Part shown: positions 1-64,000 of the stretch, piece after piece
Numbering within the stretch: the stretch's first letter is position 1
Layout of the letters: every line of letters begins with the position of its first letter
Virus record (IMG/VR): IMGVR_UViG_3300042896_000648
Span: 1-64,000 of that record
Length of the DNA: 64,000 nt
Strand: one strand, 5' to 3'
Origin: a virus
Translations under genes and position numbers: made by a program
Notes under the pieces: generated by a model
Seen by the model: the letters and a program-made list of their open reading frames with translations, nothing else
What the model was told of the DNA's origin: nothing
Databases searched by the model: none

Positions 1-14
1 AAAAAAATGCTTTC

Positions 15-461
15 GTGCTTATCTCGCCAGAGGTGTTGAACTCTTTCTCATGGCTTAATATAGCCTCATTTAGAGCTTACCTTACCGAGATTAGTCTTAC
101 ACGTTATAAAAGATACCAACATGCAAAAGTAAGGGGCTATAAGGTCTTTAACTTAAAGGATAAATCATTCGAAATAATACGAGATGGAAAAAATTCTAGA
201 TTCCATAACTTAGTGTCAATAAAATGTGCTTCCTTAGTTACTACCAAATCAACCGCAACAATATCTAGGTACAAGAAACTACAGACAGTTTCAAAGTACT
301 CGTGGAAACCAACCAATGTTTTCGACTCTTTTTATTCTAAAAATGGCGAATTTAACTTTAAACTCTTTTTGAAAGATAATAAAGGTAAATTTGATTCTAA
401 TGGTGAATGGTTTTCCCCTATTTCAACAAGGACTACTTCTTTGAAGATTAAAGTAGGTTAA
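15..461 (+). CDS. hypothetical protein, probably 5'-truncated by the window edge
   Basis: Frame stays open upstream of the GTG to the window start; basic protein, no recognised motif. Confidence 0.6.
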   Translation: MLISPEVLNSFSWLNIASFRAYLTEISLTRYKRYQHAKVRGYKVFNLKDKSFEIIRDGKNSRFHNLVSIKCASLVTTKSTATISRYKKLQTVSKYSWKPTNVFDSFYSKNGEFNFKLFLKDNKGKFDSNGEWFSPISTRTTSLKIKVG

Positions 462-502
462 TACTAGAATAATATATACATCAATACCATACAATTAGTA
501 AA

Positions 503-1072
503 ATGAAGATAAAAAGTAAGAATTTATCAAAACAATTTCACTCTTGGTTAAACAAAGGTTATCCATTAGTTTCTCAAAAGGATGCTATTGAAAGAAAAGC
601 ATTAGAAATAGGACTCGTTTTTAAAACAAAGAATCACAATTCCGAACTATTATCATACTTTAAACTAAATATATACGTTACAACAGAGCAAGTTGTTAAA
701 AATAAGGAAGATAATATTGCTAGAAATAAGATAAAAGAAGAAAAAGACCAATTAAGGTCAGCGGAAAGAAAAATATCTAAAATAAAGAAAAAATACCGTG
801 TATCATCTGAATCATTTTATCTATCAATCGAATGGGTGCTATTAACAAAGAAAGTAAGGAAGGTATTTCCTGGCTACTGTATGAAGTGTGGGCGTGGCGG
901 TAAAACACATATCGACCATATATTCCCAAGAAGTATTTATCCTGAACTAGAACTAGATATACATAACCTACAGATACTTTGCGAGAAGTGTAATATGGAT
1001 AAGTCTAATAAAAATACCATGGATTATAGAACTATTGAACAAAAGAAATTATTGTCCGCAAAATACATTTAG
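503..1072 (+). CDS. HNH endonuclease
   Basis: CMKC...HIDHIFP...NLQILCEKCN: zinc-binding plus HNH signature. Confidence 0.9.
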   Translation: MKIKSKNLSKQFHSWLNKGYPLVSQKDAIERKALEIGLVFKTKNHNSELLSYFKLNIYVTTEQVVKNKEDNIARNKIKEEKDQLRSAERKISKIKKKYRVSSESFYLSIEWVLLTKKVRKVFPGYCMKCGRGGKTHIDHIFPRSIYPELELDIHNLQILCEKCNMDKSNKNTMDYRTIEQKKLLSAKYI

Positions 1073-1145
1073 TAAAAATAACAATAAAAACATTTTTTAA
1101 TAAAATTAAATTCGTAACTTAGTATAAACATAAACAAAAACAAAC

Positions 1146-1238
1146 ATGACAACAGAAGAAGAAGATCAAATTCCAAGACCAGGGCCTCCACCGGCAGGCG
1201 TTCCATTGCCTCCACCAAAACCAAAAACAGAAGAATAA
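1146..1238 (+). CDS. 30-aa proline-rich peptide MTTEEEDQIPRPGPPPAGVPLPPPKPKTEE (not in ORF track)
   Basis: ATG after an A-rich leader; TAAATTCG promoter-like box at 1107-1114; hairpin directly after the stop. Confidence 0.6.
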   Translation: MTTEEEDQIPRPGPPPAGVPLPPPKPKTEE

Positions 1239-1243
1239 TAAAA

Positions 1244-1264
1244 TAGCGGGTGAAATTCCCGCTA
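1244..1264. terminator. hairpin TAGCGGG-N7-CCCGCTA
   Basis: Perfect 7-bp stem; the T-rich tail is on the minus strand. Confidence 0.55.
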
Positions 1265-1273
1265 ACCCTTAAA

Positions 1274-1567
1274 ATGAAGAAATACTCAATACTCACAAAC
1301 TACCACCCATCTCGTTGGGCTTACTATCTAAAGCAGAAACCAAAAATTCTAGTCTTTAATAAGTTTCTTAGGGATGACGTTATTGAAATGTTTATAACAG
1401 TAGACAACCCCTCCACTTCTCCGTTAAATAGCAAAGATATGCTTCAATCAATATATCTTAACCTATATACCAAGGAGGTATCAGTACAGCCCCTCGATAT
1501 ATTCGAGGTGTACAATCCCAACTTTCTCCTAGTTAATAAATCAACGTTCATTAAGCAAGCGAAATAA
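1274..1567 (+). CDS. hypothetical protein
   Basis: ATG at 1274 preferred because the GTG at 1250 lies inside the hairpin; abuts the next gene. Confidence 0.7.
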   Translation: MKKYSILTNYHPSRWAYYLKQKPKILVFNKFLRDDVIEMFITVDNPSTSPLNSKDMLQSIYLNLYTKEVSVQPLDIFEVYNPNFLLVNKSTFIKQAK

Positions 1568-1798
1568 ATGAAAAACAAAGAACCCCATAAGCTATCTGAA
1601 ATAGCACAACAATATAAAATTACAGACGAGGAAGTAGATAAAATGAATGCCAAAATAGAATACGAAACCGACTTTCTCGTAGGATTCTACAAGTATATTA
1701 ATAAGAATTTTACACAAAATACACCAGAACAAATAAGGAAGCACGCAAAAAACTATGTCTGTATCCTATCGTTAGGAAAATCATTAACCAAGTTATGA
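1568..1798 (+). CDS. hypothetical protein
   Basis: Translationally coupled ORF (ATGA overlap with next gene). Confidence 0.7.
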   Translation: MKNKEPHKLSEIAQQYKITDEEVDKMNAKIEYETDFLVGFYKYINKNFTQNTPEQIRKHAKNYVCILSLGKSLTKL

Positions 1799-2091
1799 TA
1801 GAAGAAATAAAAAATAACAACGAAAAACTACAATATCTTGTGTCTTTTCAAGAATACCTAGAGAAGAGTGGAGTAAAAGTATACGACCACCACAATAGAG
1901 CATTAAACTTCTTGTTAGGTACAGAATACCAAAAGTCAGAAGATTCAATTGCCGATTATTCAGCATTTAAATCTGCTGTTGAAAATACTCAGGAATCTGT
2001 CGCTTATCAGTTAGGCCAGCTACCTTTCAATACCGACTATGTAGCACCAACAGAAAATGGATTTAAATTATTTAGAGAAAATTGGGAATAA
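1795..2091 (+). CDS. hypothetical protein
   Basis: Coupled ORF. Confidence 0.7.
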   Translation: MIEEIKNNNEKLQYLVSFQEYLEKSGVKVYDHHNRALNFLLGTEYQKSEDSIADYSAFKSAVENTQESVAYQLGQLPFNTDYVAPTENGFKLFRENWE

Positions 2092-2206
2092 AATCGAAAA
2101 GTAAATCAAACTTTATAAAAAACTTGCTAGTTTTACTAAATTTGGCAAGTATTAAAAAGAATAACGCTAAATTAATATTTGAAAAACAAATCGCACAGTA
2201 AATAAA

Positions 2207-2443
2207 ATGGAAGCATACCAAGCACTACAAACATCAGATAAACTAACAGCAGTACTTCACATACTAAAACGTAATCTTAAAAAGTACCAACGTGACCTAC
2301 TGCTTAATCCTGATAATCAATTCGCTCTTTCTAACCTAGAATGGATATGCGAAGAAATATTAGACCTACCAGCAAACCTAGACCTGTGGCTACCTGTTAA
2401 AACTCCTAAAGGATACTCCTACACTAGAACACAAAAAAAATAG
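2207..2443 (+). CDS. hypothetical protein
   Basis: ORF with A-rich leader. Confidence 0.7.
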   Translation: MEAYQALQTSDKLTAVLHILKRNLKKYQRDLLLNPDNQFALSNLEWICEEILDLPANLDLWLPVKTPKGYSYTRTQKK

Positions 2444-2493
2444 CCTACCCCCCTTGTTAGTTTAAACTAATCTTCACAGAGAGATACCCCCCT

Positions 2494-2940
2494 ATGAGCA
2501 AAATAAAAAAAAGAGATAAAAATCCAATGTTTCGTATATTCAAGCATATTAGACAGAGATGTTATAATAAAAATAATTCGGTTTACTACAACTATGGCGG
2601 TCGTGGAATAACTGTTTGTGATAGATGGAAAGGACTTGGCGGATTCGATAATTTCTGTAAAGATATGGGAGAAAAGCCTACGCCCAAACATTCTATTGAT
2701 AGAATAGACGTTAATGGGAATTACGAGCCATCTAATTGTAGATGGGCTAATCCACATGAACAAGCAAGTAATACTAGAACAAACAATAAAAATGTAGGAG
2801 TATGCTTTATGAAACATACTAGAAATACTTGGAGAGCTGAAATAACAGTATCTGGAATTAGGTATAGACTTCACTTTAATACAGAAGAAGATGCAATCGA
2901 AGGTAGAAAACTTTTGGAAAAACTTTATCTTAAATATTAA
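2494..2940 (+). CDS. HNH homing-type endonuclease with C-terminal AP2-like DNA-binding domain
   Basis: YGGRGITVCDRW...SIDRIDVNGNYEPSNCRWA motif; WRAEI...F.TEEDAI tail; paralog of 56865-57434. Confidence 0.9.
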   Translation: MSKIKKRDKNPMFRIFKHIRQRCYNKNNSVYYNYGGRGITVCDRWKGLGGFDNFCKDMGEKPTPKHSIDRIDVNGNYEPSNCRWANPHEQASNTRTNNKNVGVCFMKHTRNTWRAEITVSGIRYRLHFNTEEDAIEGRKLLEKLYLKY

Positions 2941-3151
2941 AAACCTAATTACTCCTTCATGGGAGGATAGACTCCCGACCACCCAAATGGAGCGACCTCC
3001 GTTAAGGTCTACCTCCCTACTAAACCGGTAGACTACTCTCTTTTATATACGTTGCAATCAATTATCATTGTAATGGCAACACCAGCAACCATTAATAACC
3101 CTATTGAGACACAAAGTAAAGCAGACATTTTGTTTTCATTTATTTACCAAA

Positions 3152-3232
3152 CCGTTTTGGTACCTGAAAAAAAAAATAAAATAATTGTAGGATATTAAAT
3201 TAATTGGGTATATATTTACAGTACCAAAACGG
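3152..3232. repeat. 12-bp perfect inverted repeat CCGTTTTGGTAC / GTACCAAAACGG around a 57-bp AT-rich spacer
   Basis: Read directly at 3152-3163 and 3221-3232. Confidence 0.85.
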
Positions 3233-3407
3233 ATCCACCAGCCAGCCAGCCTACCCTTAAACCTTCTTTATTTGCCCAACACAACACGAACCTATTTGAA
3301 TAAGGTAATCTATTCAACCGGCTTTTTATCGTGCCTTAAACTAAAGGTAATAAATAAACTTGCGAATATCTAAGAAAACGTATAATTATTTAAAGAACTT
3401 TTAAATA

Positions 3408-3463
3408 ATATTTGCACAGTAAATTAATTTATTGTAATATTGTATCAAGTTAAACAATTTAAA
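3408..3463 (+). promoter_or_regulatory. early promoter, member of a repeated family (related copies near 3598, 4453, 6293, 6617, 9871)
   Basis: TTTGCAyAG.AA box, TAnn(T/A)TT(G/A) box and TTAAACAATTTAAA leader; resembles the Bacteroidota -33/-7 consensus. Confidence 0.65.
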
Positions 3464-4200
3464 TATTAAGCAAATGAATATTAACAAAGTTATCAATTCG
3501 AAAGTTGAATTCTCAAATAAGGGATTGAACTTTTATAAGTGGTTAAATAAAAATTCTCTTTCAGGTAATGAAAACCTAGTTTATTCTGAAAAAAGATTAT
3601 TTGCATAGTAAATTATTTGTACTTTATAACAATTTTAAACAATTTAAACAATCATAAAAATGAAAAATACAACAATCCAATTAATACTTTCAGTCATTGT
3701 ACTGGCAATTATTATCGTTTCAGCGTATAAACTTATACCAAGCGATAAAACCGGAATTCCGGTAATTAAAGAAAATTATTCAGTAACCTTTAAATAAATA
3801 CAAACATGAAATACGAACAAAATCCCTTAACAAATGACTGGCTTTGCTGGATACCTAATACAAGTCAAGCCTATTACTGTAAGTCTAAAAAGGAGGCAGC
3901 CAAATTTTGCGAAGACGTAAATAAGGCAATAGAAAACAAAGTATATGCCATAATTAATGGTAAGTTAGTTAAATGTAATTAAATAGTCTTTAACATTCTA
4001 AAACTTACAAACATGAAATATTTTAATATAAAAACTTCATACGGAGTTGAAACTGTTGACCAATTAAACCAATTTGATTTTTTATCTTATAAAGAGTACA
4101 GGCAAGAGTTAAGACGGTTAATTTCGGAATATAGAATCTCAGGCATGAATGTCTACATAAGCCAAAGGGCTTGCAAAGATTGGAATTAAGATAAATAATC

Positions 4201-4372
4201 AACAAAAGTACTAAACATTGGAATAATACAACGTTTTAGGCTATTTTCGGCAAAGTAAAAAGTGTTTTACCCGTAAATTTCAAGCCTTAATTACTTTTGT
4301 TAATTGGATTGTCTTGGAATAATCCTATAGATGTATGAGGATGGGGGTAAAAATCGGATAAATTACGACCTT
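4201..4372. ncRNA. candidate structured non-coding element
   Basis: Nested inverted repeats in a gap with no long ORF (see finding). Confidence 0.4.
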
Positions 4373-4511
4373 AAATAATAAATCATTCATTATTTACAGT
4401 AAATTAAGACTAAAACAAAGGTTAAAACAAAGGATTAAAAATAAAGTAAAAAAGTATAGGATTACAAAATTTAAAGTATTAATTTTAACAAACAATTTAA
4501 ACAATAAGAAA

Positions 4512-4853
4512 ATGAAAATATTTAAAGAGAACAATCTAAGTACAAAGGTTAAAGAATTAGGTTTTTTAAACCACTTAAACACAAATATAGGTAATAAAGT
4601 AACTGCAAATGGTATTCAGGACAGTAACCCTATAATAAAGAAGGGTGTTTATTATGGCAATAGAAATATAGAAATAACAAAAATAGGTAATTTGGATACT
4701 TATATTATATTGTCTATTACTAAATTTGAAAGACTTAAATATAAAAGAGAGTATATAACTAGCCATGAATTTATTTGTAAGTTTTATTTGAATGAATTGC
4801 CAGATAATTATAGGGGTTTTATTAATAGTAAATTCAATGAATTTTTAAAATAA
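4512..4853 (+). CDS. hypothetical early protein
   Basis: ORF following a promoter-like motif. Confidence 0.7.
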   Translation: MKIFKENNLSTKVKELGFLNHLNTNIGNKVTANGIQDSNPIIKKGVYYGNRNIEITKIGNLDTYIILSITKFERLKYKREYITSHEFICKFYLNELPDNYRGFINSKFNEFLK

Positions 4854-4986
4854 TTTTTGATTTACTGTGCGCTCCATAAATTAACCGTTACCCTTAAAAG
4901 CCTTTTAAATACTGTTTATTTGGCTTTTAATGAACTTAAAATAATTAAACAACAAATTGCCTTAATAGGCTTAAATATTTACTAAA

Positions 4987-5184
4987 ATGGATAAATTACT
5001 AAAATCTTACAACTTTATAGACTTATCAGAATATTTTGATATGATTATAGAATCAGTGATTAATGGACAAATAGCACAAAGCAAAGAGCAGTTTAATGCT
5101 ATGCCAAAAGAATTTAAAAAGTCTTTTATTATTAACGGAGAGTTAACAGAGAGACAAAGGAATGCTTTTGTTATGTTAATGTAA
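4987..5184 (+). CDS. hypothetical early protein
   Basis: ORF with A-rich leader. Confidence 0.7.
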   Translation: MDKLLKSYNFIDLSEYFDMIIESVINGQIAQSKEQFNAMPKEFKKSFIINGELTERQRNAFVMLM

Positions 5185-5230
5185 TTTGGTTTAATGTGGG
5201 CTTGATTTTTAATCTTAAAATTTTAACATA

Positions 5231-5500
5231 ATGAAAAAAGAAATATTATTCGAAGCAATATCAAGTGAAATTACTATTAAAAATAAAATTGAGGTAAAAA
5301 AACAACTTGGTAAAATAATACAATTAACGATTAAAAATAAAAATAAATTTTGCGTTTATGTTTGCGAATTGCCATTAATTGAAATTTCAAAATTACTATT
5401 TGATTATGAATGTAATTATATTGAATATCTTTTAACAAATAAAATAAATAACATTAATTATTTACAGTCTATAATTGATTTAGAGTATAAACGAAATTAA
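5231..5500 (+). CDS. hypothetical early protein
   Basis: ORF with A-rich leader. Confidence 0.6.
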   Translation: MKKEILFEAISSEITIKNKIEVKKQLGKIIQLTIKNKNKFCVYVCELPLIEISKLLFDYECNYIEYLLTNKINNINYLQSIIDLEYKRN

Positions 5501-5696
5501 AAAAATACACAAATGGAAAATATAAATTTAGAATTGAAAATAAGAAATAAGATTACCGAACTATTAGACGATTACGAACTTTATTTAGATTGTTTTCTGA
5601 GTATAGACGACAAAAGACGAAAGAATATAATTTTACATAAAATACAGTTGCTTGAAGATATTTTAAAAGAATAGGTTTAAATTGTTTATTTTGTTA

Positions 5697-5729
5697 ATTC
5701 CCTTTACTTATAGTTTAGGGAATTTTTTT
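5697..5729. terminator. intrinsic terminator between convergent genes
   Basis: AATTCCCT...AGGGAATT stem followed by a T run. Confidence 0.65.
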
Positions 5730-5731
5730 AT

Positions 5732-6190
5732 TTACTGTGGGCTCTCAAGCTTTGCCGGTTCATTTAATTGTAAATCCAAAAGCATTAAAAGAGTTGCTTT
5801 ATCCAGGCTTTTTGCCATTTCAATTGGATCAATCATTTGTGGCAACTCAATACGTTTACTTTCGCTCTGCTCTTTTACCTTGCCAAATAATTCTGCGTTT
5901 ATACTGGTATAAAACCGTGACTTATCAGCTTGCATAAAATAAGAAATTATAGTAGCTATCTCAAAAGCCTCCGCTACCAAAAGTTCACTAGGATTATCAA
6001 AATTTTCATTGCAATATTCCTTAAAATCTTTCGAATATTTCATTAAATCAGTTAAAGGGCGTTGCATAATCTCTTTTAGAAAAGTAGACCGGCCAATTTT
6101 AAATTCAGCCCTTTTTATGGCATTCTCCTGGATTTTGGCTACTCCTTTTAACCGGTTTTCCTCCGATATTGGTATTAAGTTTTTATTCAT
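5732..6190 (-). CDS. possible terminase small subunit
   Basis: Size, MNKNLIP...NRLKG N-terminus and helical core resemble TerS-like proteins; only clear minus-strand gene in the early region; own TAAATTCG promoter. Function is inference. Confidence 0.4.
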   Translation of the reverse strand: MNKNLIPISEENRLKGVAKIQENAIKRAEFKIGRSTFLKEIMQRPLTDLMKYSKDFKEYCNENFDNPSELLVAEAFEIATIISYFMQADKSRFYTSINAELFGKVKEQSESKRIELPQMIDPIEMAKSLDKATLLMLLDLQLNEPAKLESPQ

Positions 6191-6356
6191 AGATTATCAA
6201 TTTTACAAAAGTATTATTATTTATTGCGAATTTAGCAATAAAAAGCGGGTTTTATTAAAAATATTGTAAATCTTTAAAAATAGTTAATTAAATATTTGCA
6301 CAGGAATTTATTTATGATTACCTTTATAACAAGTTAAACAGTTAAACAATAAGACA

Positions 6357-6611
6357 ATGAAATCTTTTAAAAATTACAGTTGCACAGATGTTTCTAATTT
6401 GTTAAATAAATACTCAGACAAGGGCGGGAATATACACCAAATCGAAGAAGGTTGTTTAGGTCACGGCTTTATTATTTGCGAAGGCGAAAACCTTAAAACA
6501 TTGGTAGTAAATGAATATTATGTAAATGCATGGAATAGTTTACACAGTATAAAGTTGTACAATAGAGACAAAACACCAAAAAAATATTTAAATATCATTG
6601 AAAATAATTAA
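6357..6611 (+). CDS. hypothetical early protein
   Basis: ORF directly after promoter 6293-6349. Confidence 0.75.
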   Translation: MKSFKNYSCTDVSNLLNKYSDKGGNIHQIEEGCLGHGFIICEGENLKTLVVNEYYVNAWNSLHSIKLYNRDKTPKKYLNIIENN

Positions 6612-6685
6612 AATAAGTGTATGATATTAAATTTATTACCCATATATTTACATAAGATTTAAAACAATTTAAACAAAACAAAAAA

Positions 6686-7234
6686 ATGAAAACTACAACA
6701 ACACCCCAGATTTTTCTTACTGATTATGCAAGTTACAATAATGGTACACAGTTCGAGTTTGGTCACTGGGTAGATTTAACCGATTTTTCAGATGCAGACG
6801 AATTAAGAGAATACATTAAAAATCACTTTGCAGAATGCGACAAAACCAGCCCTTTATATAGCCCTAGAGAAGAATATATGTACACAGATTTTGAAGGTTT
6901 TCCGGAACAACTATATAGCGAATGTGGTATGGATTTTGATAAACTTTTTGAATATTTGGAATTAGATGAAGACGACAAAATTAAAGTTGCATTCATTTTA
7001 GACCAAGGCGAAAAAATTGATTACGCATTAGATCACTTTGAAAATGTAGAATTGAATGAAGACTACACAAATTTGAAATATGATTTATTTGAAATGTATT
7101 ACCCAAATGCAGAAACAGCAGAAAGAAGTTGCCCGTATTTACATATAGATTACGACCAATTTTTGAAAGAGAATTACACGGAATTCGAATATGAAGGAAC
7201 AACTTACTTTGTAAATGATAATTGGAATAATTAA
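6686..7234 (+). CDS. ardA: antirestriction protein ArdA (acidic DNA mimic)
   Basis: Y.SYNNG...G.WVDL N-terminus, EEYMYTDFEGFP motif, very D/E-rich. Confidence 0.85.
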   Translation: MKTTTTPQIFLTDYASYNNGTQFEFGHWVDLTDFSDADELREYIKNHFAECDKTSPLYSPREEYMYTDFEGFPEQLYSECGMDFDKLFEYLELDEDDKIKVAFILDQGEKIDYALDHFENVELNEDYTNLKYDLFEMYYPNAETAERSCPYLHIDYDQFLKENYTEFEYEGTTYFVNDNWNN

Positions 7235-7283
7235 TTCAACCGGCCGAAATACTTAGTAAAGTAGGCCTTTAAACTTTAAGAAA

Positions 7284-9352
7284 ATGACAGAAAATAAAAT
7301 GACTCAAATAGTAATTGAAAGAGTAAACGAAATGAAAAAAAACGTTGAAATACAAAAAATAATGATGGGCTTTAAAACAAATGACGAAGCTTATAATTGG
7401 ATTACAAAAGCAGCTATAGCAACATTATTCGGAATTCAAAAATAAATTAAAAAGAAAATGAAAAATAAAATAACCTTTTGCCAATATTCACAAACATTTA
7501 GAATGATGCCACAAAATCACTGGCTAGCCTCAGTAAAGAATGATAAATTAATATTTGATTCTTGGGATGGCACTACAAAAATACTTTTTAAAAAAGATAT
7601 ATTTTTAAGGTTTAAAATTTGGCTAAAATTCAAAACGCAATTATAAAATGAAATTAATATTAAGAAACGAAATTTATAACTTAGACACACTAGACAATAT
7701 TTCAGCCGATTGTATCGGTATAATTCAGGACATTGAATGGTGGAACGAAGGCCCTTATTGGATTGAAATATTAGAAAACGGCTACTTTGTGCCGGATGGC
7801 TGGGAAGGATTTAAAACTAATAATTTAATAGAGGCAATTAACTTTTTAAACAGTATTAAAGAATAATAAAATGGAAAATACAATAAATTTAGAACATTTA
7901 ATAAATGTTGCAATAGGTCAAGAAGTTGCACTACTTTTAAGCCTTAAAATAAGCAAGCAAGGCAGAATTAAAACATCATGGGGAGATAAAACATTTATCG
8001 GGCTTGGTGCAGTAATTCAACGTATAGTTGAAGAAGAAAAAGAGAAATTAAATAAAGAGTTAAATATTAAAGAAAATGTATAAACCAAATGATTTTAATT
8101 TTATGACTGGCAGCCAGTTAAATAGAATGCTAATTGTAATTAATCAAGAAAATTCAATTATAGACAAGGCCGAAAAAATAAAAGATGGCGATTATGTAGA
8201 AGAAAATTGGCTAATTTATGAAACTATATATAATAGTTGTATTGAGCGGGTTAAATGGTGTTTTAATAACATTTATAAGGAGTATTTAAACAAATTGAGA
8301 AAATGAAAGACATAAAAAGCCTAAAGTATCACGAACTTTTAATTAAAATGAATGAGAATTTACAGGCAAATGAAAAATGTTGTGAATTGGCCACAGAATT
8401 ACAAAATCTTTGGCTACCATTCCCCAGGGAAGGAGAAGAAGAAAAGATAAAAGAAGTTATCAAAATATTAATAGATAATTGTGGCCGGGAGTTCAGCGAA
8501 AATAATCAATTGTATCATAGAGTTAGACAATTAACATAATGAATAATAAACCGTTTTTTAGGGTTCTTTTGCCCTTAGATGAAGCAGAAATGAGGCAAGC
8601 ATATAATTATGCATTTGGCAAAGAATTTGATTGTAATACAAGAAGACAAATTCCATTACCTTTAGAACTTGCCTATAAGGTAGCAATACAAAAATTAGAA
8701 AAAAGTTATAACATTAAATATTTTTTAAAATGAAAAACTTACCGAATAGAGTATTTAATAGCCCATGTATAATGTTTGTAAATTTTAATGATGGCAATTT
8801 TTGTAATTTAATCAGATTAATAAAGCCATATAAAAACGGTTTATCTTATGCACTATACGATAGCAAAGGGATTAATAGTAAATTATTTAAAAACTTTGAT
8901 AATGCAAAGAAAGGATTTGATTTAATGGTGCATGGAGACATAAGGAATCAGGGAGTTTGCGAAAATAACTTTTAAACGAAAATTAAATAATGGGAAATAC
9001 AGAAATTAAAAAATTGGGAATAGATTTTATAGAGAATACTATGAGATACTCTTTTAATTCAAGTGAAACAAGAACATTTGCAAATAGATTATTGAGTTGC
9101 ATAGAATTTGGTACAAAAATTAAAATGCAAAATATAGATGAAAAAATACAAGATTTATTAGCTTTAAGCAATGAGTTCATATTTGCAGAATATTACTCAC
9201 ATACAAATAAAATGATGTGGAAAATATTTAATACTTTCACTCACTATAAATCTGAAAAATTTGTCCTTTGTGAAGTTGGCGAAGGAATCGAAAAAGCTTT
9301 AGATTTAGCAATTGAAATAATTACAACAGAAAAACAAAAATTTGAAAACTAA
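7284..9352 (+). other. array of about ten small coupled hypothetical early genes
   Basis: Includes ORFs at 7458, 7648, 7871, 8076, 8303, 8539, 8730, 8990 with ATGA/TAATG overlaps or short gaps. Confidence 0.7.
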
Positions 9353-9353
9353 C

Positions 9354-9515
9354 ATGAAAACAGAAAAAAACCCAAAAGGTGCCGGCCGAAAGTCAATCGG
9401 TGCATCATTCCTAGTTAAGATGTCATTCGACCAGGAAACAATAGATTTGTTGAGTACCGTAGGTAATAGATCTTTATATATACGTAATTTAATAAAAAAA
9501 GACAATGACAAATAA
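9354..9515 (+). CDS. 53-aa ribbon-helix-helix-like DNA-binding protein (not in ORF track)
   Basis: MKTEKNPKGAGRKSIGASFLVKMSFDQETIDLLSTVGNRSLYIRNLIKKDNDK; GAGRK hook plus beta-helix-helix pattern. Confidence 0.6.
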   Translation: MKTEKNPKGAGRKSIGASFLVKMSFDQETIDLLSTVGNRSLYIRNLIKKDNDK

Positions 9516-9593
9516 CGAATTTTTCAGCTTTTTAATGGTGGTTGGCTTATTTGGTGGCTGCTTAGTAATGTATGTTTTAAATAAAATAGAGAG

Positions 9594-9806
9594 ATGGAAG
9601 CAATAAAATTAGTAAAAGTAGGTGAATTGCCGGACGGTACTCAAAGGTTTCAATCTCAGTTATATATAGGAAGGCAAACAGCGGACTTTATAATAGATGT
9701 AGATAATAAAATGAAGTATTACGGAAGAGGAATAAATGGTTTTGATTTTTACCCCTATAATGAACCATATCAAATAGTTTCAGAAATTAAATTTAAAAAT
9801 ATATAA
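9594..9806 (+). CDS. hypothetical protein
   Basis: ORF in the early block. Confidence 0.65.
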   Translation: MEAIKLVKVGELPDGTQRFQSQLYIGRQTADFIIDVDNKMKYYGRGINGFDFYPYNEPYQIVSEIKFKNI

Positions 9807-10118
9807 AACAATGGCCGAAAGAATATTTTACGCAATAATTTTAATTATTTGCATCTTATTTTCCTAAAAATTAGGAATTAATAAAATAAAAGATTACATT
9901 TGTTAAGGAATTAAACGAAAAAGAAAATGAAATTATTAATATCAGCATCAAGTATTCATAAGGCAGAAATAATGTTGAATAATCATTTTTATTCAACTAC
10001 CTACCAGATTATTGATAATAAAGTTTTCTTTAAAAGTCCTTTACAACAGAACGAAAATTTATCATTCAAATTAAAAGGTAGTAAATATCAAGTATATTCA
10101 GTTTAAAACCTAAAGAAA

Positions 10119-10439
10119 ATGAAAGAATTAGAATTAAATAAGCAAAGTAAAATCGAAATTTCTGTTAAGCAGAAAAAGGAAGTTAAGCACGATTTAATCG
10201 GTAAAATTATCCCTGAAAACGGGCATTCAATTTTTAAGATTAATAAGGAAACTTTACAAATTGAATTAGCTAAATTTTCAAATATTACATATCATTTTAG
10301 CGGAGACGATAAGAAAGAAATTATTACTGAAAATGAATTTGTTTATATTTCGGCATTAAATAAAAAGAATGCACTAAAGAAATTCAAAAAAGAAGACAAT
10401 GGATCAGTTAAAATTTTAGAAAAATTATATTCACTTTAA
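10119..10439 (+). CDS. hypothetical protein
   Basis: ORF in the early block. Confidence 0.7.
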   Translation: MKELELNKQSKIEISVKQKKEVKHDLIGKIIPENGHSIFKINKETLQIELAKFSNITYHFSGDDKKEIITENEFVYISALNKKNALKKFKKEDNGSVKILEKLYSL

Positions 10440-10651
10440 AAAGAAAGAAAATGGAAAAGAACGAATTTAAAAAGACTATAAAGGTTTATAAAAGCCACAA
10501 GTTAACCGATAATTATATCAGTATCAATTACGCTGTATTACTTGGCGATAATGCAATCTCAACAGAAAGAAAAATAAGAATACAAAATACCGGAGGAGCT
10601 TTAACGTCTTTATATAATTATTTTAATTAAACAATCTAAACAATTACAAAA

Positions 10652-10987
10652 ATGAAATTTACATCAAAACTTGTTAAAAAAGCCTGGGAAATATTTAAAA
10701 AAATATGCCCTAAAAACGCCTCAGTTGAAGCAATTAAGAATTATATGAGCCATGCATATAAGGTGGCGTTTAAATGGCTTAAAAGTCTGATTAAAGGGCA
10801 AATAATCTTTTGGAAATTAAGCACAGAAGAAATCGAGACCAGAGAGGTAATGGAGGTAGACGAAGTATTCAGCCCGAAAACAGGAAGAGAAGTACCTAAG
10901 GCTATGTTTACATTCATAGATAAGGTTAAATATCTGGCCGGTGAGTTAAATCCTGTTATTTCAATTAATCAATTTCAATTGTTATGA
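10652..10987 (+). CDS. possible DUF2693/WYL-like SH3-fold protein
   Basis: K.AW...K.LIKGQIIFWK...R pattern. Confidence 0.4.
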   Translation: MKFTSKLVKKAWEIFKKICPKNASVEAIKNYMSHAYKVAFKWLKSLIKGQIIFWKLSTEEIETREVMEVDEVFSPKTGREVPKAMFTFIDKVKYLAGELNPVISINQFQLL

Positions 10988-11113
10988 TAATCACAAAAGA
11001 ACAACAAGAAGCAATATTCATAAAGTATGTTAATGAAAAGCATACAACTGATGAATGTATCGGATTTATTGATGGAATGAATAGATTAATGGAACTTATA
11101 ATTAAGATAGAAA

Positions 11114-11299
11114 ATGGATTACAATAAAATTACAAACATTGAGTTTGAAGGAATTGATTACAGAGATAGTCCCGATTTTTCGGATGCGCACATAATTAGT
11201 GCAGAATACGAAGGCGAAGAAATGACAGACGAACAGATTCAAGATTTGAACGAGAATAGCGATTTTGTTTACAGCGCATTAATGGACTACTTAAATTAA
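11114..11299 (+). CDS. small, highly acidic phage protein
   Basis: 17 D/E versus 2 K/R in 61 aa; GID.RD.PDFSDA motif. Confidence 0.75.
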   Translation: MDYNKITNIEFEGIDYRDSPDFSDAHIISAEYEGEEMTDEQIQDLNENSDFVYSALMDYLN

Positions 11300-11486
11300 T
11301 GGATAAGCGAAAGATTAAGTTAAGAAGCTTAAAAAAGAAACTCGAAGCTATTCAGGTAAAATATCCTGAAATTAATTTAAAGGATTTAGAGTTAAAGCGG
11401 GATATTATTAAGTATCACGAAATATTTAAAGAGCATTTTCACCTGGAGTTTGAGATAGAGCATTGTCCTGTTTGTTTTAAAAGATT

Positions 11487-11825
11487 ATGAAATCATATAC
11501 CTTTAACTTTTCAGACAGTGAGCAAAAGGAAATATTTATTAACCTAGTTAAGAACATGGAAGGAAAATTAAACATTAAGATAGACACACCAGACCAGCTA
11601 AGGTCTTCAGCCGAAAACCGTTACTACTTCGGGGTAGTGATTAAAATGATAGCAGACGAAACAGGAAATACAGATTTCGATATTCATAATGAAATGAAGG
11701 CTATGTTCTGCCTCGATACTACGAGATTAACTATTGAATCTTTCGAGATTTACTGCGAGAAAATAAGAATTTGGGCATTAAACTTTTTAAACTTAAAAAT
11801 ACCTCTACCGAGGGAAATAATATGA
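11487..11825 (+). CDS. ninB: NinB/Orf-family recombination protein
   Basis: RS...NRYYFGVV...IA...G...H..MK..F...TT.L....F..Y.EKI..W......IP.P. Confidence 0.75.
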   Translation: MKSYTFNFSDSEQKEIFINLVKNMEGKLNIKIDTPDQLRSSAENRYYFGVVIKMIADETGNTDFDIHNEMKAMFCLDTTRLTIESFEIYCEKIRIWALNFLNLKIPLPREII

Positions 11826-12235
11826 GAGAGATAAAATTTAGGGCATGGGATTATTTAAATAAACAAATGTGGAATTCAGATGAAGACGGAAAGTCATTGG
11901 GTGATAATATGAGTTTTCATTTATACTTTGAAAACGGTTTATTAAAAGCAGTGATTGATAAATGTTTTGACCATACTAATATTATTGATAGTAAAATATA
12001 TTCGTGCGAAATTATGCAATTCACCGGATTAAAAGATAAAAATGGAGTAGATATTTATGCAGGCGATATTATGAAAGATAGATTTGGTGCTATTTGTAAA
12101 ATAGTTTATGTTGAAGAATATGGGTCTTTTAAACAATTATCTGAAATGGGTTATTCTCCATTAAATCAATCTGCAATAATTAGTGATAACGATGTTGTTA
12201 TAGGAAATATTTACGAAAACAAAGAATTATTATGA
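11822..12235 (+). CDS. YopX-family protein
   Basis: MREIKFRAWD start; MQFTGLKDKNG..IY.GDI; VIGNIYEN.ELL. Confidence 0.9.
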   Translation: MREIKFRAWDYLNKQMWNSDEDGKSLGDNMSFHLYFENGLLKAVIDKCFDHTNIIDSKIYSCEIMQFTGLKDKNGVDIYAGDIMKDRFGAICKIVYVEEYGSFKQLSEMGYSPLNQSAIISDNDVVIGNIYENKELL

Positions 12236-12630
12236 GAAATTACAGTAATGAAATAGTAAACTGTTGGAAGAAGACTCCAGAGCTCTTTAGGCAGGCAATA
12301 CAAAATCAGATAGACGAGATTAACTCGTTTGAGTTTGAGCCTTTAGAGGCTAAGTATTCGTTCAATTCAGGCTTTATGGTTATGATTGACGAGTTTAATA
12401 TCTCGTTCGAGAACAATCTGCCAGAGCGGTGTCTTTATATACTAGATAAGATTAAGGAAAATTTTAATTTAAAATAAGATGAAAATAATAATGCCCGTAA
12501 TAAACGGAATGATATTAAGTAGTATAGCTACAGCACAAGGTTATGCTATTAACGATTGGCAATTTTGGGCTTATGTTTTATTTGGTGGTTTGTATGTGAT
12601 TAGTTACGAAAAGTTAAAAAATTTAAAATA

Positions 12631-12894
12631 ATGGAAATAACATTAGAATCAGCATCATTCGTATTTAGCCAGGATGGCAATTGTATTGATGGCGGACATG
12701 AGACTTTAGAAGTAAGGTATGAATCTAGTCTAGGAATAGATAGGGATTGCGGTGGGTTTTTTGTTTTAAAAACCGATCAATGGTCAGTTGATGGAGCAGA
12801 AGATTTAAAGGCCTTGTTTGATAGGATAACGAAGATTAATATTGAAGTTGAAATACCTCCTAGTAATGTTGAAGAATTTTTAAAATTAAAATAA
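12631..12894 (+). CDS. hypothetical protein
   Basis: ORF in the early block. Confidence 0.7.
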   Translation: MEITLESASFVFSQDGNCIDGGHETLEVRYESSLGIDRDCGGFFVLKTDQWSVDGAEDLKALFDRITKINIEVEIPPSNVEEFLKLK

Positions 12895-13069
12895 TGGAAG
12901 AAGTAATAGAAAAAATATTTGATTATGGTTGGGACAGTACTGCTCACGGAAACTACGAGATACACAAGGCCAAAGCCGTAGAATTATTTTCTGCTGAAAT
13001 TAGGGTTCTTATACTCGAATCACAGGCCAAAGAGATAGATAAAATTTTTGAACTTTTAAAGAAAATGAT

Positions 13070-13222
13070 ATGATAAACCCTGAAAATTTGTACACCCAAG
13101 CAGAATACGCCCGTAAAGTAGGTTCGAAAAGGTGTTGGATTAACCAGCAAGTCAAGGCCGGAAATGTTCCAAATTGTAGAGTTGTAAAAATAAATGGCGC
13201 TAAATTAATTGAAATAAAATGA
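13070..13222 (+). CDS. 50-aa HTH / excisionase-like DNA-binding protein (not in ORF track)
   Basis: LYTQAEYARKVG.KRCWINQQVKAG; ATGA coupling at both ends. Confidence 0.55.
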   Translation: MINPENLYTQAEYARKVGSKRCWINQQVKAGNVPNCRVVKINGAKLIEIK

Positions 13223-13839
13223 AAAATATACACGTAATAAAAACGGATAAACCAAGTAGTTTATCAATTATAGATAGTCAATTGATATATTCAAAAAAGT
13301 ACTTTATTAATCCTCAACATATTTATATTACTTCTAACGAAGAAATAAAAGAAGGGGTTAACCAATGGTATTTAGATAAAGTATGGAATAAACCTTGCAA
13401 TTCAGGATGTGCTCAATATTCTTCTAAACAAGATGTAATCATTCTCACCACAGACCAAGACCTAATCAAAGATGGCGTTCAGCAAATTGAAGACGATTTC
13501 CTTGAATGGTTTGTTAAGAATCCGAATTGTGAGGAAGTTGAGATAAAAGACATAACGACAATTCCCGCTTTGCAGTTAGGAAGTCCAAACGGTCATTTGA
13601 TGTACAAAATTATAATTACGCAAGAAAATAAACAAAAAACACTTGAACAAACAGTAAAAGAACTATCTCAGGGGCATAGTTTAGAAAATACTTTAATGGC
13701 TTTTGCTAATTTAGGGGCAGAATGGCAAGCAAATAAACCAATCGAAGACTTATCTTATTGGAAGTTAAATGCGGAAGAGAATTATTCTACAACGCCAATC
13801 AGTGTACTAAAATATATTTCAGAACTTGAAAAATTATGA
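13219..13839 (+). CDS. hypothetical phage protein (TTDQDLIKDGVQ / GAEWQ family)
   Basis: Coupled ORF; GAEWQ is related to the GANWQ motif of 22987, 23201 and 44323. Confidence 0.75.
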   Translation: MKNIHVIKTDKPSSLSIIDSQLIYSKKYFINPQHIYITSNEEIKEGVNQWYLDKVWNKPCNSGCAQYSSKQDVIILTTDQDLIKDGVQQIEDDFLEWFVKNPNCEEVEIKDITTIPALQLGSPNGHLMYKIIITQENKQKTLEQTVKELSQGHSLENTLMAFANLGAEWQANKPIEDLSYWKLNAEENYSTTPISVLKYISELEKL

Positions 13840-14156
13840 AAATAATAATATTATTATTAATCTGTAGTTTAAGCTACGGACAGAAAATGACTGATGACAC
13901 TAAGCATTTTATTGCCGGTGTTGGGATTACAATTACTTCTTCATACGTAATCCATAAAATTACAAAAAGACCTTTTTTAAGCTGCATTAGTGGCCTTGCA
14001 ATTGGAGTAGGTACAGGATTGGCTAAAGAGTACATTTATGACCGTGCAATGGGTAAGGGTGTATTTAATAAGCAGGATTACAAGAATACTGCAATAGGAA
14101 GCGTATTTGGCTATATGACTATTCAGTGTTTAATAACTATTAAAAAAAGAAAATGA
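13836..14156 (+). CDS. membrane protein, YfiM/DUF2279-like
   Basis: Signal peptide; D..KHF.AG, AKE..YD and D...TA.G motifs. Confidence 0.55.
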   Translation: MKIIILLLICSLSYGQKMTDDTKHFIAGVGITITSSYVIHKITKRPFLSCISGLAIGVGTGLAKEYIYDRAMGKGVFNKQDYKNTAIGSVFGYMTIQCLITIKKRK

Positions 14157-14347
14157 AAAAGATAATTTTAGTATTCATATTACTTACAGGAATGTCCTGT
14201 AAAGATGATTTTAAACCGTGTTTAAAATTTACGCAAATTTGCGGGAAAGATACGGTTAGTGTAATTCACTGTTTCTATACAAGAGCAGAAGCACGAGAGC
14301 AAATAAGAATTTTTAATAAACCTGGTTGTACATTAACTTTTAAATAA
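14153..14347 (+). CDS. small lipoprotein
   Basis: MKK, hydrophobic stretch, then SC-KDD lipobox. Confidence 0.7.
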   Translation: MKKIILVFILLTGMSCKDDFKPCLKFTQICGKDTVSVIHCFYTRAEAREQIRIFNKPGCTLTFK

Positions 14348-14348
14348 A

Positions 14349-14510
14349 ATGACAGATTTAGAAAAATTAATTAAGACGTTTGATGAAATTGGGGTTGAGT
14401 ATGATAATACTATTCATGTAGATGAAGTTATTTTAGTTCTCCGTGATAATGGATATAGGCAAGATTTTATCTTTATAGACGGAAAATTTATTCGTGTAGA
14501 AATATATTAA
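14349..14510 (+). CDS. 53-aa protein, tandem paralog A (not in ORF track)
   Basis: MTDLEKLIKTFDEIGVEY... Confidence 0.7.
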   Translation: MTDLEKLIKTFDEIGVEYDNTIHVDEVILVLRDNGYRQDFIFIDGKFIRVEIY

Positions 14511-14512
14511 TT

Positions 14513-14677
14513 ATGACAGATTTAGAAAAATTAACAAATACATTTGATGAAATTGGGGTTGAATATAATATCCACTATGATGAATATGGCGTTATAGTAT
14601 CAATAAAAAACAATTTTGAAAGTGAAATTGTATTTTCGAAAGGAAAGTATATTGAAAAGTATATTAATCAAGAATAA
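14513..14677 (+). CDS. 54-aa protein, tandem paralog B (not in ORF track)
   Basis: MTDLEKLTNTFDEIGVEY... Confidence 0.7.
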   Translation: MTDLEKLTNTFDEIGVEYNIHYDEYGVIVSIKNNFESEIVFSKGKYIEKYINQE

Positions 14678-14682
14678 TTAGC

Positions 14683-14808
14683 TATATTTGTAATACGATT
14701 TAGCGATCGAAGCATTAAAGAAAATATTTTGCCATTTTTTGGTCTGATTCTATGGGGTTTTTGATGCACCCTCGCTACATAGAAGACGACCGAAAAGTGG
14801 CTTTTTTT
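14683..14808 (+). promoter_or_regulatory. promoter plus structured leader with terminator ahead of the replication operon
   Basis: TATATTTG at 14683-14690; long stem 14731-14801 followed by T7. Confidence 0.75.
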
Positions 14809-14821
14809 ATTTAAAAAAAAC

Positions 14822-15331
14822 ATGATTATAATACCAGAAATTGGATTTGACAAAGAAATAAACTTACTCTATGAAGATAGAGGTTTTATTCACCATTATT
14901 ACACAAGAGAAAAAATAAATGCATTAGTTAATTCTGTTGTAGCACTTGCTAATGAAGCATTGGAATTAATGGATAAAAATAATTTATCAGATGATTTTGT
15001 AATTAGTTATAATAAGTTAAAATCAGATAAAGAAAATTCTGGATTTTATTCTAATGGACAAAAATCAAATAAAAATACAGCTAGGATTGTAGATTTATAT
15101 TTAATACAAAATACTAATAATAAAAATTTAAAAATAGGTATATCTAAAAATGTTAACTTACGACTACTTTCTCTTCAGTCAAATAATTCAGATAAGTTAG
15201 AAATTATATCCGTTATTAAAAACAAATCTAATATTGAAAGACAATTACACAAAAAATTTAGCAATTTAAGAATATATAAAGAATGGTTTAAATATGACGA
15301 ATCTATTGTTAAACATTTTGAATCACTATGA
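14822..15331 (+). CDS. T5orf172/MUG113 (GIY-YIG-like) domain protein
   Basis: YLIQ......LKIGIS....RL..LQ...E.QLHKKF...I..EWF. Confidence 0.8.
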   Translation: MIIIPEIGFDKEINLLYEDRGFIHHYYTREKINALVNSVVALANEALELMDKNNLSDDFVISYNKLKSDKENSGFYSNGQKSNKNTARIVDLYLIQNTNNKNLKIGISKNVNLRLLSLQSNNSDKLEIISVIKNKSNIERQLHKKFSNLRIYKEWFKYDESIVKHFESL

Positions 15332-16281
15332 ACAAAGAACAAATATATTTTCCGCATTATGTAAATACCAGAAATGATAGACGAGTTAAAAGACTTCGTA
15401 AAGATATGGGTCTTGAAGGTTATGGTGCTTTTATTTCTTTATTTGAAGTTTTAAGAGAACAAATTGATTATCGTTTTCCGCTTTCAGATATTGATTTACT
15501 ATCTGATGAATTTGGAATTTCAGAAGCAAAGCTTAAAACTATCGTAATGAACTATGATTTATTTATAGTTGATATAGATTTGAAGTTTTTTTCAGTTGAA
15601 TTAATAGAATCTATACAACCGTTTCTAAGGGCAAAAGAACAGCGAAAAAATGCCATAAAGGCACGTTGGGATAAAACTAAAGTACTTGAAATACAACAAG
15701 AAACTATACGACCGTATAACGACCATATTACGACCGAAATACAAAGTAAAGTAAATGAAAGTAAAGTAAATGAAATTAAAGAAATATTACTTGTCGATTT
15801 TCAAAAAAATGAAAATCTCGACTCTGACTTAAATTCTAAAATTCCGCAGAAAAAAGATAAAGAGAGTTTGACCGCAGAAAAAAAAGAAAGATTCGATTTG
15901 GCTTGGGCTTTATATGATAGGCACGGAAATAAAAAAACCTCATTGGCTCGCTTTTTAAAGTTGTCTGATTCAGAAATAGAAAACCTATTTGCGGATGTGC
16001 CGGTGTACAAAAAAATACCTACTGAAATTAAATATAGAAAACATTTCGAAGTTTACATTAATGGAAAGTGTTGGGAAGACAGAGAAATCGTTAAAGTTCA
16101 AGAAAAAATAGTAGAATTAATCCCACATCCTTTAGGCTTTCGATTCTTGGATTCAGAAGAAACAAATAAGTTGAGTAGTATTAGCGATAAAGCATACACC
16201 GATTATATCCTAGCCTCTAGGGAAGCACGAAATGAAGGTTATTACAAGAACGAAAACAATATAGCTGTAAAAAACAAATGA
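15328..16281 (+). CDS. replication initiator-like protein (DUF4373 / Lin1244-like N-terminus)
   Basis: YFPH..N.RND.RV..LR...GLEGYG.F..L.E.L motif; position directly before the helicase. Confidence 0.75.
   Translation: MNKEQIYFPHYVNTRNDRRVKRLRKDMGLEGYGAFISLFEVLREQIDYRFPLSDIDLLSDEFGISEAKLKTIVMNYDLFIVDIDLKFFSVELIESIQPFLRAKEQRKNAIKARWDKTKVLEIQQETIRPYNDHITTEIQSKVNESKVNEIKEILLVDFQKNENLDSDLNSKIPQKKDKESLTAEKKERFDLAWALYDRHGNKKTSLARFLKLSDSEIENLFADVPVYKKIPTEIKYRKHFEVYINGKCWEDREIVKVQEKIVELIPHPLGFRFLDSEETNKLSSISDKAYTDYILASREARNEGYYKNENNIAVKNK
15707..15772. repeat. iteron-like repeats plus AT-rich repeat, probable replication origin
   Basis: Three 11-bp units (wACGACCrwAw), then two copies of AAAGTAAAGTAAATG. 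Confidence 0.6.
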
Positions 16282-17990
16282 GAATAAAAAGCCTAGCTAC
16301 CAAAATAGTATACGATTTAGAATTTTCTAAGTCAGGAGAAAACACAAGTACCTGTCCAGACTGTATTGATGATAGAAAAAATAAGAAGGCAAAGCCTTTC
16401 TCGTTTAATGTTTCCAAAGGTCGTGGCTACTGCAATCATTGTAACGCAGCTTTTGTGGAAGAAACCTACGGAAAGGAATTTACAAAACCCGTTTTTGACG
16501 AAACATTCAAGAGCCTAAAACCGGCTTGGGTTGATAATTTCCTAGCAAAGAGAAGTATTTCAGAATCTACCCTTACTAAAATGAAGGTAAGCGAAAAGAA
16601 TGGAATGATAGCTTATCCATTTTTTAGAAAAGGAGAATTAATTAATGTCAAGTATCGTGGAGCAAATAAAGAGTTTCGTCTTGAATCAGGAGCAGAACTT
16701 TGTTGGTATAATTATGATGCAATTTTGAATTTTAAAGAAATTGTAATAGTTGAAGGAGAAACAGATTGTCTTTCATTTATCGAATCAGGAATAGAAAACT
16801 GTATTTCAGTTCCAAATGGTGCAAATGTAGGCAAGATGGAATATTTCGACAATTCTATTTCAGACCTAGATAAAATTGAGCGATTTTATATCTGTACAGA
16901 TGCCGATACTAAGGGTATGGAAATAAGAGACGAACTCATTAGAAGGCTTGGAGAAGATAAGTGTTTTACTTGCAATTTAAGGCAATATAAAGACGCAAAT
17001 GAATATCTTATAGGACAAGGCAGAGAAAGTCTCTTAGAAGTAATTAAAACAGCAAAAAACGTAAAGATAAATGGAGTAATTGAATTCAATGATTTTAAGA
17101 ACGAATTTCGTGACTTACATAAGAATGGACTTCAACCAGGGAAAACAATCGGTGCTTTTCTTGACAAGTTAATTACTTGGGAAACTGGAAGGCTTGCTAT
17201 ATTCAGCGGAGTTCCTTCGTGTGGAAAAAGTGAATTAGTTGATTTTATTAATATTAAACTTTCAATGAGGCACGGTTGGAAAGTAGCTTATTACTCGCCT
17301 GAAAGTCACCCTTCTCATTGTCATTCTGCTCGATTATCTGAAAAAATGGCAGGCTGTAAGTTTGAGAAAATAACAGATGATTCACTTGATTTATGCGAAA
17401 GATTTATTCAGGATAACTTTTTTTGGATTGATACAGATGAAAATAGCGTACTTGATGATATACTTCTTAAATTCAAGCAACTAATTAAAACAAAGGGAGT
17501 CAAAATATTGGTTATTGATCCGTGGAATTGTATCGAGAATGACGGAGGGTATTTAGACCAAGGCCGTTTACTTCAAAAAATAGTTAAATTTGCCAGAAGA
17601 AACAATGTCTTGATTATATTAGTTGCACACCCAAGGAAATTAGCAACAAATAAAGATACAAGAAAATTTGAAATGCCTACTATGTATGATATTGCCGGCA
17701 GTTCTGATTTTTGGAATATGTGCGATTATGGCGTTTTAATTCAGCGAGAGCAGGAGGATAATACGTTGAAGTTTTTAAACAATGGTAAGATTCAAATAGC
17801 TAAAGTTAAAACTAAGAATCTAGGGGAGCAAGGTGTGGCTAATTTTAAGTACGGTTATTATAGTGGTAGGTATTTTGATGAAACAGAATCTTTTGACGAT
17901 TCAAATTGGCTAAATCCCACAGAAATAATATTAACTATGCCAATACCTATGAATAACAATATTTTTAATGATATTGAAGTCCCTTTTTAA
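16278..17990 (+). CDS. bifunctional DNA primase-helicase (T7 gp4/Twinkle-like)
   Basis: Zn finger CPDC/CNHC; TOPRIM VEGETD and DAD; Walker A GVPSCGKS; LVIDPWN; LVAHPRK. Confidence 0.93.
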   Translation: MRIKSLATKIVYDLEFSKSGENTSTCPDCIDDRKNKKAKPFSFNVSKGRGYCNHCNAAFVEETYGKEFTKPVFDETFKSLKPAWVDNFLAKRSISESTLTKMKVSEKNGMIAYPFFRKGELINVKYRGANKEFRLESGAELCWYNYDAILNFKEIVIVEGETDCLSFIESGIENCISVPNGANVGKMEYFDNSISDLDKIERFYICTDADTKGMEIRDELIRRLGEDKCFTCNLRQYKDANEYLIGQGRESLLEVIKTAKNVKINGVIEFNDFKNEFRDLHKNGLQPGKTIGAFLDKLITWETGRLAIFSGVPSCGKSELVDFINIKLSMRHGWKVAYYSPESHPSHCHSARLSEKMAGCKFEKITDDSLDLCERFIQDNFFWIDTDENSVLDDILLKFKQLIKTKGVKILVIDPWNCIENDGGYLDQGRLLQKIVKFARRNNVLIILVAHPRKLATNKDTRKFEMPTMYDIAGSSDFWNMCDYGVLIQREQEDNTLKFLNNGKIQIAKVKTKNLGEQGVANFKYGYYSGRYFDETESFDDSNWLNPTEIILTMPIPMNNNIFNDIEVPF

Positions 17991-18011
17991 ATAATTATAA
18001 AATAAAATAAA

Positions 18012-18674
18012 ATGAACGTAAAATTAGTATCAATTACAAAGTCTTTAATAAAAGAAGCAGATTTATCACCTGAAGAATTAATTGTTTATGTAGCAAGGGT
18101 TTCAAATCCTTCTAATCAATTAAATTTTGAAACATCAGATAGGCTTATTTCTTATATGGTAAAAAATAAGCATTGGTCTCCTTTTGAAATGTGTGATATG
18201 ACTATTGAAATTATAACAAGTAGAGGCATTTCAGCACAGATTTTAAGGCATAAATCATTTTTTTTCCAGGAATTTTCACAAAGGTATTCAGAAGTAACTG
18301 ATTTAGAGCCTATTCAGTTAAGAAAGTCGGGAACGACAAATAGGCAAAGTAGTTCAGAAGAATTTGACCCAACCATTTGGGATGATTTAAAAGTTAAAGC
18401 TTCATTAGCAATTAAAGAACACTTAGAAGAAAGTCAGAGATTATATGAATCTTTACTTGAAGCAGGAGTAGCAAAAGAATGCGCAAGATTTATCCTTCCT
18501 TTAACAACACAAACTAAAATATATATGAAAGGAAGTATTAGAAGTTGGATACACTATTTACAGGTTAGGTCTGATAGCCACACACAATTAGAGCATCAAC
18601 AAATCGCATTTGCTATTTTAGAGATATTTAAAATTAACTTTCCTAATATTTCAAAAGCGTTAAGTTTAAACTAA
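18012..18674 (+). CDS. thyX: FAD-dependent thymidylate synthase
   Basis: HWSPFE, QILRHKSF.FQEFSQRY, E.ARFILP, HTQLEH. Confidence 0.95.
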   Translation: MNVKLVSITKSLIKEADLSPEELIVYVARVSNPSNQLNFETSDRLISYMVKNKHWSPFEMCDMTIEIITSRGISAQILRHKSFFFQEFSQRYSEVTDLEPIQLRKSGTTNRQSSSEEFDPTIWDDLKVKASLAIKEHLEESQRLYESLLEAGVAKECARFILPLTTQTKIYMKGSIRSWIHYLQVRSDSHTQLEHQQIAFAILEIFKINFPNISKALSLN

Positions 18675-18722
18675 TAATTTGTTTCTATAAAATATTTAAA
18701 TTACATTTGTTAAAAAAATAAC

Positions 18723-18926
18723 ATGAAAGACAAAAACATATTTGCAACATTACTAAATGTATTAGGATTAATTCAAATAATATTCTTTACCATCCTTCTA
18801 ATCTTAATGGTTTGGACAGATAATCCTGGATTTATACAAAATTTACTTTTAAGTGATTTTATATCCTTTGTATCAGTAATGATAATTTATTATTTACTAT
18901 ATTATACACCCGAAAAAGATAGATAA
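18723..18926 (+). CDS. small two-TM membrane protein
   Basis: Two hydrophobic segments; TACATTTG promoter at about 18702. Confidence 0.6.
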   Translation: MKDKNIFATLLNVLGLIQIIFFTILLILMVWTDNPGFIQNLLLSDFISFVSVMIIYYLLYYTPEKDR

Positions 18927-19151
18927 AATGGAAAATAAAAAGATTCTAAAATTAGCATTAGAAAAATATGGATATAAATTAGATGATTCAACAATTTTTA
19001 CTAATAGTTTAATTATACCTGTTTTAGAAGCAATGGATAATGCAAGATTAGACCAATGCAATAAAGTTGTAAAAAAAATAGAGCAAAGAACAAACAGAAT
19101 AGGAATGTTTTATGCAAATGAAGAAAAAACATATAATTTAATTAAAAAACT

Positions 19152-19760
19152 ATGAGTTCTACAAATAGAAGTAATGCAAGAGATAGTCATATTTCAGATT
19201 ATTATGTAACGCCAAGTAAGCCTATTTTAAATTTATTTCAGGCACTTAAAGAAAGTGAATGTTCTGAATTATTTACATTAGATGAAGGAAAATTATTTTG
19301 GTGGCATAAATACTTAGACCCATGTGCCGGTGGAGACGAGAAAAATGAAATGAGTTATCCAAGCGTAATTCAAGGCTTAGGAGTTCATAAAGAATATATT
19401 AAAACAATTGATTTTAGAGAAAATTCAAAAGCTGAAATTAAAGCTGATTTCTTAAAATGTAATTGGAGTGAAAGATATAAAGTAGTAATTACTAATCCAC
19501 CTTTTAATATTGCAGAGGAGATTATAAAAAAATCATTTGAATTTGCAGAAGAAGGTGGATATGTAATTATGCTTTTAAGATTAAACTTTTTTGGATCTAA
19601 AAAAAGAAAAGAATTTTGGCAAAACAATATGCCTATTTTAACTTTTGTCCATAGAGAACGAATTTCATTTACAAATGGACAAACAGATAGTATTGAATAT
19701 ATGCATTGTGTTTGGAAAAAAGGGGTACAACAAAATTTTACAAAACTTTCAATTATATAA
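19152..19760 (+). CDS. phage DNA methyltransferase (amino-MTase, likely N6-adenine)
   Basis: DYY.TP; LDPCAGG SAM-binding motif; ITNPPF catalytic motif. Confidence 0.85.
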   Translation: MSSTNRSNARDSHISDYYVTPSKPILNLFQALKESECSELFTLDEGKLFWWHKYLDPCAGGDEKNEMSYPSVIQGLGVHKEYIKTIDFRENSKAEIKADFLKCNWSERYKVVITNPPFNIAEEIIKKSFEFAEEGGYVIMLLRLNFFGSKKRKEFWQNNMPILTFVHRERISFTNGQTDSIEYMHCVWKKGVQQNFTKLSII

Positions 19761-19767
19761 TTTATTC

Positions 19768-21567
19768 TTAAACTAATTCAATAGCTTCACATTCTATATC
19801 TCCACTACTATAAGTAACTTTAGTCATAAAGGCATAAACTAGGTTTCCGCAATAGTCAAATGATACACATTTTTTTAGCTTAGAGAGCTCAGCGTTTTCT
19901 AAGCTAAATTTATATTTAAACTTACCTATTACCGCTTCAGAGCTCAACGCACCATTCTCGTCAATTACGCCTTCTATTTGGTCGTGGCTACCAAAGTTAT
20001 AATTTCCGTCCCCAGAGGCGAACTCTAGGTCAGTTAAGATAAACTTTGCCATTCTCTTTAAGTTTCTTGTTGGTGTTATTCTCAGGTTCACTGCTCTGTC
20101 GGGTTGGTATACATCCGCTCCTATATATTCGTTAGTCTCAGCAGTCATCGAGTTTTTAATCACCACTATACTAAAAGTTTGGTCTCTTGCTTGCAGTTTG
20201 TTAAGGCATTGATTTATCTCACTCGCACTAGCACTCCAATCATTAAGCATCGAAAGTTCCGTACCATTCACCTCACTCTCGTAGTTTCTTGTACCGTTGT
20301 ACTCGATAGAGCCAAAATTCGTGTTGTCAGCTTTCCAACTATTATACCCAACTTTCACGTCCGAGTATAGTAGGTCGCTGTTCACTTCTCTAGTTACGTC
20401 TATTACTTCTAGGTTATATGGGCGTTCTATCTTCACGAAGTTTTCTCTTCGGTATATATCCACCTTACTTCCAGATATGTCTATGCTAGTCGGGTATTTA
20501 TTGTTTAGTTCATCAAACAGCTTAAACAGCGACACATTTATAGTTGAAACCTTATTTTGCAATCCTTCATTACTCGTAAGGAAGATGTCGAATACCTCGC
20601 TGTCGAACAAGTATGTTCTTAAACTTATAGCTCCTTTACTTGCACGATTAATAATTGAGTTGAAGGCGCTTCTTAGCGAAATAGCTTTAACATCTCGCCA
20701 CTCAATCGCACTTAATTCGCACTTAATTATCGAAATACCGTCGCTAGCGTCATCATATACGTATTGAAAAGTCGAACTATTAGCACTCTCAATATAAAGG
20801 GTTATCTGTTCGCCAGGTTGCACCTGAAGTGTATGGTTCACCGTAATGGTGTGTTGAACCAAAACTGAGGTTAAGGGAAATGAATCTATTTCATAAATAT
20901 CAGAATCAGATTTAAGATACACGGTAAAGTCTCCTAAATCAGCGGAGCTCGCATTTACTTTAATACTGCCGGTAAGTTCAATACATTGCTCTACGTCAGA
21001 AGTGAAGAACGGAGCGGAATCGTGTGCCATTACAGACCTAGATGTCGAGTCTACGAAGTTGTCGTCCGTCTTCACTAGGGGTATGTAGTGGTTAGGGCTT
21101 GCTGTTACTATACTCGCTACGTTTTCTCCAAGTACTTTGAAGTTTACTATACTAGGTAGGTTTCTGATTGGTACTTTTATAGTCTCCGTTAACTCAACGG
21201 GGTATAGTACCTTATCCTTATTTCTTAATAGTTCTCCACCGCCACTAGGCTTAAACCCAATTTCTAAAGTACAGCAGGTAGGTTCGCCATACATCGAAAA
21301 ATCTAGGAGTAGACTGATGGTCTGTTCGTTAATTATCGTTACTCTTACTACTGCATCAAATCCATCTCTCTCAAACACCCTCTTAATGTATCCTACTATT
21401 TCCTCGTTTTCAATAGTTATCTTAGTTGAAGAAGACTCATTCGAAAATCCGTATCCATCATTATTCCAATAGCCCCAATAGGTCTCAGAGATGAATCTTT
21501 CTATCTTAATAGCATCGAAACCAACTATATCACTTTCAGGAAGTTCGAAGTTATCTATTAGTATCAT
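19768..21567 (-). CDS. probable tail/baseplate structural protein (start at MILIDNFEL)
   Basis: About 600-aa beta-rich acidic protein, N.R.TP.RNL motif; own TATTTTTG promoter; the longer start would overlap gene 21659. Confidence 0.55.
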   Translation of the reverse strand: MILIDNFELPESDIVGFDAIKIERFISETYWGYWNNDGYGFSNESSSTKITIENEEIVGYIKRVFERDGFDAVVRVTIINEQTISLLLDFSMYGEPTCCTLEIGFKPSGGGELLRNKDKVLYPVELTETIKVPIRNLPSIVNFKVLGENVASIVTASPNHYIPLVKTDDNFVDSTSRSVMAHDSAPFFTSDVEQCIELTGSIKVNASSADLGDFTVYLKSDSDIYEIDSFPLTSVLVQHTITVNHTLQVQPGEQITLYIESANSSTFQYVYDDASDGISIIKCELSAIEWRDVKAISLRSAFNSIINRASKGAISLRTYLFDSEVFDIFLTSNEGLQNKVSTINVSLFKLFDELNNKYPTSIDISGSKVDIYRRENFVKIERPYNLEVIDVTREVNSDLLYSDVKVGYNSWKADNTNFGSIEYNGTRNYESEVNGTELSMLNDWSASASEINQCLNKLQARDQTFSIVVIKNSMTAETNEYIGADVYQPDRAVNLRITPTRNLKRMAKFILTDLEFASGDGNYNFGSHDQIEGVIDENGALSSEAVIGKFKYKFSLENAELSKLKKCVSFDYCGNLVYAFMTKVTYSSGDIECEAIELV

Positions 21568-21640
21568 AATTTTTTTCACAAAAATAAAAAATATTTTGCG
21601 GTTTACTTGTTTTCTATTTTTCGGTACATTACATTTGTAA
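21568..21640. promoter_or_regulatory. divergent promoter module, copy 1
   Basis: Minus-strand TATTTTTG and plus-strand TACATTTG; near-identical to 42174-42248. Confidence 0.75.
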
Positions 21641-21658
21641 CAACAAAAAACAAATGAT

Positions 21659-22300
21659 ATGAAAAAATACAAAGAGATATTAAAAATGTTCTGCTCTAAC
21701 GATATGATTAGATATTGGATGAAAGACCCATTTATTATGGGAGATAAAGTTATTGCCACAGATGGAGTATTTTTAGTTGCAGTAGATAAAGATGGGTTAG
21801 ACTATAACCAGCTTAGTTCTGATTATGTTTCAAAGGTAAGTAAATCTTACCCAATGGATTATAATATGAATTTCCCTATTTCTGTTGAAGAATTAAAGTC
21901 TCTACTATCTGCCGTACCTTTAATAGAAGAAGAAGAAACTAAACCTTGTGACGAATGTAATGGTGTAGGAGAGGTTACTTGGGAGTATGATACTAGCGAA
22001 AGGACGTACGAAAAAGAATTAGATTGCCCTGTCTGTAATGGAGAAGGCGAGATTATTATAATCAAAAAAGGAGTAATGGTTAGAAGCCCTTTAGACCTTT
22101 GTAAGATAGGTAATTGCAGTTTTTTTATAGATAAAATAGACCAATTAATCAAGGTAGCGGAAATCCTAGAAGTTAATGAGATTATTCAAGTAAATCAAAC
22201 CTTAAATAATAAGGCCAATATGTTTAAAATTGGTGATATAGAAATCATGTTAATGCCAACAATTATAAATAAAGACGACTTTTATCACTTTGTATTATGA
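21659..22300 (+). CDS. protein with a beta-clamp-like ATDG motif and a DnaJ-type CxxCxGxG zinc finger
   Basis: VIATDGVFL; CDECNGVG and CPVCNGEG; C-terminal MLMP. Confidence 0.55.
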   Translation: MKKYKEILKMFCSNDMIRYWMKDPFIMGDKVIATDGVFLVAVDKDGLDYNQLSSDYVSKVSKSYPMDYNMNFPISVEELKSLLSAVPLIEEEETKPCDECNGVGEVTWEYDTSERTYEKELDCPVCNGEGEIIIIKKGVMVRSPLDLCKIGNCSFFIDKIDQLIKVAEILEVNEIIQVNQTLNNKANMFKIGDIEIMLMPTIINKDDFYHFVL

Positions 22301-24694
22301 GAAACTTAAAAGAATTGTATGAGATAGTACTAGAGAATTTTGATTATTATATTGGGAAGGGTGGAATTTGTAATATTAGCAACCAGTTATCTTTTTATGA
22401 AATAATCACAATCCAAGAATCAATTTTACTTGATGGCGACATCGAGGCGCAAACAGGAGCAGTATTCACATACGCTTGGCCTCGCACTCCCGCAGGAAAT
22501 ATAGAAAGAAAAGAATTTATTAAAAAACGAATAAACGAACTATGATACTAAAAATCCTACTAGGCGAGGAAGAAACTTCGCCATCAAAACCAGAAGTTGT
22601 TATCATTAACAACGTCAAGTACAATAAGCAACTCTTTGAGCGGTTTATGGAAATCTCGGAATGTACTGATTATAAGGATAAGGAATATCCCTCTCTTGAT
22701 AATGTTAAGACTACCGTAGTAGACGATAGGCCAAACTTTTCAGATTGGTACACCGAGCTGAAGACAAAGGAACTCGATTATGATTGGGATACGATTCAAG
22801 AAGATTGGATGAAAACAAATATTGGATTAATTCAATTTCTTAAACTAAACTATAACATACCTACAAAAAAATGAAAATCTTAATCAGTATCATCATTACA
22901 ATCCTAGTCTTGTTTGGGCTTGCTGTCCGCCAAGCACAGAAAGATTTAAAAAACATCAAAGACATAGATAATCACGATTTATTCCAATGAAAGAAACAAT
23001 AGAAGAGTTTGCAGATAAAACGTATCCTTATTATGGAGACACAGAATTAAGGGAGGCTGTTATAATTGGTGCAAATTGGCAATCTGAAAGAAGTTATAGT
23101 GAGGAAGATTTAAAACAAGCTTACTTAGATGGATGTGAAATACAATTAAATAATATCTATCATTTAGATAAATGGTTTAAAAAATTTAAAAAAAAATAAT
23201 ATGAAAGAAACAATAGAAGAAGCTACTGAAAAGTATTTAAAAACAGTTAAAGGATTAAATTATAGAAACTTATATGATTTAAGTAATCAGCAAGAATTAG
23301 CATTTAAAGATGGTGCTAATTGGCAATTAGAAAGAATGTATAGTGATATGGAGGAATATGCAACATTCTGTATAGAATGCGATAGAAATGGACTATCTCC
23401 ATTACAAGCAAAAGGATATTTCGAACAATTAAGACAATATAAATAAAATATGAAAAACGGAGAAAGAAACCAAGAAAACCTTCCTATTGAGGCTAGCCCT
23501 TGTAAGTACATACGCAAGTTCGGCATTGCGTGGGATTATACCGAAAAGCCTAAAGACGTTTTTATTAACGCTCTTACATTTGACGATAATCGAATATACC
23601 CTTATTCTTGTCACGACATTATGTATCCCGAAAGGCATTACGCTAACTTTCGTAAGGTCAAGGAATATGCCGGTCAAATAGAGTTTACTGATGAAAAAAT
23701 TCAAGAGATTATGGCACATGACGAATCAGGAAAATCATTAGATCGTATTTACGCACTCATTAACAGAGTGAACTATAATCTAGTTTACTTTAATAAAGAG
23801 AAGGTCGACTTCATATTGAACGATAACCGCAAAAGACTGATTCACAACCTAACAAATCTGAAATCAGAAGAGAATCGTGCAGAATTATATTTAACAAACA
23901 TTTTAATGAGAATGATATGAGATACTTAATAATAACAAAGGATTACGAACCTTACTATACTAATGATATGGAAGAGTTCGATTTTGACAGTGACCTATAC
24001 GTCATTAACTTAATCACAGACGAATACTATAACGGTAAGGTTTGGAAGAAAATTCAAAAAATTATATGATAAAGATAATAACAAAAATTGAAGACGATGA
24101 CTTGCTAGAATATCTATTTAAGAGAGTTATGGAATTTAATAGAAAGAAAGATAGCTATGGTATGGGTTTTATGGTAGGGCAAAGCACTATAATTACAAAG
24201 CAACATAATAGGGATTTTTATGAAAGATATTCGTGTAATATCTATAAAGTTAAGTCAGGAATAATAGCAAGATTAAGTAAAATAAAAGAATAATGGAATT
24301 AGAAATAAAACACTTAGCGCCATATTTGCCGTATGGATTAACATTTTTAATAGAAAGTAAACACGATAGTAAAGAGCCTAATATTAATGAATTAAAGTCA
24401 ATAGACATTGGGTTGAAAATGGTAAATTTTGGATGGGGTAATGCAAAATATTTTACTGAAATAAGACCAATATTGAAAAATAAGATACATTTATATAATC
24501 TTCAAATTGAAATACTAAATAAGTGGGGAGATGGATTATCTGATAAAGCTAAGGGGTATTGGCTAAAAGAAATGATAGAAAATATGATTAATTCAACATA
24601 CGATTCATTAAGGTTTGATGAAGTAGAGTTTATGCTAGAAAACCATATTGATGTATTTGGCCTAATAGATAAAGGACTTGCAATAAAAATATAA
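22297..24694 (+). other. array of small hypothetical genes (22297, 22542, 22987, 23201, 23450, about 24066, 24293)
   Basis: Coupled ORFs; includes two MKETIEE...GANWQ paralogs and an LAPYLPYGL-family gene. Confidence 0.7.
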
Positions 24695-24734
24695 AATAAC
24701 TTGCAAATATAATTATTATTCATTACCTTTGTTT

Positions 24735-25073
24735 ATGGTTTTTACAGAAGAAATAGCTAAAGAGCTTCAAGGCTCTCTTAAATTACACAACATTACGGTT
24801 ACCAGGTGGCGGGAGCGAGGTTTTATCCCTAAAAAGTATTTCTATACATCAGAGATACAGATTAAGGGCATGAATTTACGGGAGGCTAGAAAGTATCTTA
24901 ATCTTAGCCAAAACGTAGTTTGCTCGCTCCTAGCCAGAGAAGGTTGTAGTATAGCCCGCAACACCTTGTTAGTTTGGGAAAAAGGCACGCACCGGCCACA
25001 ATTAAAGAATTTGAAGGCGTTGAAGAAAATCTACAACGAGTTAATAAACAAGAAACAAGAATGGAAGAAATAA
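24735..25073 (+). CDS. XRE-family HTH transcriptional regulator, possibly leaderless
   Basis: LREARKYLNLSQ.........TL..WEKG..RP; ATG starts at the 4th base after TACCTTTG. Confidence 0.75.
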   Translation: MVFTEEIAKELQGSLKLHNITVTRWRERGFIPKKYFYTSEIQIKGMNLREARKYLNLSQNVVCSLLAREGCSIARNTLLVWEKGTHRPQLKNLKALKKIYNELINKKQEWKK

Positions 25074-25531
25074 CACAAGTACCAATCACGGGCGATATGA
25101 GTATCCCTGTTACATTAATTAATGATTGTTCCGCTTATAATTTAAAGTCGGGCTTTATGTTTAATGCATACATATCCAAGTTTAAACTAGGTAGTGGCTA
25201 TCAGATATACTCAGCACTAGGCAATAAGGTTTTCCATAAGTCTTTTAATGATTTAGATGGTCTTTTAAAGATAGTTGAAATAAATCAAGTATAAAAATAT
25301 GGAAGAAATAACAGACAAATACCCTGGTACAAGAGTTGGTTCACAGGTATTTGGTGAAAATAAAATAAACAAAATAAGTATATTAGAGCAATACATCAAA
25401 GAGTATTATAAGCCCCGCTTAATTAGGGTTATGAAGCAAAACGGTACTTATGATTATTTTGAGAAAAGTGTTTCAAGGTCGCTTGATTTTCAGTTTTATC
25501 GGTTTTGGAAGTGGTTGTTTAAATAAAAAAT

Positions 25532-25636
25532 AGTAAGATGGCGGAATGGTAGACGCTACTACGTGATGTTCATGTATGCCTATATTATTTAGGTTTCGCT
25601 TACATGGCTTTACAGGTTCGATTCCTGTTCTTACTA
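25532..25636 (+). tRNA. tRNA-like RNA (pseudo-tRNA) with non-canonical anticodon and variable region
   Basis: Acceptor stem AGTAAGA/TCTTACT, D arm GCGGAATGGTAGACGC, T arm ACAGG-TTCGATT-CCTGT; no canonical anticodon loop; no encoded CCA. Confidence 0.7.
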
Positions 25637-25654
25637 CTAAAATAAATAATAAAA

Positions 25655-26674
25655 ATGAAAGAAATACAATTATTAAACGAGAAATCGCAAATATCATGGT
25701 GTGATTGGTCAAATGGTACTTACACTCCACGCATTCAGTGGAACAGGTATTCTCATAAGTCTGATAGGTTTTACTTTGCCAAACCACAAGATACAGTAGT
25801 TACAGCAATTGGAATAACTTCGGTTATAGATAAGTCTTTTGGTGAATCAAAATTTCTTCGTGAATGGAAAGATGCCAGAATCTCATGGAAGGAGGACTTA
25901 AATAAAATGTCGCTTTATGGCACTATGCTTCATGCAGCGGTTGGCGAAATGGCTAAAGGCCAAGAAATTTCAGATGTTTGGTTTCGCCTTGCAGATGAAT
26001 ATTTTGATAAGAAAATTCAGTTCAAAAAAGACATTCTTTCTATTAAGAAGTGGATTATTGATTATAATGTAGAGTTCATTTTTATTGAAGGGATACTTGC
26101 TAAACAATTTAAGCTACCAAATGGTTACTCTTATATTTGCTCAGCAATAGACTTTTTCTGCGAAATAGACCTAGTTACTAAGGTGAAATCAGAAGAGCCT
26201 GATGGAGAATATGTAAGGGGTGATAAGAAAGGTCAAGTTAAAACTAAGACTGTCACTACTGAAACAAAGTCAAGAGTTAAGGCAATTATTGACCTTAAAA
26301 GTAATTTTGACCAAAAGGAATCTAAATCATTCTTTGATTCACATAAATACCAATTAATCTTTGGTCGTGATTTAATAGCACATGAATTTAACTTACCTAA
26401 AGAGGATATTAGAATGTTTAATATTTCCCCTCTCGGTTGGAATAAAGAGCCAAAGTTTACGTTATTCGAGCACGTTATAGGCATTAATCGTCAAGGTTTT
26501 TCAGACGAATGGATACTTAACAACAGAATAAATACAGCAATAGCCGAAGGTCAGGTAACGCCAAATGGTCTTACATATACTATTAGCGATAAGCTAAGTT
26601 TAGGCAGTGTAGATGATATTATTATCCAAAGCTACGAAGAGAAAGCAGAAGAACTTTTAAGAAATAGGAATTAA
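25655..26674 (+). CDS. PD-(D/E)XK exonuclease-like recombination protein
   Basis: GITSVI, GTMLH, AID, IIDLKS and YQL motifs. Confidence 0.75.
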   Translation: MKEIQLLNEKSQISWCDWSNGTYTPRIQWNRYSHKSDRFYFAKPQDTVVTAIGITSVIDKSFGESKFLREWKDARISWKEDLNKMSLYGTMLHAAVGEMAKGQEISDVWFRLADEYFDKKIQFKKDILSIKKWIIDYNVEFIFIEGILAKQFKLPNGYSYICSAIDFFCEIDLVTKVKSEEPDGEYVRGDKKGQVKTKTVTTETKSRVKAIIDLKSNFDQKESKSFFDSHKYQLIFGRDLIAHEFNLPKEDIRMFNISPLGWNKEPKFTLFEHVIGINRQGFSDEWILNNRINTAIAEGQVTPNGLTYTISDKLSLGSVDDIIIQSYEEKAEELLRNRN

Positions 26675-26838
26675 TAACATACGCCCTTGTACCGTTGCCT
26701 ATTTCGCATACGCTCAATTTTGCGGTTGGTTTAGACATAGTGTTTCTGTATTTGCTTTATTAATTCCGAGTTCATTAGCAAAAAGATTCACATGGGGGTT
26801 GGCTACTTACCAGAAAGTAGTTAAAACTTAAAAAAAAT

Positions 26839-28046
26839 ATGGAAGAATTAAATGATTTAATCGGTAACTACAAATTAAAAATTGAATTACTAAAAGAGTT
26901 ATCTAAAGCTATGAATATAAGTAATTCATACAGATTAGAAGTTAAACTTGGTTGCTATAGGAGTTTTTTACAAGATTTAGAATTATTGGCAAAAGATATT
27001 GAAGAAAATAAATTATGAATAATTTTTTAGAAGAACTTAAATGTTATTTTGCAACAACTCCAAAAGAAAAAATAATGGAGGATTGGAATAAAAGTGTAGA
27101 ATTCAATAAGGTTGGAATTACTATTGACGAGTTTTTGAAAAATTCAAACTTAAAACACAAAAAAATGGAACAAATAGAATACCTTATTGGGACATACGAG
27201 AATAGAGTTAAAGTACTAAAAGATTTAATTGAAAAAGACGATTCAGAAAGACTAAAAGTTAAGCTTGGTTGTTATCGTTCATTTTTAAATGATTTAAAAA
27301 ACGCAAGAAAATCTGCATCAATGTTTTAATTATGAAAATAAGAGAATATATAACAAATAAAAATACAACAACTGATAGCGATACATTGCTTGAATTATAT
27401 GAGCAATTAAAAGAATATAAGTCTGTACCTGATTTAACTAATTTAAATAGTATAGATAAAGACTTGGATGAATTATTCTTTAAAGTTAATGATAAAGCTA
27501 ATATTTTAAATAGATTAATTAATCGTTCTATTAGTCTAGTATTAGAAGATATTGACGAAATAGATTGCGGATTCTTAAATAGAAAAATACCACCTCATAT
27601 TAAGAGTAAATTATGAAAACTAAAGAAAAGGCAAATGAGTTAGTATTAAAATATTTAAAACTTCAAGAAGAAGGTAGTTTAAATTGGTTTCATAAAATAT
27701 TGGCTAAACAATGCGCAATTATTGCAGTTAATGAAATTGTTGAATTTATGAGAATGGATGATGAATTTCACGATGATTGCCACATGGCTAATACGCATTG
27801 GGTTATGTATTGGGATGAAGTTAAAAAAGAAATAGAAAAATTATGACAGCAAAAGACAAATCACAAGAACTAGTTGGTAAAATGTTACTAAAACACGAAA
27901 TACCTTATTATTTAGCTAAGGAATGTGCATTAATAGCGGTTGATGAAATATTAAATTTAATGATAAAAACTTTTAAATGGGATGTTAAATATAATGGAAA
28001 TGTCGAATATTGGCAAAAAGTTAAAGAAGAAATAAATAAATTATGA
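26839..28046 (+). other. array of small genes including two paralog pairs
   Basis: RL.VKLGCYRSFL pair (26839-27018 and the C-half of 27015-27329); AK.CA.IAV.EI pair (27613, 27843). Confidence 0.75.
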
Positions 28047-28312
28047 AATACTTACTTATATTCCTTCTTGGCTGTTCTAATCCAGAGGTTATTTGTTATC
28101 AAAAATCAACTTTTTGGGGTTTAGATAAGTATTCAGGGCACGATGGTTTTCCGCAATACGACATTAAGGAAACAGTCTGTAACCCAAGCAACACTCTTGA
28201 TACTATTTCATGGGAAGATTTCGTTATCTTTCAGTACGATACCGCTACCAACCGGTTAAAACTTGGCAATACAGTTAAACGAAAATTAATTACTACTTAT
28301 ACAAGATTATGA
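28043..28312 (+). CDS. small lipoprotein, paralog of 45063-45350
   Basis: MKYLLIFLLG-C; WGLDKYSG..GFPQY; VKRKLITTY.RL. Confidence 0.65.
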   Translation: MKYLLIFLLGCSNPEVICYQKSTFWGLDKYSGHDGFPQYDIKETVCNPSNTLDTISWEDFVIFQYDTATNRLKLGNTVKRKLITTYTRL

Positions 28313-28603
28313 AAGTTATAGAAGAGCAAATTATTATAGAGGAAAAAGAAATAAAATTCAATCAAAAATTTATTGATTTGCTTCAAGCTTACTTAAATGA
28401 TGGATATAGCGAAATATCTTGTAGTGAAATATATCTTTATAAATATAGGTCAGAGACAGACAAAGAATGGCAAGATAGACTATTTAGAATTTCAGAGGCT
28501 AATAAGCTAGTAGGTAAGGTAGAATATCAACAATATCTTAAACTAAAAGAAAAATACGAAAAATAATTTCAATAAATCAATTTCAAATAATCAATTTCAA
28601 CAA

Positions 28604-29278
28604 ATGGCTGCACAGCAAAACAACACAACCAACGGTAGTACTAATTACTACAACATTTCTTACGGTAAGTTAAATTCTAAGGTAAAGGAAATACCTAATA
28701 ATACTACCGAAATCACAGAATCGGAGTTAAAGGAAAAAACTTTAGCTGTAGAAAATGTGGATTTACGCAACAAGTACTTAAATAAAGGGAAAGGTGAAAG
28801 ACCTTATGTTCAATTTTTTGATTCTATTACAGGATCTATTCAGTCGGTTGAAAAACAAGAATCAGACAATGGCACTTCACTCGCCATTACATTAAGAGAC
28901 ACTGACTTAGATAGTTCTATTGTACAGGTAAAGTTTTACTCAAAGTACTCAGAGAATCTGCTTAATAGGCTAATGAACTGTAAGCTTTCTGGCGATGTAT
29001 ATTTTCAGCCTTATGCTATTCCAAATGAATCTGTAATAGATGGTAGGAAAATTAAATTTTATACGCAAGGTGTTCTTGTTAAAGAAAACGGAATTAAGGT
29101 AGAGCCTTTCTATAAGGCAGATTCAACTGTAATGCCAGCCACACAACAAGTTAAAGTTGGAGGCAAGGCATCTACATCAAGGGATGCAAGATTAGACTTC
29201 CTATTCGATAAGTTCATGGAGAAGTTCGAAAGTACAGGTAAGTCTGAAGAAGACGATTCAAGTTCACTTCCTTTTTAA
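28604..29278 (+). CDS. single-stranded DNA-binding protein-like
   Basis: Acidic C-terminal tail EEDDSSSLPF; strong leader and terminator; lies near the exonuclease. Confidence 0.6.
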   Translation: MAAQQNNTTNGSTNYYNISYGKLNSKVKEIPNNTTEITESELKEKTLAVENVDLRNKYLNKGKGERPYVQFFDSITGSIQSVEKQESDNGTSLAITLRDTDLDSSIVQVKFYSKYSENLLNRLMNCKLSGDVYFQPYAIPNESVIDGRKIKFYTQGVLVKENGIKVEPFYKADSTVMPATQQVKVGGKASTSRDARLDFLFDKFMEKFESTGKSEEDDSSSLPF

Positions 29279-29303
29279 AAATACAACTAAACGGATATTG
29301 CTT

Positions 29304-29336
29304 AATCCTACTTATTTTATAGGTAGGATTTTTTTT
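29304..29336 (+). terminator. intrinsic terminator
   Basis: AATCCTACTTA/TAGGTAGGATT stem followed by a T run. Confidence 0.8.
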
Positions 29337-29378
29337 ATTCGCTCTAGTTTAGTATATTTGTAAAAAAAATATACACAA

Positions 29379-29573
29379 ATGGAAGAAGCAAAATTAGCAA
29401 CACAAGAAGAAGTTCAAGAACAAGTAACAAAGGCACTAGACCTAGTTAAACAAGGGATAGATAACATTAATCAGGCATCGGCTGTGCTTTCTAGTAATTC
29501 TATCTTTATCAATTTTGATGTAAAAGAAGGTAAGTTAGAGGCATCAATAAATCAAGTAATCGCAAAGCTATAA
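29379..29573 (+). CDS. hypothetical protein
   Basis: Follows TATATTTG promoter at about 29353. Confidence 0.7.
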   Translation: MEEAKLATQEEVQEQVTKALDLVKQGIDNINQASAVLSSNSIFINFDVKEGKLEASINQVIAKL

Positions 29574-29703
29574 AAATTATAGATAATCTTATTATGATAC
29601 TATTAAAAAATTGGTTTTTAGCTTTCTTAATCTTTGTGGCCGCTGTTATCGTAGAATACTTTAATTAAATAATTTAATTAATATACTTTAATTAATATTA
29701 ATT

Positions 29704-30753
29704 TTGAACCCAATCAAGTTTAAGCAAGTCGGGCTTAGCACCGATTATAACGACCCTCTTACGCTCTCCACAATCGAATACAGGTTGGGAGAGCAATGGT
29801 ATACTACAGTTCCGAAATCGGCAGTTCCAAACTGTAAGCTAAACTTAGGTCTTATTCGCAATTCAGATGATTGCGTTTGTGATGCCAACATTCTAGAGTC
29901 CACGTCTTGCCTCGTTTCCCTGCCGAATGATAATAAGTCTTATCTTTCGGTAATTATCCCTGATTTTGAGAATATAGAACCTTTCGTCATCTACAGGAAT
30001 GTGCCTATTGATGGATATTATGAACCGGTTGAATTATTCTTGTTTGATGGCGGAACGTTTGATGAACTCGTTATTTACGCACAGTCTTACAAGGTCGGGG
30101 TTGAGGTTCTTTCGTACGGTCTTAAATTATTCTTTAACATAGATTACGCTACCCAGGCTTGCTTTATCGAAACGTCAGGCGAGGCCTACTTGCTTACAGA
30201 AGCCCTCTTAATCAATAGGTCGAACTATTACGGAATTACGTTTAATATCACTACGGTGGGGTGTTATAGACTAGCTTTAATTAATACGAGTGATGAAGTT
30301 CTAGCTATTTCTAATAAGATTAATGTAGTCGCACATAAGAATAAGTTTTCTAATATCATTGAATATAATGATAATGGATTTTATCATCGTTTCCGTACAT
30401 ATCTTTATTGCACTTACAACCTGGTTGTTGAAGAAGACGAAAAAAAGCTTTCTTCAGGCAACGTATCTATCTCAAACGTAATCACTCGCCAGCAAGCATC
30501 TGTTAACACGGGGTGGTACTCAATTAAGGAGCATCGTGATATTATACGTATCTTAAAATCAGGAGTTAAATTAGGTGGCGAAAAGTGTTTTCTTAGGGGT
30601 GAGTACTCTTTATCAGAAGAGAACCATCTCCGCCAATCTACAGGTTCAGGTACTCTTTATTTCCCAGAGGATTCTACTACTTGTTATTCAGGCCAGTCTT
30701 CAGAGTTTCAACTAGAGTTTATTGAGGAGGAGAAGATTCAGAATGTTATTTAG
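29704..30753 (+). CDS. probable tail/virion structural protein (TTG start)
   Basis: 349-aa beta-rich, Cys-containing protein; G.Y.L...LAISN.I.V pattern; function is inference. Confidence 0.45.
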   Translation: MNPIKFKQVGLSTDYNDPLTLSTIEYRLGEQWYTTVPKSAVPNCKLNLGLIRNSDDCVCDANILESTSCLVSLPNDNKSYLSVIIPDFENIEPFVIYRNVPIDGYYEPVELFLFDGGTFDELVIYAQSYKVGVEVLSYGLKLFFNIDYATQACFIETSGEAYLLTEALLINRSNYYGITFNITTVGCYRLALINTSDEVLAISNKINVVAHKNKFSNIIEYNDNGFYHRFRTYLYCTYNLVVEEDEKKLSSGNVSISNVITRQQASVNTGWYSIKEHRDIIRILKSGVKLGGEKCFLRGEYSLSEENHLRQSTGSGTLYFPEDSTTCYSGQSSEFQLEFIEEEKIQNVI

Positions 30754-31585
30754 TCATATCTAAGTAATTCTTCTTTTATTTTATTTATTTTTCCATATAT
30801 TTCAACTCTTGTTTTTTTGCTTCTTTCATAGTCTTTTTCTGTAGCCCAAACCATAGTTCTTTCATTTAGTACAGAAAAGTAATTGAGCAACGCCACCAGT
30901 TCACTTGGTGGTAATCCTTCTATTCTTCTTTTTGTTTCAAAGGCCTCCTTTATCTCTCCACCACACATAATTACTTCGTATGCTATTTGATTTTCCATTT
31001 ATATATTCCCTTCAATTGATATAAGTCCTTTTCTATTCAATTCAGATGCTAATGACATAAATAATGCCATTGTAGCTTCAGTACTTAAATTTACAACAGT
31101 TGTTACACTTTTTCTTTCTACAATGTGACCTGCCCTTACACTATAATCTTCATCTGTAACTAATGATTTGAATTTAATACTATAATCGCCATTATCTTTA
31201 CTTAATGTCATTATCCTTCTATTCTTGATTTTGCAAACTGTCGCATTTCCAAATACTGTTCTTTCTATTTCCATGTTATTTAATCATTATTTATGATTTC
31301 GATTATTTTTCTTAAACTTGTTAAACTTAAGCTCATATTACCATACTGCGTAATTTTACTTCTTATTTCACTCTGTAATTTATAAATTTCTTTTTCATCT
31401 AAAATACATTGCTTATTTACATAAAGTTGTGTTTTATTTGAATACTCAGTATCGTATTTTAATGTTTCTTTAGAAAATCTACCTCTGTGATTTTTACATT
31501 CAAAATATTTATTTCCAATTTTAATTACCTCGTATTCATTCAAGTCTTTGCTGTATAATACTTGTCCTATTTTCAATATTTCCAT
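30750..31585 (-). other. three small hypothetical genes (30750-30998, 30999-31274, 31280-31585)
   Basis: Closely spaced minus-strand ORFs downstream of ninG. Confidence 0.7.
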
Positions 31586-31590
31586 TTTAT

Positions 31591-32184
31591 TTATTTATAA
31601 ATTCCTATTTCTTTATTATATTGTTCACGCAATTCTTGTTGTTCACGTTTCGTATACACACTCCCTTGTCTTTGAAGTTCCTTTAGTATCTTATACGCTT
31701 TAGTGTGTGCTATTTTTAGCTCTTCTTTGTCATGTTTAAGGTCTTTATATACTTGTCTTAGGCTTTCTATATACTCGGTGTATTCAGCTCCGTATCTGGC
31801 AGTTAATCCTAATCTATACTCGATTAAGTTTGCGCTTAAATGCATATTACAATGTACGCATTGGCCATGTATGTTATGTAGGTTAAAGGTTATGTTCTTA
31901 TTGTTACCACTAGGGTAGTAATGCCCTCCTTGTTCTACTTTTCCTACACAGCTTATGCAACTCTGCTCTCGGTCTATTAGTCTAGCTATGTGGTTTATAG
32001 TTTTCTGAAGTTTAATCATACAGTCTTTTACTGTTTCTGTTTTTTCTTCAAGTACCTTTTTCCTTTTTTTCCAACCATCGCTGTCTAGTTTTTCACGCCC
32101 TATTTTTATAGCACATTCTATACAGAATTTCTGCGTTGTTTTGTATTGAAAAAACTCCTCGCCACATTCTTTACATTTTTTCAT
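31591..32184 (-). CDS. ninG: NinG/Rap-family recombination endonuclease
   Basis: N-terminal CKEC; LQ...N...R..D..CISC; GHY; NIHGQC.HCN...SAN...YR..L. Confidence 0.88.
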   Translation of the reverse strand: MKKCKECGEEFFQYKTTQKFCIECAIKIGREKLDSDGWKKRKKVLEEKTETVKDCMIKLQKTINHIARLIDREQSCISCVGKVEQGGHYYPSGNNKNITFNLHNIHGQCVHCNMHLSANLIEYRLGLTARYGAEYTEYIESLRQVYKDLKHDKEELKIAHTKAYKILKELQRQGSVYTKREQQELREQYNKEIGIYK

Positions 32185-32351
32185 TTACTTCGAATGTTAA
32201 TAGTTATATTTTCGACAACTTGTGATTTAAGATATTGAAAGTTAGTTTGTTATGATATATTAATACATATAGTAGTTCTAATCAAGCCTTTGCCTCGGCT
32301 CTTTCGGTGTTGGTTGGCACTCAATTTTTAATATTTTTTGCCAACGCTCTT

Positions 32352-32522
32352 TTAAAAGTATGTAACTAATATATAATCATCAGCAGGTACATAAACACCG
32401 TTGTTATATTTGACTTTTCCAAATGCTTTATTTCTAGCATCTAACTCATTTTCTGCATGAACTAATATATATTCAGGTGATGCATATTGCCATGTTTTTA
32501 CTTTAAATAAAAAAGCTTTCAT
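32352..32522 (-). CDS. 56-aa hypothetical protein (not in ORF track)
   Basis: MKAFLFKVKTWQYASPEYILVHAENELDARNKAF... Confidence 0.6.
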   Translation of the reverse strand: MKAFLFKVKTWQYASPEYILVHAENELDARNKAFGKVKYNNGVYVPADDYILVTYF

Positions 32523-32526
32523 ATAA

Positions 32527-32838
32527 TTAGTTTTTTAATTTTTCAATTGCGTTAATAGCTGCTTCATTAGCCTCATTTTCTGTTTTAAAAGAGCCTATTC
32601 GAATATTAACAATGAACCTTTCTTTTGATTTATCATAAAAGCAGTATTTTTTATTTTTATTGGTAGATAATTCAGAAAGATTTTTTTCAACATCTAGTCC
32701 AGCTCTAATTACGGCTTTAGCCATCTTATAAGCACGAATTGCATCTATTTCATTGTCAAATATTCCAAGCAAGTAACTTTCTTTTTTATATCTAATTTGC
32801 CCGTGATACTTATCTTTTCTTTTAAAATATCCATTCAT
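32527..32838 (-). CDS. AP2-like DNA-binding domain protein
   Basis: Y.GQI......LLG.FDNEIDA..AY and IGSFKTENEA repeats. Confidence 0.6.
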   Translation of the reverse strand: MNGYFKRKDKYHGQIRYKKESYLLGIFDNEIDAIRAYKMAKAVIRAGLDVEKNLSELSTNKNKKYCFYDKSKERFIVNIRIGSFKTENEANEAAINAIEKLKN

Positions 32839-32931
32839 AATTCCTGCGAGCTATCGCCCGTTTGCTATTCTAAAAAATATTAAAAATTAAATATTGACTA
32901 TTTACTGGTTAAAAGGCACTAAGCGGCCAGC

Positions 32932-33018
32932 TTAGAACATGGTATTGTGGCAATAAAAAGCCCACACACTAGCCATAAACGCACATTTTTTACTGACCAC
33001 AACACCCCGCCGTTATAG
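32932..33018. mobile_element. attC-like recombination site 1
   Basis: ...AAC and GTT... ends; the bottom strand folds into 10-bp and 9-bp helices separated by one extrahelical T (32996). Confidence 0.65.
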
Positions 33019-33024
33019 GGCATT

Positions 33025-33165
33025 TCAATTACCTATATTAAACCTTGTCCAATTTCCAGAACCGTATTCTTTATTTATTTCAAACTCCCATTTATGTCTA
33101 GGTTCATTGGTGTAAAATGAACCAATAAAAATATTTCCATTATATACTTCTAATTTTGTCCACAT
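33025..33165 (-). CDS. 46-aa cassette-borne ORF MWTKLEVYNGNIFIGSFYTNEPRHKWEFEINKEYGSGNWTRFNIGN (not in ORF track)
   Basis: Fills the space between the two attC-like sites almost exactly. Confidence 0.6.
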   Translation of the reverse strand: MWTKLEVYNGNIFIGSFYTNEPRHKWEFEINKEYGSGNWTRFNIGN

Positions 33166-33178
33166 AACTAAAAACGCC

Positions 33179-33272
33179 CTATAACATGGCATACACAAAA
33201 GCGGGGCGGAACGCTTATCATGTATGTTCGGGTTAAAGAAGCCCCGCCTTCGTGTATGCTTTGACGTTACCT
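33179..33272. mobile_element. attC-like recombination site 2
   Basis: CTATAAC...GTTACCT ends; 19-bp bottom-strand stem with two G.T pairs. Confidence 0.7.
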
Positions 33273-33416
33273 TTTACAATACCACTCACAAATAGTTTCA
33301 CCATCCTTCTTCTTGAAGTCAAACTCACAGTACGCTTGCCAATAGCTAGGCGTTGCCGTCTTTCTATAGCAGTCTTTAAGTTCACACTTTTTGTTGGTAC
33401 ACATTGTTATATCCAT
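33267..33416 (-). CDS. 49-aa Cys-rich phage protein (not in ORF track)
   Basis: MDITMCTNKKCELKDCYRKTA...; its stop codon lies in the GTTA of attC-like site 2. Confidence 0.7.
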   Translation of the reverse strand: MDITMCTNKKCELKDCYRKTATPSYWQAYCEFDFKKKDGETICEWYCKR

Positions 33417-33437
33417 AATTAAAAATATTTTAATGTT

Positions 33438-33770
33438 TTAGTCTTCCATTAAAAAATCGTAAAGGTCTCCGCTTGTAGCTAGGCATATACCCGTCCCATT
33501 GCTTCTGTTCGCTACATCTTTCTTCCACTTCATTCCGTACTCTAGTTCATACATAAAATACATTATCCAATCGCCATCGTCTTGCATAGCATTAATCAGT
33601 AGTTCCATTAAGGCTTGGTAAGTCTTATTATTGTAGCACATTACTGTGGAATCAGGAAACATCTTTTCAAATGATTTTGCAAATTCTTTTTCCGCTCGTT
33701 CTTGTAGTCGTATCTGCTCTATTGTGTAGCAGAATAGGTCTTTTGTGATTTTTAGTTTTCCTTTTTTCAT
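33438..33770 (-). CDS. hypothetical protein
   Basis: DWIMYFMYELEYG motif; coupled to the MTase gene. Confidence 0.75.
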   Translation of the reverse strand: MKKGKLKITKDLFCYTIEQIRLQERAEKEFAKSFEKMFPDSTVMCYNNKTYQALMELLINAMQDDGDWIMYFMYELEYGMKWKKDVANRSNGTGICLATSGDLYDFLMED

Positions 33771-34555
33771 TTTATTTCAGGTATTTGTTCTTTTAAATAT
33801 TTATAAATTTTCCATGTCTGAATTTTAGGTGAAGAAATAAATGGATATAAGTTTTTCCAATCTGTATTTTTCATCACTTCTAAAATCTTTTCTCTATATA
33901 TTTCATTTTTAATAATAATATAGTTTTCTTGGCAAAATGTTCCTATTTCTTTCACTTCCTTACCAATACTTGCACCATATGTATTCATTGCAAAATGAAA
34001 TATTTCAGGTTTTTTATATGTACCACCTCTTCTATATTCACCGACAAATACATCGTTTAGTTTGTAATCTACTGCTTTTGTATTTACGCCATTTTCAGGT
34101 CTTTTATATATATTAAAGCAACATAATAATTTAATGCCACTATATTCAATCAATGGTAATACCTCTGAACAAATCAAATCAAACTCATACATTTGTTGGT
34201 TATTTTGGTATTGGCTTACAGGTAGAATAAAAGAAATATAATCTCCAATTTTACAACATTTTTTATAAAAAGCAACACTTAAAGTATTTCGTGTTCCAAA
34301 AGGCGGATTACCAATGAATAACCTTCCTTTTTTGTAAGGCAATTCAAGTTTTAGAAAATCTTTCTTAATAATACTTTCATGTTCAGGTTCTAAGTCATAA
34401 GCAATACAATTTGGTATTTGTAAACTAAAGCTTCCATTACCTGCACTCGGCTCAATAGTTTCAGTTATTTCTAATCCTAATCCATTTACCAGCTCAATAC
34501 AATATTTCGAAAGTTCTTTTGATGTATAATATTTATCTAAATTTATTTTTGCCAT
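33767..34555 (-). CDS. second DNA amino-methyltransferase
   Basis: DKYYT, IEPSAGNGSF, DFL, IGNPPFG. Confidence 0.85.
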   Translation of the reverse strand: MAKINLDKYYTSKELSKYCIELVNGLGLEITETIEPSAGNGSFSLQIPNCIAYDLEPEHESIIKKDFLKLELPYKKGRLFIGNPPFGTRNTLSVAFYKKCCKIGDYISFILPVSQYQNNQQMYEFDLICSEVLPLIEYSGIKLLCCFNIYKRPENGVNTKAVDYKLNDVFVGEYRRGGTYKKPEIFHFAMNTYGASIGKEVKEIGTFCQENYIIIKNEIYREKILEVMKNTDWKNLYPFISSPKIQTWKIYKYLKEQIPEIK

Positions 34556-34693
34556 CACTTATTTTTCTTCATCTTTATTTTTAAATTTAGGGGCAAGGTC
34601 TTTAATCTCACCCCTATTAAACGGTCACACCAGTAGTCCGGGTGCTCACAAATGTAATTATAAGATTTTACATTTCCAAATATTTTGTTAAAT

Positions 34694-36079
34694 TTATTCC
34701 AAATCTTCTCCCCTATCTCTATCTGCTTGTCGTAGTGCCATTCCTGAGTAGTATGGGTTCTTTTTAATAAACGTTTTCAATCCATGGTATATATCTAGGT
34801 ATCTATTTGCATCACCGAAGTGACTTATATCGCTCGCCATTGCATCTATCTTATCCATCTTACCAAATATATCTACTTTTACACTCCTTATGTCGTTTAG
34901 CAGTCCTGGGCAATTCGTTTCACACACTAGGTAGTTTGTTAGCGATGCTCTGAATAAGTAGTTACTCACTGCTCTGCTACTTTCTTGAAGTAACTTAATT
35001 CTTGGCGGGAATTTTACGTTATAGCATCCTTTATCTTCGAATAGTCTAGCTAGTTCTGCATATCTCTCTGCTGTGCTTCCACCGCCTCCTGCTATATCAC
35101 CTACTATTTCGTATTGCGTATCTGTTCCGAATCTGTTCACTATGTTTTGTACTATTACTTCTAGGTTACTTTGTGCTCCACCTATTCGTTGTTCTCCTAG
35201 TCTCGTGTATGCGTGCTTATCTTCGTTAAAGTAGTCGCTTAAACTGATGTCGCTCTGTATGTCATAGTCGTGGAATCTTTGCCCATACACACAAGTTTCT
35301 GATTGCCCAAAGTCAAAACTTATGGCGAGTGGATAATCACTGAAGAACGGGATAGGTTCTTTCGCTAGGTTATAAAGGAATGAGAATCCGTCTAGGAAAG
35401 GTTTGGTTACTATCACATTGCCCCATTCTCCGTACCGGCATACTCGCCAAGTAGTCTCGTCTATGTCTTTTAGTGCGTCTAGGTTCATATAATCAAACTT
35501 AGTCGCAAATTTATTATCCTCGATAGTGTAGTGAAATCTTTTTGATAGTTCGTGGTATAAACTACCTTCTTCAAAAAACGTATTGTATAGCCAGTGTTTC
35601 TTACTTACAGGGTTAAACATAAACACAAATCGTATGCTGTCATCACCTCGGTATGAGGTTATAATCATCATAAAGTCTTCTAGGCTTAATTGATCTATCT
35701 CGTCAATGATTATGAGTTGGATATTCGCTACTCCTTTTGCTTTATCTTCACTACAAAAGTCAAACAGTAGTCGGTTTCCATTTGGGTAGGTTATGCATTT
35801 CGATAGGTGGTGAAACACACAGTTAATGTACTCGCCTAGTCCTAGCTTTTCTATCATTACCTTAAATGGGCTAAAGGCTTTTTCTTTTAAGTCGGCCTGG
35901 GTTTTTCTGTACCATATTGCATTCATACCGGGGTTATTCCATAGTAGGAAGTTTACAATTTGCATTACAGAATAACTTTTAGAGGAGTTTCTTCCTCCAA
36001 ATCCTATAGTTATAAAGTTGTCTTTTATCGAGTCGCTTAGTTCGTAATAGGCTCTGTTTAGTTGGTTTAATTGATACAT
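34694..36079 (-). CDS. terL: terminase large subunit (PBSX-like)
   Basis: GGRNSSKS Walker A variant, IIIDE Walker B, FNP, T..DN.F, GEWG, FDFG nuclease motif, H..DA.RY. Confidence 0.9.
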   Translation of the reverse strand: MYQLNQLNRAYYELSDSIKDNFITIGFGGRNSSKSYSVMQIVNFLLWNNPGMNAIWYRKTQADLKEKAFSPFKVMIEKLGLGEYINCVFHHLSKCITYPNGNRLLFDFCSEDKAKGVANIQLIIIDEIDQLSLEDFMMIITSYRGDDSIRFVFMFNPVSKKHWLYNTFFEEGSLYHELSKRFHYTIEDNKFATKFDYMNLDALKDIDETTWRVCRYGEWGNVIVTKPFLDGFSFLYNLAKEPIPFFSDYPLAISFDFGQSETCVYGQRFHDYDIQSDISLSDYFNEDKHAYTRLGEQRIGGAQSNLEVIVQNIVNRFGTDTQYEIVGDIAGGGGSTAERYAELARLFEDKGCYNVKFPPRIKLLQESSRAVSNYLFRASLTNYLVCETNCPGLLNDIRSVKVDIFGKMDKIDAMASDISHFGDANRYLDIYHGLKTFIKKNPYYSGMALRQADRDRGEDLE

Positions 36080-36152
36080 ATTTTTATACCCATTAGGGTA
36101 TCAGTTTGTTAGTTTTAATATATTTTATACCCGTTAAGGTATCAGGTTGGTT
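36078..36152. repeat. two tandem ~33-bp repeats, each with an ATACC-N6-GGTAT dyad
   Basis: TTTTATACCCATTAGGGTATCAG and TTTTATACCCGTTAAGGTATCAG. Confidence 0.8.
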
Positions 36153-36187
36153 TATTATAATTATAGTTATAACTTTACTATTAAATT

Positions 36188-39100
36188 CTACAAGGTTTGT
36201 TTATACTTATTTTGCAATACGTTTATCTTTTTACTCCTAGTCTGTAGGTAGGTATTAAATCCGCTCTTGTCTACTTGGTTTACTATTTTAGCTTGCCCTT
36301 GTAGTGCTAGTAGGTCTTTTCTTAGTCCTTTTATCTCTTTCTCTAGTTTTGAGTTATCGTTCTGTATTCTATTCACTATATTTGGTGTAATGCCCTTCAA
36401 GTTCACGGTGTCGTAGTTCATAATCTTATTCATTACGTCATTACGGGTCATTCTTACGCCTCCATTACTTCTTGTCATAGTATCCACTTGTTCCTTGCTG
36501 AATATCTGTTCATCAGGGTGCAATATTGCTTGAAATCCTCCCTTGTTGTCTACTCGTCTTCTTGGTGCATTCTCGCTAGTATTGTCAGTTCCTTTATAGA
36601 ATGGTTTTATAGGTTCGGCAGGAAGTTCTTGTTTTGGAGGGTCAGGAATAGCTCTTAATAAAGCATATATAGTTACAGCAGAAGCGGCAGCTATAACCAA
36701 TCCAACTACAAGTGATGTAGCAGCTAGTTTAGCTGTCATTATCGCCACTTGAATACCTATCTCTACTGCCGCTAGTGCTTGCGATACCTTAAGTTCCTGT
36801 ACCTTTAGTTTATATTCAGCATCTATTCTCGATACCTCTAGTTGCCACAGCTTATAATTCTTTTCGTATTCCAATTCTGCATTAGCTTTATCTGTAGCTT
36901 CTTTTTGCGCTAATAAAGCGGCATCTTTAGCTATTTTTGCATCTATTTCTACTTGGTCAAAAGTTGTACGAGAGTTAAATAGGTCTGCTTTTTCTTTTTG
37001 GTCTATCTTTACTATTGCATCAGACGCTTCTTTTACTATTGAATTTACAGTATCCGTTCTTGCAATTACAATTTCTTTTGTTTCGTCTTTTTCAACAAGA
37101 AGTGTATCTACTTTTTGCTTAGTAGTAGCTTTAAGGTCTGCTAAATCAGATGCTTGGCTTGCTTTTGCTTTGTCGCTAATAGCTTTATCTGTCGATGCTA
37201 TGTCATTTGCATAAAGTTTTCTTATTCTAATATCTTCTGCTAATGCATCTATTTTTATTCTATTTATTTCATTTTGTATATCTTGTGTAGCCGCTTGGTT
37301 TATTACAAGGTCTTTAAGTTCTTCTACTTGTGCTTCACGTATTTTTTGTACACCTTCATTTACTATTTTCTCAGCTTCATCACGCCTCCTTACATCTTTT
37401 GCATTTAAGCTTTCATTATACAGTTCTCTAAGTGCAAGTTCTTCATCCCCAGCTTTTTTATTTATCCTCTGTGCCTCTTCATTATTTACGGCGAGTGTTG
37501 TTAATGCTTGCGATGCTCTTGCTAATACCTTATTCCTTTCTGCTGCCGCAGCGGCTTCTATACTAGCATCCTTTTTAAACTGTGCATCTGCTCTTATCTT
37601 TTCTTCCTTGTCAAATCCATCTTGAAGTAGTGCTAGTGCATCATCTTGTGCTTTTTTCTGTACTGCTATTTTTTGGTCATACCCAGTCTTTGTATTCTCA
37701 ATCTGCCTGTTTATTCCATCTAGTTCTAATGCGGTTTGCCTTATAATAGCACTACCTATAACATTAATGGCAAGTTTAGCGTACTCTCCGTATTTTTGTG
37801 CAGATATTGCTATGTGCTCCTCTTTTAGTTTTTTACTAGCTTTATTATACTCCTTTTCAATTTCTTCCAATTCCTTTGAGCCTTTTTTTGCATTCTTTCT
37901 CGCCTCGGCATAAGTTTCCTCTAGCTTTTTTACTGCATCCCTATTTAGCTTTAGATTTTCCCTAGCAGCTTTAACGCTATTTATTACACTTCCAACAGAA
38001 TCTATTAAATTATTAACAAATGCTGCATTTACCTTAGCTGATGCCGTTCCAAAGTTCCCGTAAGCAGTTGCTACACTTTTTAATGCTGTTTGCGTTCCTT
38101 TTAGGAAGTTTTCAATAGTTTTTAATCTAGCTATCTTATTATTTACTTCTATTCTTTCTACCGCATCAAGAAACGCCTTAGTATCTTTCTTTATCCTATC
38201 ATTATTCTTAGTCGTGTTTTCTAGTTTCTTTACTTGGTATTTACCATCTAATTCTACGAGTTTTCCGTAGTGCTTTTGTGTATCTAGTTCTATCTTTAAT
38301 ATCGCACTTTCATTCTCTTTATCTATCGCTTCATTGCTTATTTTTATCGCATCTTCCCTGTCTTTACCTTCTTTTAGTATTAGCTTTATGTTGTCGGCGG
38401 CCTTTTGTTTTTTAAACTCAACAGAGTATTGTAGTGATGTTATTTCATCGCTATTGTTTTGTATTTCAGCAAGAAGTCGTTTTCTTTTTAGGTCATATTC
38501 TAGTTTGTCGTATTTTACGCTTATCTGATACTTTTCTTCTTCGCTTTCAGCTTTAGCTAGTTCACTAGCTTTCATTAGGTCTAGGTTAGCTTCTTCTGCA
38601 TCTTCTACAATGGCTTTCTTAGCTACCTCTAGTTCTTTAAGCAGTTTTATGCGCTCCTTATCAGCTTGCTCAATTGTTTTTAGGTTTTCTTTACTTGCTT
38701 CTTCTACAAGCTTATTTTCCTTTATGGCATATTTTTCTAAAAGCTTAGTTGTTTTTAAAAATACCTCTGCTTTCTTGCCGTATCTTTCATTGGCCTCTAG
38801 TATTTCAGCCTCTCGCTCTTTTTCTAATAGGTCTAGCTTATCTCTTAATCCTTCTTGTCCAAGCTCTTTTAGCAGTTCTATTTCTTTCCTTCTGTTCTCT
38901 AGTTCTTTACTTGGCTTAAATTCCTTCGCACCTTTTCCTGCTCCACCTCCTGCACCAGCCTTTATGTTATCACCCGCAGTACCTTGTATTCCTTTTATAT
39001 ATTCAGTATATTCTTTTTCTATTCTCATTTTGTCTTTTAACCCTTTTGCATTTTCCAGGTTTATATTCTTCTGTATTAATGCATTATCTAGCAAAGACTT

Positions 39101-41314
39101 TGTTTGCTTGTCATTTGTTTCCTGCGTCATTTGAGCATATCTTTGCAAGTTTATTGCACTTATACTTAGGTTTTTTTGGCTTGCTAGTAAGTCTGCTTCA
39201 GCACTTGTTATTTTTTCACCGGTTGTACTTGCTACTTTCCTTCTAGCTTCAAGTACTCTTTGCTGTAGTGAAAGATTCTTGCCGTTCTCTTCATTTACTC
39301 TTTTTAATGCTTCGGCTTCATCATCTAAATATCCACCTCTTCTTTTTAATTGCAAATCCGACTTATAGGCAATATCGCTTAATTCTATTCTTAAATCAAA
39401 TGCTTTGTTTACACTTTTTAATATCCTTTCTAATTGCTCATTCTTGGTGTTTTCAATATCTATTAACCCAAAGTATTCAGGGTACTTGTTCTTTAGTATC
39501 TCCAATTGCACATTCCTAGCTTTCGTGTTATAGGCGAGGTCTTTAATCAATCCTACTTGTGCTGTTATTTGAGCTCTCGATTCCTCTAGTTGTCTACCTT
39601 CTTCACTATGTAGTTTTATAGCTTCTTTTTGCTCTGCATTAAAGTATTGGTATGCTACAAAAGCGGCTGTGATAGCTATTCCTATTACACCCATCGCCAG
39701 GTTTAAGGTTCTGAATGATGTTGCGGCTGCTTGGTTAGCTACTGTTAATGCTACTGTATCTGCCGTTAATCCTACTTTTGTTTTTGCATCTGCCGCAGTT
39801 ATTATAGCTGCATCTATTTCTATTGCATTGCCTTTTAGCATAGCTACACCAAGTGCATTTTGTGCTAGTATTAATTCAGCTTCAGCTGCTACAAGTGCTT
39901 CTTTCGCTGCTACATTAGCTAACATAACTGCACCCATCTGTGCCATTCCTGTAGTTTCTTTAGTATCTAATAATACCTTTCTGCCTTGTATCAGCATGCC
40001 TACAGTGTACGTTCCGTTATATAGGTTTCTTATTATAGTTCCTGTGGCTACTACACTGTTCACTATCGCTTGTTTTGCCGCTATTATTCCTTGTATTATA
40101 GCCGCTGCATTCATAATAGTTTTCCACGCTAACAGTCCTTGTACAAGGCCTGAAAATACTGCTACTGTTCTATTTACTGCATTCTCTGTTCCAAATAGTG
40201 CTGTTACTATATTATTAGTGGCATCAACTATGCTTTTAGCCATGGCACTAAAATTGTCTCCAATGGCCGCTTTAGCAAAGAATATATTATCCTTCAATAT
40301 ATCCATCTTACCTTTTACGGTAGTGGCTAGTATTGTCATTGAGTCCGCAAATACTCCTCCTGCATTTCCTGCATCTAGTATTGCTTTTTTAAACTCCGAA
40401 AATCCTACTTGTCCATTGTGTATTCTTTCTTGTAGTTCCGATACCTTTATTCCTAGGTTGTCGGCAAGTATCGCCATTAAAGGAAATCCCGTTTCAGCTA
40501 TTTGCCTTACCTCTGTACCCATTAGCCTTCCTGCGGCTTGTACTTGGGTAAAAGCGTACGTAAGTCGCTCTAGCTTATCACCGCCTCCCAATGCACTAGC
40601 CGAGTTTCCAAGGCTTCTTAGTGTTGGTATTACGTCTCTTGATATTACTTGTGACGAAAGCCCCACTGCTTTCATTGAGCCTACAAGTTGGTTTACACCT
40701 TTTATAGTTTCTTCAAACGTAAATGGGGTTTCTGTAGTAAATTGTTGGAATTGTGCAAAAAGTGATTTTCCACTTACATTTCCTAGTAAGTTTCCTAGTG
40801 TAAGTTTTAGTGCCTCTACTTTACTTTGCGCATCAAATATTGACCTTGCAAAATCTGTAACACCAGTAACTCCAAGTGCCACTCCAAATGTTGTTAGAAT
40901 ACCACTAACTTTATTTAGCGATATTCCAAAATCTTGTGTACTTTTAGTCTTCGCTACATTGTCTTTTATTACTTGGTCTTTAGCGAGCTTACTAGCCGTT
41001 ATTTGTGCTAGTGAGGCTTGTTTAGCGGCAGACTCTTCAGCTATTGCGGTTGCTCTAGCGGTGGCTATTTCCGCTTTTGAATTGGCTTCTTTATTTCTCC
41101 TTCTATTGTCAGACCGAATTATTGACCTATTTAAAGCAGTGTCTTCCAAGTTAGCTAGGTTAGCTATCGAGGTTTTCTGTTGCTCATACAAGTCTTTATA
41201 TGACTTAGCTACAACCTTTAGGTCGGCAGTCATAGCCTTTAAAGTACCTGTTACTTTTAATAAATCATCTAGGTTCTTTACTTGTATTTCAAAGTAAACG
41301 GTTTCATTAGCCAT
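36188..41314 (-). CDS. tail tape measure protein
   Basis: About 1700 aa, Ala/Lys-rich coiled coil; TPF...LG..ASALG...L.YAF.QV.A.GRL.G.E..Q..E.G.P tape-measure N-domain. Confidence 0.92.
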   Translation of the reverse strand: MANETVYFEIQVKNLDDLLKVTGTLKAMTADLKVVAKSYKDLYEQQKTSIANLANLEDTALNRSIIRSDNRRRNKEANSKAEIATARATAIAEESAAKQASLAQITASKLAKDQVIKDNVAKTKSTQDFGISLNKVSGILTTFGVALGVTGVTDFARSIFDAQSKVEALKLTLGNLLGNVSGKSLFAQFQQFTTETPFTFEETIKGVNQLVGSMKAVGLSSQVISRDVIPTLRSLGNSASALGGGDKLERLTYAFTQVQAAGRLMGTEVRQIAETGFPLMAILADNLGIKVSELQERIHNGQVGFSEFKKAILDAGNAGGVFADSMTILATTVKGKMDILKDNIFFAKAAIGDNFSAMAKSIVDATNNIVTALFGTENAVNRTVAVFSGLVQGLLAWKTIMNAAAIIQGIIAAKQAIVNSVVATGTIIRNLYNGTYTVGMLIQGRKVLLDTKETTGMAQMGAVMLANVAAKEALVAAEAELILAQNALGVAMLKGNAIEIDAAIITAADAKTKVGLTADTVALTVANQAAATSFRTLNLAMGVIGIAITAAFVAYQYFNAEQKEAIKLHSEEGRQLEESRAQITAQVGLIKDLAYNTKARNVQLEILKNKYPEYFGLIDIENTKNEQLERILKSVNKAFDLRIELSDIAYKSDLQLKRRGGYLDDEAEALKRVNEENGKNLSLQQRVLEARRKVASTTGEKITSAEADLLASQKNLSISAINLQRYAQMTQETNDKQTKSLLDNALIQKNINLENAKGLKDKMRIEKEYTEYIKGIQGTAGDNIKAGAGGGAGKGAKEFKPSKELENRRKEIELLKELGQEGLRDKLDLLEKEREAEILEANERYGKKAEVFLKTTKLLEKYAIKENKLVEEASKENLKTIEQADKERIKLLKELEVAKKAIVEDAEEANLDLMKASELAKAESEEEKYQISVKYDKLEYDLKRKRLLAEIQNNSDEITSLQYSVEFKKQKAADNIKLILKEGKDREDAIKISNEAIDKENESAILKIELDTQKHYGKLVELDGKYQVKKLENTTKNNDRIKKDTKAFLDAVERIEVNNKIARLKTIENFLKGTQTALKSVATAYGNFGTASAKVNAAFVNNLIDSVGSVINSVKAARENLKLNRDAVKKLEETYAEARKNAKKGSKELEEIEKEYNKASKKLKEEHIAISAQKYGEYAKLAINVIGSAIIRQTALELDGINRQIENTKTGYDQKIAVQKKAQDDALALLQDGFDKEEKIRADAQFKKDASIEAAAAAERNKVLARASQALTTLAVNNEEAQRINKKAGDEELALRELYNESLNAKDVRRRDEAEKIVNEGVQKIREAQVEELKDLVINQAATQDIQNEINRIKIDALAEDIRIRKLYANDIASTDKAISDKAKASQASDLADLKATTKQKVDTLLVEKDETKEIVIARTDTVNSIVKEASDAIVKIDQKEKADLFNSRTTFDQVEIDAKIAKDAALLAQKEATDKANAELEYEKNYKLWQLEVSRIDAEYKLKVQELKVSQALAAVEIGIQVAIMTAKLAATSLVVGLVIAAASAVTIYALLRAIPDPPKQELPAEPIKPFYKGTDNTSENAPRRRVDNKGGFQAILHPDEQIFSKEQVDTMTRSNGGVRMTRNDVMNKIMNYDTVNLKGITPNIVNRIQNDNSKLEKEIKGLRKDLLALQGQAKIVNQVDKSGFNTYLQTRSKKINVLQNKYKQTL

Positions 41315-41334
41315 ATTCAATAGACCTATTGGCC

Positions 41335-42173
41335 TTATTTATTTTTGCGGTTCTGTTTTTCAATCTCCTCGTTCTCTTTCTCTATACTCTTATTCAGTTG
41401 GCTATTATAGCCTATATAGTCTAGTATTCCTAGCTTTTCAGCATCAAATTGGCTACACCTAAGGTAGCCCGATAGCCTCGTACAGCTTTCCTTAAAGGCG
41501 ACAATTGTGTTGAACCTTGCAAGCCCTCTTGTAATCTCGCTATATCTAATATTAGTGAATTTCTCATTAGGTTCGCTTCCGCTATCTGTGATTCGCTTTT
41601 CACTTGGGTTGAAAGCATATTGAATTGACTGAATAGTTTCGTTAAGCCTGCTGATTGCAAGTTCAGACTTTTTGAGAAAAAAGGGAGTAGTCTGCCTTGC
41701 TCCCCCTCAGCAGCGATAGCATTTGCCCATAGTGTTATCTTTTCAGCGTTGGTGTTAAAGTCTACCTTATAGGGGTCTTCTTTCTTCATTATATACACTA
41801 GGCTTGCTAGTTCTAATAACAGTCCAGTTTGATCCAATTCTTTTTGGTGGCTCTTAAACACCTTCAGCGTGATTAAAAGTGAGTTTAATTTATCCTTAAT
41901 ATCGTGGTCATCTACATTCACGTTTAGTAGTTGTTCTATAGCGTCTTCTACATAATCCTTAGCTACTTCGTATGTCATTCCAAACTTTTCAAATGAGTTT
42001 ACCGAACTTTGTATCTGTAGATACCGGAGGGTTGGCATTGTATCGTAGTCGCCTGTAAATGAATAGAACTCAATTCCATTTAAATCGAAATCGGGTTCTA
42101 AGTTTACTATTCCTAATTTTTGGCATTCTTCAAATTGCCCACAAGCTGTATTTTCTTTCAAATCTTTTATCAT
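41335..42173 (-). CDS. frameshifted tail assembly chaperone (gpGT-like), -1 shift at 41676-41685
   Basis: The -1 frame is open for about 115 codons to TAA at 41335-41337 and contains no ATG. Confidence 0.7.
41430..42173 (-). CDS. tail assembly chaperone (gpG-like), start at MIKDLKEN
   Basis: Directly upstream of the tape measure gene; contains slippery site CCCTTTTTTC. Confidence 0.7.
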   Translation of the reverse strand: MIKDLKENTACGQFEECQKLGIVNLEPDFDLNGIEFYSFTGDYDTMPTLRYLQIQSSVNSFEKFGMTYEVAKDYVEDAIEQLLNVNVDDHDIKDKLNSLLITLKVFKSHQKELDQTGLLLELASLVYIMKKEDPYKVDFNTNAEKITLWANAIAAEGEQGRLLPFFSKSLNLQSAGLTKLFSQFNMLSTQVKSESQIAEANLMRNSLILDIARLQEGLQGSTQLSPLRKAVRGYRATLGVANLMLKS

Positions 42174-42248
42174 ATAATTTTTTAAACAAAAATAATTAAT
42201 ATTTTGCGGTTTTCCTTGTTTTCTATTTTTTAGTCTATTATATTTGTC
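42174..42248. promoter_or_regulatory. divergent promoter module, copy 2
   Basis: Minus-strand TATTTTTG and plus-strand TATATTTG; near-identical to 21568-21640. Confidence 0.75.
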
Positions 42249-42271
42249 CATAATTTAAATGAAAAGGAAAA

Positions 42272-43166
42272 ATGGAAATTACAATTAAAAAAACAATCGA
42301 AGAAAAAGTTCAAATTAGCCTACCAGCCTACTATAAAACTTCGGCACATCAATTCAAGATTTATAGTGATACGCATTGTATATCTGTAACTGAAGCAGGA
42401 ATCCATCAACTACACGCTGATTTACCATTTGCAATAGATGCGAAAGAAAGTACTGAATTAGAGTTTATGGAATTCTACAAAAAAGTAAATAACCAATTGC
42501 ATGAAATAGTAAATTTATAAAATAAAAAAATGAAAATAGAAACTTATTTATCAGAAAAAGGATTTGATGTATACGGGTATCACGAAAAGTATACACAAGA
42601 TTGGTCGAAGCTATCCACAGAAGAATGTCTTTGGGCATTAGAGCAGGAAGAGAATGTAAATACATTTTTTATTCACGATGGTAAAACGCTTGTTTTTAGT
42701 AGGTTCGATATAATCTTGTCTATACAATTAGATGCTGTCGATAAAGCCATTCTCATTCAAGTACGCAACGTTTATAGAGCTAGTGCCAACAAAAAACAAG
42801 AACAGTTTCAAGCTAAATTAAGAGAGATTAATGGATAAGAAAAGAGAAACAGTACTACTACTTATTGGTACACTTCAGGCATCACTTGGCTATATCGACT
42901 ACTCGCTTGATACTAAGATATTCTCAAACGACCTTAAATTCACCGCTAAGAACTTCTTAGTTAGGTTAGAAAGGTGGTTTAGTGCTTATTATAAGTTGAA
43001 TAAAGATGAAACAGAGGAGGTTGCCAGTCAAATAGAACTCCTAATCACCTTATACGAAAACTCTGCTAAAATAGCTTTTCAATTAAACGAAAAAGGCGAG
43101 GTAGTGCAGGATAATTTTATGAATGAATTTAATGAGTTAGTTAAACGTTATAAGATAGAGATATGA
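42272..43166 (+). other. three hypothetical genes (42272-42520, 42530-42838, 42831-43166)
   Basis: Closely spaced ORFs after the promoter. Confidence 0.7.
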
Positions 43167-43438
43167 AAATACTAATAATATGTACATTTTATGCCATGTC
43201 GTTTCAGGGCAAGCTTACGTCTTCAGGCACTAGGTTTAGTCAGTCCGAGTATACTTGTGCTACACGCCTTTATCCTCTTGGTTCGGTGCTTCGTGTATCA
43301 AGCAAGGGTCGTAGTGTAGTAGTTAAAGTATCCGATAGGTGTCGTAGTTATAAAACTATTGATTTAAGCAGGATAGCTTTTTCAAAAATAGGTGATTTAA
43401 AACAAGGTAAATTAAACGTTAAAATAGAAAGAATATGA
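43163..43438 (+). CDS. RlpA-like double-psi beta-barrel (lytic transglycosylase-like) protein
   Basis: TSSG.RF....YTCA...PLGS.LRV....RSVVVKV.DR...IDLS..AF. Confidence 0.85.
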   Translation: MKILIICTFYAMSFQGKLTSSGTRFSQSEYTCATRLYPLGSVLRVSSKGRSVVVKVSDRCRSYKTIDLSRIAFSKIGDLKQGKLNVKIERI

Positions 43439-44526
43439 ATAAATTAGGTATTAAAGTCGGGGATGTGGTTGCATGGGGTTCTAAAAGAAATGCTTGCGAA
43501 GTTAAGGAAGTTTATAGTACTTTTTTTTATGTAAATAGTTCAAGCTCCACTATTTCATTTACTGAGCCAAATCTTGAAATAGTCAAAAAAGGAACTAAAT
43601 CACTCGAAGCCAAATACGGAATCATTTTGATAAATAAGGAAATGTGGTGTTGGGATGACAATATAGAAAACGCATCACTACTTTTTGTTATTACAAAAAA
43701 TTCAAATGGTTTTTTTGTTTCATGCGATGGGAATATATGGAGAAATGCATCACTAGAAAAGCCGAACAAGACATACAAGCCAAACTTGGTGTTTTTGGAT
43801 GACGATTACACGAAGGAGGAAATGATAAACATTATAAATGACCTTAAATAAATAATATGTCAGCACGAGAAGATTTTGGTTACAATGATAACCCATCAAT
43901 TAAAAAAACAGAAGTATTTATAAATAAAATTTTAAATAAACCTGAAAATGAAAATACAGAAAAAGAAAAATTTGCAATTGATTTTGCTAATTGGGTTGAT
44001 GAATTATCATATACTTCCAAATGTTCTGTTTGGTCAAAAGATGGACAGCATAGCGGTCTTTTTAAAATGGATAATGAGCAATTGATGGATAAATATAAAA
44101 ATTTATTAAAAAAAAGATAATGTTTAATTGGAAATTTTTAAATGTTTGGATGTCAAATGATGTTGTAGAAAGACACTATAAATGTCAAAATACAGGTGCT
44201 TATAGATGTAAGGAATATAAGTTGGGTAAAAGTTACAAAACAGTTACTTATTGCTTGCCTGATTCAGAAAATTATAATATTAAAACAGAACAAGAATTAT
44301 TGGACATTATAAACGAATTAAAATGAAAAACGAAACGATTGAAGAAGCTGCTAATAGAGAATGGGGCAATATTCATAAAACAGGCGTATTGGGTTTTATA
44401 GAAGGTGCAAATTGGCAAGCTGAAAGAACTATTGACTTTTTGAATGTATTATTACAAAAAGACGTGTGTTCGGTTTATGGAATTGAAATTATTGAAAAAT
44501 ACATATCAGAACTAAAACAAAAATAA
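43435..44526 (+). other. four small hypothetical genes (43435, 43857, 44120, 44323)
   Basis: Coupled ORFs; 44323 is a third ETIEE...GANWQ paralog. Confidence 0.7.
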
Positions 44527-44527
44527 A

Positions 44528-44824
44528 ATGAAAAACGTAATCAATAATGTAATTGAGTGGGCAGAAAATAAAGACCTACTTAAAAAAGAAAATTCATATC
44601 CGCAATTCGCAAAGGTAGTGGAGGAGGTTGCCGAAATTGGAACGGCATTAGGGAGTGGAAATGAAGCTGAATTGATTGATGCTATTGGGGATACGATGGT
44701 AACTTTGATTATATTAGCAAAGCAAAACGGATTAGACATTGAAGTGTGTCTTGAAACAGCTTACAATGTGATTAAGAACAGGACAGGAAAGACTATAAAT
44801 GGAACATTTAAAAAAGATAAATAA
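44528..44824 (+). CDS. MazG-like NTP pyrophosphohydrolase
   Basis: Q..KVVEEVAEI...DAIGD.MVTLII...AYN.IK.RTG...NG.F.K. Confidence 0.9.
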   Translation: MKNVINNVIEWAENKDLLKKENSYPQFAKVVEEVAEIGTALGSGNEAELIDAIGDTMVTLIILAKQNGLDIEVCLETAYNVIKNRTGKTINGTFKKDK

Positions 44825-45062
44825 TGGCAACACAAATAAACATTAATCCAAAAACAGACTTCAATCCGTATGTTTCGCAAAGTCATAATTATAAACCATT
44901 ATCAGATGAATCCGAAATACGAAAGTTGATTTATATTGATAATATGAAAAAGATGCGACTTTCACAGCTAGATGCTGAAATAGAGAGAATTTACGACAAT
45001 AATTTAAAGCTTGAAAAAATAAGAACACAATTAAAAAAATGGTATAAAGAAATAAAAAACTA

Positions 45063-45350
45063 ATGAAAAAAATACTCTTATTACTCTTAATGTCTTGCAA
45101 GCAAGAATCCATTGAGCCTTCTCGTCTTTTCTATGTTCGAAAAGATTGGGATTTAGACCGATATTCTAACGTTACAGGCTATCCTGAATATCCGCAAGTA
45201 CAAGAGCTTTCTGTGCCACTTTCTAAGGCTGTAAATGACACTTCTATAGTGTGGTTTACAGCCACTAAACTAGATTATACAGGCAAAGCATCTTATGACG
45301 ATTACAAGGTTAAGAGGAAGTTAATTACTACTTATCGCAGGCTACAATGA
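45063..45350 (+). CDS. small lipoprotein, paralog of 28043-28312
   Basis: MKKILLLLLMS-C; WDLDRYS..TGYPEY; VKRKLITTYRRL. Confidence 0.65.
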   Translation: MKKILLLLLMSCKQESIEPSRLFYVRKDWDLDRYSNVTGYPEYPQVQELSVPLSKAVNDTSIVWFTATKLDYTGKASYDDYKVKRKLITTYRRLQ

Positions 45351-45547
45351 TGTATATTAATATTCATACAGGCCAGATATATGACGTGTACAAAAAAGAC
45401 GTAGTTACAGTTAAGGAAAAAAAACGCACTACCGAAAAGAACGTTCTGTTTATGAAGGGTTCTTCAGATGAATTTCGTGCTGTAGATGATTGGAATAAAT
45501 TTGATACCTTTATAGAATATAAATAATATTCTATAAAGGTATTTTTA

Positions 45548-47482
45548 TTATAAGTCTAATGTATAAGGAACTAAAATACTTGCTAATTGTAGACCTTCAT
45601 TCATTTGTATTAAATCAGCTTCTATACCAGTAATATCAGTATTTTCAAGAGCATCTACTTTAGTCTTAATTTCTTGCGAAGTTGATTCAAGAGCTATTCC
45701 AGTAAGGTCAGTATTTACTAAAGTGTCAGTTTTATCCTTTATACTCTGCGAAGTGCTTTCTAAAGCTACTAAGCTCAAATCAGTATTTTCTAAAGCATCT
45801 ACTTTAGTTTTAATTTCTTGCGAAGTTGATTCTAGGGCTACTAGACTAAGGTCAGTATTTACTAGCATATCAGTTTTTGTTTTAATACTCTGTGATGTAG
45901 ATTCTAAGGACACCAGACTAAGGTCAGTATTTACTAAAGAATCAGTTTTTGTTTTAATACTCTGTGATGTAGACTCTAGTGCAACTAGACTTAAATCTGT
46001 ATTCACCAAAATATCCGTTTTGGCTTTTATTGCTGTTATATCGCTGTTATTTGGTGCTGTATAGCCTGAAGTTGCTAATCTTGAACTTACCGTTACATCC
46101 AACTTTGTTGAATTACTATCTATCTCTGCTCTAATTGACGAAGCTGTTGGCGGTGCTGTATAACTTGAACTTGCCAACCTTGAACCTACTGTTGCATCCA
46201 ATTTTGTAGAATTGGTGTCAATTTCGCTCCTTATCGCAATTGCTGTAGGTGGTGTTGTATATCCACTTGTTGCAAGTCTGCTTGAAACCGTTGCATCAAC
46301 ATTATCTTTCAATAATTTTCCAAAACTTCCAACCGTATTAAAATCAGTTCCTGAAAGTAATTTTGTTAATATTTCAGTTGCAATTAATGCCGGTGTAGTT
46401 GAATATGTACCTACTGTATTATCGGTCGCCACGTCCTTAACTACGTTACTTGGTGAAGGCACTATCAAAGTTCCTGTTTGTGTTCCGTTATTGTAAGTTA
46501 TTCCGCTTCTTACATTGGCAATTGCCGGAACTAAGTTTGATACGTTCAATGGGTCCGATAATGCAACTGTTGTTCCGTTCTGTTTTAAAACATTGGCTGT
46601 ATTATCAGTTCCATTTTCAAATCTAATATAGCCTGAAATTGGTGTTTGCCCTGCCGAACCGAAAATAATATTTTTTACTCGTGTAATGCCGCCCAATACT
46701 GCACCATTTACCCCAGCTGCTAGTATATTGGTTGATGAACTTGCGGTTGCTGTAGTTACTGTCAAAGTTCCTGTACTTGCATTATTTGCCCCTGACGCTC
46801 CGGACACTATTCCTCCCGTGGAGTTTCCTATTATGGTAATTATGCCTATGCTCGTGTTCTGTGTGCCAAAATTACTTGTTGCACTACCACCATTGCAATT
46901 ACCTGTTATATTTACTGTTCCTGAACTATTATTTCTAGCACCATGAGCATCTACCCCACTACCACCATTGCAATTACCTGTTATATTTACTGTTCCTGAA
47001 CTATTATTTCTAGCACCATCACTTCTACCGGTTCCACTACCGCCATTGCAATTACCTGTTATGTTTACTGTTCCTGAACTATTATTATTGACGCCATAAG
47101 TATCTAACGAACTACCGCCATTGCAATTACCTGTTATAGTAAATGTTCCTGAACTATTATTATTAATGCCATACGATGCAGATGCACTACCACCATTGCA
47201 ATTACCTATCCAATTGCAACCATTAGCTGTATAAGTTAAGCAAGCTGTTGTTCCTGCATAAATATCAGCTGTGCCATTATAGGCGGTTGATAACGTAAAA
47301 CCACCTCCGGCATTAATACCCGTATTGGATTGGGTACGAATACTTAATACATTTATTACCTGATTGACGGTAACAGTGAAGCCATTGGCATAAACATCAT
47401 CTGAACTTGTTGGTAACGCTCCCGTATTCCAAACGGTAATATCACTCCAATTGCCTGTTTTGGTCGCATATACATTAGCCAT
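45548..47482 (-). CDS. repeat-rich tail fibre / adhesin-like virion protein
   Basis: Five GNCNGGS repeats, three D.TV.SRLA repeats, six NTD repeats with 24-aa period. Confidence 0.6.
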   Translation of the reverse strand: MANVYATKTGNWSDITVWNTGALPTSSDDVYANGFTVTVNQVINVLSIRTQSNTGINAGGGFTLSTAYNGTADIYAGTTACLTYTANGCNWIGNCNGGSASASYGINNNSSGTFTITGNCNGGSSLDTYGVNNNSSGTVNITGNCNGGSGTGRSDGARNNSSGTVNITGNCNGGSGVDAHGARNNSSGTVNITGNCNGGSATSNFGTQNTSIGIITIIGNSTGGIVSGASGANNASTGTLTVTTATASSSTNILAAGVNGAVLGGITRVKNIIFGSAGQTPISGYIRFENGTDNTANVLKQNGTTVALSDPLNVSNLVPAIANVRSGITYNNGTQTGTLIVPSPSNVVKDVATDNTVGTYSTTPALIATEILTKLLSGTDFNTVGSFGKLLKDNVDATVSSRLATSGYTTPPTAIAIRSEIDTNSTKLDATVGSRLASSSYTAPPTASSIRAEIDSNSTKLDVTVSSRLATSGYTAPNNSDITAIKAKTDILVNTDLSLVALESTSQSIKTKTDSLVNTDLSLVSLESTSQSIKTKTDMLVNTDLSLVALESTSQEIKTKVDALENTDLSLVALESTSQSIKDKTDTLVNTDLTGIALESTSQEIKTKVDALENTDITGIEADLIQMNEGLQLASILVPYTLDL

Positions 47483-47485
47483 GTC

Positions 47486-47764
47486 TTATATTGCTTTACT
47501 TGTTAAATATTCCTGAATAGCTGATTTAACCTTACCAACCGCCAACAAAATATGACTATCTGAACTTGCCATAATATTAGGAAAGATAATCGGTTTTGGC
47601 ATAAATTCAGGGTCTGTTAAAAATTCATTTATCCCGTTTTCGGTTCTCATTGGTGTTAAAGTCAACACCGTTGCAACTCCGTTTTCATTTTCGTTAATGA
47701 CCAAACTAATTCCGTATTGATCCCAAATCTTACCGCCTGCTTCAAATGGTTGTGTAATTATCAT
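47486..47764 (-). CDS. hypothetical protein (possible fibre accessory)
   Basis: Adjacent to the fibre gene. Confidence 0.6.
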   Translation of the reverse strand: MIITQPFEAGGKIWDQYGISLVINENENGVATVLTLTPMRTENGINEFLTDPEFMPKPIIFPNIMASSDSHILLAVGKVKSAIQEYLTSKAI

Positions 47765-47775
47765 ATTATTGTTTA

Positions 47776-48654
47776 TTAAAAATATCGTTCTATAATTAAG
47801 TTACTCAAAACACCACCGCTAAAAGTTGAATAAAAACTGTCAATCCCTGTGGCAACGTATCTGTAACGGTTAATTGAACCTGAATATAGATAAGTGTAAA
47901 CCGTTCCCCCCGTTATTAGTGTGGTTGTAGTCATTGTTCCTGCTGTTACCAAATCAATCCAACTAAACTTGTTCTTCCAAAGTCCCGAGCTTGAATCATA
48001 AAATAATCCCTGCCTATTAAGTTGTGATGCAATAGTTACATCTTGTATATCATCTAAACTTATTGCAGAACTAGAACTTGCAATCCACTCTACATTATAA
48101 TCAGTTCCATCAATCTTAGCTAATACATCTCCTTCTTCTCCGCCTGGCGGTATTCCTATTACACTTGTAGTACAGTCTTCACTTTTTCTTTCTCTACAGC
48201 TATAGTTGTATTCAGTAGTACAAGATAGTGAAAAGTCATCTCCTATTATTACTTTATACTCTCCTGCATAGTTTTGGAATGGCCTATTTTCATCTTCTAC
48301 AAAGTATTTATCATATATTCCTTGCGAATCTAGGGTTACGTCTACGCTATTAAACTCACTCGATAGTAACCCTAATACTTCTTTATAGTCATCATAATCA
48401 TCTGAAAGTATAGTTATAGTAAGTGGTACTTTTGAATAGCCTGATTGGTCTACTGTAAATGGGTCTACTGTATAAAACACGAGCACTCCTCTATCATACG
48501 TCACGGGTGTAAAGTTACTTGTTTGCCCTACTTTTCTTAATACGTCTACCATTTCGGTATCTATCCTAGATTTCGTCATTTCTACTAACCCTGCGTATTT
48601 TGCACGGTCATCGAATACGCTTTCTAAAATATCTTGTACGTCTTGTAGTGTCAT
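47776..48654 (-). CDS. virion protein: tail-completion-like N-half fused to a fibre-type C-half
   Basis: IPPGG..G.VLAK..GTDY.VEW and LDDIQDV.I......L.YD...G.WKN fibre motifs. Confidence 0.5.
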   Translation of the reverse strand: MTLQDVQDILESVFDDRAKYAGLVEMTKSRIDTEMVDVLRKVGQTSNFTPVTYDRGVLVFYTVDPFTVDQSGYSKVPLTITILSDDYDDYKEVLGLLSSEFNSVDVTLDSQGIYDKYFVEDENRPFQNYAGEYKVIIGDDFSLSCTTEYNYSCRERKSEDCTTSVIGIPPGGEEGDVLAKIDGTDYNVEWIASSSSAISLDDIQDVTIASQLNRQGLFYDSSSGLWKNKFSWIDLVTAGTMTTTTLITGGTVYTYLYSGSINRYRYVATGIDSFYSTFSGGVLSNLIIERYF

Positions 48655-48669
48655 AACTTCGTTATATAT

Positions 48670-49155
48670 CTATAATTGTTTTTTCCAGAGTTTACCTATT
48701 TTATTTAGTTCTCCTTTTGTTGGTTTAAATATATCTCCCTGTATTTCTTCGTGGTAGGCTGCTAATACTCCGTAACTTATGTTCCTGCCTGGTACTCTTC
48801 CGTTCTTTACATAAAACTGAAGTATAAACTTAAAGTTCTGTGCCTTCTTATAGTTCTTTCTGTAGGTGAAGTTATTGTAAAGCCCACCAGAGTACTTTAA
48901 TGTCATTCTACTAGTAGTTAGTCCTGCATCTGCCCTGTCTTCGCCTTGCCACCTAGAGTATATGTCTCCCTCATATTTGTCGGTTGATTTTGTTCTCATT
49001 TGTTTTCCGCTAGAGTTCTTACCTTCTTCTATTCGCTTTAGTATAAGCTTTCTAGCTTCTATCGCTACATCATTGGTTACTTCAATAACCTTTCCATAGT
49101 ATAGCTCTACTTTCTTAATCACATCGTCAAAGCCACGGGTGTTCATTAATATCAT
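48670..49155 (-). CDS. possible neck / virion morphogenesis protein
   Basis: Basic protein; RI..G....G, L.YSG.L, IF.PT..E pattern. Confidence 0.45.
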   Translation of the reverse strand: MILMNTRGFDDVIKKVELYYGKVIEVTNDVAIEARKLILKRIEEGKNSSGKQMRTKSTDKYEGDIYSRWQGEDRADAGLTTSRMTLKYSGGLYNNFTYRKNYKKAQNFKFILQFYVKNGRVPGRNISYGVLAAYHEEIQGDIFKPTKGELNKIGKLWKKQL

Positions 49156-50651
49156 TGCTCACAATTATAACGCCACTGCTGAGTGCTTTGATACTTTCCA
49201 TTTATAAAAGGAATCACTATATTTTCGTCTCCGTTTTCCACTAATTCACCGTTCTTCTTTTGCATGATAGATCCAAAGTCTTCTTTCATTTCATATCCTG
49301 CATTGTTTGTCATTTTAAAATTAGAGAATTTAACTCCATTCGTTCCGTAGTTTACAAGTTGAAATACAGATTGAGTTAAGTCCACGTGTTCTTCGGCTAC
49401 ATCAATCCCGTTCTTAGATATTACTTCAAACTCGTCAGAGTTAGGATAGAATGCAATCTCAATGAATTTAGAGTGGTCTTTTTCCATCACGTATCTAAGT
49501 TTACTAATTTCAGTGGCTGAAACAGCTCTAAAGTAATCAAATGTCTGATACTGATTATTTCCAAAGTCAACTTGAAATCTTTCTAAGCTAATTTTTCCAT
49601 CTACTATAAAATTAATAAATACTCCACGATGTAGGTTCTCACCTTGTTGTTTTACTACTCCTACAGTATCGTGTAGTGTAAGGTTGGCAGTAATGCTTTC
49701 TCCTTTGTTTAATTGCTTGTAGAATAATGTTTCAGGCTTTTTTAGGCCACACGGATAGTACACGAAGTAAGCAGCGTCTTTAGCGTCTATCAAGGTTAGT
49801 ACAATTGGGTAATCTATATTACTGTTGTTTTGATACTCTACTTTATAAGTTCCTTCAGGTAGGATTAATCTAGTGCTTGTTGGGTGGTTGTTCTTTAAGT
49901 CGTCAGGGTGCGAGCCTAGATTAAATGCATTATTCATTTCTTTAGGAAATTCATTATCACTTGCTTCTAAGTTATAAATAACTCGCCCATCTCTGCTTAA
50001 TTGAAACTTCATTCCAGAGTTACCATATTCACTTCTACCGGCACTCCAAGCACTTGTTTGAAACTGAATCTTTTTAGATAACTTAATTCTTTGGTTTAAA
50101 GGTGCAATGTTTAATTGCGGTATTTTAAGTGCGAATGAATTAGTGGTCTGTATTTCTATAGGTTTAGATGTGACTACTGTTGATGTATTTGTTACAGTAG
50201 TTACTTCACTTACTACTGTAGTTCCACCTATCTTATAGCTACCTGGTGCTCCGCAAGCTCCCGAGTTTACTTCTACATCTACATAGTTTCCTGTTCCTAT
50301 TTCTCTTATCTTTAGCTTCCAAGTAGTGCTTGATGGCATCCAAAGTGAGTTACCTCCTACGTAAGTTCCCAACAGCACCTCTGAAGGTACATTGGTAGTC
50401 CAGCTTATATTCTTTTGCTTACCTCCATCTACATCACAAGCTACTGAAATCTTAAAGTTCGATACTTGAAGTGATGAAATTGATGGTATAACTGATGGAG
50501 TAACTAATGGCGTTTCTGATGGATTTGGTGTTTGAATTACCTCTACCTTACTAGCTATCTTAGCATCAAATATTGCTCTTACAGCTCTTATTTGTTCGCC
50601 TGTAAGGTTGTTTAAAAGCACGAAAGGCTCGTTTGTTTCTATGATTTTCAT
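49152..50651 (-). CDS. hypothetical beta-rich virion-associated protein
   Basis: 499 aa with Thr/Val/Pro linkers; lies within the structural block. Confidence 0.5.
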   Translation of the reverse strand: MKIIETNEPFVLLNNLTGEQIRAVRAIFDAKIASKVEVIQTPNPSETPLVTPSVIPSISSLQVSNFKISVACDVDGGKQKNISWTTNVPSEVLLGTYVGGNSLWMPSSTTWKLKIREIGTGNYVDVEVNSGACGAPGSYKIGGTTVVSEVTTVTNTSTVVTSKPIEIQTTNSFALKIPQLNIAPLNQRIKLSKKIQFQTSAWSAGRSEYGNSGMKFQLSRDGRVIYNLEASDNEFPKEMNNAFNLGSHPDDLKNNHPTSTRLILPEGTYKVEYQNNSNIDYPIVLTLIDAKDAAYFVYYPCGLKKPETLFYKQLNKGESITANLTLHDTVGVVKQQGENLHRGVFINFIVDGKISLERFQVDFGNNQYQTFDYFRAVSATEISKLRYVMEKDHSKFIEIAFYPNSDEFEVISKNGIDVAEEHVDLTQSVFQLVNYGTNGVKFSNFKMTNNAGYEMKEDFGSIMQKKNGELVENGDENIVIPFINGKYQSTQQWRYNCEQ

Positions 50652-50905
50652 AATATTGGGTATCTCCTTATTTTTATTTTGTCTGCTACTCCTGTTTTAA
50701 ATGTTATGCAACCTGTCTTACCACTGTCTACGAATACTGTTCTGCATAGTACGTCGTTAATAAATAGTTCGCATGATATATCTGTTAATCCTGCATTAAT
50801 ATAAAGGCTGTATCTTGATTTATCACTTAGTTTCCATATCTCTCCTACTACCTCGTAATGTGAGTCAAATATTATATCTCCGTTGCTTTTTACTAATTTA
50901 AACAT
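50648..50905 (-). CDS. hypothetical protein
   Basis: Coupled ORF. Confidence 0.65.
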   Translation of the reverse strand: MFKLVKSNGDIIFDSHYEVVGEIWKLSDKSRYSLYINAGLTDISCELFINDVLCRTVFVDSGKTGCITFKTGVADKIKIRRYPIL

Positions 50906-50908
50906 ATT

Positions 50909-51322
50909 CTAAAGTTCTAGTCCGGTATTTCCTTGGTATATGTTTTGTAGGTCATGCATATACCTCAATGTTCTAATACCCATTATTGATATGTCTTCTT
51001 TATCTAGGCTAGGTATACTGTATTCAATAATCCATGAATTATCAATATTTGAGCTAATGTGTATTTTATACCAATATGTTTTCTTATACTTTTCGTCAAA
51101 TATACTTACATTTTTTTCTCCTCCTAAATTAAAGTCGCCTGTTCCTATATATCTATAAGTTTTATATCCAAACCTTTCAAGTTCTTCTATACTTATAGGC
51201 ATTCCATCAATGTGATTATATTCGTATTTATAATTAAGTAATTCACTTATTGATTCAACTATAACCCTTTCGCCATTTAATGAAACTATATTACCTATTC
51301 TTAACTCTTCTTTTTTTATCAT
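50909..51322 (-). CDS. hypothetical phage protein (ELRIGN...PI..E.L..FG family)
   Basis: Motif pattern plus C-terminal Y.H.LQN.Y. Confidence 0.65.
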   Translation of the reverse strand: MIKKEELRIGNIVSLNGERVIVESISELLNYKYEYNHIDGMPISIEELERFGYKTYRYIGTGDFNLGGEKNVSIFDEKYKKTYWYKIHISSNIDNSWIIEYSIPSLDKEDISIMGIRTLRYMHDLQNIYQGNTGLEL

Positions 51323-51324
51323 TT

Positions 51325-52269
51325 TTATACGTAGCTTGTTAGCATTGGTTTATTTGCCAGTCTTGAATTGCACGACCAACATATCGAATCATCCGTTATC
51401 TTATACAGGTTGGTTAAAGCCAAATCCATTAAGGTATTGAATTTCTTCTTTAATATCGGTATGGTGAACTCTAGTACAGTCTTATTATTAGCATCTGAAT
51501 ACCAACCTCTTTCGTACGAGTTCACTTTGTGGTCTAGTATACTTAAAGCGAGGAAGTAATTCATTGCATTAATAAAAAACTCAGGGTAGTTACATATCAT
51601 AGTTTCAAAGTTGCACCTTATTTGGGCATCCACGCAAAAGTACTTAATATCGGTCTGCGTGAATACGTTTCCTTCTAGTGTTCCATAGTCGGTTTCTTCT
51701 CCACAGCCACACTTAGGTTCACCGCATAACACAGAGGTTAAGGTAGTGGAGTTTTTTATTCCTACAAAAAGATTCTTTTCGGGGTCTGTTACTGTGTAGT
51801 CAACCTTAATCTTGTTTCGGCCTTTTACTAGAGTCTCAGTATTGTTGTAAAGCAAGTTTCCGTCCACTAGGTTAATGATTACTACGTCTACCGTTCCTGC
51901 TGTATGTACATTAAAGTTTAGGTGGTTCAATCTATACTCTACAAATTCATGGGTTGGTATCTCTACTTTATATCCTACTAAATCACTAGGGTTAATAGAT
52001 ATGTAATGTGCTGGGTCACTTGTGAATGTGTTAGTTTCGCTAATAATATGGTTAAATGATTTTTCACCGCTAAATTTAAGTTCTGCTTCTATTAAAAATT
52101 GTTTATACGCACTAGCCTTTAGGTTATTAAACCATTCTGTTAGTGTTCTCTTTTGTTCGTCTTTTATGCTCGATACTAAGTTTACGGGTATCCCAGGTAT
52201 GTCATCTACATAATACTCACTTGTGTTTCCACATAGTCGTAGTCCAATTTTATCGGTTAGGCAATTCAT
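51325..52269 (-). CDS. possible head-tail connector protein
   Basis: MNCL...IGL..C.....Y...PG start; C-terminal C..C; structural context. Confidence 0.4.
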   Translation of the reverse strand: MNCLTDKIGLRLCGNTSEYYVDDIPGIPVNLVSSIKDEQKRTLTEWFNNLKASAYKQFLIEAELKFSGEKSFNHIISETNTFTSDPAHYISINPSDLVGYKVEIPTHEFVEYRLNHLNFNVHTAGTVDVVIINLVDGNLLYNNTETLVKGRNKIKVDYTVTDPEKNLFVGIKNSTTLTSVLCGEPKCGCGEETDYGTLEGNVFTQTDIKYFCVDAQIRCNFETMICNYPEFFINAMNYFLALSILDHKVNSYERGWYSDANNKTVLEFTIPILKKKFNTLMDLALTNLYKITDDSICWSCNSRLANKPMLTSYV

Positions 52270-52278
52270 TGTATATTT

Positions 52279-52638
52279 TTAAAATTTATCTAATGGGCAA
52301 GGTGAGTCAGAAAATAATTTGGCTTCTTCTATGCATCCACATCCCGTTACTCCGTTTACTTCTTTCTTAGTTGAGCATACAGGTATTCCTAGCATCCTTC
52401 CTCGTAGTGGGCATTCTTTACAAATGGCTTTCTTCCTCTTGTATTCGTCTACGTATTCATCACTTATATTATTAAGCACTCTGTATCTGAACAGGTTGGA
52501 GTAGCCTACTATTATAGCTTCTGCTGTACCTCTTACTCTGTACCACCACTGCTTCAAGTCAGCTATTATGTATTTACTTTTTACCACAGATACTACAAGG
52601 TTTTGGTTTTGATTTATAAGGCGTGCTTTTACTCGCAC
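52279..52638 (-). CDS. Cys-rich small phage protein
   Basis: IC..CP...C...GCGC...AK.....CP..KF. Confidence 0.65.
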   Translation of the reverse strand: MRVKARLINQNQNLVVSVVKSKYIIADLKQWWYRVRGTAEAIIVGYSNLFRYRVLNNISDEYVDEYKRKKAICKECPLRGRMLGIPVCSTKKEVNGVTGCGCIEEAKLFSDSPCPLDKF

Positions 52639-52678
52639 TCTTTATGCTATTGGTTGTTTTTCCTAGTATTTTCATAAC

Positions 52679-52990
52679 TTATCGTTCAAAAAGTTGTAAT
52701 GTTATTGTATTTCCTAATTGATTTTTTAGTACTGTTATTCCTCGCTTCTTTAGGTAGCTTTTTAGGCTTTCGGATCCGTAGGCGTATTCAAAGAATAACT
52801 TTAGTTCTTCTACTTTTTCGTTTATCGCTAAGTATCCGCTACCTGGTTTATACTCTACTCTTATTGCATTCAATCCGTTTAGCTTTAGGTTTGTTCCGCA
52901 ACAAATATCTTGTATGCTACCTACCTTTACGGTGTCGTAAACGTCTAGTTGGTATTTCCCATTTGGTAATTCTACTCTTCTGTATTCCAT
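52679..52990 (-). CDS. hypothetical protein
   Basis: Coupled ORF. Confidence 0.65.
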   Translation of the reverse strand: MEYRRVELPNGKYQLDVYDTVKVGSIQDICCGTNLKLNGLNAIRVEYKPGSGYLAINEKVEELKLFFEYAYGSESLKSYLKKRGITVLKNQLGNTITLQLFER

Positions 52991-52991
52991 T

Positions 52992-53642
52992 TTACACGCA
53001 ACTCTTAGCTACTTCGTCTCCATTTTCGTCAATAAATTCTACATCCTGCATACCTATATAGGTTACTACTACATTCGTGCCTACTATTGAGGCTACAAAT
53101 GCTCCAGCTTCAATTGCGTCTAATTCGTCTTCAAATAATGGATTCACAGCTAGTATGCTGTTTACCATTGGTGGGTTCTGAATAGTTGTTGTGGCTGTGC
53201 CGTATCTTATTTGTGTTATCATGTTTAATGTCCAAGTACAGTTATATGTTATGTTAGTCCAAGTACAATCGTAGTATGGAAAATCCCATGTGCAAGTGGT
53301 TTCTATCCCTCCGTTTAGTCTGAGGTAGCCAGTTTCACAATTGTCTGATATGTTTAGTTCAAGCCCACAAACAGTACTTGCATTATAAGGTATTGCAATA
53401 TCTATTCCTTGTAGGTCTTTAATATTTATTTGAATCTTATTAAAGTGGAAGTAATCGCTAGGCTTAAAATCTACCTTAACTATCTGTCCTACTCCTATTT
53501 GTAGTGTTTTACAAAGTGTACCACCGCCATAAAGCTTGATATAAACCTGTACAAATGAACCTACAGGCTTATCCAAGTATAGGATAAAGCCATCGTTGCA
53601 CTTATTCAAATAAGGTGTTTCACTGCAAAAGTCTGTACACAT
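52992..53642 (-). CDS. Cys-rich probable virion protein (start at MCTDFC)
   Basis: The TTG at 53657 is part of a TATATTTG promoter; three CTW motifs. Confidence 0.55.
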   Translation of the reverse strand: MCTDFCSETPYLNKCNDGFILYLDKPVGSFVQVYIKLYGGGTLCKTLQIGVGQIVKVDFKPSDYFHFNKIQINIKDLQGIDIAIPYNASTVCGLELNISDNCETGYLRLNGGIETTCTWDFPYYDCTWTNITYNCTWTLNMITQIRYGTATTTIQNPPMVNSILAVNPLFEDELDAIEAGAFVASIVGTNVVVTYIGMQDVEFIDENGDEVAKSCV

Positions 53643-53678
53643 ATTTTTTTTTATCAAATATACAAAATAATTTCGGTT

Positions 53679-54527
53679 TTAAATTAATTCAAATTGATTT
53701 CTTTTTAAATGACAAACCCCTCCATCTACATCTACAATATAATCATCTTCATAAGTCCCAATTATATTACCTTCATCTCCTATCATAAAACCTATACCAT
53801 CGTTGTTGGTTACTCTTACCTTATCGCCTACTTTTGGTTCTCGTTCTATTAATTCAAATTGATCTCTTGTTAAATTATAGTTATCATTATCGCTAAAACA
53901 AAGGAATATATGATTGTATATACCTTTAATCTCAACTTTATCTCCAATCATAAATCTATTATCAAGTTCACTATTAATTATTATTGCCTTATCACCTACT
54001 TTTGGTTCTCTTTTTGGTAGTGGTGTATTAATTACTTTTTCAATATTATTCTTCAGAGCCTTTGCGGAATCAAAATATGTTTCAGTGCCATCTTTTGTTT
54101 TACAACTTTCTTTTATAGCGTCAAAAAATTCCTTATTTGCATTATAGCCATCTTCGATATTTAATTCAGATGTTGGCTCATATTTCCTTTGCTTTACTTT
54201 TTGTCCAGAATTCTCTAAATCACTTCCATCCTTCTCATTCCTTATCATATCTAGTAATATATTGTAGTTACAAAGGTCTTTTAAGTTATCCTGTACGCTT
54301 TCGTTATTAGGTTTTTTTTCTTGTTTAAGTAGATTACCTAGCCTCACTGTTTTAGTGGCTATAAACACCATTAAAACCTGCTCTACAGGTACGCTAGTTA
54401 TTTCTGATACAAGCTTGAAGAGGGATAGTACGTCTTCGCCTGTATAGTCTTGCCCTTTCGATAGCATAGTGTCGCCCATTTCTTTTACAAATGAGTTAAA
54501 TAGTTTTTCTTGTGTTTCTCTTTTCAT
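53679..54527 (-). CDS. DUF6378 / nucleotide-modification-associated domain protein with duplicated KVGDK SH3-like domains
   Basis: KG.DY...F...K..RL...NES..D...DL.NY; two REPKVGDK...L.R.QFELI units. Confidence 0.6.
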   Translation of the reverse strand: MKRETQEKLFNSFVKEMGDTMLSKGQDYTGEDVLSLFKLVSEITSVPVEQVLMVFIATKTVRLGNLLKQEKKPNNESVQDNLKDLCNYNILLDMIRNEKDGSDLENSGQKVKQRKYEPTSELNIEDGYNANKEFFDAIKESCKTKDGTETYFDSAKALKNNIEKVINTPLPKREPKVGDKAIIINSELDNRFMIGDKVEIKGIYNHIFLCFSDNDNYNLTRDQFELIEREPKVGDKVRVTNNDGIGFMIGDEGNIIGTYEDDYIVDVDGGVCHLKRNQFELI

Positions 54528-54668
54528 TTTGTTTTTTTTAACAAATATAACACTTTAATTTTTATAAACAAAAAATCCTAAATAAATATATCTAGGATTT
54601 CTGAATCGGGTTAAAAATGAAAAAAAATGTTTCTTAAAATGCTATTTGAACACGTTCCTTGCAGTCAC

Positions 54669-54959
54669 TTACTTAAAAGACTTTATGATACTCTTTATAG
54701 TTATCTTTCCGTCTTGTCTCATGTGGTTCAAAAAGTTCTCTGCCTGTATTTTGTCAAAGCCATGCCCTATTATCATTTCAATAAGGAAGTTTATTTCTTC
54801 TTCGTCTAGGTCTTTTATCTCAGCACCTACTTGCTTAAACTTTACTTTAAGTAGTGGTACTAGCTTTATCAAGATTAGGAGAAATCTCTCTCTGCCTACA
54901 ATACTCTTTACTAATACTAGTATTGTTTCTACTATTTTTTGTATGTTTTCTATGTTCAT
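54669..54959 (-). CDS. hypothetical protein
   Basis: ORF followed by a hairpin at about 54573-54600. Confidence 0.6.
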   Translation of the reverse strand: MNIENIQKIVETILVLVKSIVGRERFLLILIKLVPLLKVKFKQVGAEIKDLDEEEINFLIEMIIGHGFDKIQAENFLNHMRQDGKITIKSIIKSFK

Positions 54960-54995
54960 ATTCGCTTTAAAATTGGTTCTTATTTAAAATTGGTT

Positions 54996-55415
54996 CTATA
55001 TGTTTCTTTTTGGTTTTTTTGGAATTATTACTTTGTCTACTGCACTGTCAGAATCCTTTAATTCATCCTTTAATCTCGCTATCTTTATTTTTAAATTATT
55101 TTTAAAAAAAGAATATATCTGTTTGTCTGTTTTTATTTTACTTATATATATCTTATAATAAGGCTTATAAGCAGTATAGTCTGGCTTATAAGCACTATTT
55201 GGATTATCTATATGATAATGGTCACAGTTTAAGTATCTTGCTACTTTTTGTATCTCTAGTATATTTGGCTCTTTTTCTGTTTCTATTGTCGCTATGGTAG
55301 TTGTGTATGGGTCTGATAAGCAACCGTATTCGGTTTTATCCAAAACTACTTTTCCATCTACCACATTTACTATATCAATATTAGGAAATATTTCCTTTGC
55401 TTTATCTATATTCAT
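54996..55415 (-). CDS. hypothetical protein
   Basis: ORF in the minus-strand block. Confidence 0.65.
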   Translation of the reverse strand: MNIDKAKEIFPNIDIVNVVDGKVVLDKTEYGCLSDPYTTTIATIETEKEPNILEIQKVARYLNCDHYHIDNPNSAYKPDYTAYKPYYKIYISKIKTDKQIYSFFKNNLKIKIARLKDELKDSDSAVDKVIIPKKPKRNI

Positions 55416-55438
55416 TTTTTATTTATTTTACTTAGCTA

Positions 55439-55517
55439 CGTTATTCGTTTCACTCACGCCTCGTTATTCGCTTTACTCATATTCAACTACGCCTCGTTAT
55501 TCGCTTTGTTCATGTTC
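55439..55517. repeat. three direct repeats with core CGTTATTCG
   Basis: CGCCTCGTTATTCGCTTT at 55457 and 55490; partial copy at 55439. Confidence 0.8.
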
Positions 55518-55518
55518 T

Positions 55519-56052
55519 TTAAGCTTCGTTAGTTGATATTTTTCCTGTTGTTGTTACAAATCTTTTTACTGCACTAGCGGGTCGCACCTTATATTCGTTT
55601 CGTGCTCCTAGTAGCCTGCTTTTGCTTATTGGCATTATATTCACCATGTCATTCTGATTACCGCCTATTACATGAAAGTTCTTACTGTCTTCCCCTACAT
55701 ACATTGCTACGTGTCCGCCACCTCCTACTCTACTAAATACTAATATGTCGCCTACTGCTTCTTCGCCTTTCTTTACTTCATTGCCAAACTTTAGCCAATT
55801 TCTTGCCCACAGATAATTATCAGGTACTACTTTCCCTGCTCTATGAGCGCATATTGCCATTGCTAATCCACACCAAGCTATTTCATCTTTTGTGTACATT
55901 AGGCTTTCTTGCCCTCCTATTTCTTTTGCCCATCCTATTATTTCTTTGTTGTTCTCAAAGCCTGCTCTCTCTTCTGTTCCATAAAGTTTTAGTGCTTCGG
56001 CCACCATTTTAGGCGGGTTTTCTAATAAATAATTATATTGTTTTGGTATCAT
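55519..56052 (-). CDS. endolysin, TIGR02594 / NlpC-P60-CHAP-like amidase
   Basis: DEIAWCG, ARNW..FG, GDILVF.R.GGGHV, GGNQ. Confidence 0.88.
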   Translation of the reverse strand: MIPKQYNYLLENPPKMVAEALKLYGTEERAGFENNKEIIGWAKEIGGQESLMYTKDEIAWCGLAMAICAHRAGKVVPDNYLWARNWLKFGNEVKKGEEAVGDILVFSRVGGGGHVAMYVGEDSKNFHVIGGNQNDMVNIMPISKSRLLGARNEYKVRPASAVKRFVTTTGKISTNEA

Positions 56053-56055
56053 ATT

Positions 56056-56522
56056 TTAAAGTTCTACCATTTTCACGGCAAGTTTAATCACTAATTCTTC
56101 TAATTTTTTTCTATTCTCTTTGCTTAATGCGTATTCGTATTCTAGTGAGCCATTTTTTTCAAATGCTACGCCCCAAGTTATTGCGGTACTTATACTCGCT
56201 ATTCTGTCTTGATAGCCCTTTATGTTAGTTTCTTTTATTACAGACTTTACTTCAGCGGCACTAGGTATGTAGGTCTCTTCTATCATGTCAGTTCGTCTAT
56301 GTTTATATTGTGAGTATCAAGTATTTCATAAATTCTTTTATAAACGAGTTCAAGTGCTTCGTATTTATCCAGTTCATTTGCATCTAATTGCCACTCTATC
56401 TGTTTTCTTGTGTTGTGGGTTATATCCCACAAAGCTAAGTACAGGTCAGATGATTTTACTGCTCTTAAATGTCCTATTCTGTCTTCGGGTTCATCAAGAT
56501 TAAATTTTAGTATTGCTTTCAT
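56056..56522 (-). other. two small hypothetical genes (56056-56286, 56283-56522)
   Basis: Coupled ORFs; 56283 begins MKAILKFNL.E. Confidence 0.7.
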
Positions 56523-56864
56523 AAATCTTAATAGACCTCCTCCAATTTCTGATTAACATTTCGTCGATTATCGTTTTGCTATTCAGCCTGTCAATCTGCA
56601 ACTGAAGGAGGTTTACTTTCTCAAATATAATATCTTTTTCTTTATTTTGCAAGTTTTAGAATAATTAATCTTTTGCGTAGTCTTTCCAATCACTAAAAAA
56701 TCCATTAGGAAATAACCTTAAATCAAATTTTGTTTTAATTGAATCTAAATGTTCTTTCGATTTAAATTCCTCTAGCATTTTTTTCATTTCTTTTCTTAAA
56801 GATTCTTCTTTATTTGCTTCCATACATCTTAAAATATGTGTGTGATTAAGTTTTTGCTTTGTGA

Positions 56865-57434
56865 TTATAGGTAAGTTTCCTCTAAGTATCTTCTATAATA
56901 AATAGCTTCCAATTCTGTTTCAAATGATTTTTCATATATAATCTTATTCACAGAAAGATATGCGTGCCAATTATTCCATATCTTATTATAAGAAACTCCT
57001 ATATTTTTATTATTACATCTTCTGTTCCAACACTGTTCGTGAGGAGTAGCCCATCTGCAATTTTCTTTACAATAGTTACCATTTACATCTATTCTATCTA
57101 TAGAATGTATTTTGGATGGTTTATCTCCCATGTCTCTAAGAAATATATTAAAATCATTAAGCCATTCATCACTCATCTTTATACCCCTTCCTCCATAATA
57201 CTTATATGAATGATTGCTTTTATTATAACATCTTGCTTTTATTCTACTCCATGTATTGTATAATGGGTTATTGTGCCTATCCTCTCCACACACCTTACTT
57301 ACATAATCTATATCACCATATCTAATATATCTAGTATAGTGCTTACTGCAATAACCTCTCATTAAATATTCTTTACCATTCACGATTCTTAGCTTTGATG
57401 TACATCCATCAACTTTACATTTTTTATCTGTCAT
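56865..57434 (-). CDS. HNH homing-type endonuclease
   Basis: C...GC...C.KHY; YGGRGI; SIDRIDVNGNYC.ENCRWAT. Confidence 0.9.
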   Translation of the reverse strand: MTDKKCKVDGCTSKLRIVNGKEYLMRGYCSKHYTRYIRYGDIDYVSKVCGEDRHNNPLYNTWSRIKARCYNKSNHSYKYYGGRGIKMSDEWLNDFNIFLRDMGDKPSKIHSIDRIDVNGNYCKENCRWATPHEQCWNRRCNNKNIGVSYNKIWNNWHAYLSVNKIIYEKSFETELEAIYYRRYLEETYL

Positions 57435-57441
57435 TTTTTTA

Positions 57442-58641
57442 TTATTTAAACCAATAAGGATAATGATTTTTGATATTCTCTTTCTTATTTATATTAAAGA
57501 ATCTAAATCCGGACTTAGTATTAGAAAAATTACTTTTTACCCAATTGCTAGGTGGCGAGAATGAAGGGTAGTTATAATATTGGAAATCTGTACTTGTACT
57601 ATCATCAAATAATGAAAGGTGTGAATCTCCTTTAGAAAACTCTATGAAATTTCCATCATATAATCTATTCTCCTTGCAGAAGTGATCTATTTTCTTAGCT
57701 TGCTTATCATCTAAATGTGGTTTAAAACCAAATTTTAATGCTTCTGAATCTTTACCATGAGATGTTATAAATGTATGATTTCCTACCTTATAAAAGTCTA
57801 TAAATTTCTTTTGGCTATTTACCTGTACGTTGGTGTATTTTTGTTCTAATATTCCTTTTATTGCTTGGCTCACAAAGTACCCAAATACTCCACTATGATT
57901 ATCCTCTACAATATTGTTGCATATTATCTTATCGTACCTAGTTATTAATGAATCTACCAACTTTACTCCAAACCAAACGCCTAAATCAAATGATTCTTTG
58001 TCATTCATATTTTGCGGTAATTCATGCCCTCTCCTAGTAGTTTCTCCACCTAGTCCATCCATATAATCACCTAAGTTATCTATAATCAATAAGTCTGATT
58101 TCTTATTAGTTATAGTATGATTTATCATTATACTTAATCTACTAAGAACTTCTTCTTTATCCCATTTTCCGTCATATAAAGGGTCTCCATTACCTCTTAC
58201 ATCCATTCCTATATGAGTGTCTGTATAAACAAGCCTATCAAACCATTCATTGTCTTTTTCCTCTTTATTTATATAAAAAACAGGCTTAATATGCTTGCTG
58301 ATTACTTCCTCGAAATAGTTTGGTATGTTTAATAGTTTATCGTCCTCTGTGGTGTAAAAAACTATATTATAGAATGGTATTGCGGTGTGGCTTATAAGTT
58401 TGTAGCTTCTTATTTTACTGTGGTCTAACTTATAATAATCACAGTACTCTTGAATGTTCATTAATAGTCCATCTAGTCCTATTGCTGTAAATCCTTTTAT
58501 TTTGTAGTCGTTACTCTTTGTTGTGCTTTCTTGTGGTTCTGTCTCTACTCTTTTTCCATTCTTTGCTACTTCTACTCCTTCATTTTTACGAAAAGCTTCT
58601 ATTAAGTTGGCTTCCTCGTCACTGAGTCTTAGTCTTGGCAT
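57442..58641 (-). CDS. calcineurin-like metallophosphoesterase
   Basis: DTHIG, LGD.MDG, DNH, HG, GDSH. Confidence 0.8.
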   Translation of the reverse strand: MPRLRLSDEEANLIEAFRKNEGVEVAKNGKRVETEPQESTTKSNDYKIKGFTAIGLDGLLMNIQEYCDYYKLDHSKIRSYKLISHTAIPFYNIVFYTTEDDKLLNIPNYFEEVISKHIKPVFYINKEEKDNEWFDRLVYTDTHIGMDVRGNGDPLYDGKWDKEEVLSRLSIMINHTITNKKSDLLIIDNLGDYMDGLGGETTRRGHELPQNMNDKESFDLGVWFGVKLVDSLITRYDKIICNNIVEDNHSGVFGYFVSQAIKGILEQKYTNVQVNSQKKFIDFYKVGNHTFITSHGKDSEALKFGFKPHLDDKQAKKIDHFCKENRLYDGNFIEFSKGDSHLSLFDDSTSTDFQYYNYPSFSPPSNWVKSNFSNTKSGFRFFNINKKENIKNHYPYWFK

Positions 58642-58645
58642 TTTT

Positions 58646-58921
58646 TCATTTTTTTAGTTGTATACTATCTTCTTTTATTTTTCTCTTCAATAAATTAAAT
58701 TTACGTTCTAAATTCCTATGATGCTTCAATAGCTGTTGCTCTCTTAATTTTTCTTTAAATATTGTACTCTCTAGTCTTTCTTGGCTCAATTCTGCTTGGC
58801 GATATAGTTTTTTAATCGAATCGTCCGTTACCGTAATATTTATCTTTGAATGTCCTTCTTTTTTTGGCCATACAATCAATGTAGCCATTGTTAATATAAG
58901 TGCAACGTCTATGTATTTCAT
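58646..58921 (-). CDS. membrane-anchored coiled-coil protein (spanin-like?)
   Basis: N-terminal TM segment plus coiled coil; near the endolysin. Confidence 0.4.
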   Translation of the reverse strand: MKYIDVALILTMATLIVWPKKEGHSKINITVTDDSIKKLYRQAELSQERLESTIFKEKLREQQLLKHHRNLERKFNLLKRKIKEDSIQLKK

Positions 58922-59166
58922 CTCTTAATTAGGCTATCCAACTTATTGTTGGCATCAATTCTAGTCTTTAATATCAGATAGGTATTCTCCTTCTCTTCTA
59001 GTTTTTCAATGAATAAGTCCTTCTTATCCATTTCAAGCTTTAGGTATTCTTGGCTTTTATAAATAAACCCCATTAATGAGGTAAATAATATTGAAATAGC
59101 CAATACTAATTGCCAGTTCCATTGGCCTACATTAATTATACCTTTGTTGGTATTTGTATCGTTCAT
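58918..59166 (-). CDS. single-TM protein (holin-like?)
   Basis: One TM segment plus coiled tail; TATATTTG promoters upstream. Confidence 0.4.
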   Translation of the reverse strand: MNDTNTNKGIINVGQWNWQLVLAISILFTSLMGFIYKSQEYLKLEMDKKDLFIEKLEEKENTYLILKTRIDANNKLDSLIKR

Positions 59167-59292
59167 TATTATTCGTGGTTCAGTTATGCAAATATACTTA
59201 CTAATAATAACAAATCTTACTCAAATATAAGAAATTTTCCGTATATTATACTAATTTAATTTTTATTTATATTAACTAGGTTATTCGGTATA

Positions 59293-61152
59293 TTAAGTCA
59301 GCCATGAACTGCCGTTAAAAAAAACTTGACAAGTTACTGCCCCTCCTCCTACTGCTATTCCTAAATATGTTGGTGTTAAGGCATCGGTTACGTAGGCTAT
59401 CGAGCCGGTTATTCCTACAGGAAGTGTTGCTACGGTATATCCCCTTAGCGTTACTTGGCCTCTTAATATTGTTTGAGTTACATTCGCATCGCCTATTACT
59501 ACTTGGTTACTTGCGGTAGTATAAGTATTTGCTCCTATTGCTATAGAGTTACTTACCCCTGTTGATTGAGATACATGATACCCTGCATATTTTCCTACAA
59601 ATACATTGTCCGCTCCTGCTAATATATTATATCCCGAAAAACTACCAATAGCAGTATTATTAGACGCTGTGGTTAACCCCAATGAATTAAAACCTACAGA
59701 AGTACTATTATTTCCTGAAACAGCAGTTTGATAAGCTAATGAGCCTATTGCTGTGTTTTGAAATCCTGTACTTAAAGTTCCTGCTCTATCCCCTAATCCT
59801 GTATTATTTGATTGTGTAGTTACACTTGTAAATGATTTATACCCAATTGTTGTAGTAGATGCAGCTGTAGTTATATTTTTAGCTGCCTCTAATCCAATTG
59901 CTATATTTTGTAAACCTGTAGTATTTAAACTTAATGCACTATTACCTATTGCTATATTACTTGCTCCAGTAACCATAGCAAGTGCTGTGCCTGTTCCGCT
60001 TCCTGCACCTGATGCAACGAAGTATGTTCCTATAGTATTATTGGCTGAACCGATTAGAGTAAAGTTAGTAGTTCCTGCACTTATTATCCGATAGGTTGTT
60101 CCTACTACGAAACTTCCTGCGTTAGTGTTAGTTATGTTACCTAGTGCTAAATATCCAACTCCTAAGTTATTTGAAGCTAAATTATTATATAGCGAGTAGT
60201 TTCCTGTCGATGTATTATAATTACCTGATATATTTAAGAGAAAAGAGTTTGCTCCATTGGCAGTATTATTAGTTCCTGTCATTGAAGTATTTCCTGAATT
60301 TATACCAGCAAAAAAGTTATTAGTACCATAGTTATGAAGGAATAAAACCCCACCCTTAGTAATATTACCACTTGTACTTGTACTTGCATCTAACTCTATA
60401 TTTCCTACTACCTTTAGCTTTGCGTTAGCGTCACTCCAAGTTCCACTTAAACTACCTAGTAAGGTTTGTCCGCTCCGTCTTATGGCATCACTTTCTAATG
60501 ATACTGTGGCGTTAGTTATTTGCGTTCCACCACTTGTTGCAAACATTTGTGCGTTATTCGCTGTCGCTGCTTGCGTTACAAGTCCGCCACCTGAATCAAA
60601 TCCTAAAGTATTAGCTATTGTTCCACTAGAAGGCGTTATGGTACTTGATACTCCGTTAATACTAGAGGTTAAAGCACTTGAACTAGCCGTTAAGCTATTC
60701 GAGTTTACTATAGGTGCGGTATCGCTTACTCCGTTCACCACACTTGTCATAGTATTTACACTACTCGATATGTCATTAGTTGTTCCACTACCACCTGATT
60801 CTTTTACTAAACTTCCGCCCGCATCAAAACCTAATGAGTAGGCTATTGTTCCCGAACTTGGTGTTAAAGTACTAGACACTCCGTTTACGCTTGATACAAG
60901 AGCGCTAGAACTAGCCGTAAGTGAGTTTGAGTTAATAATAGTCGCTGTATCACTCAAAGCATCTACTGTGCTAGTCATAGTGTTTCCACTGCTATCTAGT
61001 ACGTTTGATTCTACATTACCTCCAGGGAAGTTTACACTAAAATCAGGTCTATGACCCTTTGAGCCACCTGGTGTAATAGTTATACTTCCATCTTCTGATG
61101 TAGCTGAAAATATTTCAGGGTTATTTAGGGTTGAGTAGTCTTCGCAGATCAT
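59293..61152 (-). CDS. tail fibre / trimeric adhesin-like protein
   Basis: N.A.G..AL..N..G repeats; AGSFVVG..Y.I...GTT module; C-terminal YTVATLP....G..AYVTD. Confidence 0.75.
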   Translation of the reverse strand: MICEDYSTLNNPEIFSATSEDGSITITPGGSKGHRPDFSVNFPGGNVESNVLDSSGNTMTSTVDALSDTATIINSNSLTASSSALVSSVNGVSSTLTPSSGTIAYSLGFDAGGSLVKESGGSGTTNDISSSVNTMTSVVNGVSDTAPIVNSNSLTASSSALTSSINGVSSTITPSSGTIANTLGFDSGGGLVTQAATANNAQMFATSGGTQITNATVSLESDAIRRSGQTLLGSLSGTWSDANAKLKVVGNIELDASTSTSGNITKGGVLFLHNYGTNNFFAGINSGNTSMTGTNNTANGANSFLLNISGNYNTSTGNYSLYNNLASNNLGVGYLALGNITNTNAGSFVVGTTYRIISAGTTNFTLIGSANNTIGTYFVASGAGSGTGTALAMVTGASNIAIGNSALSLNTTGLQNIAIGLEAAKNITTAASTTTIGYKSFTSVTTQSNNTGLGDRAGTLSTGFQNTAIGSLAYQTAVSGNNSTSVGFNSLGLTTASNNTAIGSFSGYNILAGADNVFVGKYAGYHVSQSTGVSNSIAIGANTYTTASNQVVIGDANVTQTILRGQVTLRGYTVATLPVGITGSIAYVTDALTPTYLGIAVGGGAVTCQVFFNGSSWLT

Positions 61153-61216
61153 AATATCTTAAACAAGCAATAAATTATAATTTAATTTAGGTGTGTAAAT
61201 CTCTATTCCTACCATG

Positions 61217-62260
61217 TTAAAACTGTAAATTCAAGCTATCCAAATAAGATGTAATTGTATTGGCAATACCTGTATGGCTTATCAATGTGCCGGGGTGTAA
61301 ACAATCTGTATTCGTTGCAGGAACGTCTGAAGTAGCCCAAATTGTAGAAGGTGTCGCTGTTCTATCAAAAGAAGTTGCCAAATTTAAAAACTTAACATTT
61401 GGGTCTGCTGCTGCTGTTACACTCGCAGCCATTGCCGTACGGTAGGCATCTAAATTTGTATTTCTTAACGTCTGCTGTGTTGGTGTTGAACCTAAAAATA
61501 CCATTATAGCATTTGGCCAAAAAGCTTTTTTGTAAGCTATCATATTATCAATATTTGACCGATATAAAGTAGTTCCAATAGATTGACTGCTATCATTTAC
61601 CCCTAATTGATAAAATATTAATGTCGGTTCATCTACATACAATGAGCCGTAAGTCAATAAATTATTGAAACTTGTTGAAGTTTTACCGCCCCATGCTTTT
61701 TGAGTTAATCTGAATCCTTGAGCATATTTTTTTGCACACCAATCACGAACTTGAAATTGATAATAATTCCTATTTCCAATTGCATTAGCTGTAAATGCTG
61801 TGATAGAATCGCCCATCCAGTATATTTTACGAGGTGCATTAAAATTGAAGTCATTTAACATTCGAATTGCACTGAATGTGCTTCCAATTTTAACCGCAGT
61901 TCCTGCTTGGGTACTATCGGCATACAAACTCCAATTTGAGCCTAAAGGATGTATATAATTGTCGAATGAAAAACTTACTTGACAATTTTTGGGAACAAAC
62001 GCACCACTAAGAACACTTGCAACTTCACCTGTTGCATCTCCATTCATTGAGCTATATAAGGAAACTGATTCGGTAGCTGAAAGTGTTATTTTTGGATTAA
62101 TAAATAAATATGGTCCTGAATCATTTGGTGCTAATGAAAATATATTTGCTTGATTCGATGATGTAATAGTACCCGACCACGCTCCGCCTGCATTAATATT
62201 ATATCCTTCCTGCAATAATATTGTTTCTAATTTCGATTTATCGTTTACTGGAAATGCCAT
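61217..62260 (-). CDS. SGNH/GDSL hydrolase, probably virion-associated
   Basis: GDSIT, G..S, GVND, D.LHP catalytic blocks. Confidence 0.85.
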   Translation of the reverse strand: MAFPVNDKSKLETILLQEGYNINAGGAWSGTITSSNQANIFSLAPNDSGPYLFINPKITLSATESVSLYSSMNGDATGEVASVLSGAFVPKNCQVSFSFDNYIHPLGSNWSLYADSTQAGTAVKIGSTFSAIRMLNDFNFNAPRKIYWMGDSITAFTANAIGNRNYYQFQVRDWCAKKYAQGFRLTQKAWGGKTSTSFNNLLTYGSLYVDEPTLIFYQLGVNDSSQSIGTTLYRSNIDNMIAYKKAFWPNAIMVFLGSTPTQQTLRNTNLDAYRTAMAASVTAAADPNVKFLNLATSFDRTATPSTIWATSDVPATNTDCLHPGTLISHTGIANTITSYLDSLNLQF

Positions 62261-62281
62261 ATTTTATTTTAAATTTTAAAT

Positions 62282-63190
62282 TTATATTTTTACTGAAGCT
62301 TGCCACATGAGGTAGCCGTTTGGATAAAGTTTATATTCACTTGGTTGCCCTCCGTTGTTTACCGTGTCGGTCAAAACTAGAATGTTTTTAGGTATTTCTC
62401 CAACAAGTATTGAAGCTATATCACTGTAATTACTTACAGTAAGATAATAGTCTAATAGGTTATTTAATCCACCACCTGCACTTGGTAGTTCTAGTCTTGA
62501 TTCGGTAGTGTCATCAAACAACAAGTCTATAGTAGCCGTACCCGTAGTCATTACACCGTATATTACTATTACTATCTTATCTGTAACAAGGACAGGTATA
62601 GTATCAGGGTTTAATGCTACTGTATTATTTTGTACTATTGCATTTGATGATACTATAGTAGTGTCGTCAAATGTTAGTAATAGTGTTTCTGTTCCACCGC
62701 CATTTCTCTTATATAGTTCTGCATAAGAATAATAGTGGTTACTTCCTACTGCTTTCTCTGTTTCGTAGTGTAGGTGTAGTGTACCTATTGGGATATTTAA
62801 TGACCCTAATTCGCCTGCTTCAATTAGGAATTTCCCTAGTATTGTAGGTGTGGTACTTACTCCTACTGTTGTAGTTACTGTAGGTAAGGCAGATTGTACG
62901 TAGTCTTGAATGTTTACAGCCTTATAATATGGTGCGCCTACTGTCGAAAGCGTTTCAGTAAACATATAGATACTAGCATTACCCGTTTCAGGATATTTCC
63001 ATGCTACTCCTAAGTCTGCTGTCGAATCTGCGGTAAGTACTTGTCCATCAAGTCCTACTGCTAGTCTATTGGCCGCACCCGTTTCGTCACCTACTATCAA
63101 ATCCCCTAGTTCTTCTAGCGGATTCGTTAGTGGCGTAGTACAGCAATCGTCTATTATTACCGGTTGGTTATTGTTTGGTCTGTATCCCAT
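62282..63190 (-). CDS. tail fibre-related protein
   Basis: GDLIVG......RLAVG.DGQVLTADS fibre motif. Confidence 0.65.
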   Translation of the reverse strand: MGYRPNNNQPVIIDDCCTTPLTNPLEELGDLIVGDETGAANRLAVGLDGQVLTADSTADLGVAWKYPETGNASIYMFTETLSTVGAPYYKAVNIQDYVQSALPTVTTTVGVSTTPTILGKFLIEAGELGSLNIPIGTLHLHYETEKAVGSNHYYSYAELYKRNGGGTETLLLTFDDTTIVSSNAIVQNNTVALNPDTIPVLVTDKIVIVIYGVMTTGTATIDLLFDDTTESRLELPSAGGGLNNLLDYYLTVSNYSDIASILVGEIPKNILVLTDTVNNGGQPSEYKLYPNGYLMWQASVKI

Positions 63191-63199
63191 TATCTTTTA

Positions 63200-63451
63200 T
63201 TATACTACTACTGTTGAGTTTTGTAAGAATAGTGTGCCGTCAGGCCACAATCTGTATTCTGTCATAGCATCAGCTTCTTCCTCGTCTTCTTCTACTAATA
63301 TAGTTAAAGGATAAGCCTTTGGCTCTACTAATAATAAGGCCACGTGTGTTGGTACTATTTCAAAAAAAAGGTCAAATACTACTTCTTCTGTAGCTGGGTC
63401 TGAATTTTTCAGTCCTAATAAGGTTACGTCTTTATCTCCTGGGGTTTGCAT
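63200..63451 (-). CDS. hypothetical protein
   Basis: EYRLWPDG.L resembles the EYKLYPNG.L C-terminus of 62282. Confidence 0.6.
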   Translation of the reverse strand: MQTPGDKDVTLLGLKNSDPATEEVVFDLFFEIVPTHVALLLVEPKAYPLTILVEEDEEEADAMTEYRLWPDGTLFLQNSTVVV

Positions 63452-63568
63452 AATTATAGATTATTAGATTTGCGTAGTAAATTAGATTGTGTGGTTCTTT
63501 AAGGTTATGTAAAAATACTAAATATTTCTTGGTTATTTTTCAATTTTTAACTCGAATGTATTTTTAAA

Positions 63569-63606
63569 ATAAATTAAGCCAAGAAATTAATCTTGGCTTA
63601 ATTTAT
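63569..63606 (-). terminator. strong hairpin / terminator after the probable capsid gene
   Basis: 16-bp perfect stem ATAAATTAAGCCAAGA / TCTTGGCTTAATTTAT. Confidence 0.8.
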
Positions 63607-63612
63607 CAGCTA

Positions 63613-63999
63613 TTAAGCACAAACATCAGTCAAAAGTCCTGCATAGATCCCCGTCTGAGGATTATCACAGCCAACAGCAGGTCTTGTAAACAAATCCCAA
63701 CGAGCTCTGTATTGGAAGTCATAAACAGTTTCAGACAAACAAGATGCTGTACGAGCTGAAATAAATGTGTCAAACAAGAAGTTTGCAGCATCACCTCTAC
63801 AGTTACGGAAAGTCTGTGTCATTAATCCCATTGAGCGGTGGTATCCGTTTTGTCCATTAAGTGTAGACAAACGTCTGTTCCTATCCTCGTGTAAAGCAAG
63901 CCAGAACAAGGCTAGAGAGTTATCTTCTACGATAAAGAATGTACCAGGGGCAAAAACGTCATCAATAGTAGTATCTAGGTAGAAATTACCTCTTAAACC
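63613..63999 (-). CDS. probable major capsid protein, C-terminal part (5'-truncated)
   Basis: Frame open to the window end (GLRGNFYLDTTIDDVFAPG...); strong terminator follows; function is inference. Confidence 0.45.
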   Translation of the reverse strand, partial: GLRGNFYLDTTIDDVFAPGTFFIVEDNSLALFWLALHEDRNRRLSTLNGQNGYHRSMGLMTQTFRNCRGDAANFLFDTFISARTASCLSETVYDFQYRARWDLFTRPAVGCDNPQTGIYAGLLTDVCA

Positions 64000-64000
64000 A

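Follow-up and report, generated by a model that had tools for sequence, protein, structure and literature searches.

Integrons are the textbook gene-capture machine of bacteria. To our knowledge, they are hardly known from Bacteroidota, and their record in phages is marginal. In phage genomes, 17 attC clusters have been described, with cassettes that often encode DNA methylases (Qi et al. 2023, PMC9892861), and five of the six sites assayed, taken from three virulent phages, recombined in an IntI1-dependent manner (PMC9892861). The one of the six without IntI1 recombination was P12002L_attC1, from the Polaribacter phage P12002L, a Flavobacteriaceae phage (PMC9892861). In Bacteroidales, the rAID-1 loci carry co-directional genes and integron-like repeats behind a XerD-like recombinase (Ross et al. 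2019, bioRxiv 10.1101/471110); such a locus is defined by co-directional low-GC genes downstream of a 5' XerD-like recombinase whose identity to BF9343_RS08045 is 44% or more (10.1101/471110). In our search of the literature on integron and integron-like systems in Flavobacterium or in phages, no publication described the present system.

The DNA that we analysed (hereafter the window) is the first 64 kb, 64,000 nucleotides, of an IMG/VR virus record that represents a complete genome of 78,548 bp with direct terminal repeats and 33% GC. It derives from a Flavobacterium-type phage of lake water. The locus under study lies among genes that are all on the minus strand and comprises the following features, given in window coordinates:

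31591-32184, minus strand: NinG gene
32527-32838, minus strand: AP2-like ORF of 103 aa
32910-32935, minus strand: small terminator-like hairpin, CTAAGC-TGGCC-GCTTAG followed by a T-rich tail
32929-33021, minus strand: site 1, a diverged attC-like hairpin site, recognised by its architecture and a 10/10 end match with site 2
33013-33266, minus strand: complete cassette of 254 bp, delimited by the end rule (10/10), the TAA|C breakpoints in related loci and the attI-like junction
33025-33165, minus strand: cassette cargo, an ORF of 46 aa (MWTKLEVYNGN...), the single ORF of the unit
33176-33275, minus strand: site 2, an attC-like hairpin site, recognised by its fold, a family-model match and near-identical copies elsewhere
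33267-33416, minus strand: Cys-rich ORF of 49 aa directly upstream of site 2, with its stop codon TAA inside the TAAC core of site 2
33438-33770, minus strand: ORF of 110 aa
33767-34558, minus strand: ORF of 263 aa
34694-36079, minus strand: TerL gene

We conclude that, in all probability, the two hairpins are recombination sites of an integron-like system of Bacteroidota phages and delimit one mobile cassette at 33013-33266.

On the minus strand, site 2 opens with its AAC-side end and core, AAAAGGTAA|C (33275-33266), which reads AAAAGGTAAC, and continues with the spacer GTCAAA, a 19-nt arm (33259-33241), a 33-nt loop, the second 19-nt arm (33207-33189), the spacer CAT and GTTATAGGGC (33185-33176). 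Site 1 is built in the same way, from GCCCTATAA|C (33021-33012), which reads GCCCTATAAC, the spacer GGCGG, a stem of 10 + 9-10 bp with one bulged T, a 25-nt loop and, on the GTT side, the spacer AT followed by GTTCTAAGCT (32938-32929). In both sites, unpaired spacers separate the AAC/GTT core from the stem, with 5-6 nt on the AAC side and 2-3 nt on the GTT side. The two sites have this architecture in common and are unlike in sequence overall. Their facing ends are exact complements over all ten positions, GTTATAGGGC at 33012-33021 on the plus strand being the reverse complement of GCCCTATAAC at 33176-33185. The original prediction, which had been made from the letters of the window, is borne out in these respects: AACATGG stands at the left end of both sites (32936 and 33183, plus strand), site 1 has its extrahelical T, both sites have unpaired spacers next to the core, the 10-nt complement between 33012 and 33176 is exact, and the stop codon of the upstream Cys-rich gene overlaps the TAAC of site 2, where the crossover had been placed.

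The bottom strand of both sites had also been expected to fold better than the top strand, and calculated energies agree. With DNA parameters, site 2 folds at -19.0 kcal/mol on the minus strand versus -16.4 on the plus strand, and site 1 at -10.7 versus -7.7 kcal/mol, because G.T pairs on the minus strand correspond to A.C mismatches on the plus strand. Among the 100-nt windows of the 78,548-bp genome, folded as RNA, site 2 ranks first in stability (-38.8, against a mean of -12.7 and a standard deviation of 5.2) and site 1 ninth. Hairpins of this kind lie on the transcribed strand just 5' of ORFs, and their G.U pairs stabilise RNA too.

Site 2 belongs to a widespread family. Searches with its 19-nt arm and then with the pattern of its 3' end retrieved 26 distinct versions of an element of ~98 nt, drawn from IMG/VR contigs, two Flavobacterium/Flavobacteriaceae MAG contigs and 22 metagenome contigs. 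Nearly identical copies thereby came from at least 26 distinct contigs, whose flanks are unrelated and whose GC content is 28-51%; in each, the element is on the coding strand. Most pairs of loci have just the element in common, from AAC to GTTATAGGGCGTT, and it stops 10-25 nt ahead of the next ATG. Two further candidates (L004 and L006, 60% GC) were chance matches to the 19-mer and were discarded. A covariance model built from the site 2 family only (R1) revealed diverged copies on the same strand in the same loci, forming arrays, and a broader model (R2) was built from array elements. The common plan, read on the coding strand, is a cassette-specific end of 6-7 nt, TAA|C, an unpaired spacer of 4-6 nt, a stem of ~20 bp with G.T wobbles, a variable loop, the returning stem, a spacer of 1-3 nt and GTTA followed by a second cassette-specific end of 6-7 nt. 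Sites with these TAAC/GTTA cores are 51-199 nt long (median 112). Of 187 elements, 178 were more stable on the hairpin strand (DNA parameters). This bias, like the strand bias of the hairpins near the recombinase genes described below, is partly built in, since the hairpin scan admitted G.T pairs and asymmetric spacers, although the strand is set independently by the recombinase gene. The scan was informative for stems of at least 11-13 pairs. A looser version, with a foot of at least 9 pairs, gave 21 matches versus 16-18 in shuffled sequence and did no better than chance.

Site 2 scored 125 bits with R1 and 94.6 bits with R2. A third site, outside the window at 73834-73976 of the genome (plus strand), scored 41.3 bits with R2. 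Site 1 reached a weak 18.1 bits with R2 (E 0.008, searched over 6 kb without filters), so its membership rests on its architecture and on the 10/10 end match with site 2; it is a degenerate member of the family. No exact match to the arm of site 1 was present in IMG/VR. Rfam returned no family at gathering score over the whole window, and a search of 32700-33500 with E values up to 10 gave only chance matches to HYMAI and MIR5020, in a database that may hold no attC model.

The complementarity between the two window sites is an instance of a general rule. In arrays of this family, the 7 nt past the GTT of one site complement the 7 nt before the AAC of the next site. The match was exact (7/7) at 52 of 120 junctions (43%), in 56 distinct arrays, and reached at least 6/7 in 63%. 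An exact 7-nt match was seen in 0.5% of comparisons between a site's own two ends and in 0.7% of random pairs. The paired ends are varied in sequence, as can be seen by eye in GTTAGCAGTA/TACTGCTAAC, GTTAGCCGCA/TGCGGCTAAC and GTTATGTATA/TATACATAAC. In integrons, cassette ends are complementary because the circular cassette opens inside the paired core.

The end rule itself is symmetric and silent on which hairpin travels with which gene; this is decided by comparison of loci. Three loci (L003, L015 and L009) contain the same ORF module and, past ...TATAAC|G, continue in three ways, with two unrelated hairpins and with none. Two others (L010 and L032) contain a module 99.8% identical up to GCCCTATAACGTT, followed by different hairpins. 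The upstream hairpin was conserved with the ORF in every case. Shared cassettes amounted to two or three pairs among 134 cassettes, and one more informative pair agrees and none disagrees, so that the direction of linkage between hairpin and ORF is read from three or four informative comparisons only. These comparisons place the breakpoint at TAA|C on the coding strand, corresponding to G|TT on the plus strand of the window, with a resolution no finer than the invariant TAAC. A cassette therefore consists of a hairpin, GTTAnnnnnn, an ORF and nnnnnnTAA, and this definition reproduces 33013-33266. Within 112 of 120 cassettes, the longest ORF lay on the hairpin strand, with the hairpin 5' of the ORF. 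Three more elements of the original prediction are thus supported by other loci, namely a crossover at G|TT, a 254-bp unit with a single 46-aa ORF and a cargo encoded on the better-folding strand, opposite to classical cassettes.

The arrays are linked to a tyrosine recombinase. In a phage contig (G003), a small tyrosine recombinase, split into ORFs of 90 aa and 169 aa, lies ~1.1 kb past the array, and another locus (L007) retains an N-terminal recombinase remnant. The 169-aa part, used as a query against IMG/VR, retrieved 221 relatives with 63-90% identity, from which we fetched 80 loci totalling 902 kb. The hairpin scan detected 201 hairpins in these 80 loci, nearly all on the recombinase strand and upstream of the gene; no hairpin on the recombinase strand was found downstream of the gene in any of them. 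Up to ten sites occurred per 7 kb, and the end rule was unbroken over long stretches. The R1 model, run on 54 of the 80 loci, independently placed 41 elements, all on the recombinase strand. A conserved, attI-like junction, nnnnnnTAAC|TATTATATAT, precedes the recombinase start codon by ~30-60 nt in 22 distinct loci. There the last cassette runs straight into TATTATATAT, without a hairpin, which again indicates TAA|C as the cassette end. Judged by gene content, at least some carriers of these arrays look viral, with a portal-like gene near the recombinase of G003 and a phage-type helicase near that of L092.

Intact array recombinases are 265-269 aa long; an example is the full-length ORF of 268 aa at 6704-7507 of L092. 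Their best profile was XerA NF040815 ('site-specific tyrosine recombinase/integron integrase'), at 176 bits versus a cut-off of 220; on TIGR02249 (integron integrase) they scored 147-151 bits in two stretches, versus a cut-off of 265. The best solved structure was the archaeal XerC/XerA-like 4a8e. VchIntIA (IntI4, 2a3v) was aligned over residues 20-179 only, and we take the stop at residue ~179 to lie near the position of the IntI-specific insertion. Judged from these alignments, the array recombinase appears to be closely related to the Xer/IntI group and to lack the IntI-defining segment. No homologue more than 52% identical to the phage-type recombinase was present in 301 Flavobacteriaceae genomes. 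The closest ones there were 38-52% identical, mostly in open frames of ~350-400 aa, and several of them have hairpins of the CAAC/GTTG type nearby, which obey the end rule and lie in convergent orientation. The hosts thus seem to have a related but distinct version of the system.

At the window locus, the family model and the family architecture identify the sites, whereas an adjacent Xer-like recombinase and a TAAC|TATTATATAT junction are not found. We searched the complete 78,548-bp genome for a tyrosine recombinase (PF00589) and obtained no match. The original prediction had assigned recombination to a host integrase or one outside the window, and this whole-genome check fits that assignment insofar as any enzyme would come from elsewhere. 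The phage thus has sites only, the two described and the third at 73.8 kb, and any movement would need the enzyme of a co-infecting phage or of the host. We regard the locus as a recombinase-less outpost, the equivalent of a CALIN.

The cassette itself, read on the minus strand, consists of C, the site 2 hairpin, GTTATAGGGC, the 46-aa ORF and GCCCTATAA. The ORF has four homologues with 65-89% identity, and no hairpins flank homologous ORFs in three other viral contigs, so the gene exists both inside and outside the cassette form. The cassette at 33013-33266 was not found in cassette form elsewhere. On its downstream side, no partner for the GTT-side end of site 1, GTTCTAAGCT, was present in the whole genome; this end folds back immediately on GCTTAG, as part of the small terminator-like hairpin (32910-32935) that overlaps it and closes the mini-array before the AP2-like gene. 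On the upstream side, neither a GTTACCTTTT partner of the AAC-side end of site 2, AAAAGGTAAC, nor a hairpin was detected upstream of the Cys-rich gene, and the sole other GTTACCTTT in the genome is at position 64465, ~31 kb off. The Cys-rich ORF accordingly looks like phage backbone and not like a cassette. Most simply, the locus can be read as a two-site insertion in the phage backbone, short and possibly decaying, with one intact cassette. Relatives of the phage itself offered no comparison: blastn of 32300-34600 against GenBank phages gave no match, and IMG/VR searched with the terminase as query gave no close relative, which made an empty-site comparison impossible for this phage. In a lake-water metagenome run, the probable source (Logan contigs), the stretch was whole in one contig and no contig bridged the cassette, a comparison that is blind to rare excision. 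A freshwater run contains a 255-nt contig that spans 32743-33001. A tRNA/tmRNA search found none.

A mechanism of the following kind would account for these features. By analogy with attC sites, the coding strand would fold as single-stranded DNA, and a tyrosine recombinase, presumably of the array-linked type, would cut it at TAA|C, with either another hairpin or an attI-like TAAC|TATTATATAT site as partner. The two ends of a cassette would be complementary because they are paired in the excised circle. For the window cassette, circularisation would provide site 2 with a perfect 10-bp GCCCTATAAC/GTTATAGGGC box, and the excised 254-bp circle would carry the junction ...GCCCTATAA|C-GTCAAAGC.... 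Both sites may be active at present.

It is improbable that the hairpins act at the transcript level only, as intergenic terminators, RNA processing sites or 5'-leaders, with an incidental likeness to cassettes. They do lie on the transcribed strand, with G.U pairs that stabilise RNA (z-score -4.6 for site 2), they stop 10-25 nt before the next start codon, site 1 is followed by a terminator-like hairpin, and attC sites themselves are thought to be weak terminators (PMC9892861). However, an RNA role leaves unexplained why successive hairpin ends are complementary across 100-1500 nt of unrelated cargo, why homology breaks at TAA|C, why the arrays always lie on one side of a tyrosine recombinase, and why the last cassette presents its TAAC without a hairpin at a conserved junction. 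The hairpins may have a transcript-level role alongside recombination. Still more remote is an origin as another kind of non-autonomous transposable hairpin, such as a MITE, a REP/RAYT element or IS200/IS605-type ends, or as a chance pair of palindromes. Site 2 indeed behaves as a mobile unit of ~98 nt in unrelated flanks, and IS200/IS605 ends are likewise imperfect hairpins that are processed as single strands. Yet there are no direct target duplications, the ends of neighbouring elements being complementary instead, and in the array neighbourhoods, which were viewed without a dedicated search, no Y1/HUH gene was seen adjoining the arrays, whereas a tyrosine recombinase consistently does adjoin them. 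The fold rank and the end-rule statistics exclude chance.

The interpretation that these are classical integron attC sites (with a CALIN being an attC cluster lacking the integron integrase) recombined by a bona fide host IntI also has little probability in our judgement. In its favour, the sites have AAC...GTT cores, an unpaired spacer and a bulged base and obey the cassette end rule, as attC sites do, and attC clusters do occur in virulent phages including a Polaribacter phage (Qi et al. 2023), with IntI1 active on five of the six phage sites assayed (PMC9892861). Against this, the linked enzyme has no IntI insertion, scores 151 bits against the 265-bit cut-off of TIGR02249 and aligns with 2a3v over residues 20-179 only. 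The spacers are asymmetric (4-6 versus 1-3 nt), 112 of 120 cassettes have inverted cargo, identity to the array recombinase is 38-52% for its best relatives in 301 Flavobacteriaceae genomes, and no Rfam family matched the sites. With the published primer table (PMC9892861), we located P12002L_attC1 in NC_028924, between two methylase genes and on the coding strand. It has the architecture of the present family, TGCTAAC-GGCTAC-stem...stem-AT-TGTTAGGC, and P12002L carries several more such hairpins; this same-architecture site is the one that IntI1 failed to recombine (PMC9892861). The original prediction is supported as a working model, with a correction to its naming: attC-like sites bound a cassette, as predicted, whereas the enzyme linked to such sites is not IntI, by its TIGR02249 score and the missing insertion. 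Since an IntI-type integrase is found neither in the family nor in this genome, the cargo is inverted and the sole IntI1 experiment on a site of this type is negative, we class the system as integron-like and not as a classical integron.

Beyond the window, we tentatively propose, as a possibility that falls a little short of an even chance, that Bacteroidota phages have their own class of integron. In it, a short Xer-like recombinase, encoded by some phages and working in trans on others at co-infection, would take up and shuffle single-gene cassettes whose 5' hairpins serve both as recombination sites and as leaders or expression signals, and phages without a recombinase, such as this one, would be clients of a communal gene pool that includes anti-restriction methylases. 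The yield of the window itself is modest, with one 254-bp cassette, a 46-aa gene and no enzyme. If recombination is confirmed, the IntI-specific domain would be dispensable for integron-type chemistry, some of the small-gene mosaicism seen in aquatic Flavobacterium-type phages would have a concrete mechanism, and phage accessory genes could be mined cassette by cassette.

Compared with classical integrons, the phage arrays have the same imperfect hairpins with AAC/GTT cores, an unpaired spacer, bulged bases and a variable loop, and the same complementary cassette ends with a crossover inside the core. In both, arrays adjoin a tyrosine recombinase with a distinct junction site beside its gene, enzyme-less solo arrays (CALINs) occur, and the position and polarity of the recombinase relative to the sites are those of intI to attC. 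The differences lie in the enzyme, the cargo, the spacers and the hosts. The recombinase of the phage arrays has 265-269 aa, is closest to XerA, has no IntI insertion and stays below the IntI cut-offs. In classical integrons, the cargo is on the top strand, with attC 3' of the ORF and Pc at attI, whereas in the phage arrays the cargo is on the folding strand, with the hairpin 5' of it, and the cassettes are co-directional with the recombinase and transcribed towards it. The spacers of the phage arrays are asymmetric, with 4-6 versus 1-3 nt, whereas that of attCaadA7 is 5/5, and the hosts are Bacteroidota phages.

The phage sites of Qi et al. (2023, PMC9892861) were treated as classical attC sites; a Xer-like recombinase, an attI-like junction and an inverted cargo rule were not described there. 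The rAID-1 loci are likewise found in Bacteroidota, place a Xer-type recombinase beside co-directional small low-GC genes and contain repetitive intergenic sequences that their authors liken to integrons. They differ, in a comparison made by description only, in having the recombinase at the 5' end of the array, toxin-immunity cargo and a location in gut-bacterial chromosomes, whereas the arrays described here have it at the 3' end and lie in phages. Taken together, the logic shared with integrons combines sites that fold as single strands, complementary ends specific to each cassette and an entry site next to the integrase, and it appears here with three changes, a simpler recombinase, a reversed orientation of the cargo and viral genomes as the main carriers.

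The neighbourhood of the two hairpins that bound the 254-bp cassette contains three further genes of note:

Window 32527-32838, minus strand: 103-aa protein with weak domain matches, immediately downstream of site 1
Window 33767-34558, minus strand: 263-aa ORF
Window 36188-41320, minus strand: 1710-aa ORF, adjoining the terminase gene

A 377-nt contig from another freshwater metagenome run (X5) fuses position 33770 straight to 34574, so that 803 bp are missing, and it therefore represents a relative of the window phage that lacks exactly the 263-aa gene. No family hairpin is present at the 33770 or 34574 boundary of this gap. For the 103-aa protein, AP2 and the integrase Arm DNA-binding domain came up as weak matches that stayed under the cut-offs (E 0.006-0.01); this protein possibly binds DNA and is small.

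In X1, the lake-water run that is the probable source of the phage, a second contig (record 2; aligned to window 33169-33206) carries a site-2-type element on different flanking DNA, indicating that this element occurs in more than one phage of the lake community. The loose end of the contig matches the downstream gene of the type found at L007, a locus with an array of family hairpins.

We also observed that four Flavobacteriaceae genomes (L134, L137, L138 and L141) encode longer tyrosine recombinases of ~375-390 aa, with 42-49% identity to the phage-type enzyme. Hairpins with CAAC/GTTG cores lie at most 1.5 kb from the 3' end of the recombinase gene, on the strand opposite to it, and they too follow the end-complement rule, whereby the nucleotides beyond GTT of one hairpin complement those before AAC of the next (for example, GTTATCTTTA/TAAAGATAAC). 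This combination of recombinase and hairpins appears to be a relative of the phage system carried on host chromosomes.

A subset of the array hairpins has the start of the downstream ORF within the loop, with translation of that ORF running on across both the 3' arm and the core (GTTA):

L007 12894-13033: array hairpin with ORF start in loop
L017 1170-1300: array hairpin with ORF start in loop
L019 7155-7292: array hairpin with ORF start in loop

The resulting peptides are similar (..QLNKHAVSG.., ..QLNILAVRR.. and ..ALSIANVSG..), and in this subset the predicted recombination site and the coding sequence overlap. The complete genome of the window phage contains a third family site beyond the window:

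G000 73834-73976 (locus L156), plus strand: family hairpin, 41.3 bits with the broader covariance model R2

Its layout is GGTGAATAAC-GGAAC-19-bp stem...-T-GTTATGCAAC. The loop of this site contains the start of an ORF that continues across the 3' arm, a feature shared with several array elements of L007, L017 and L019.
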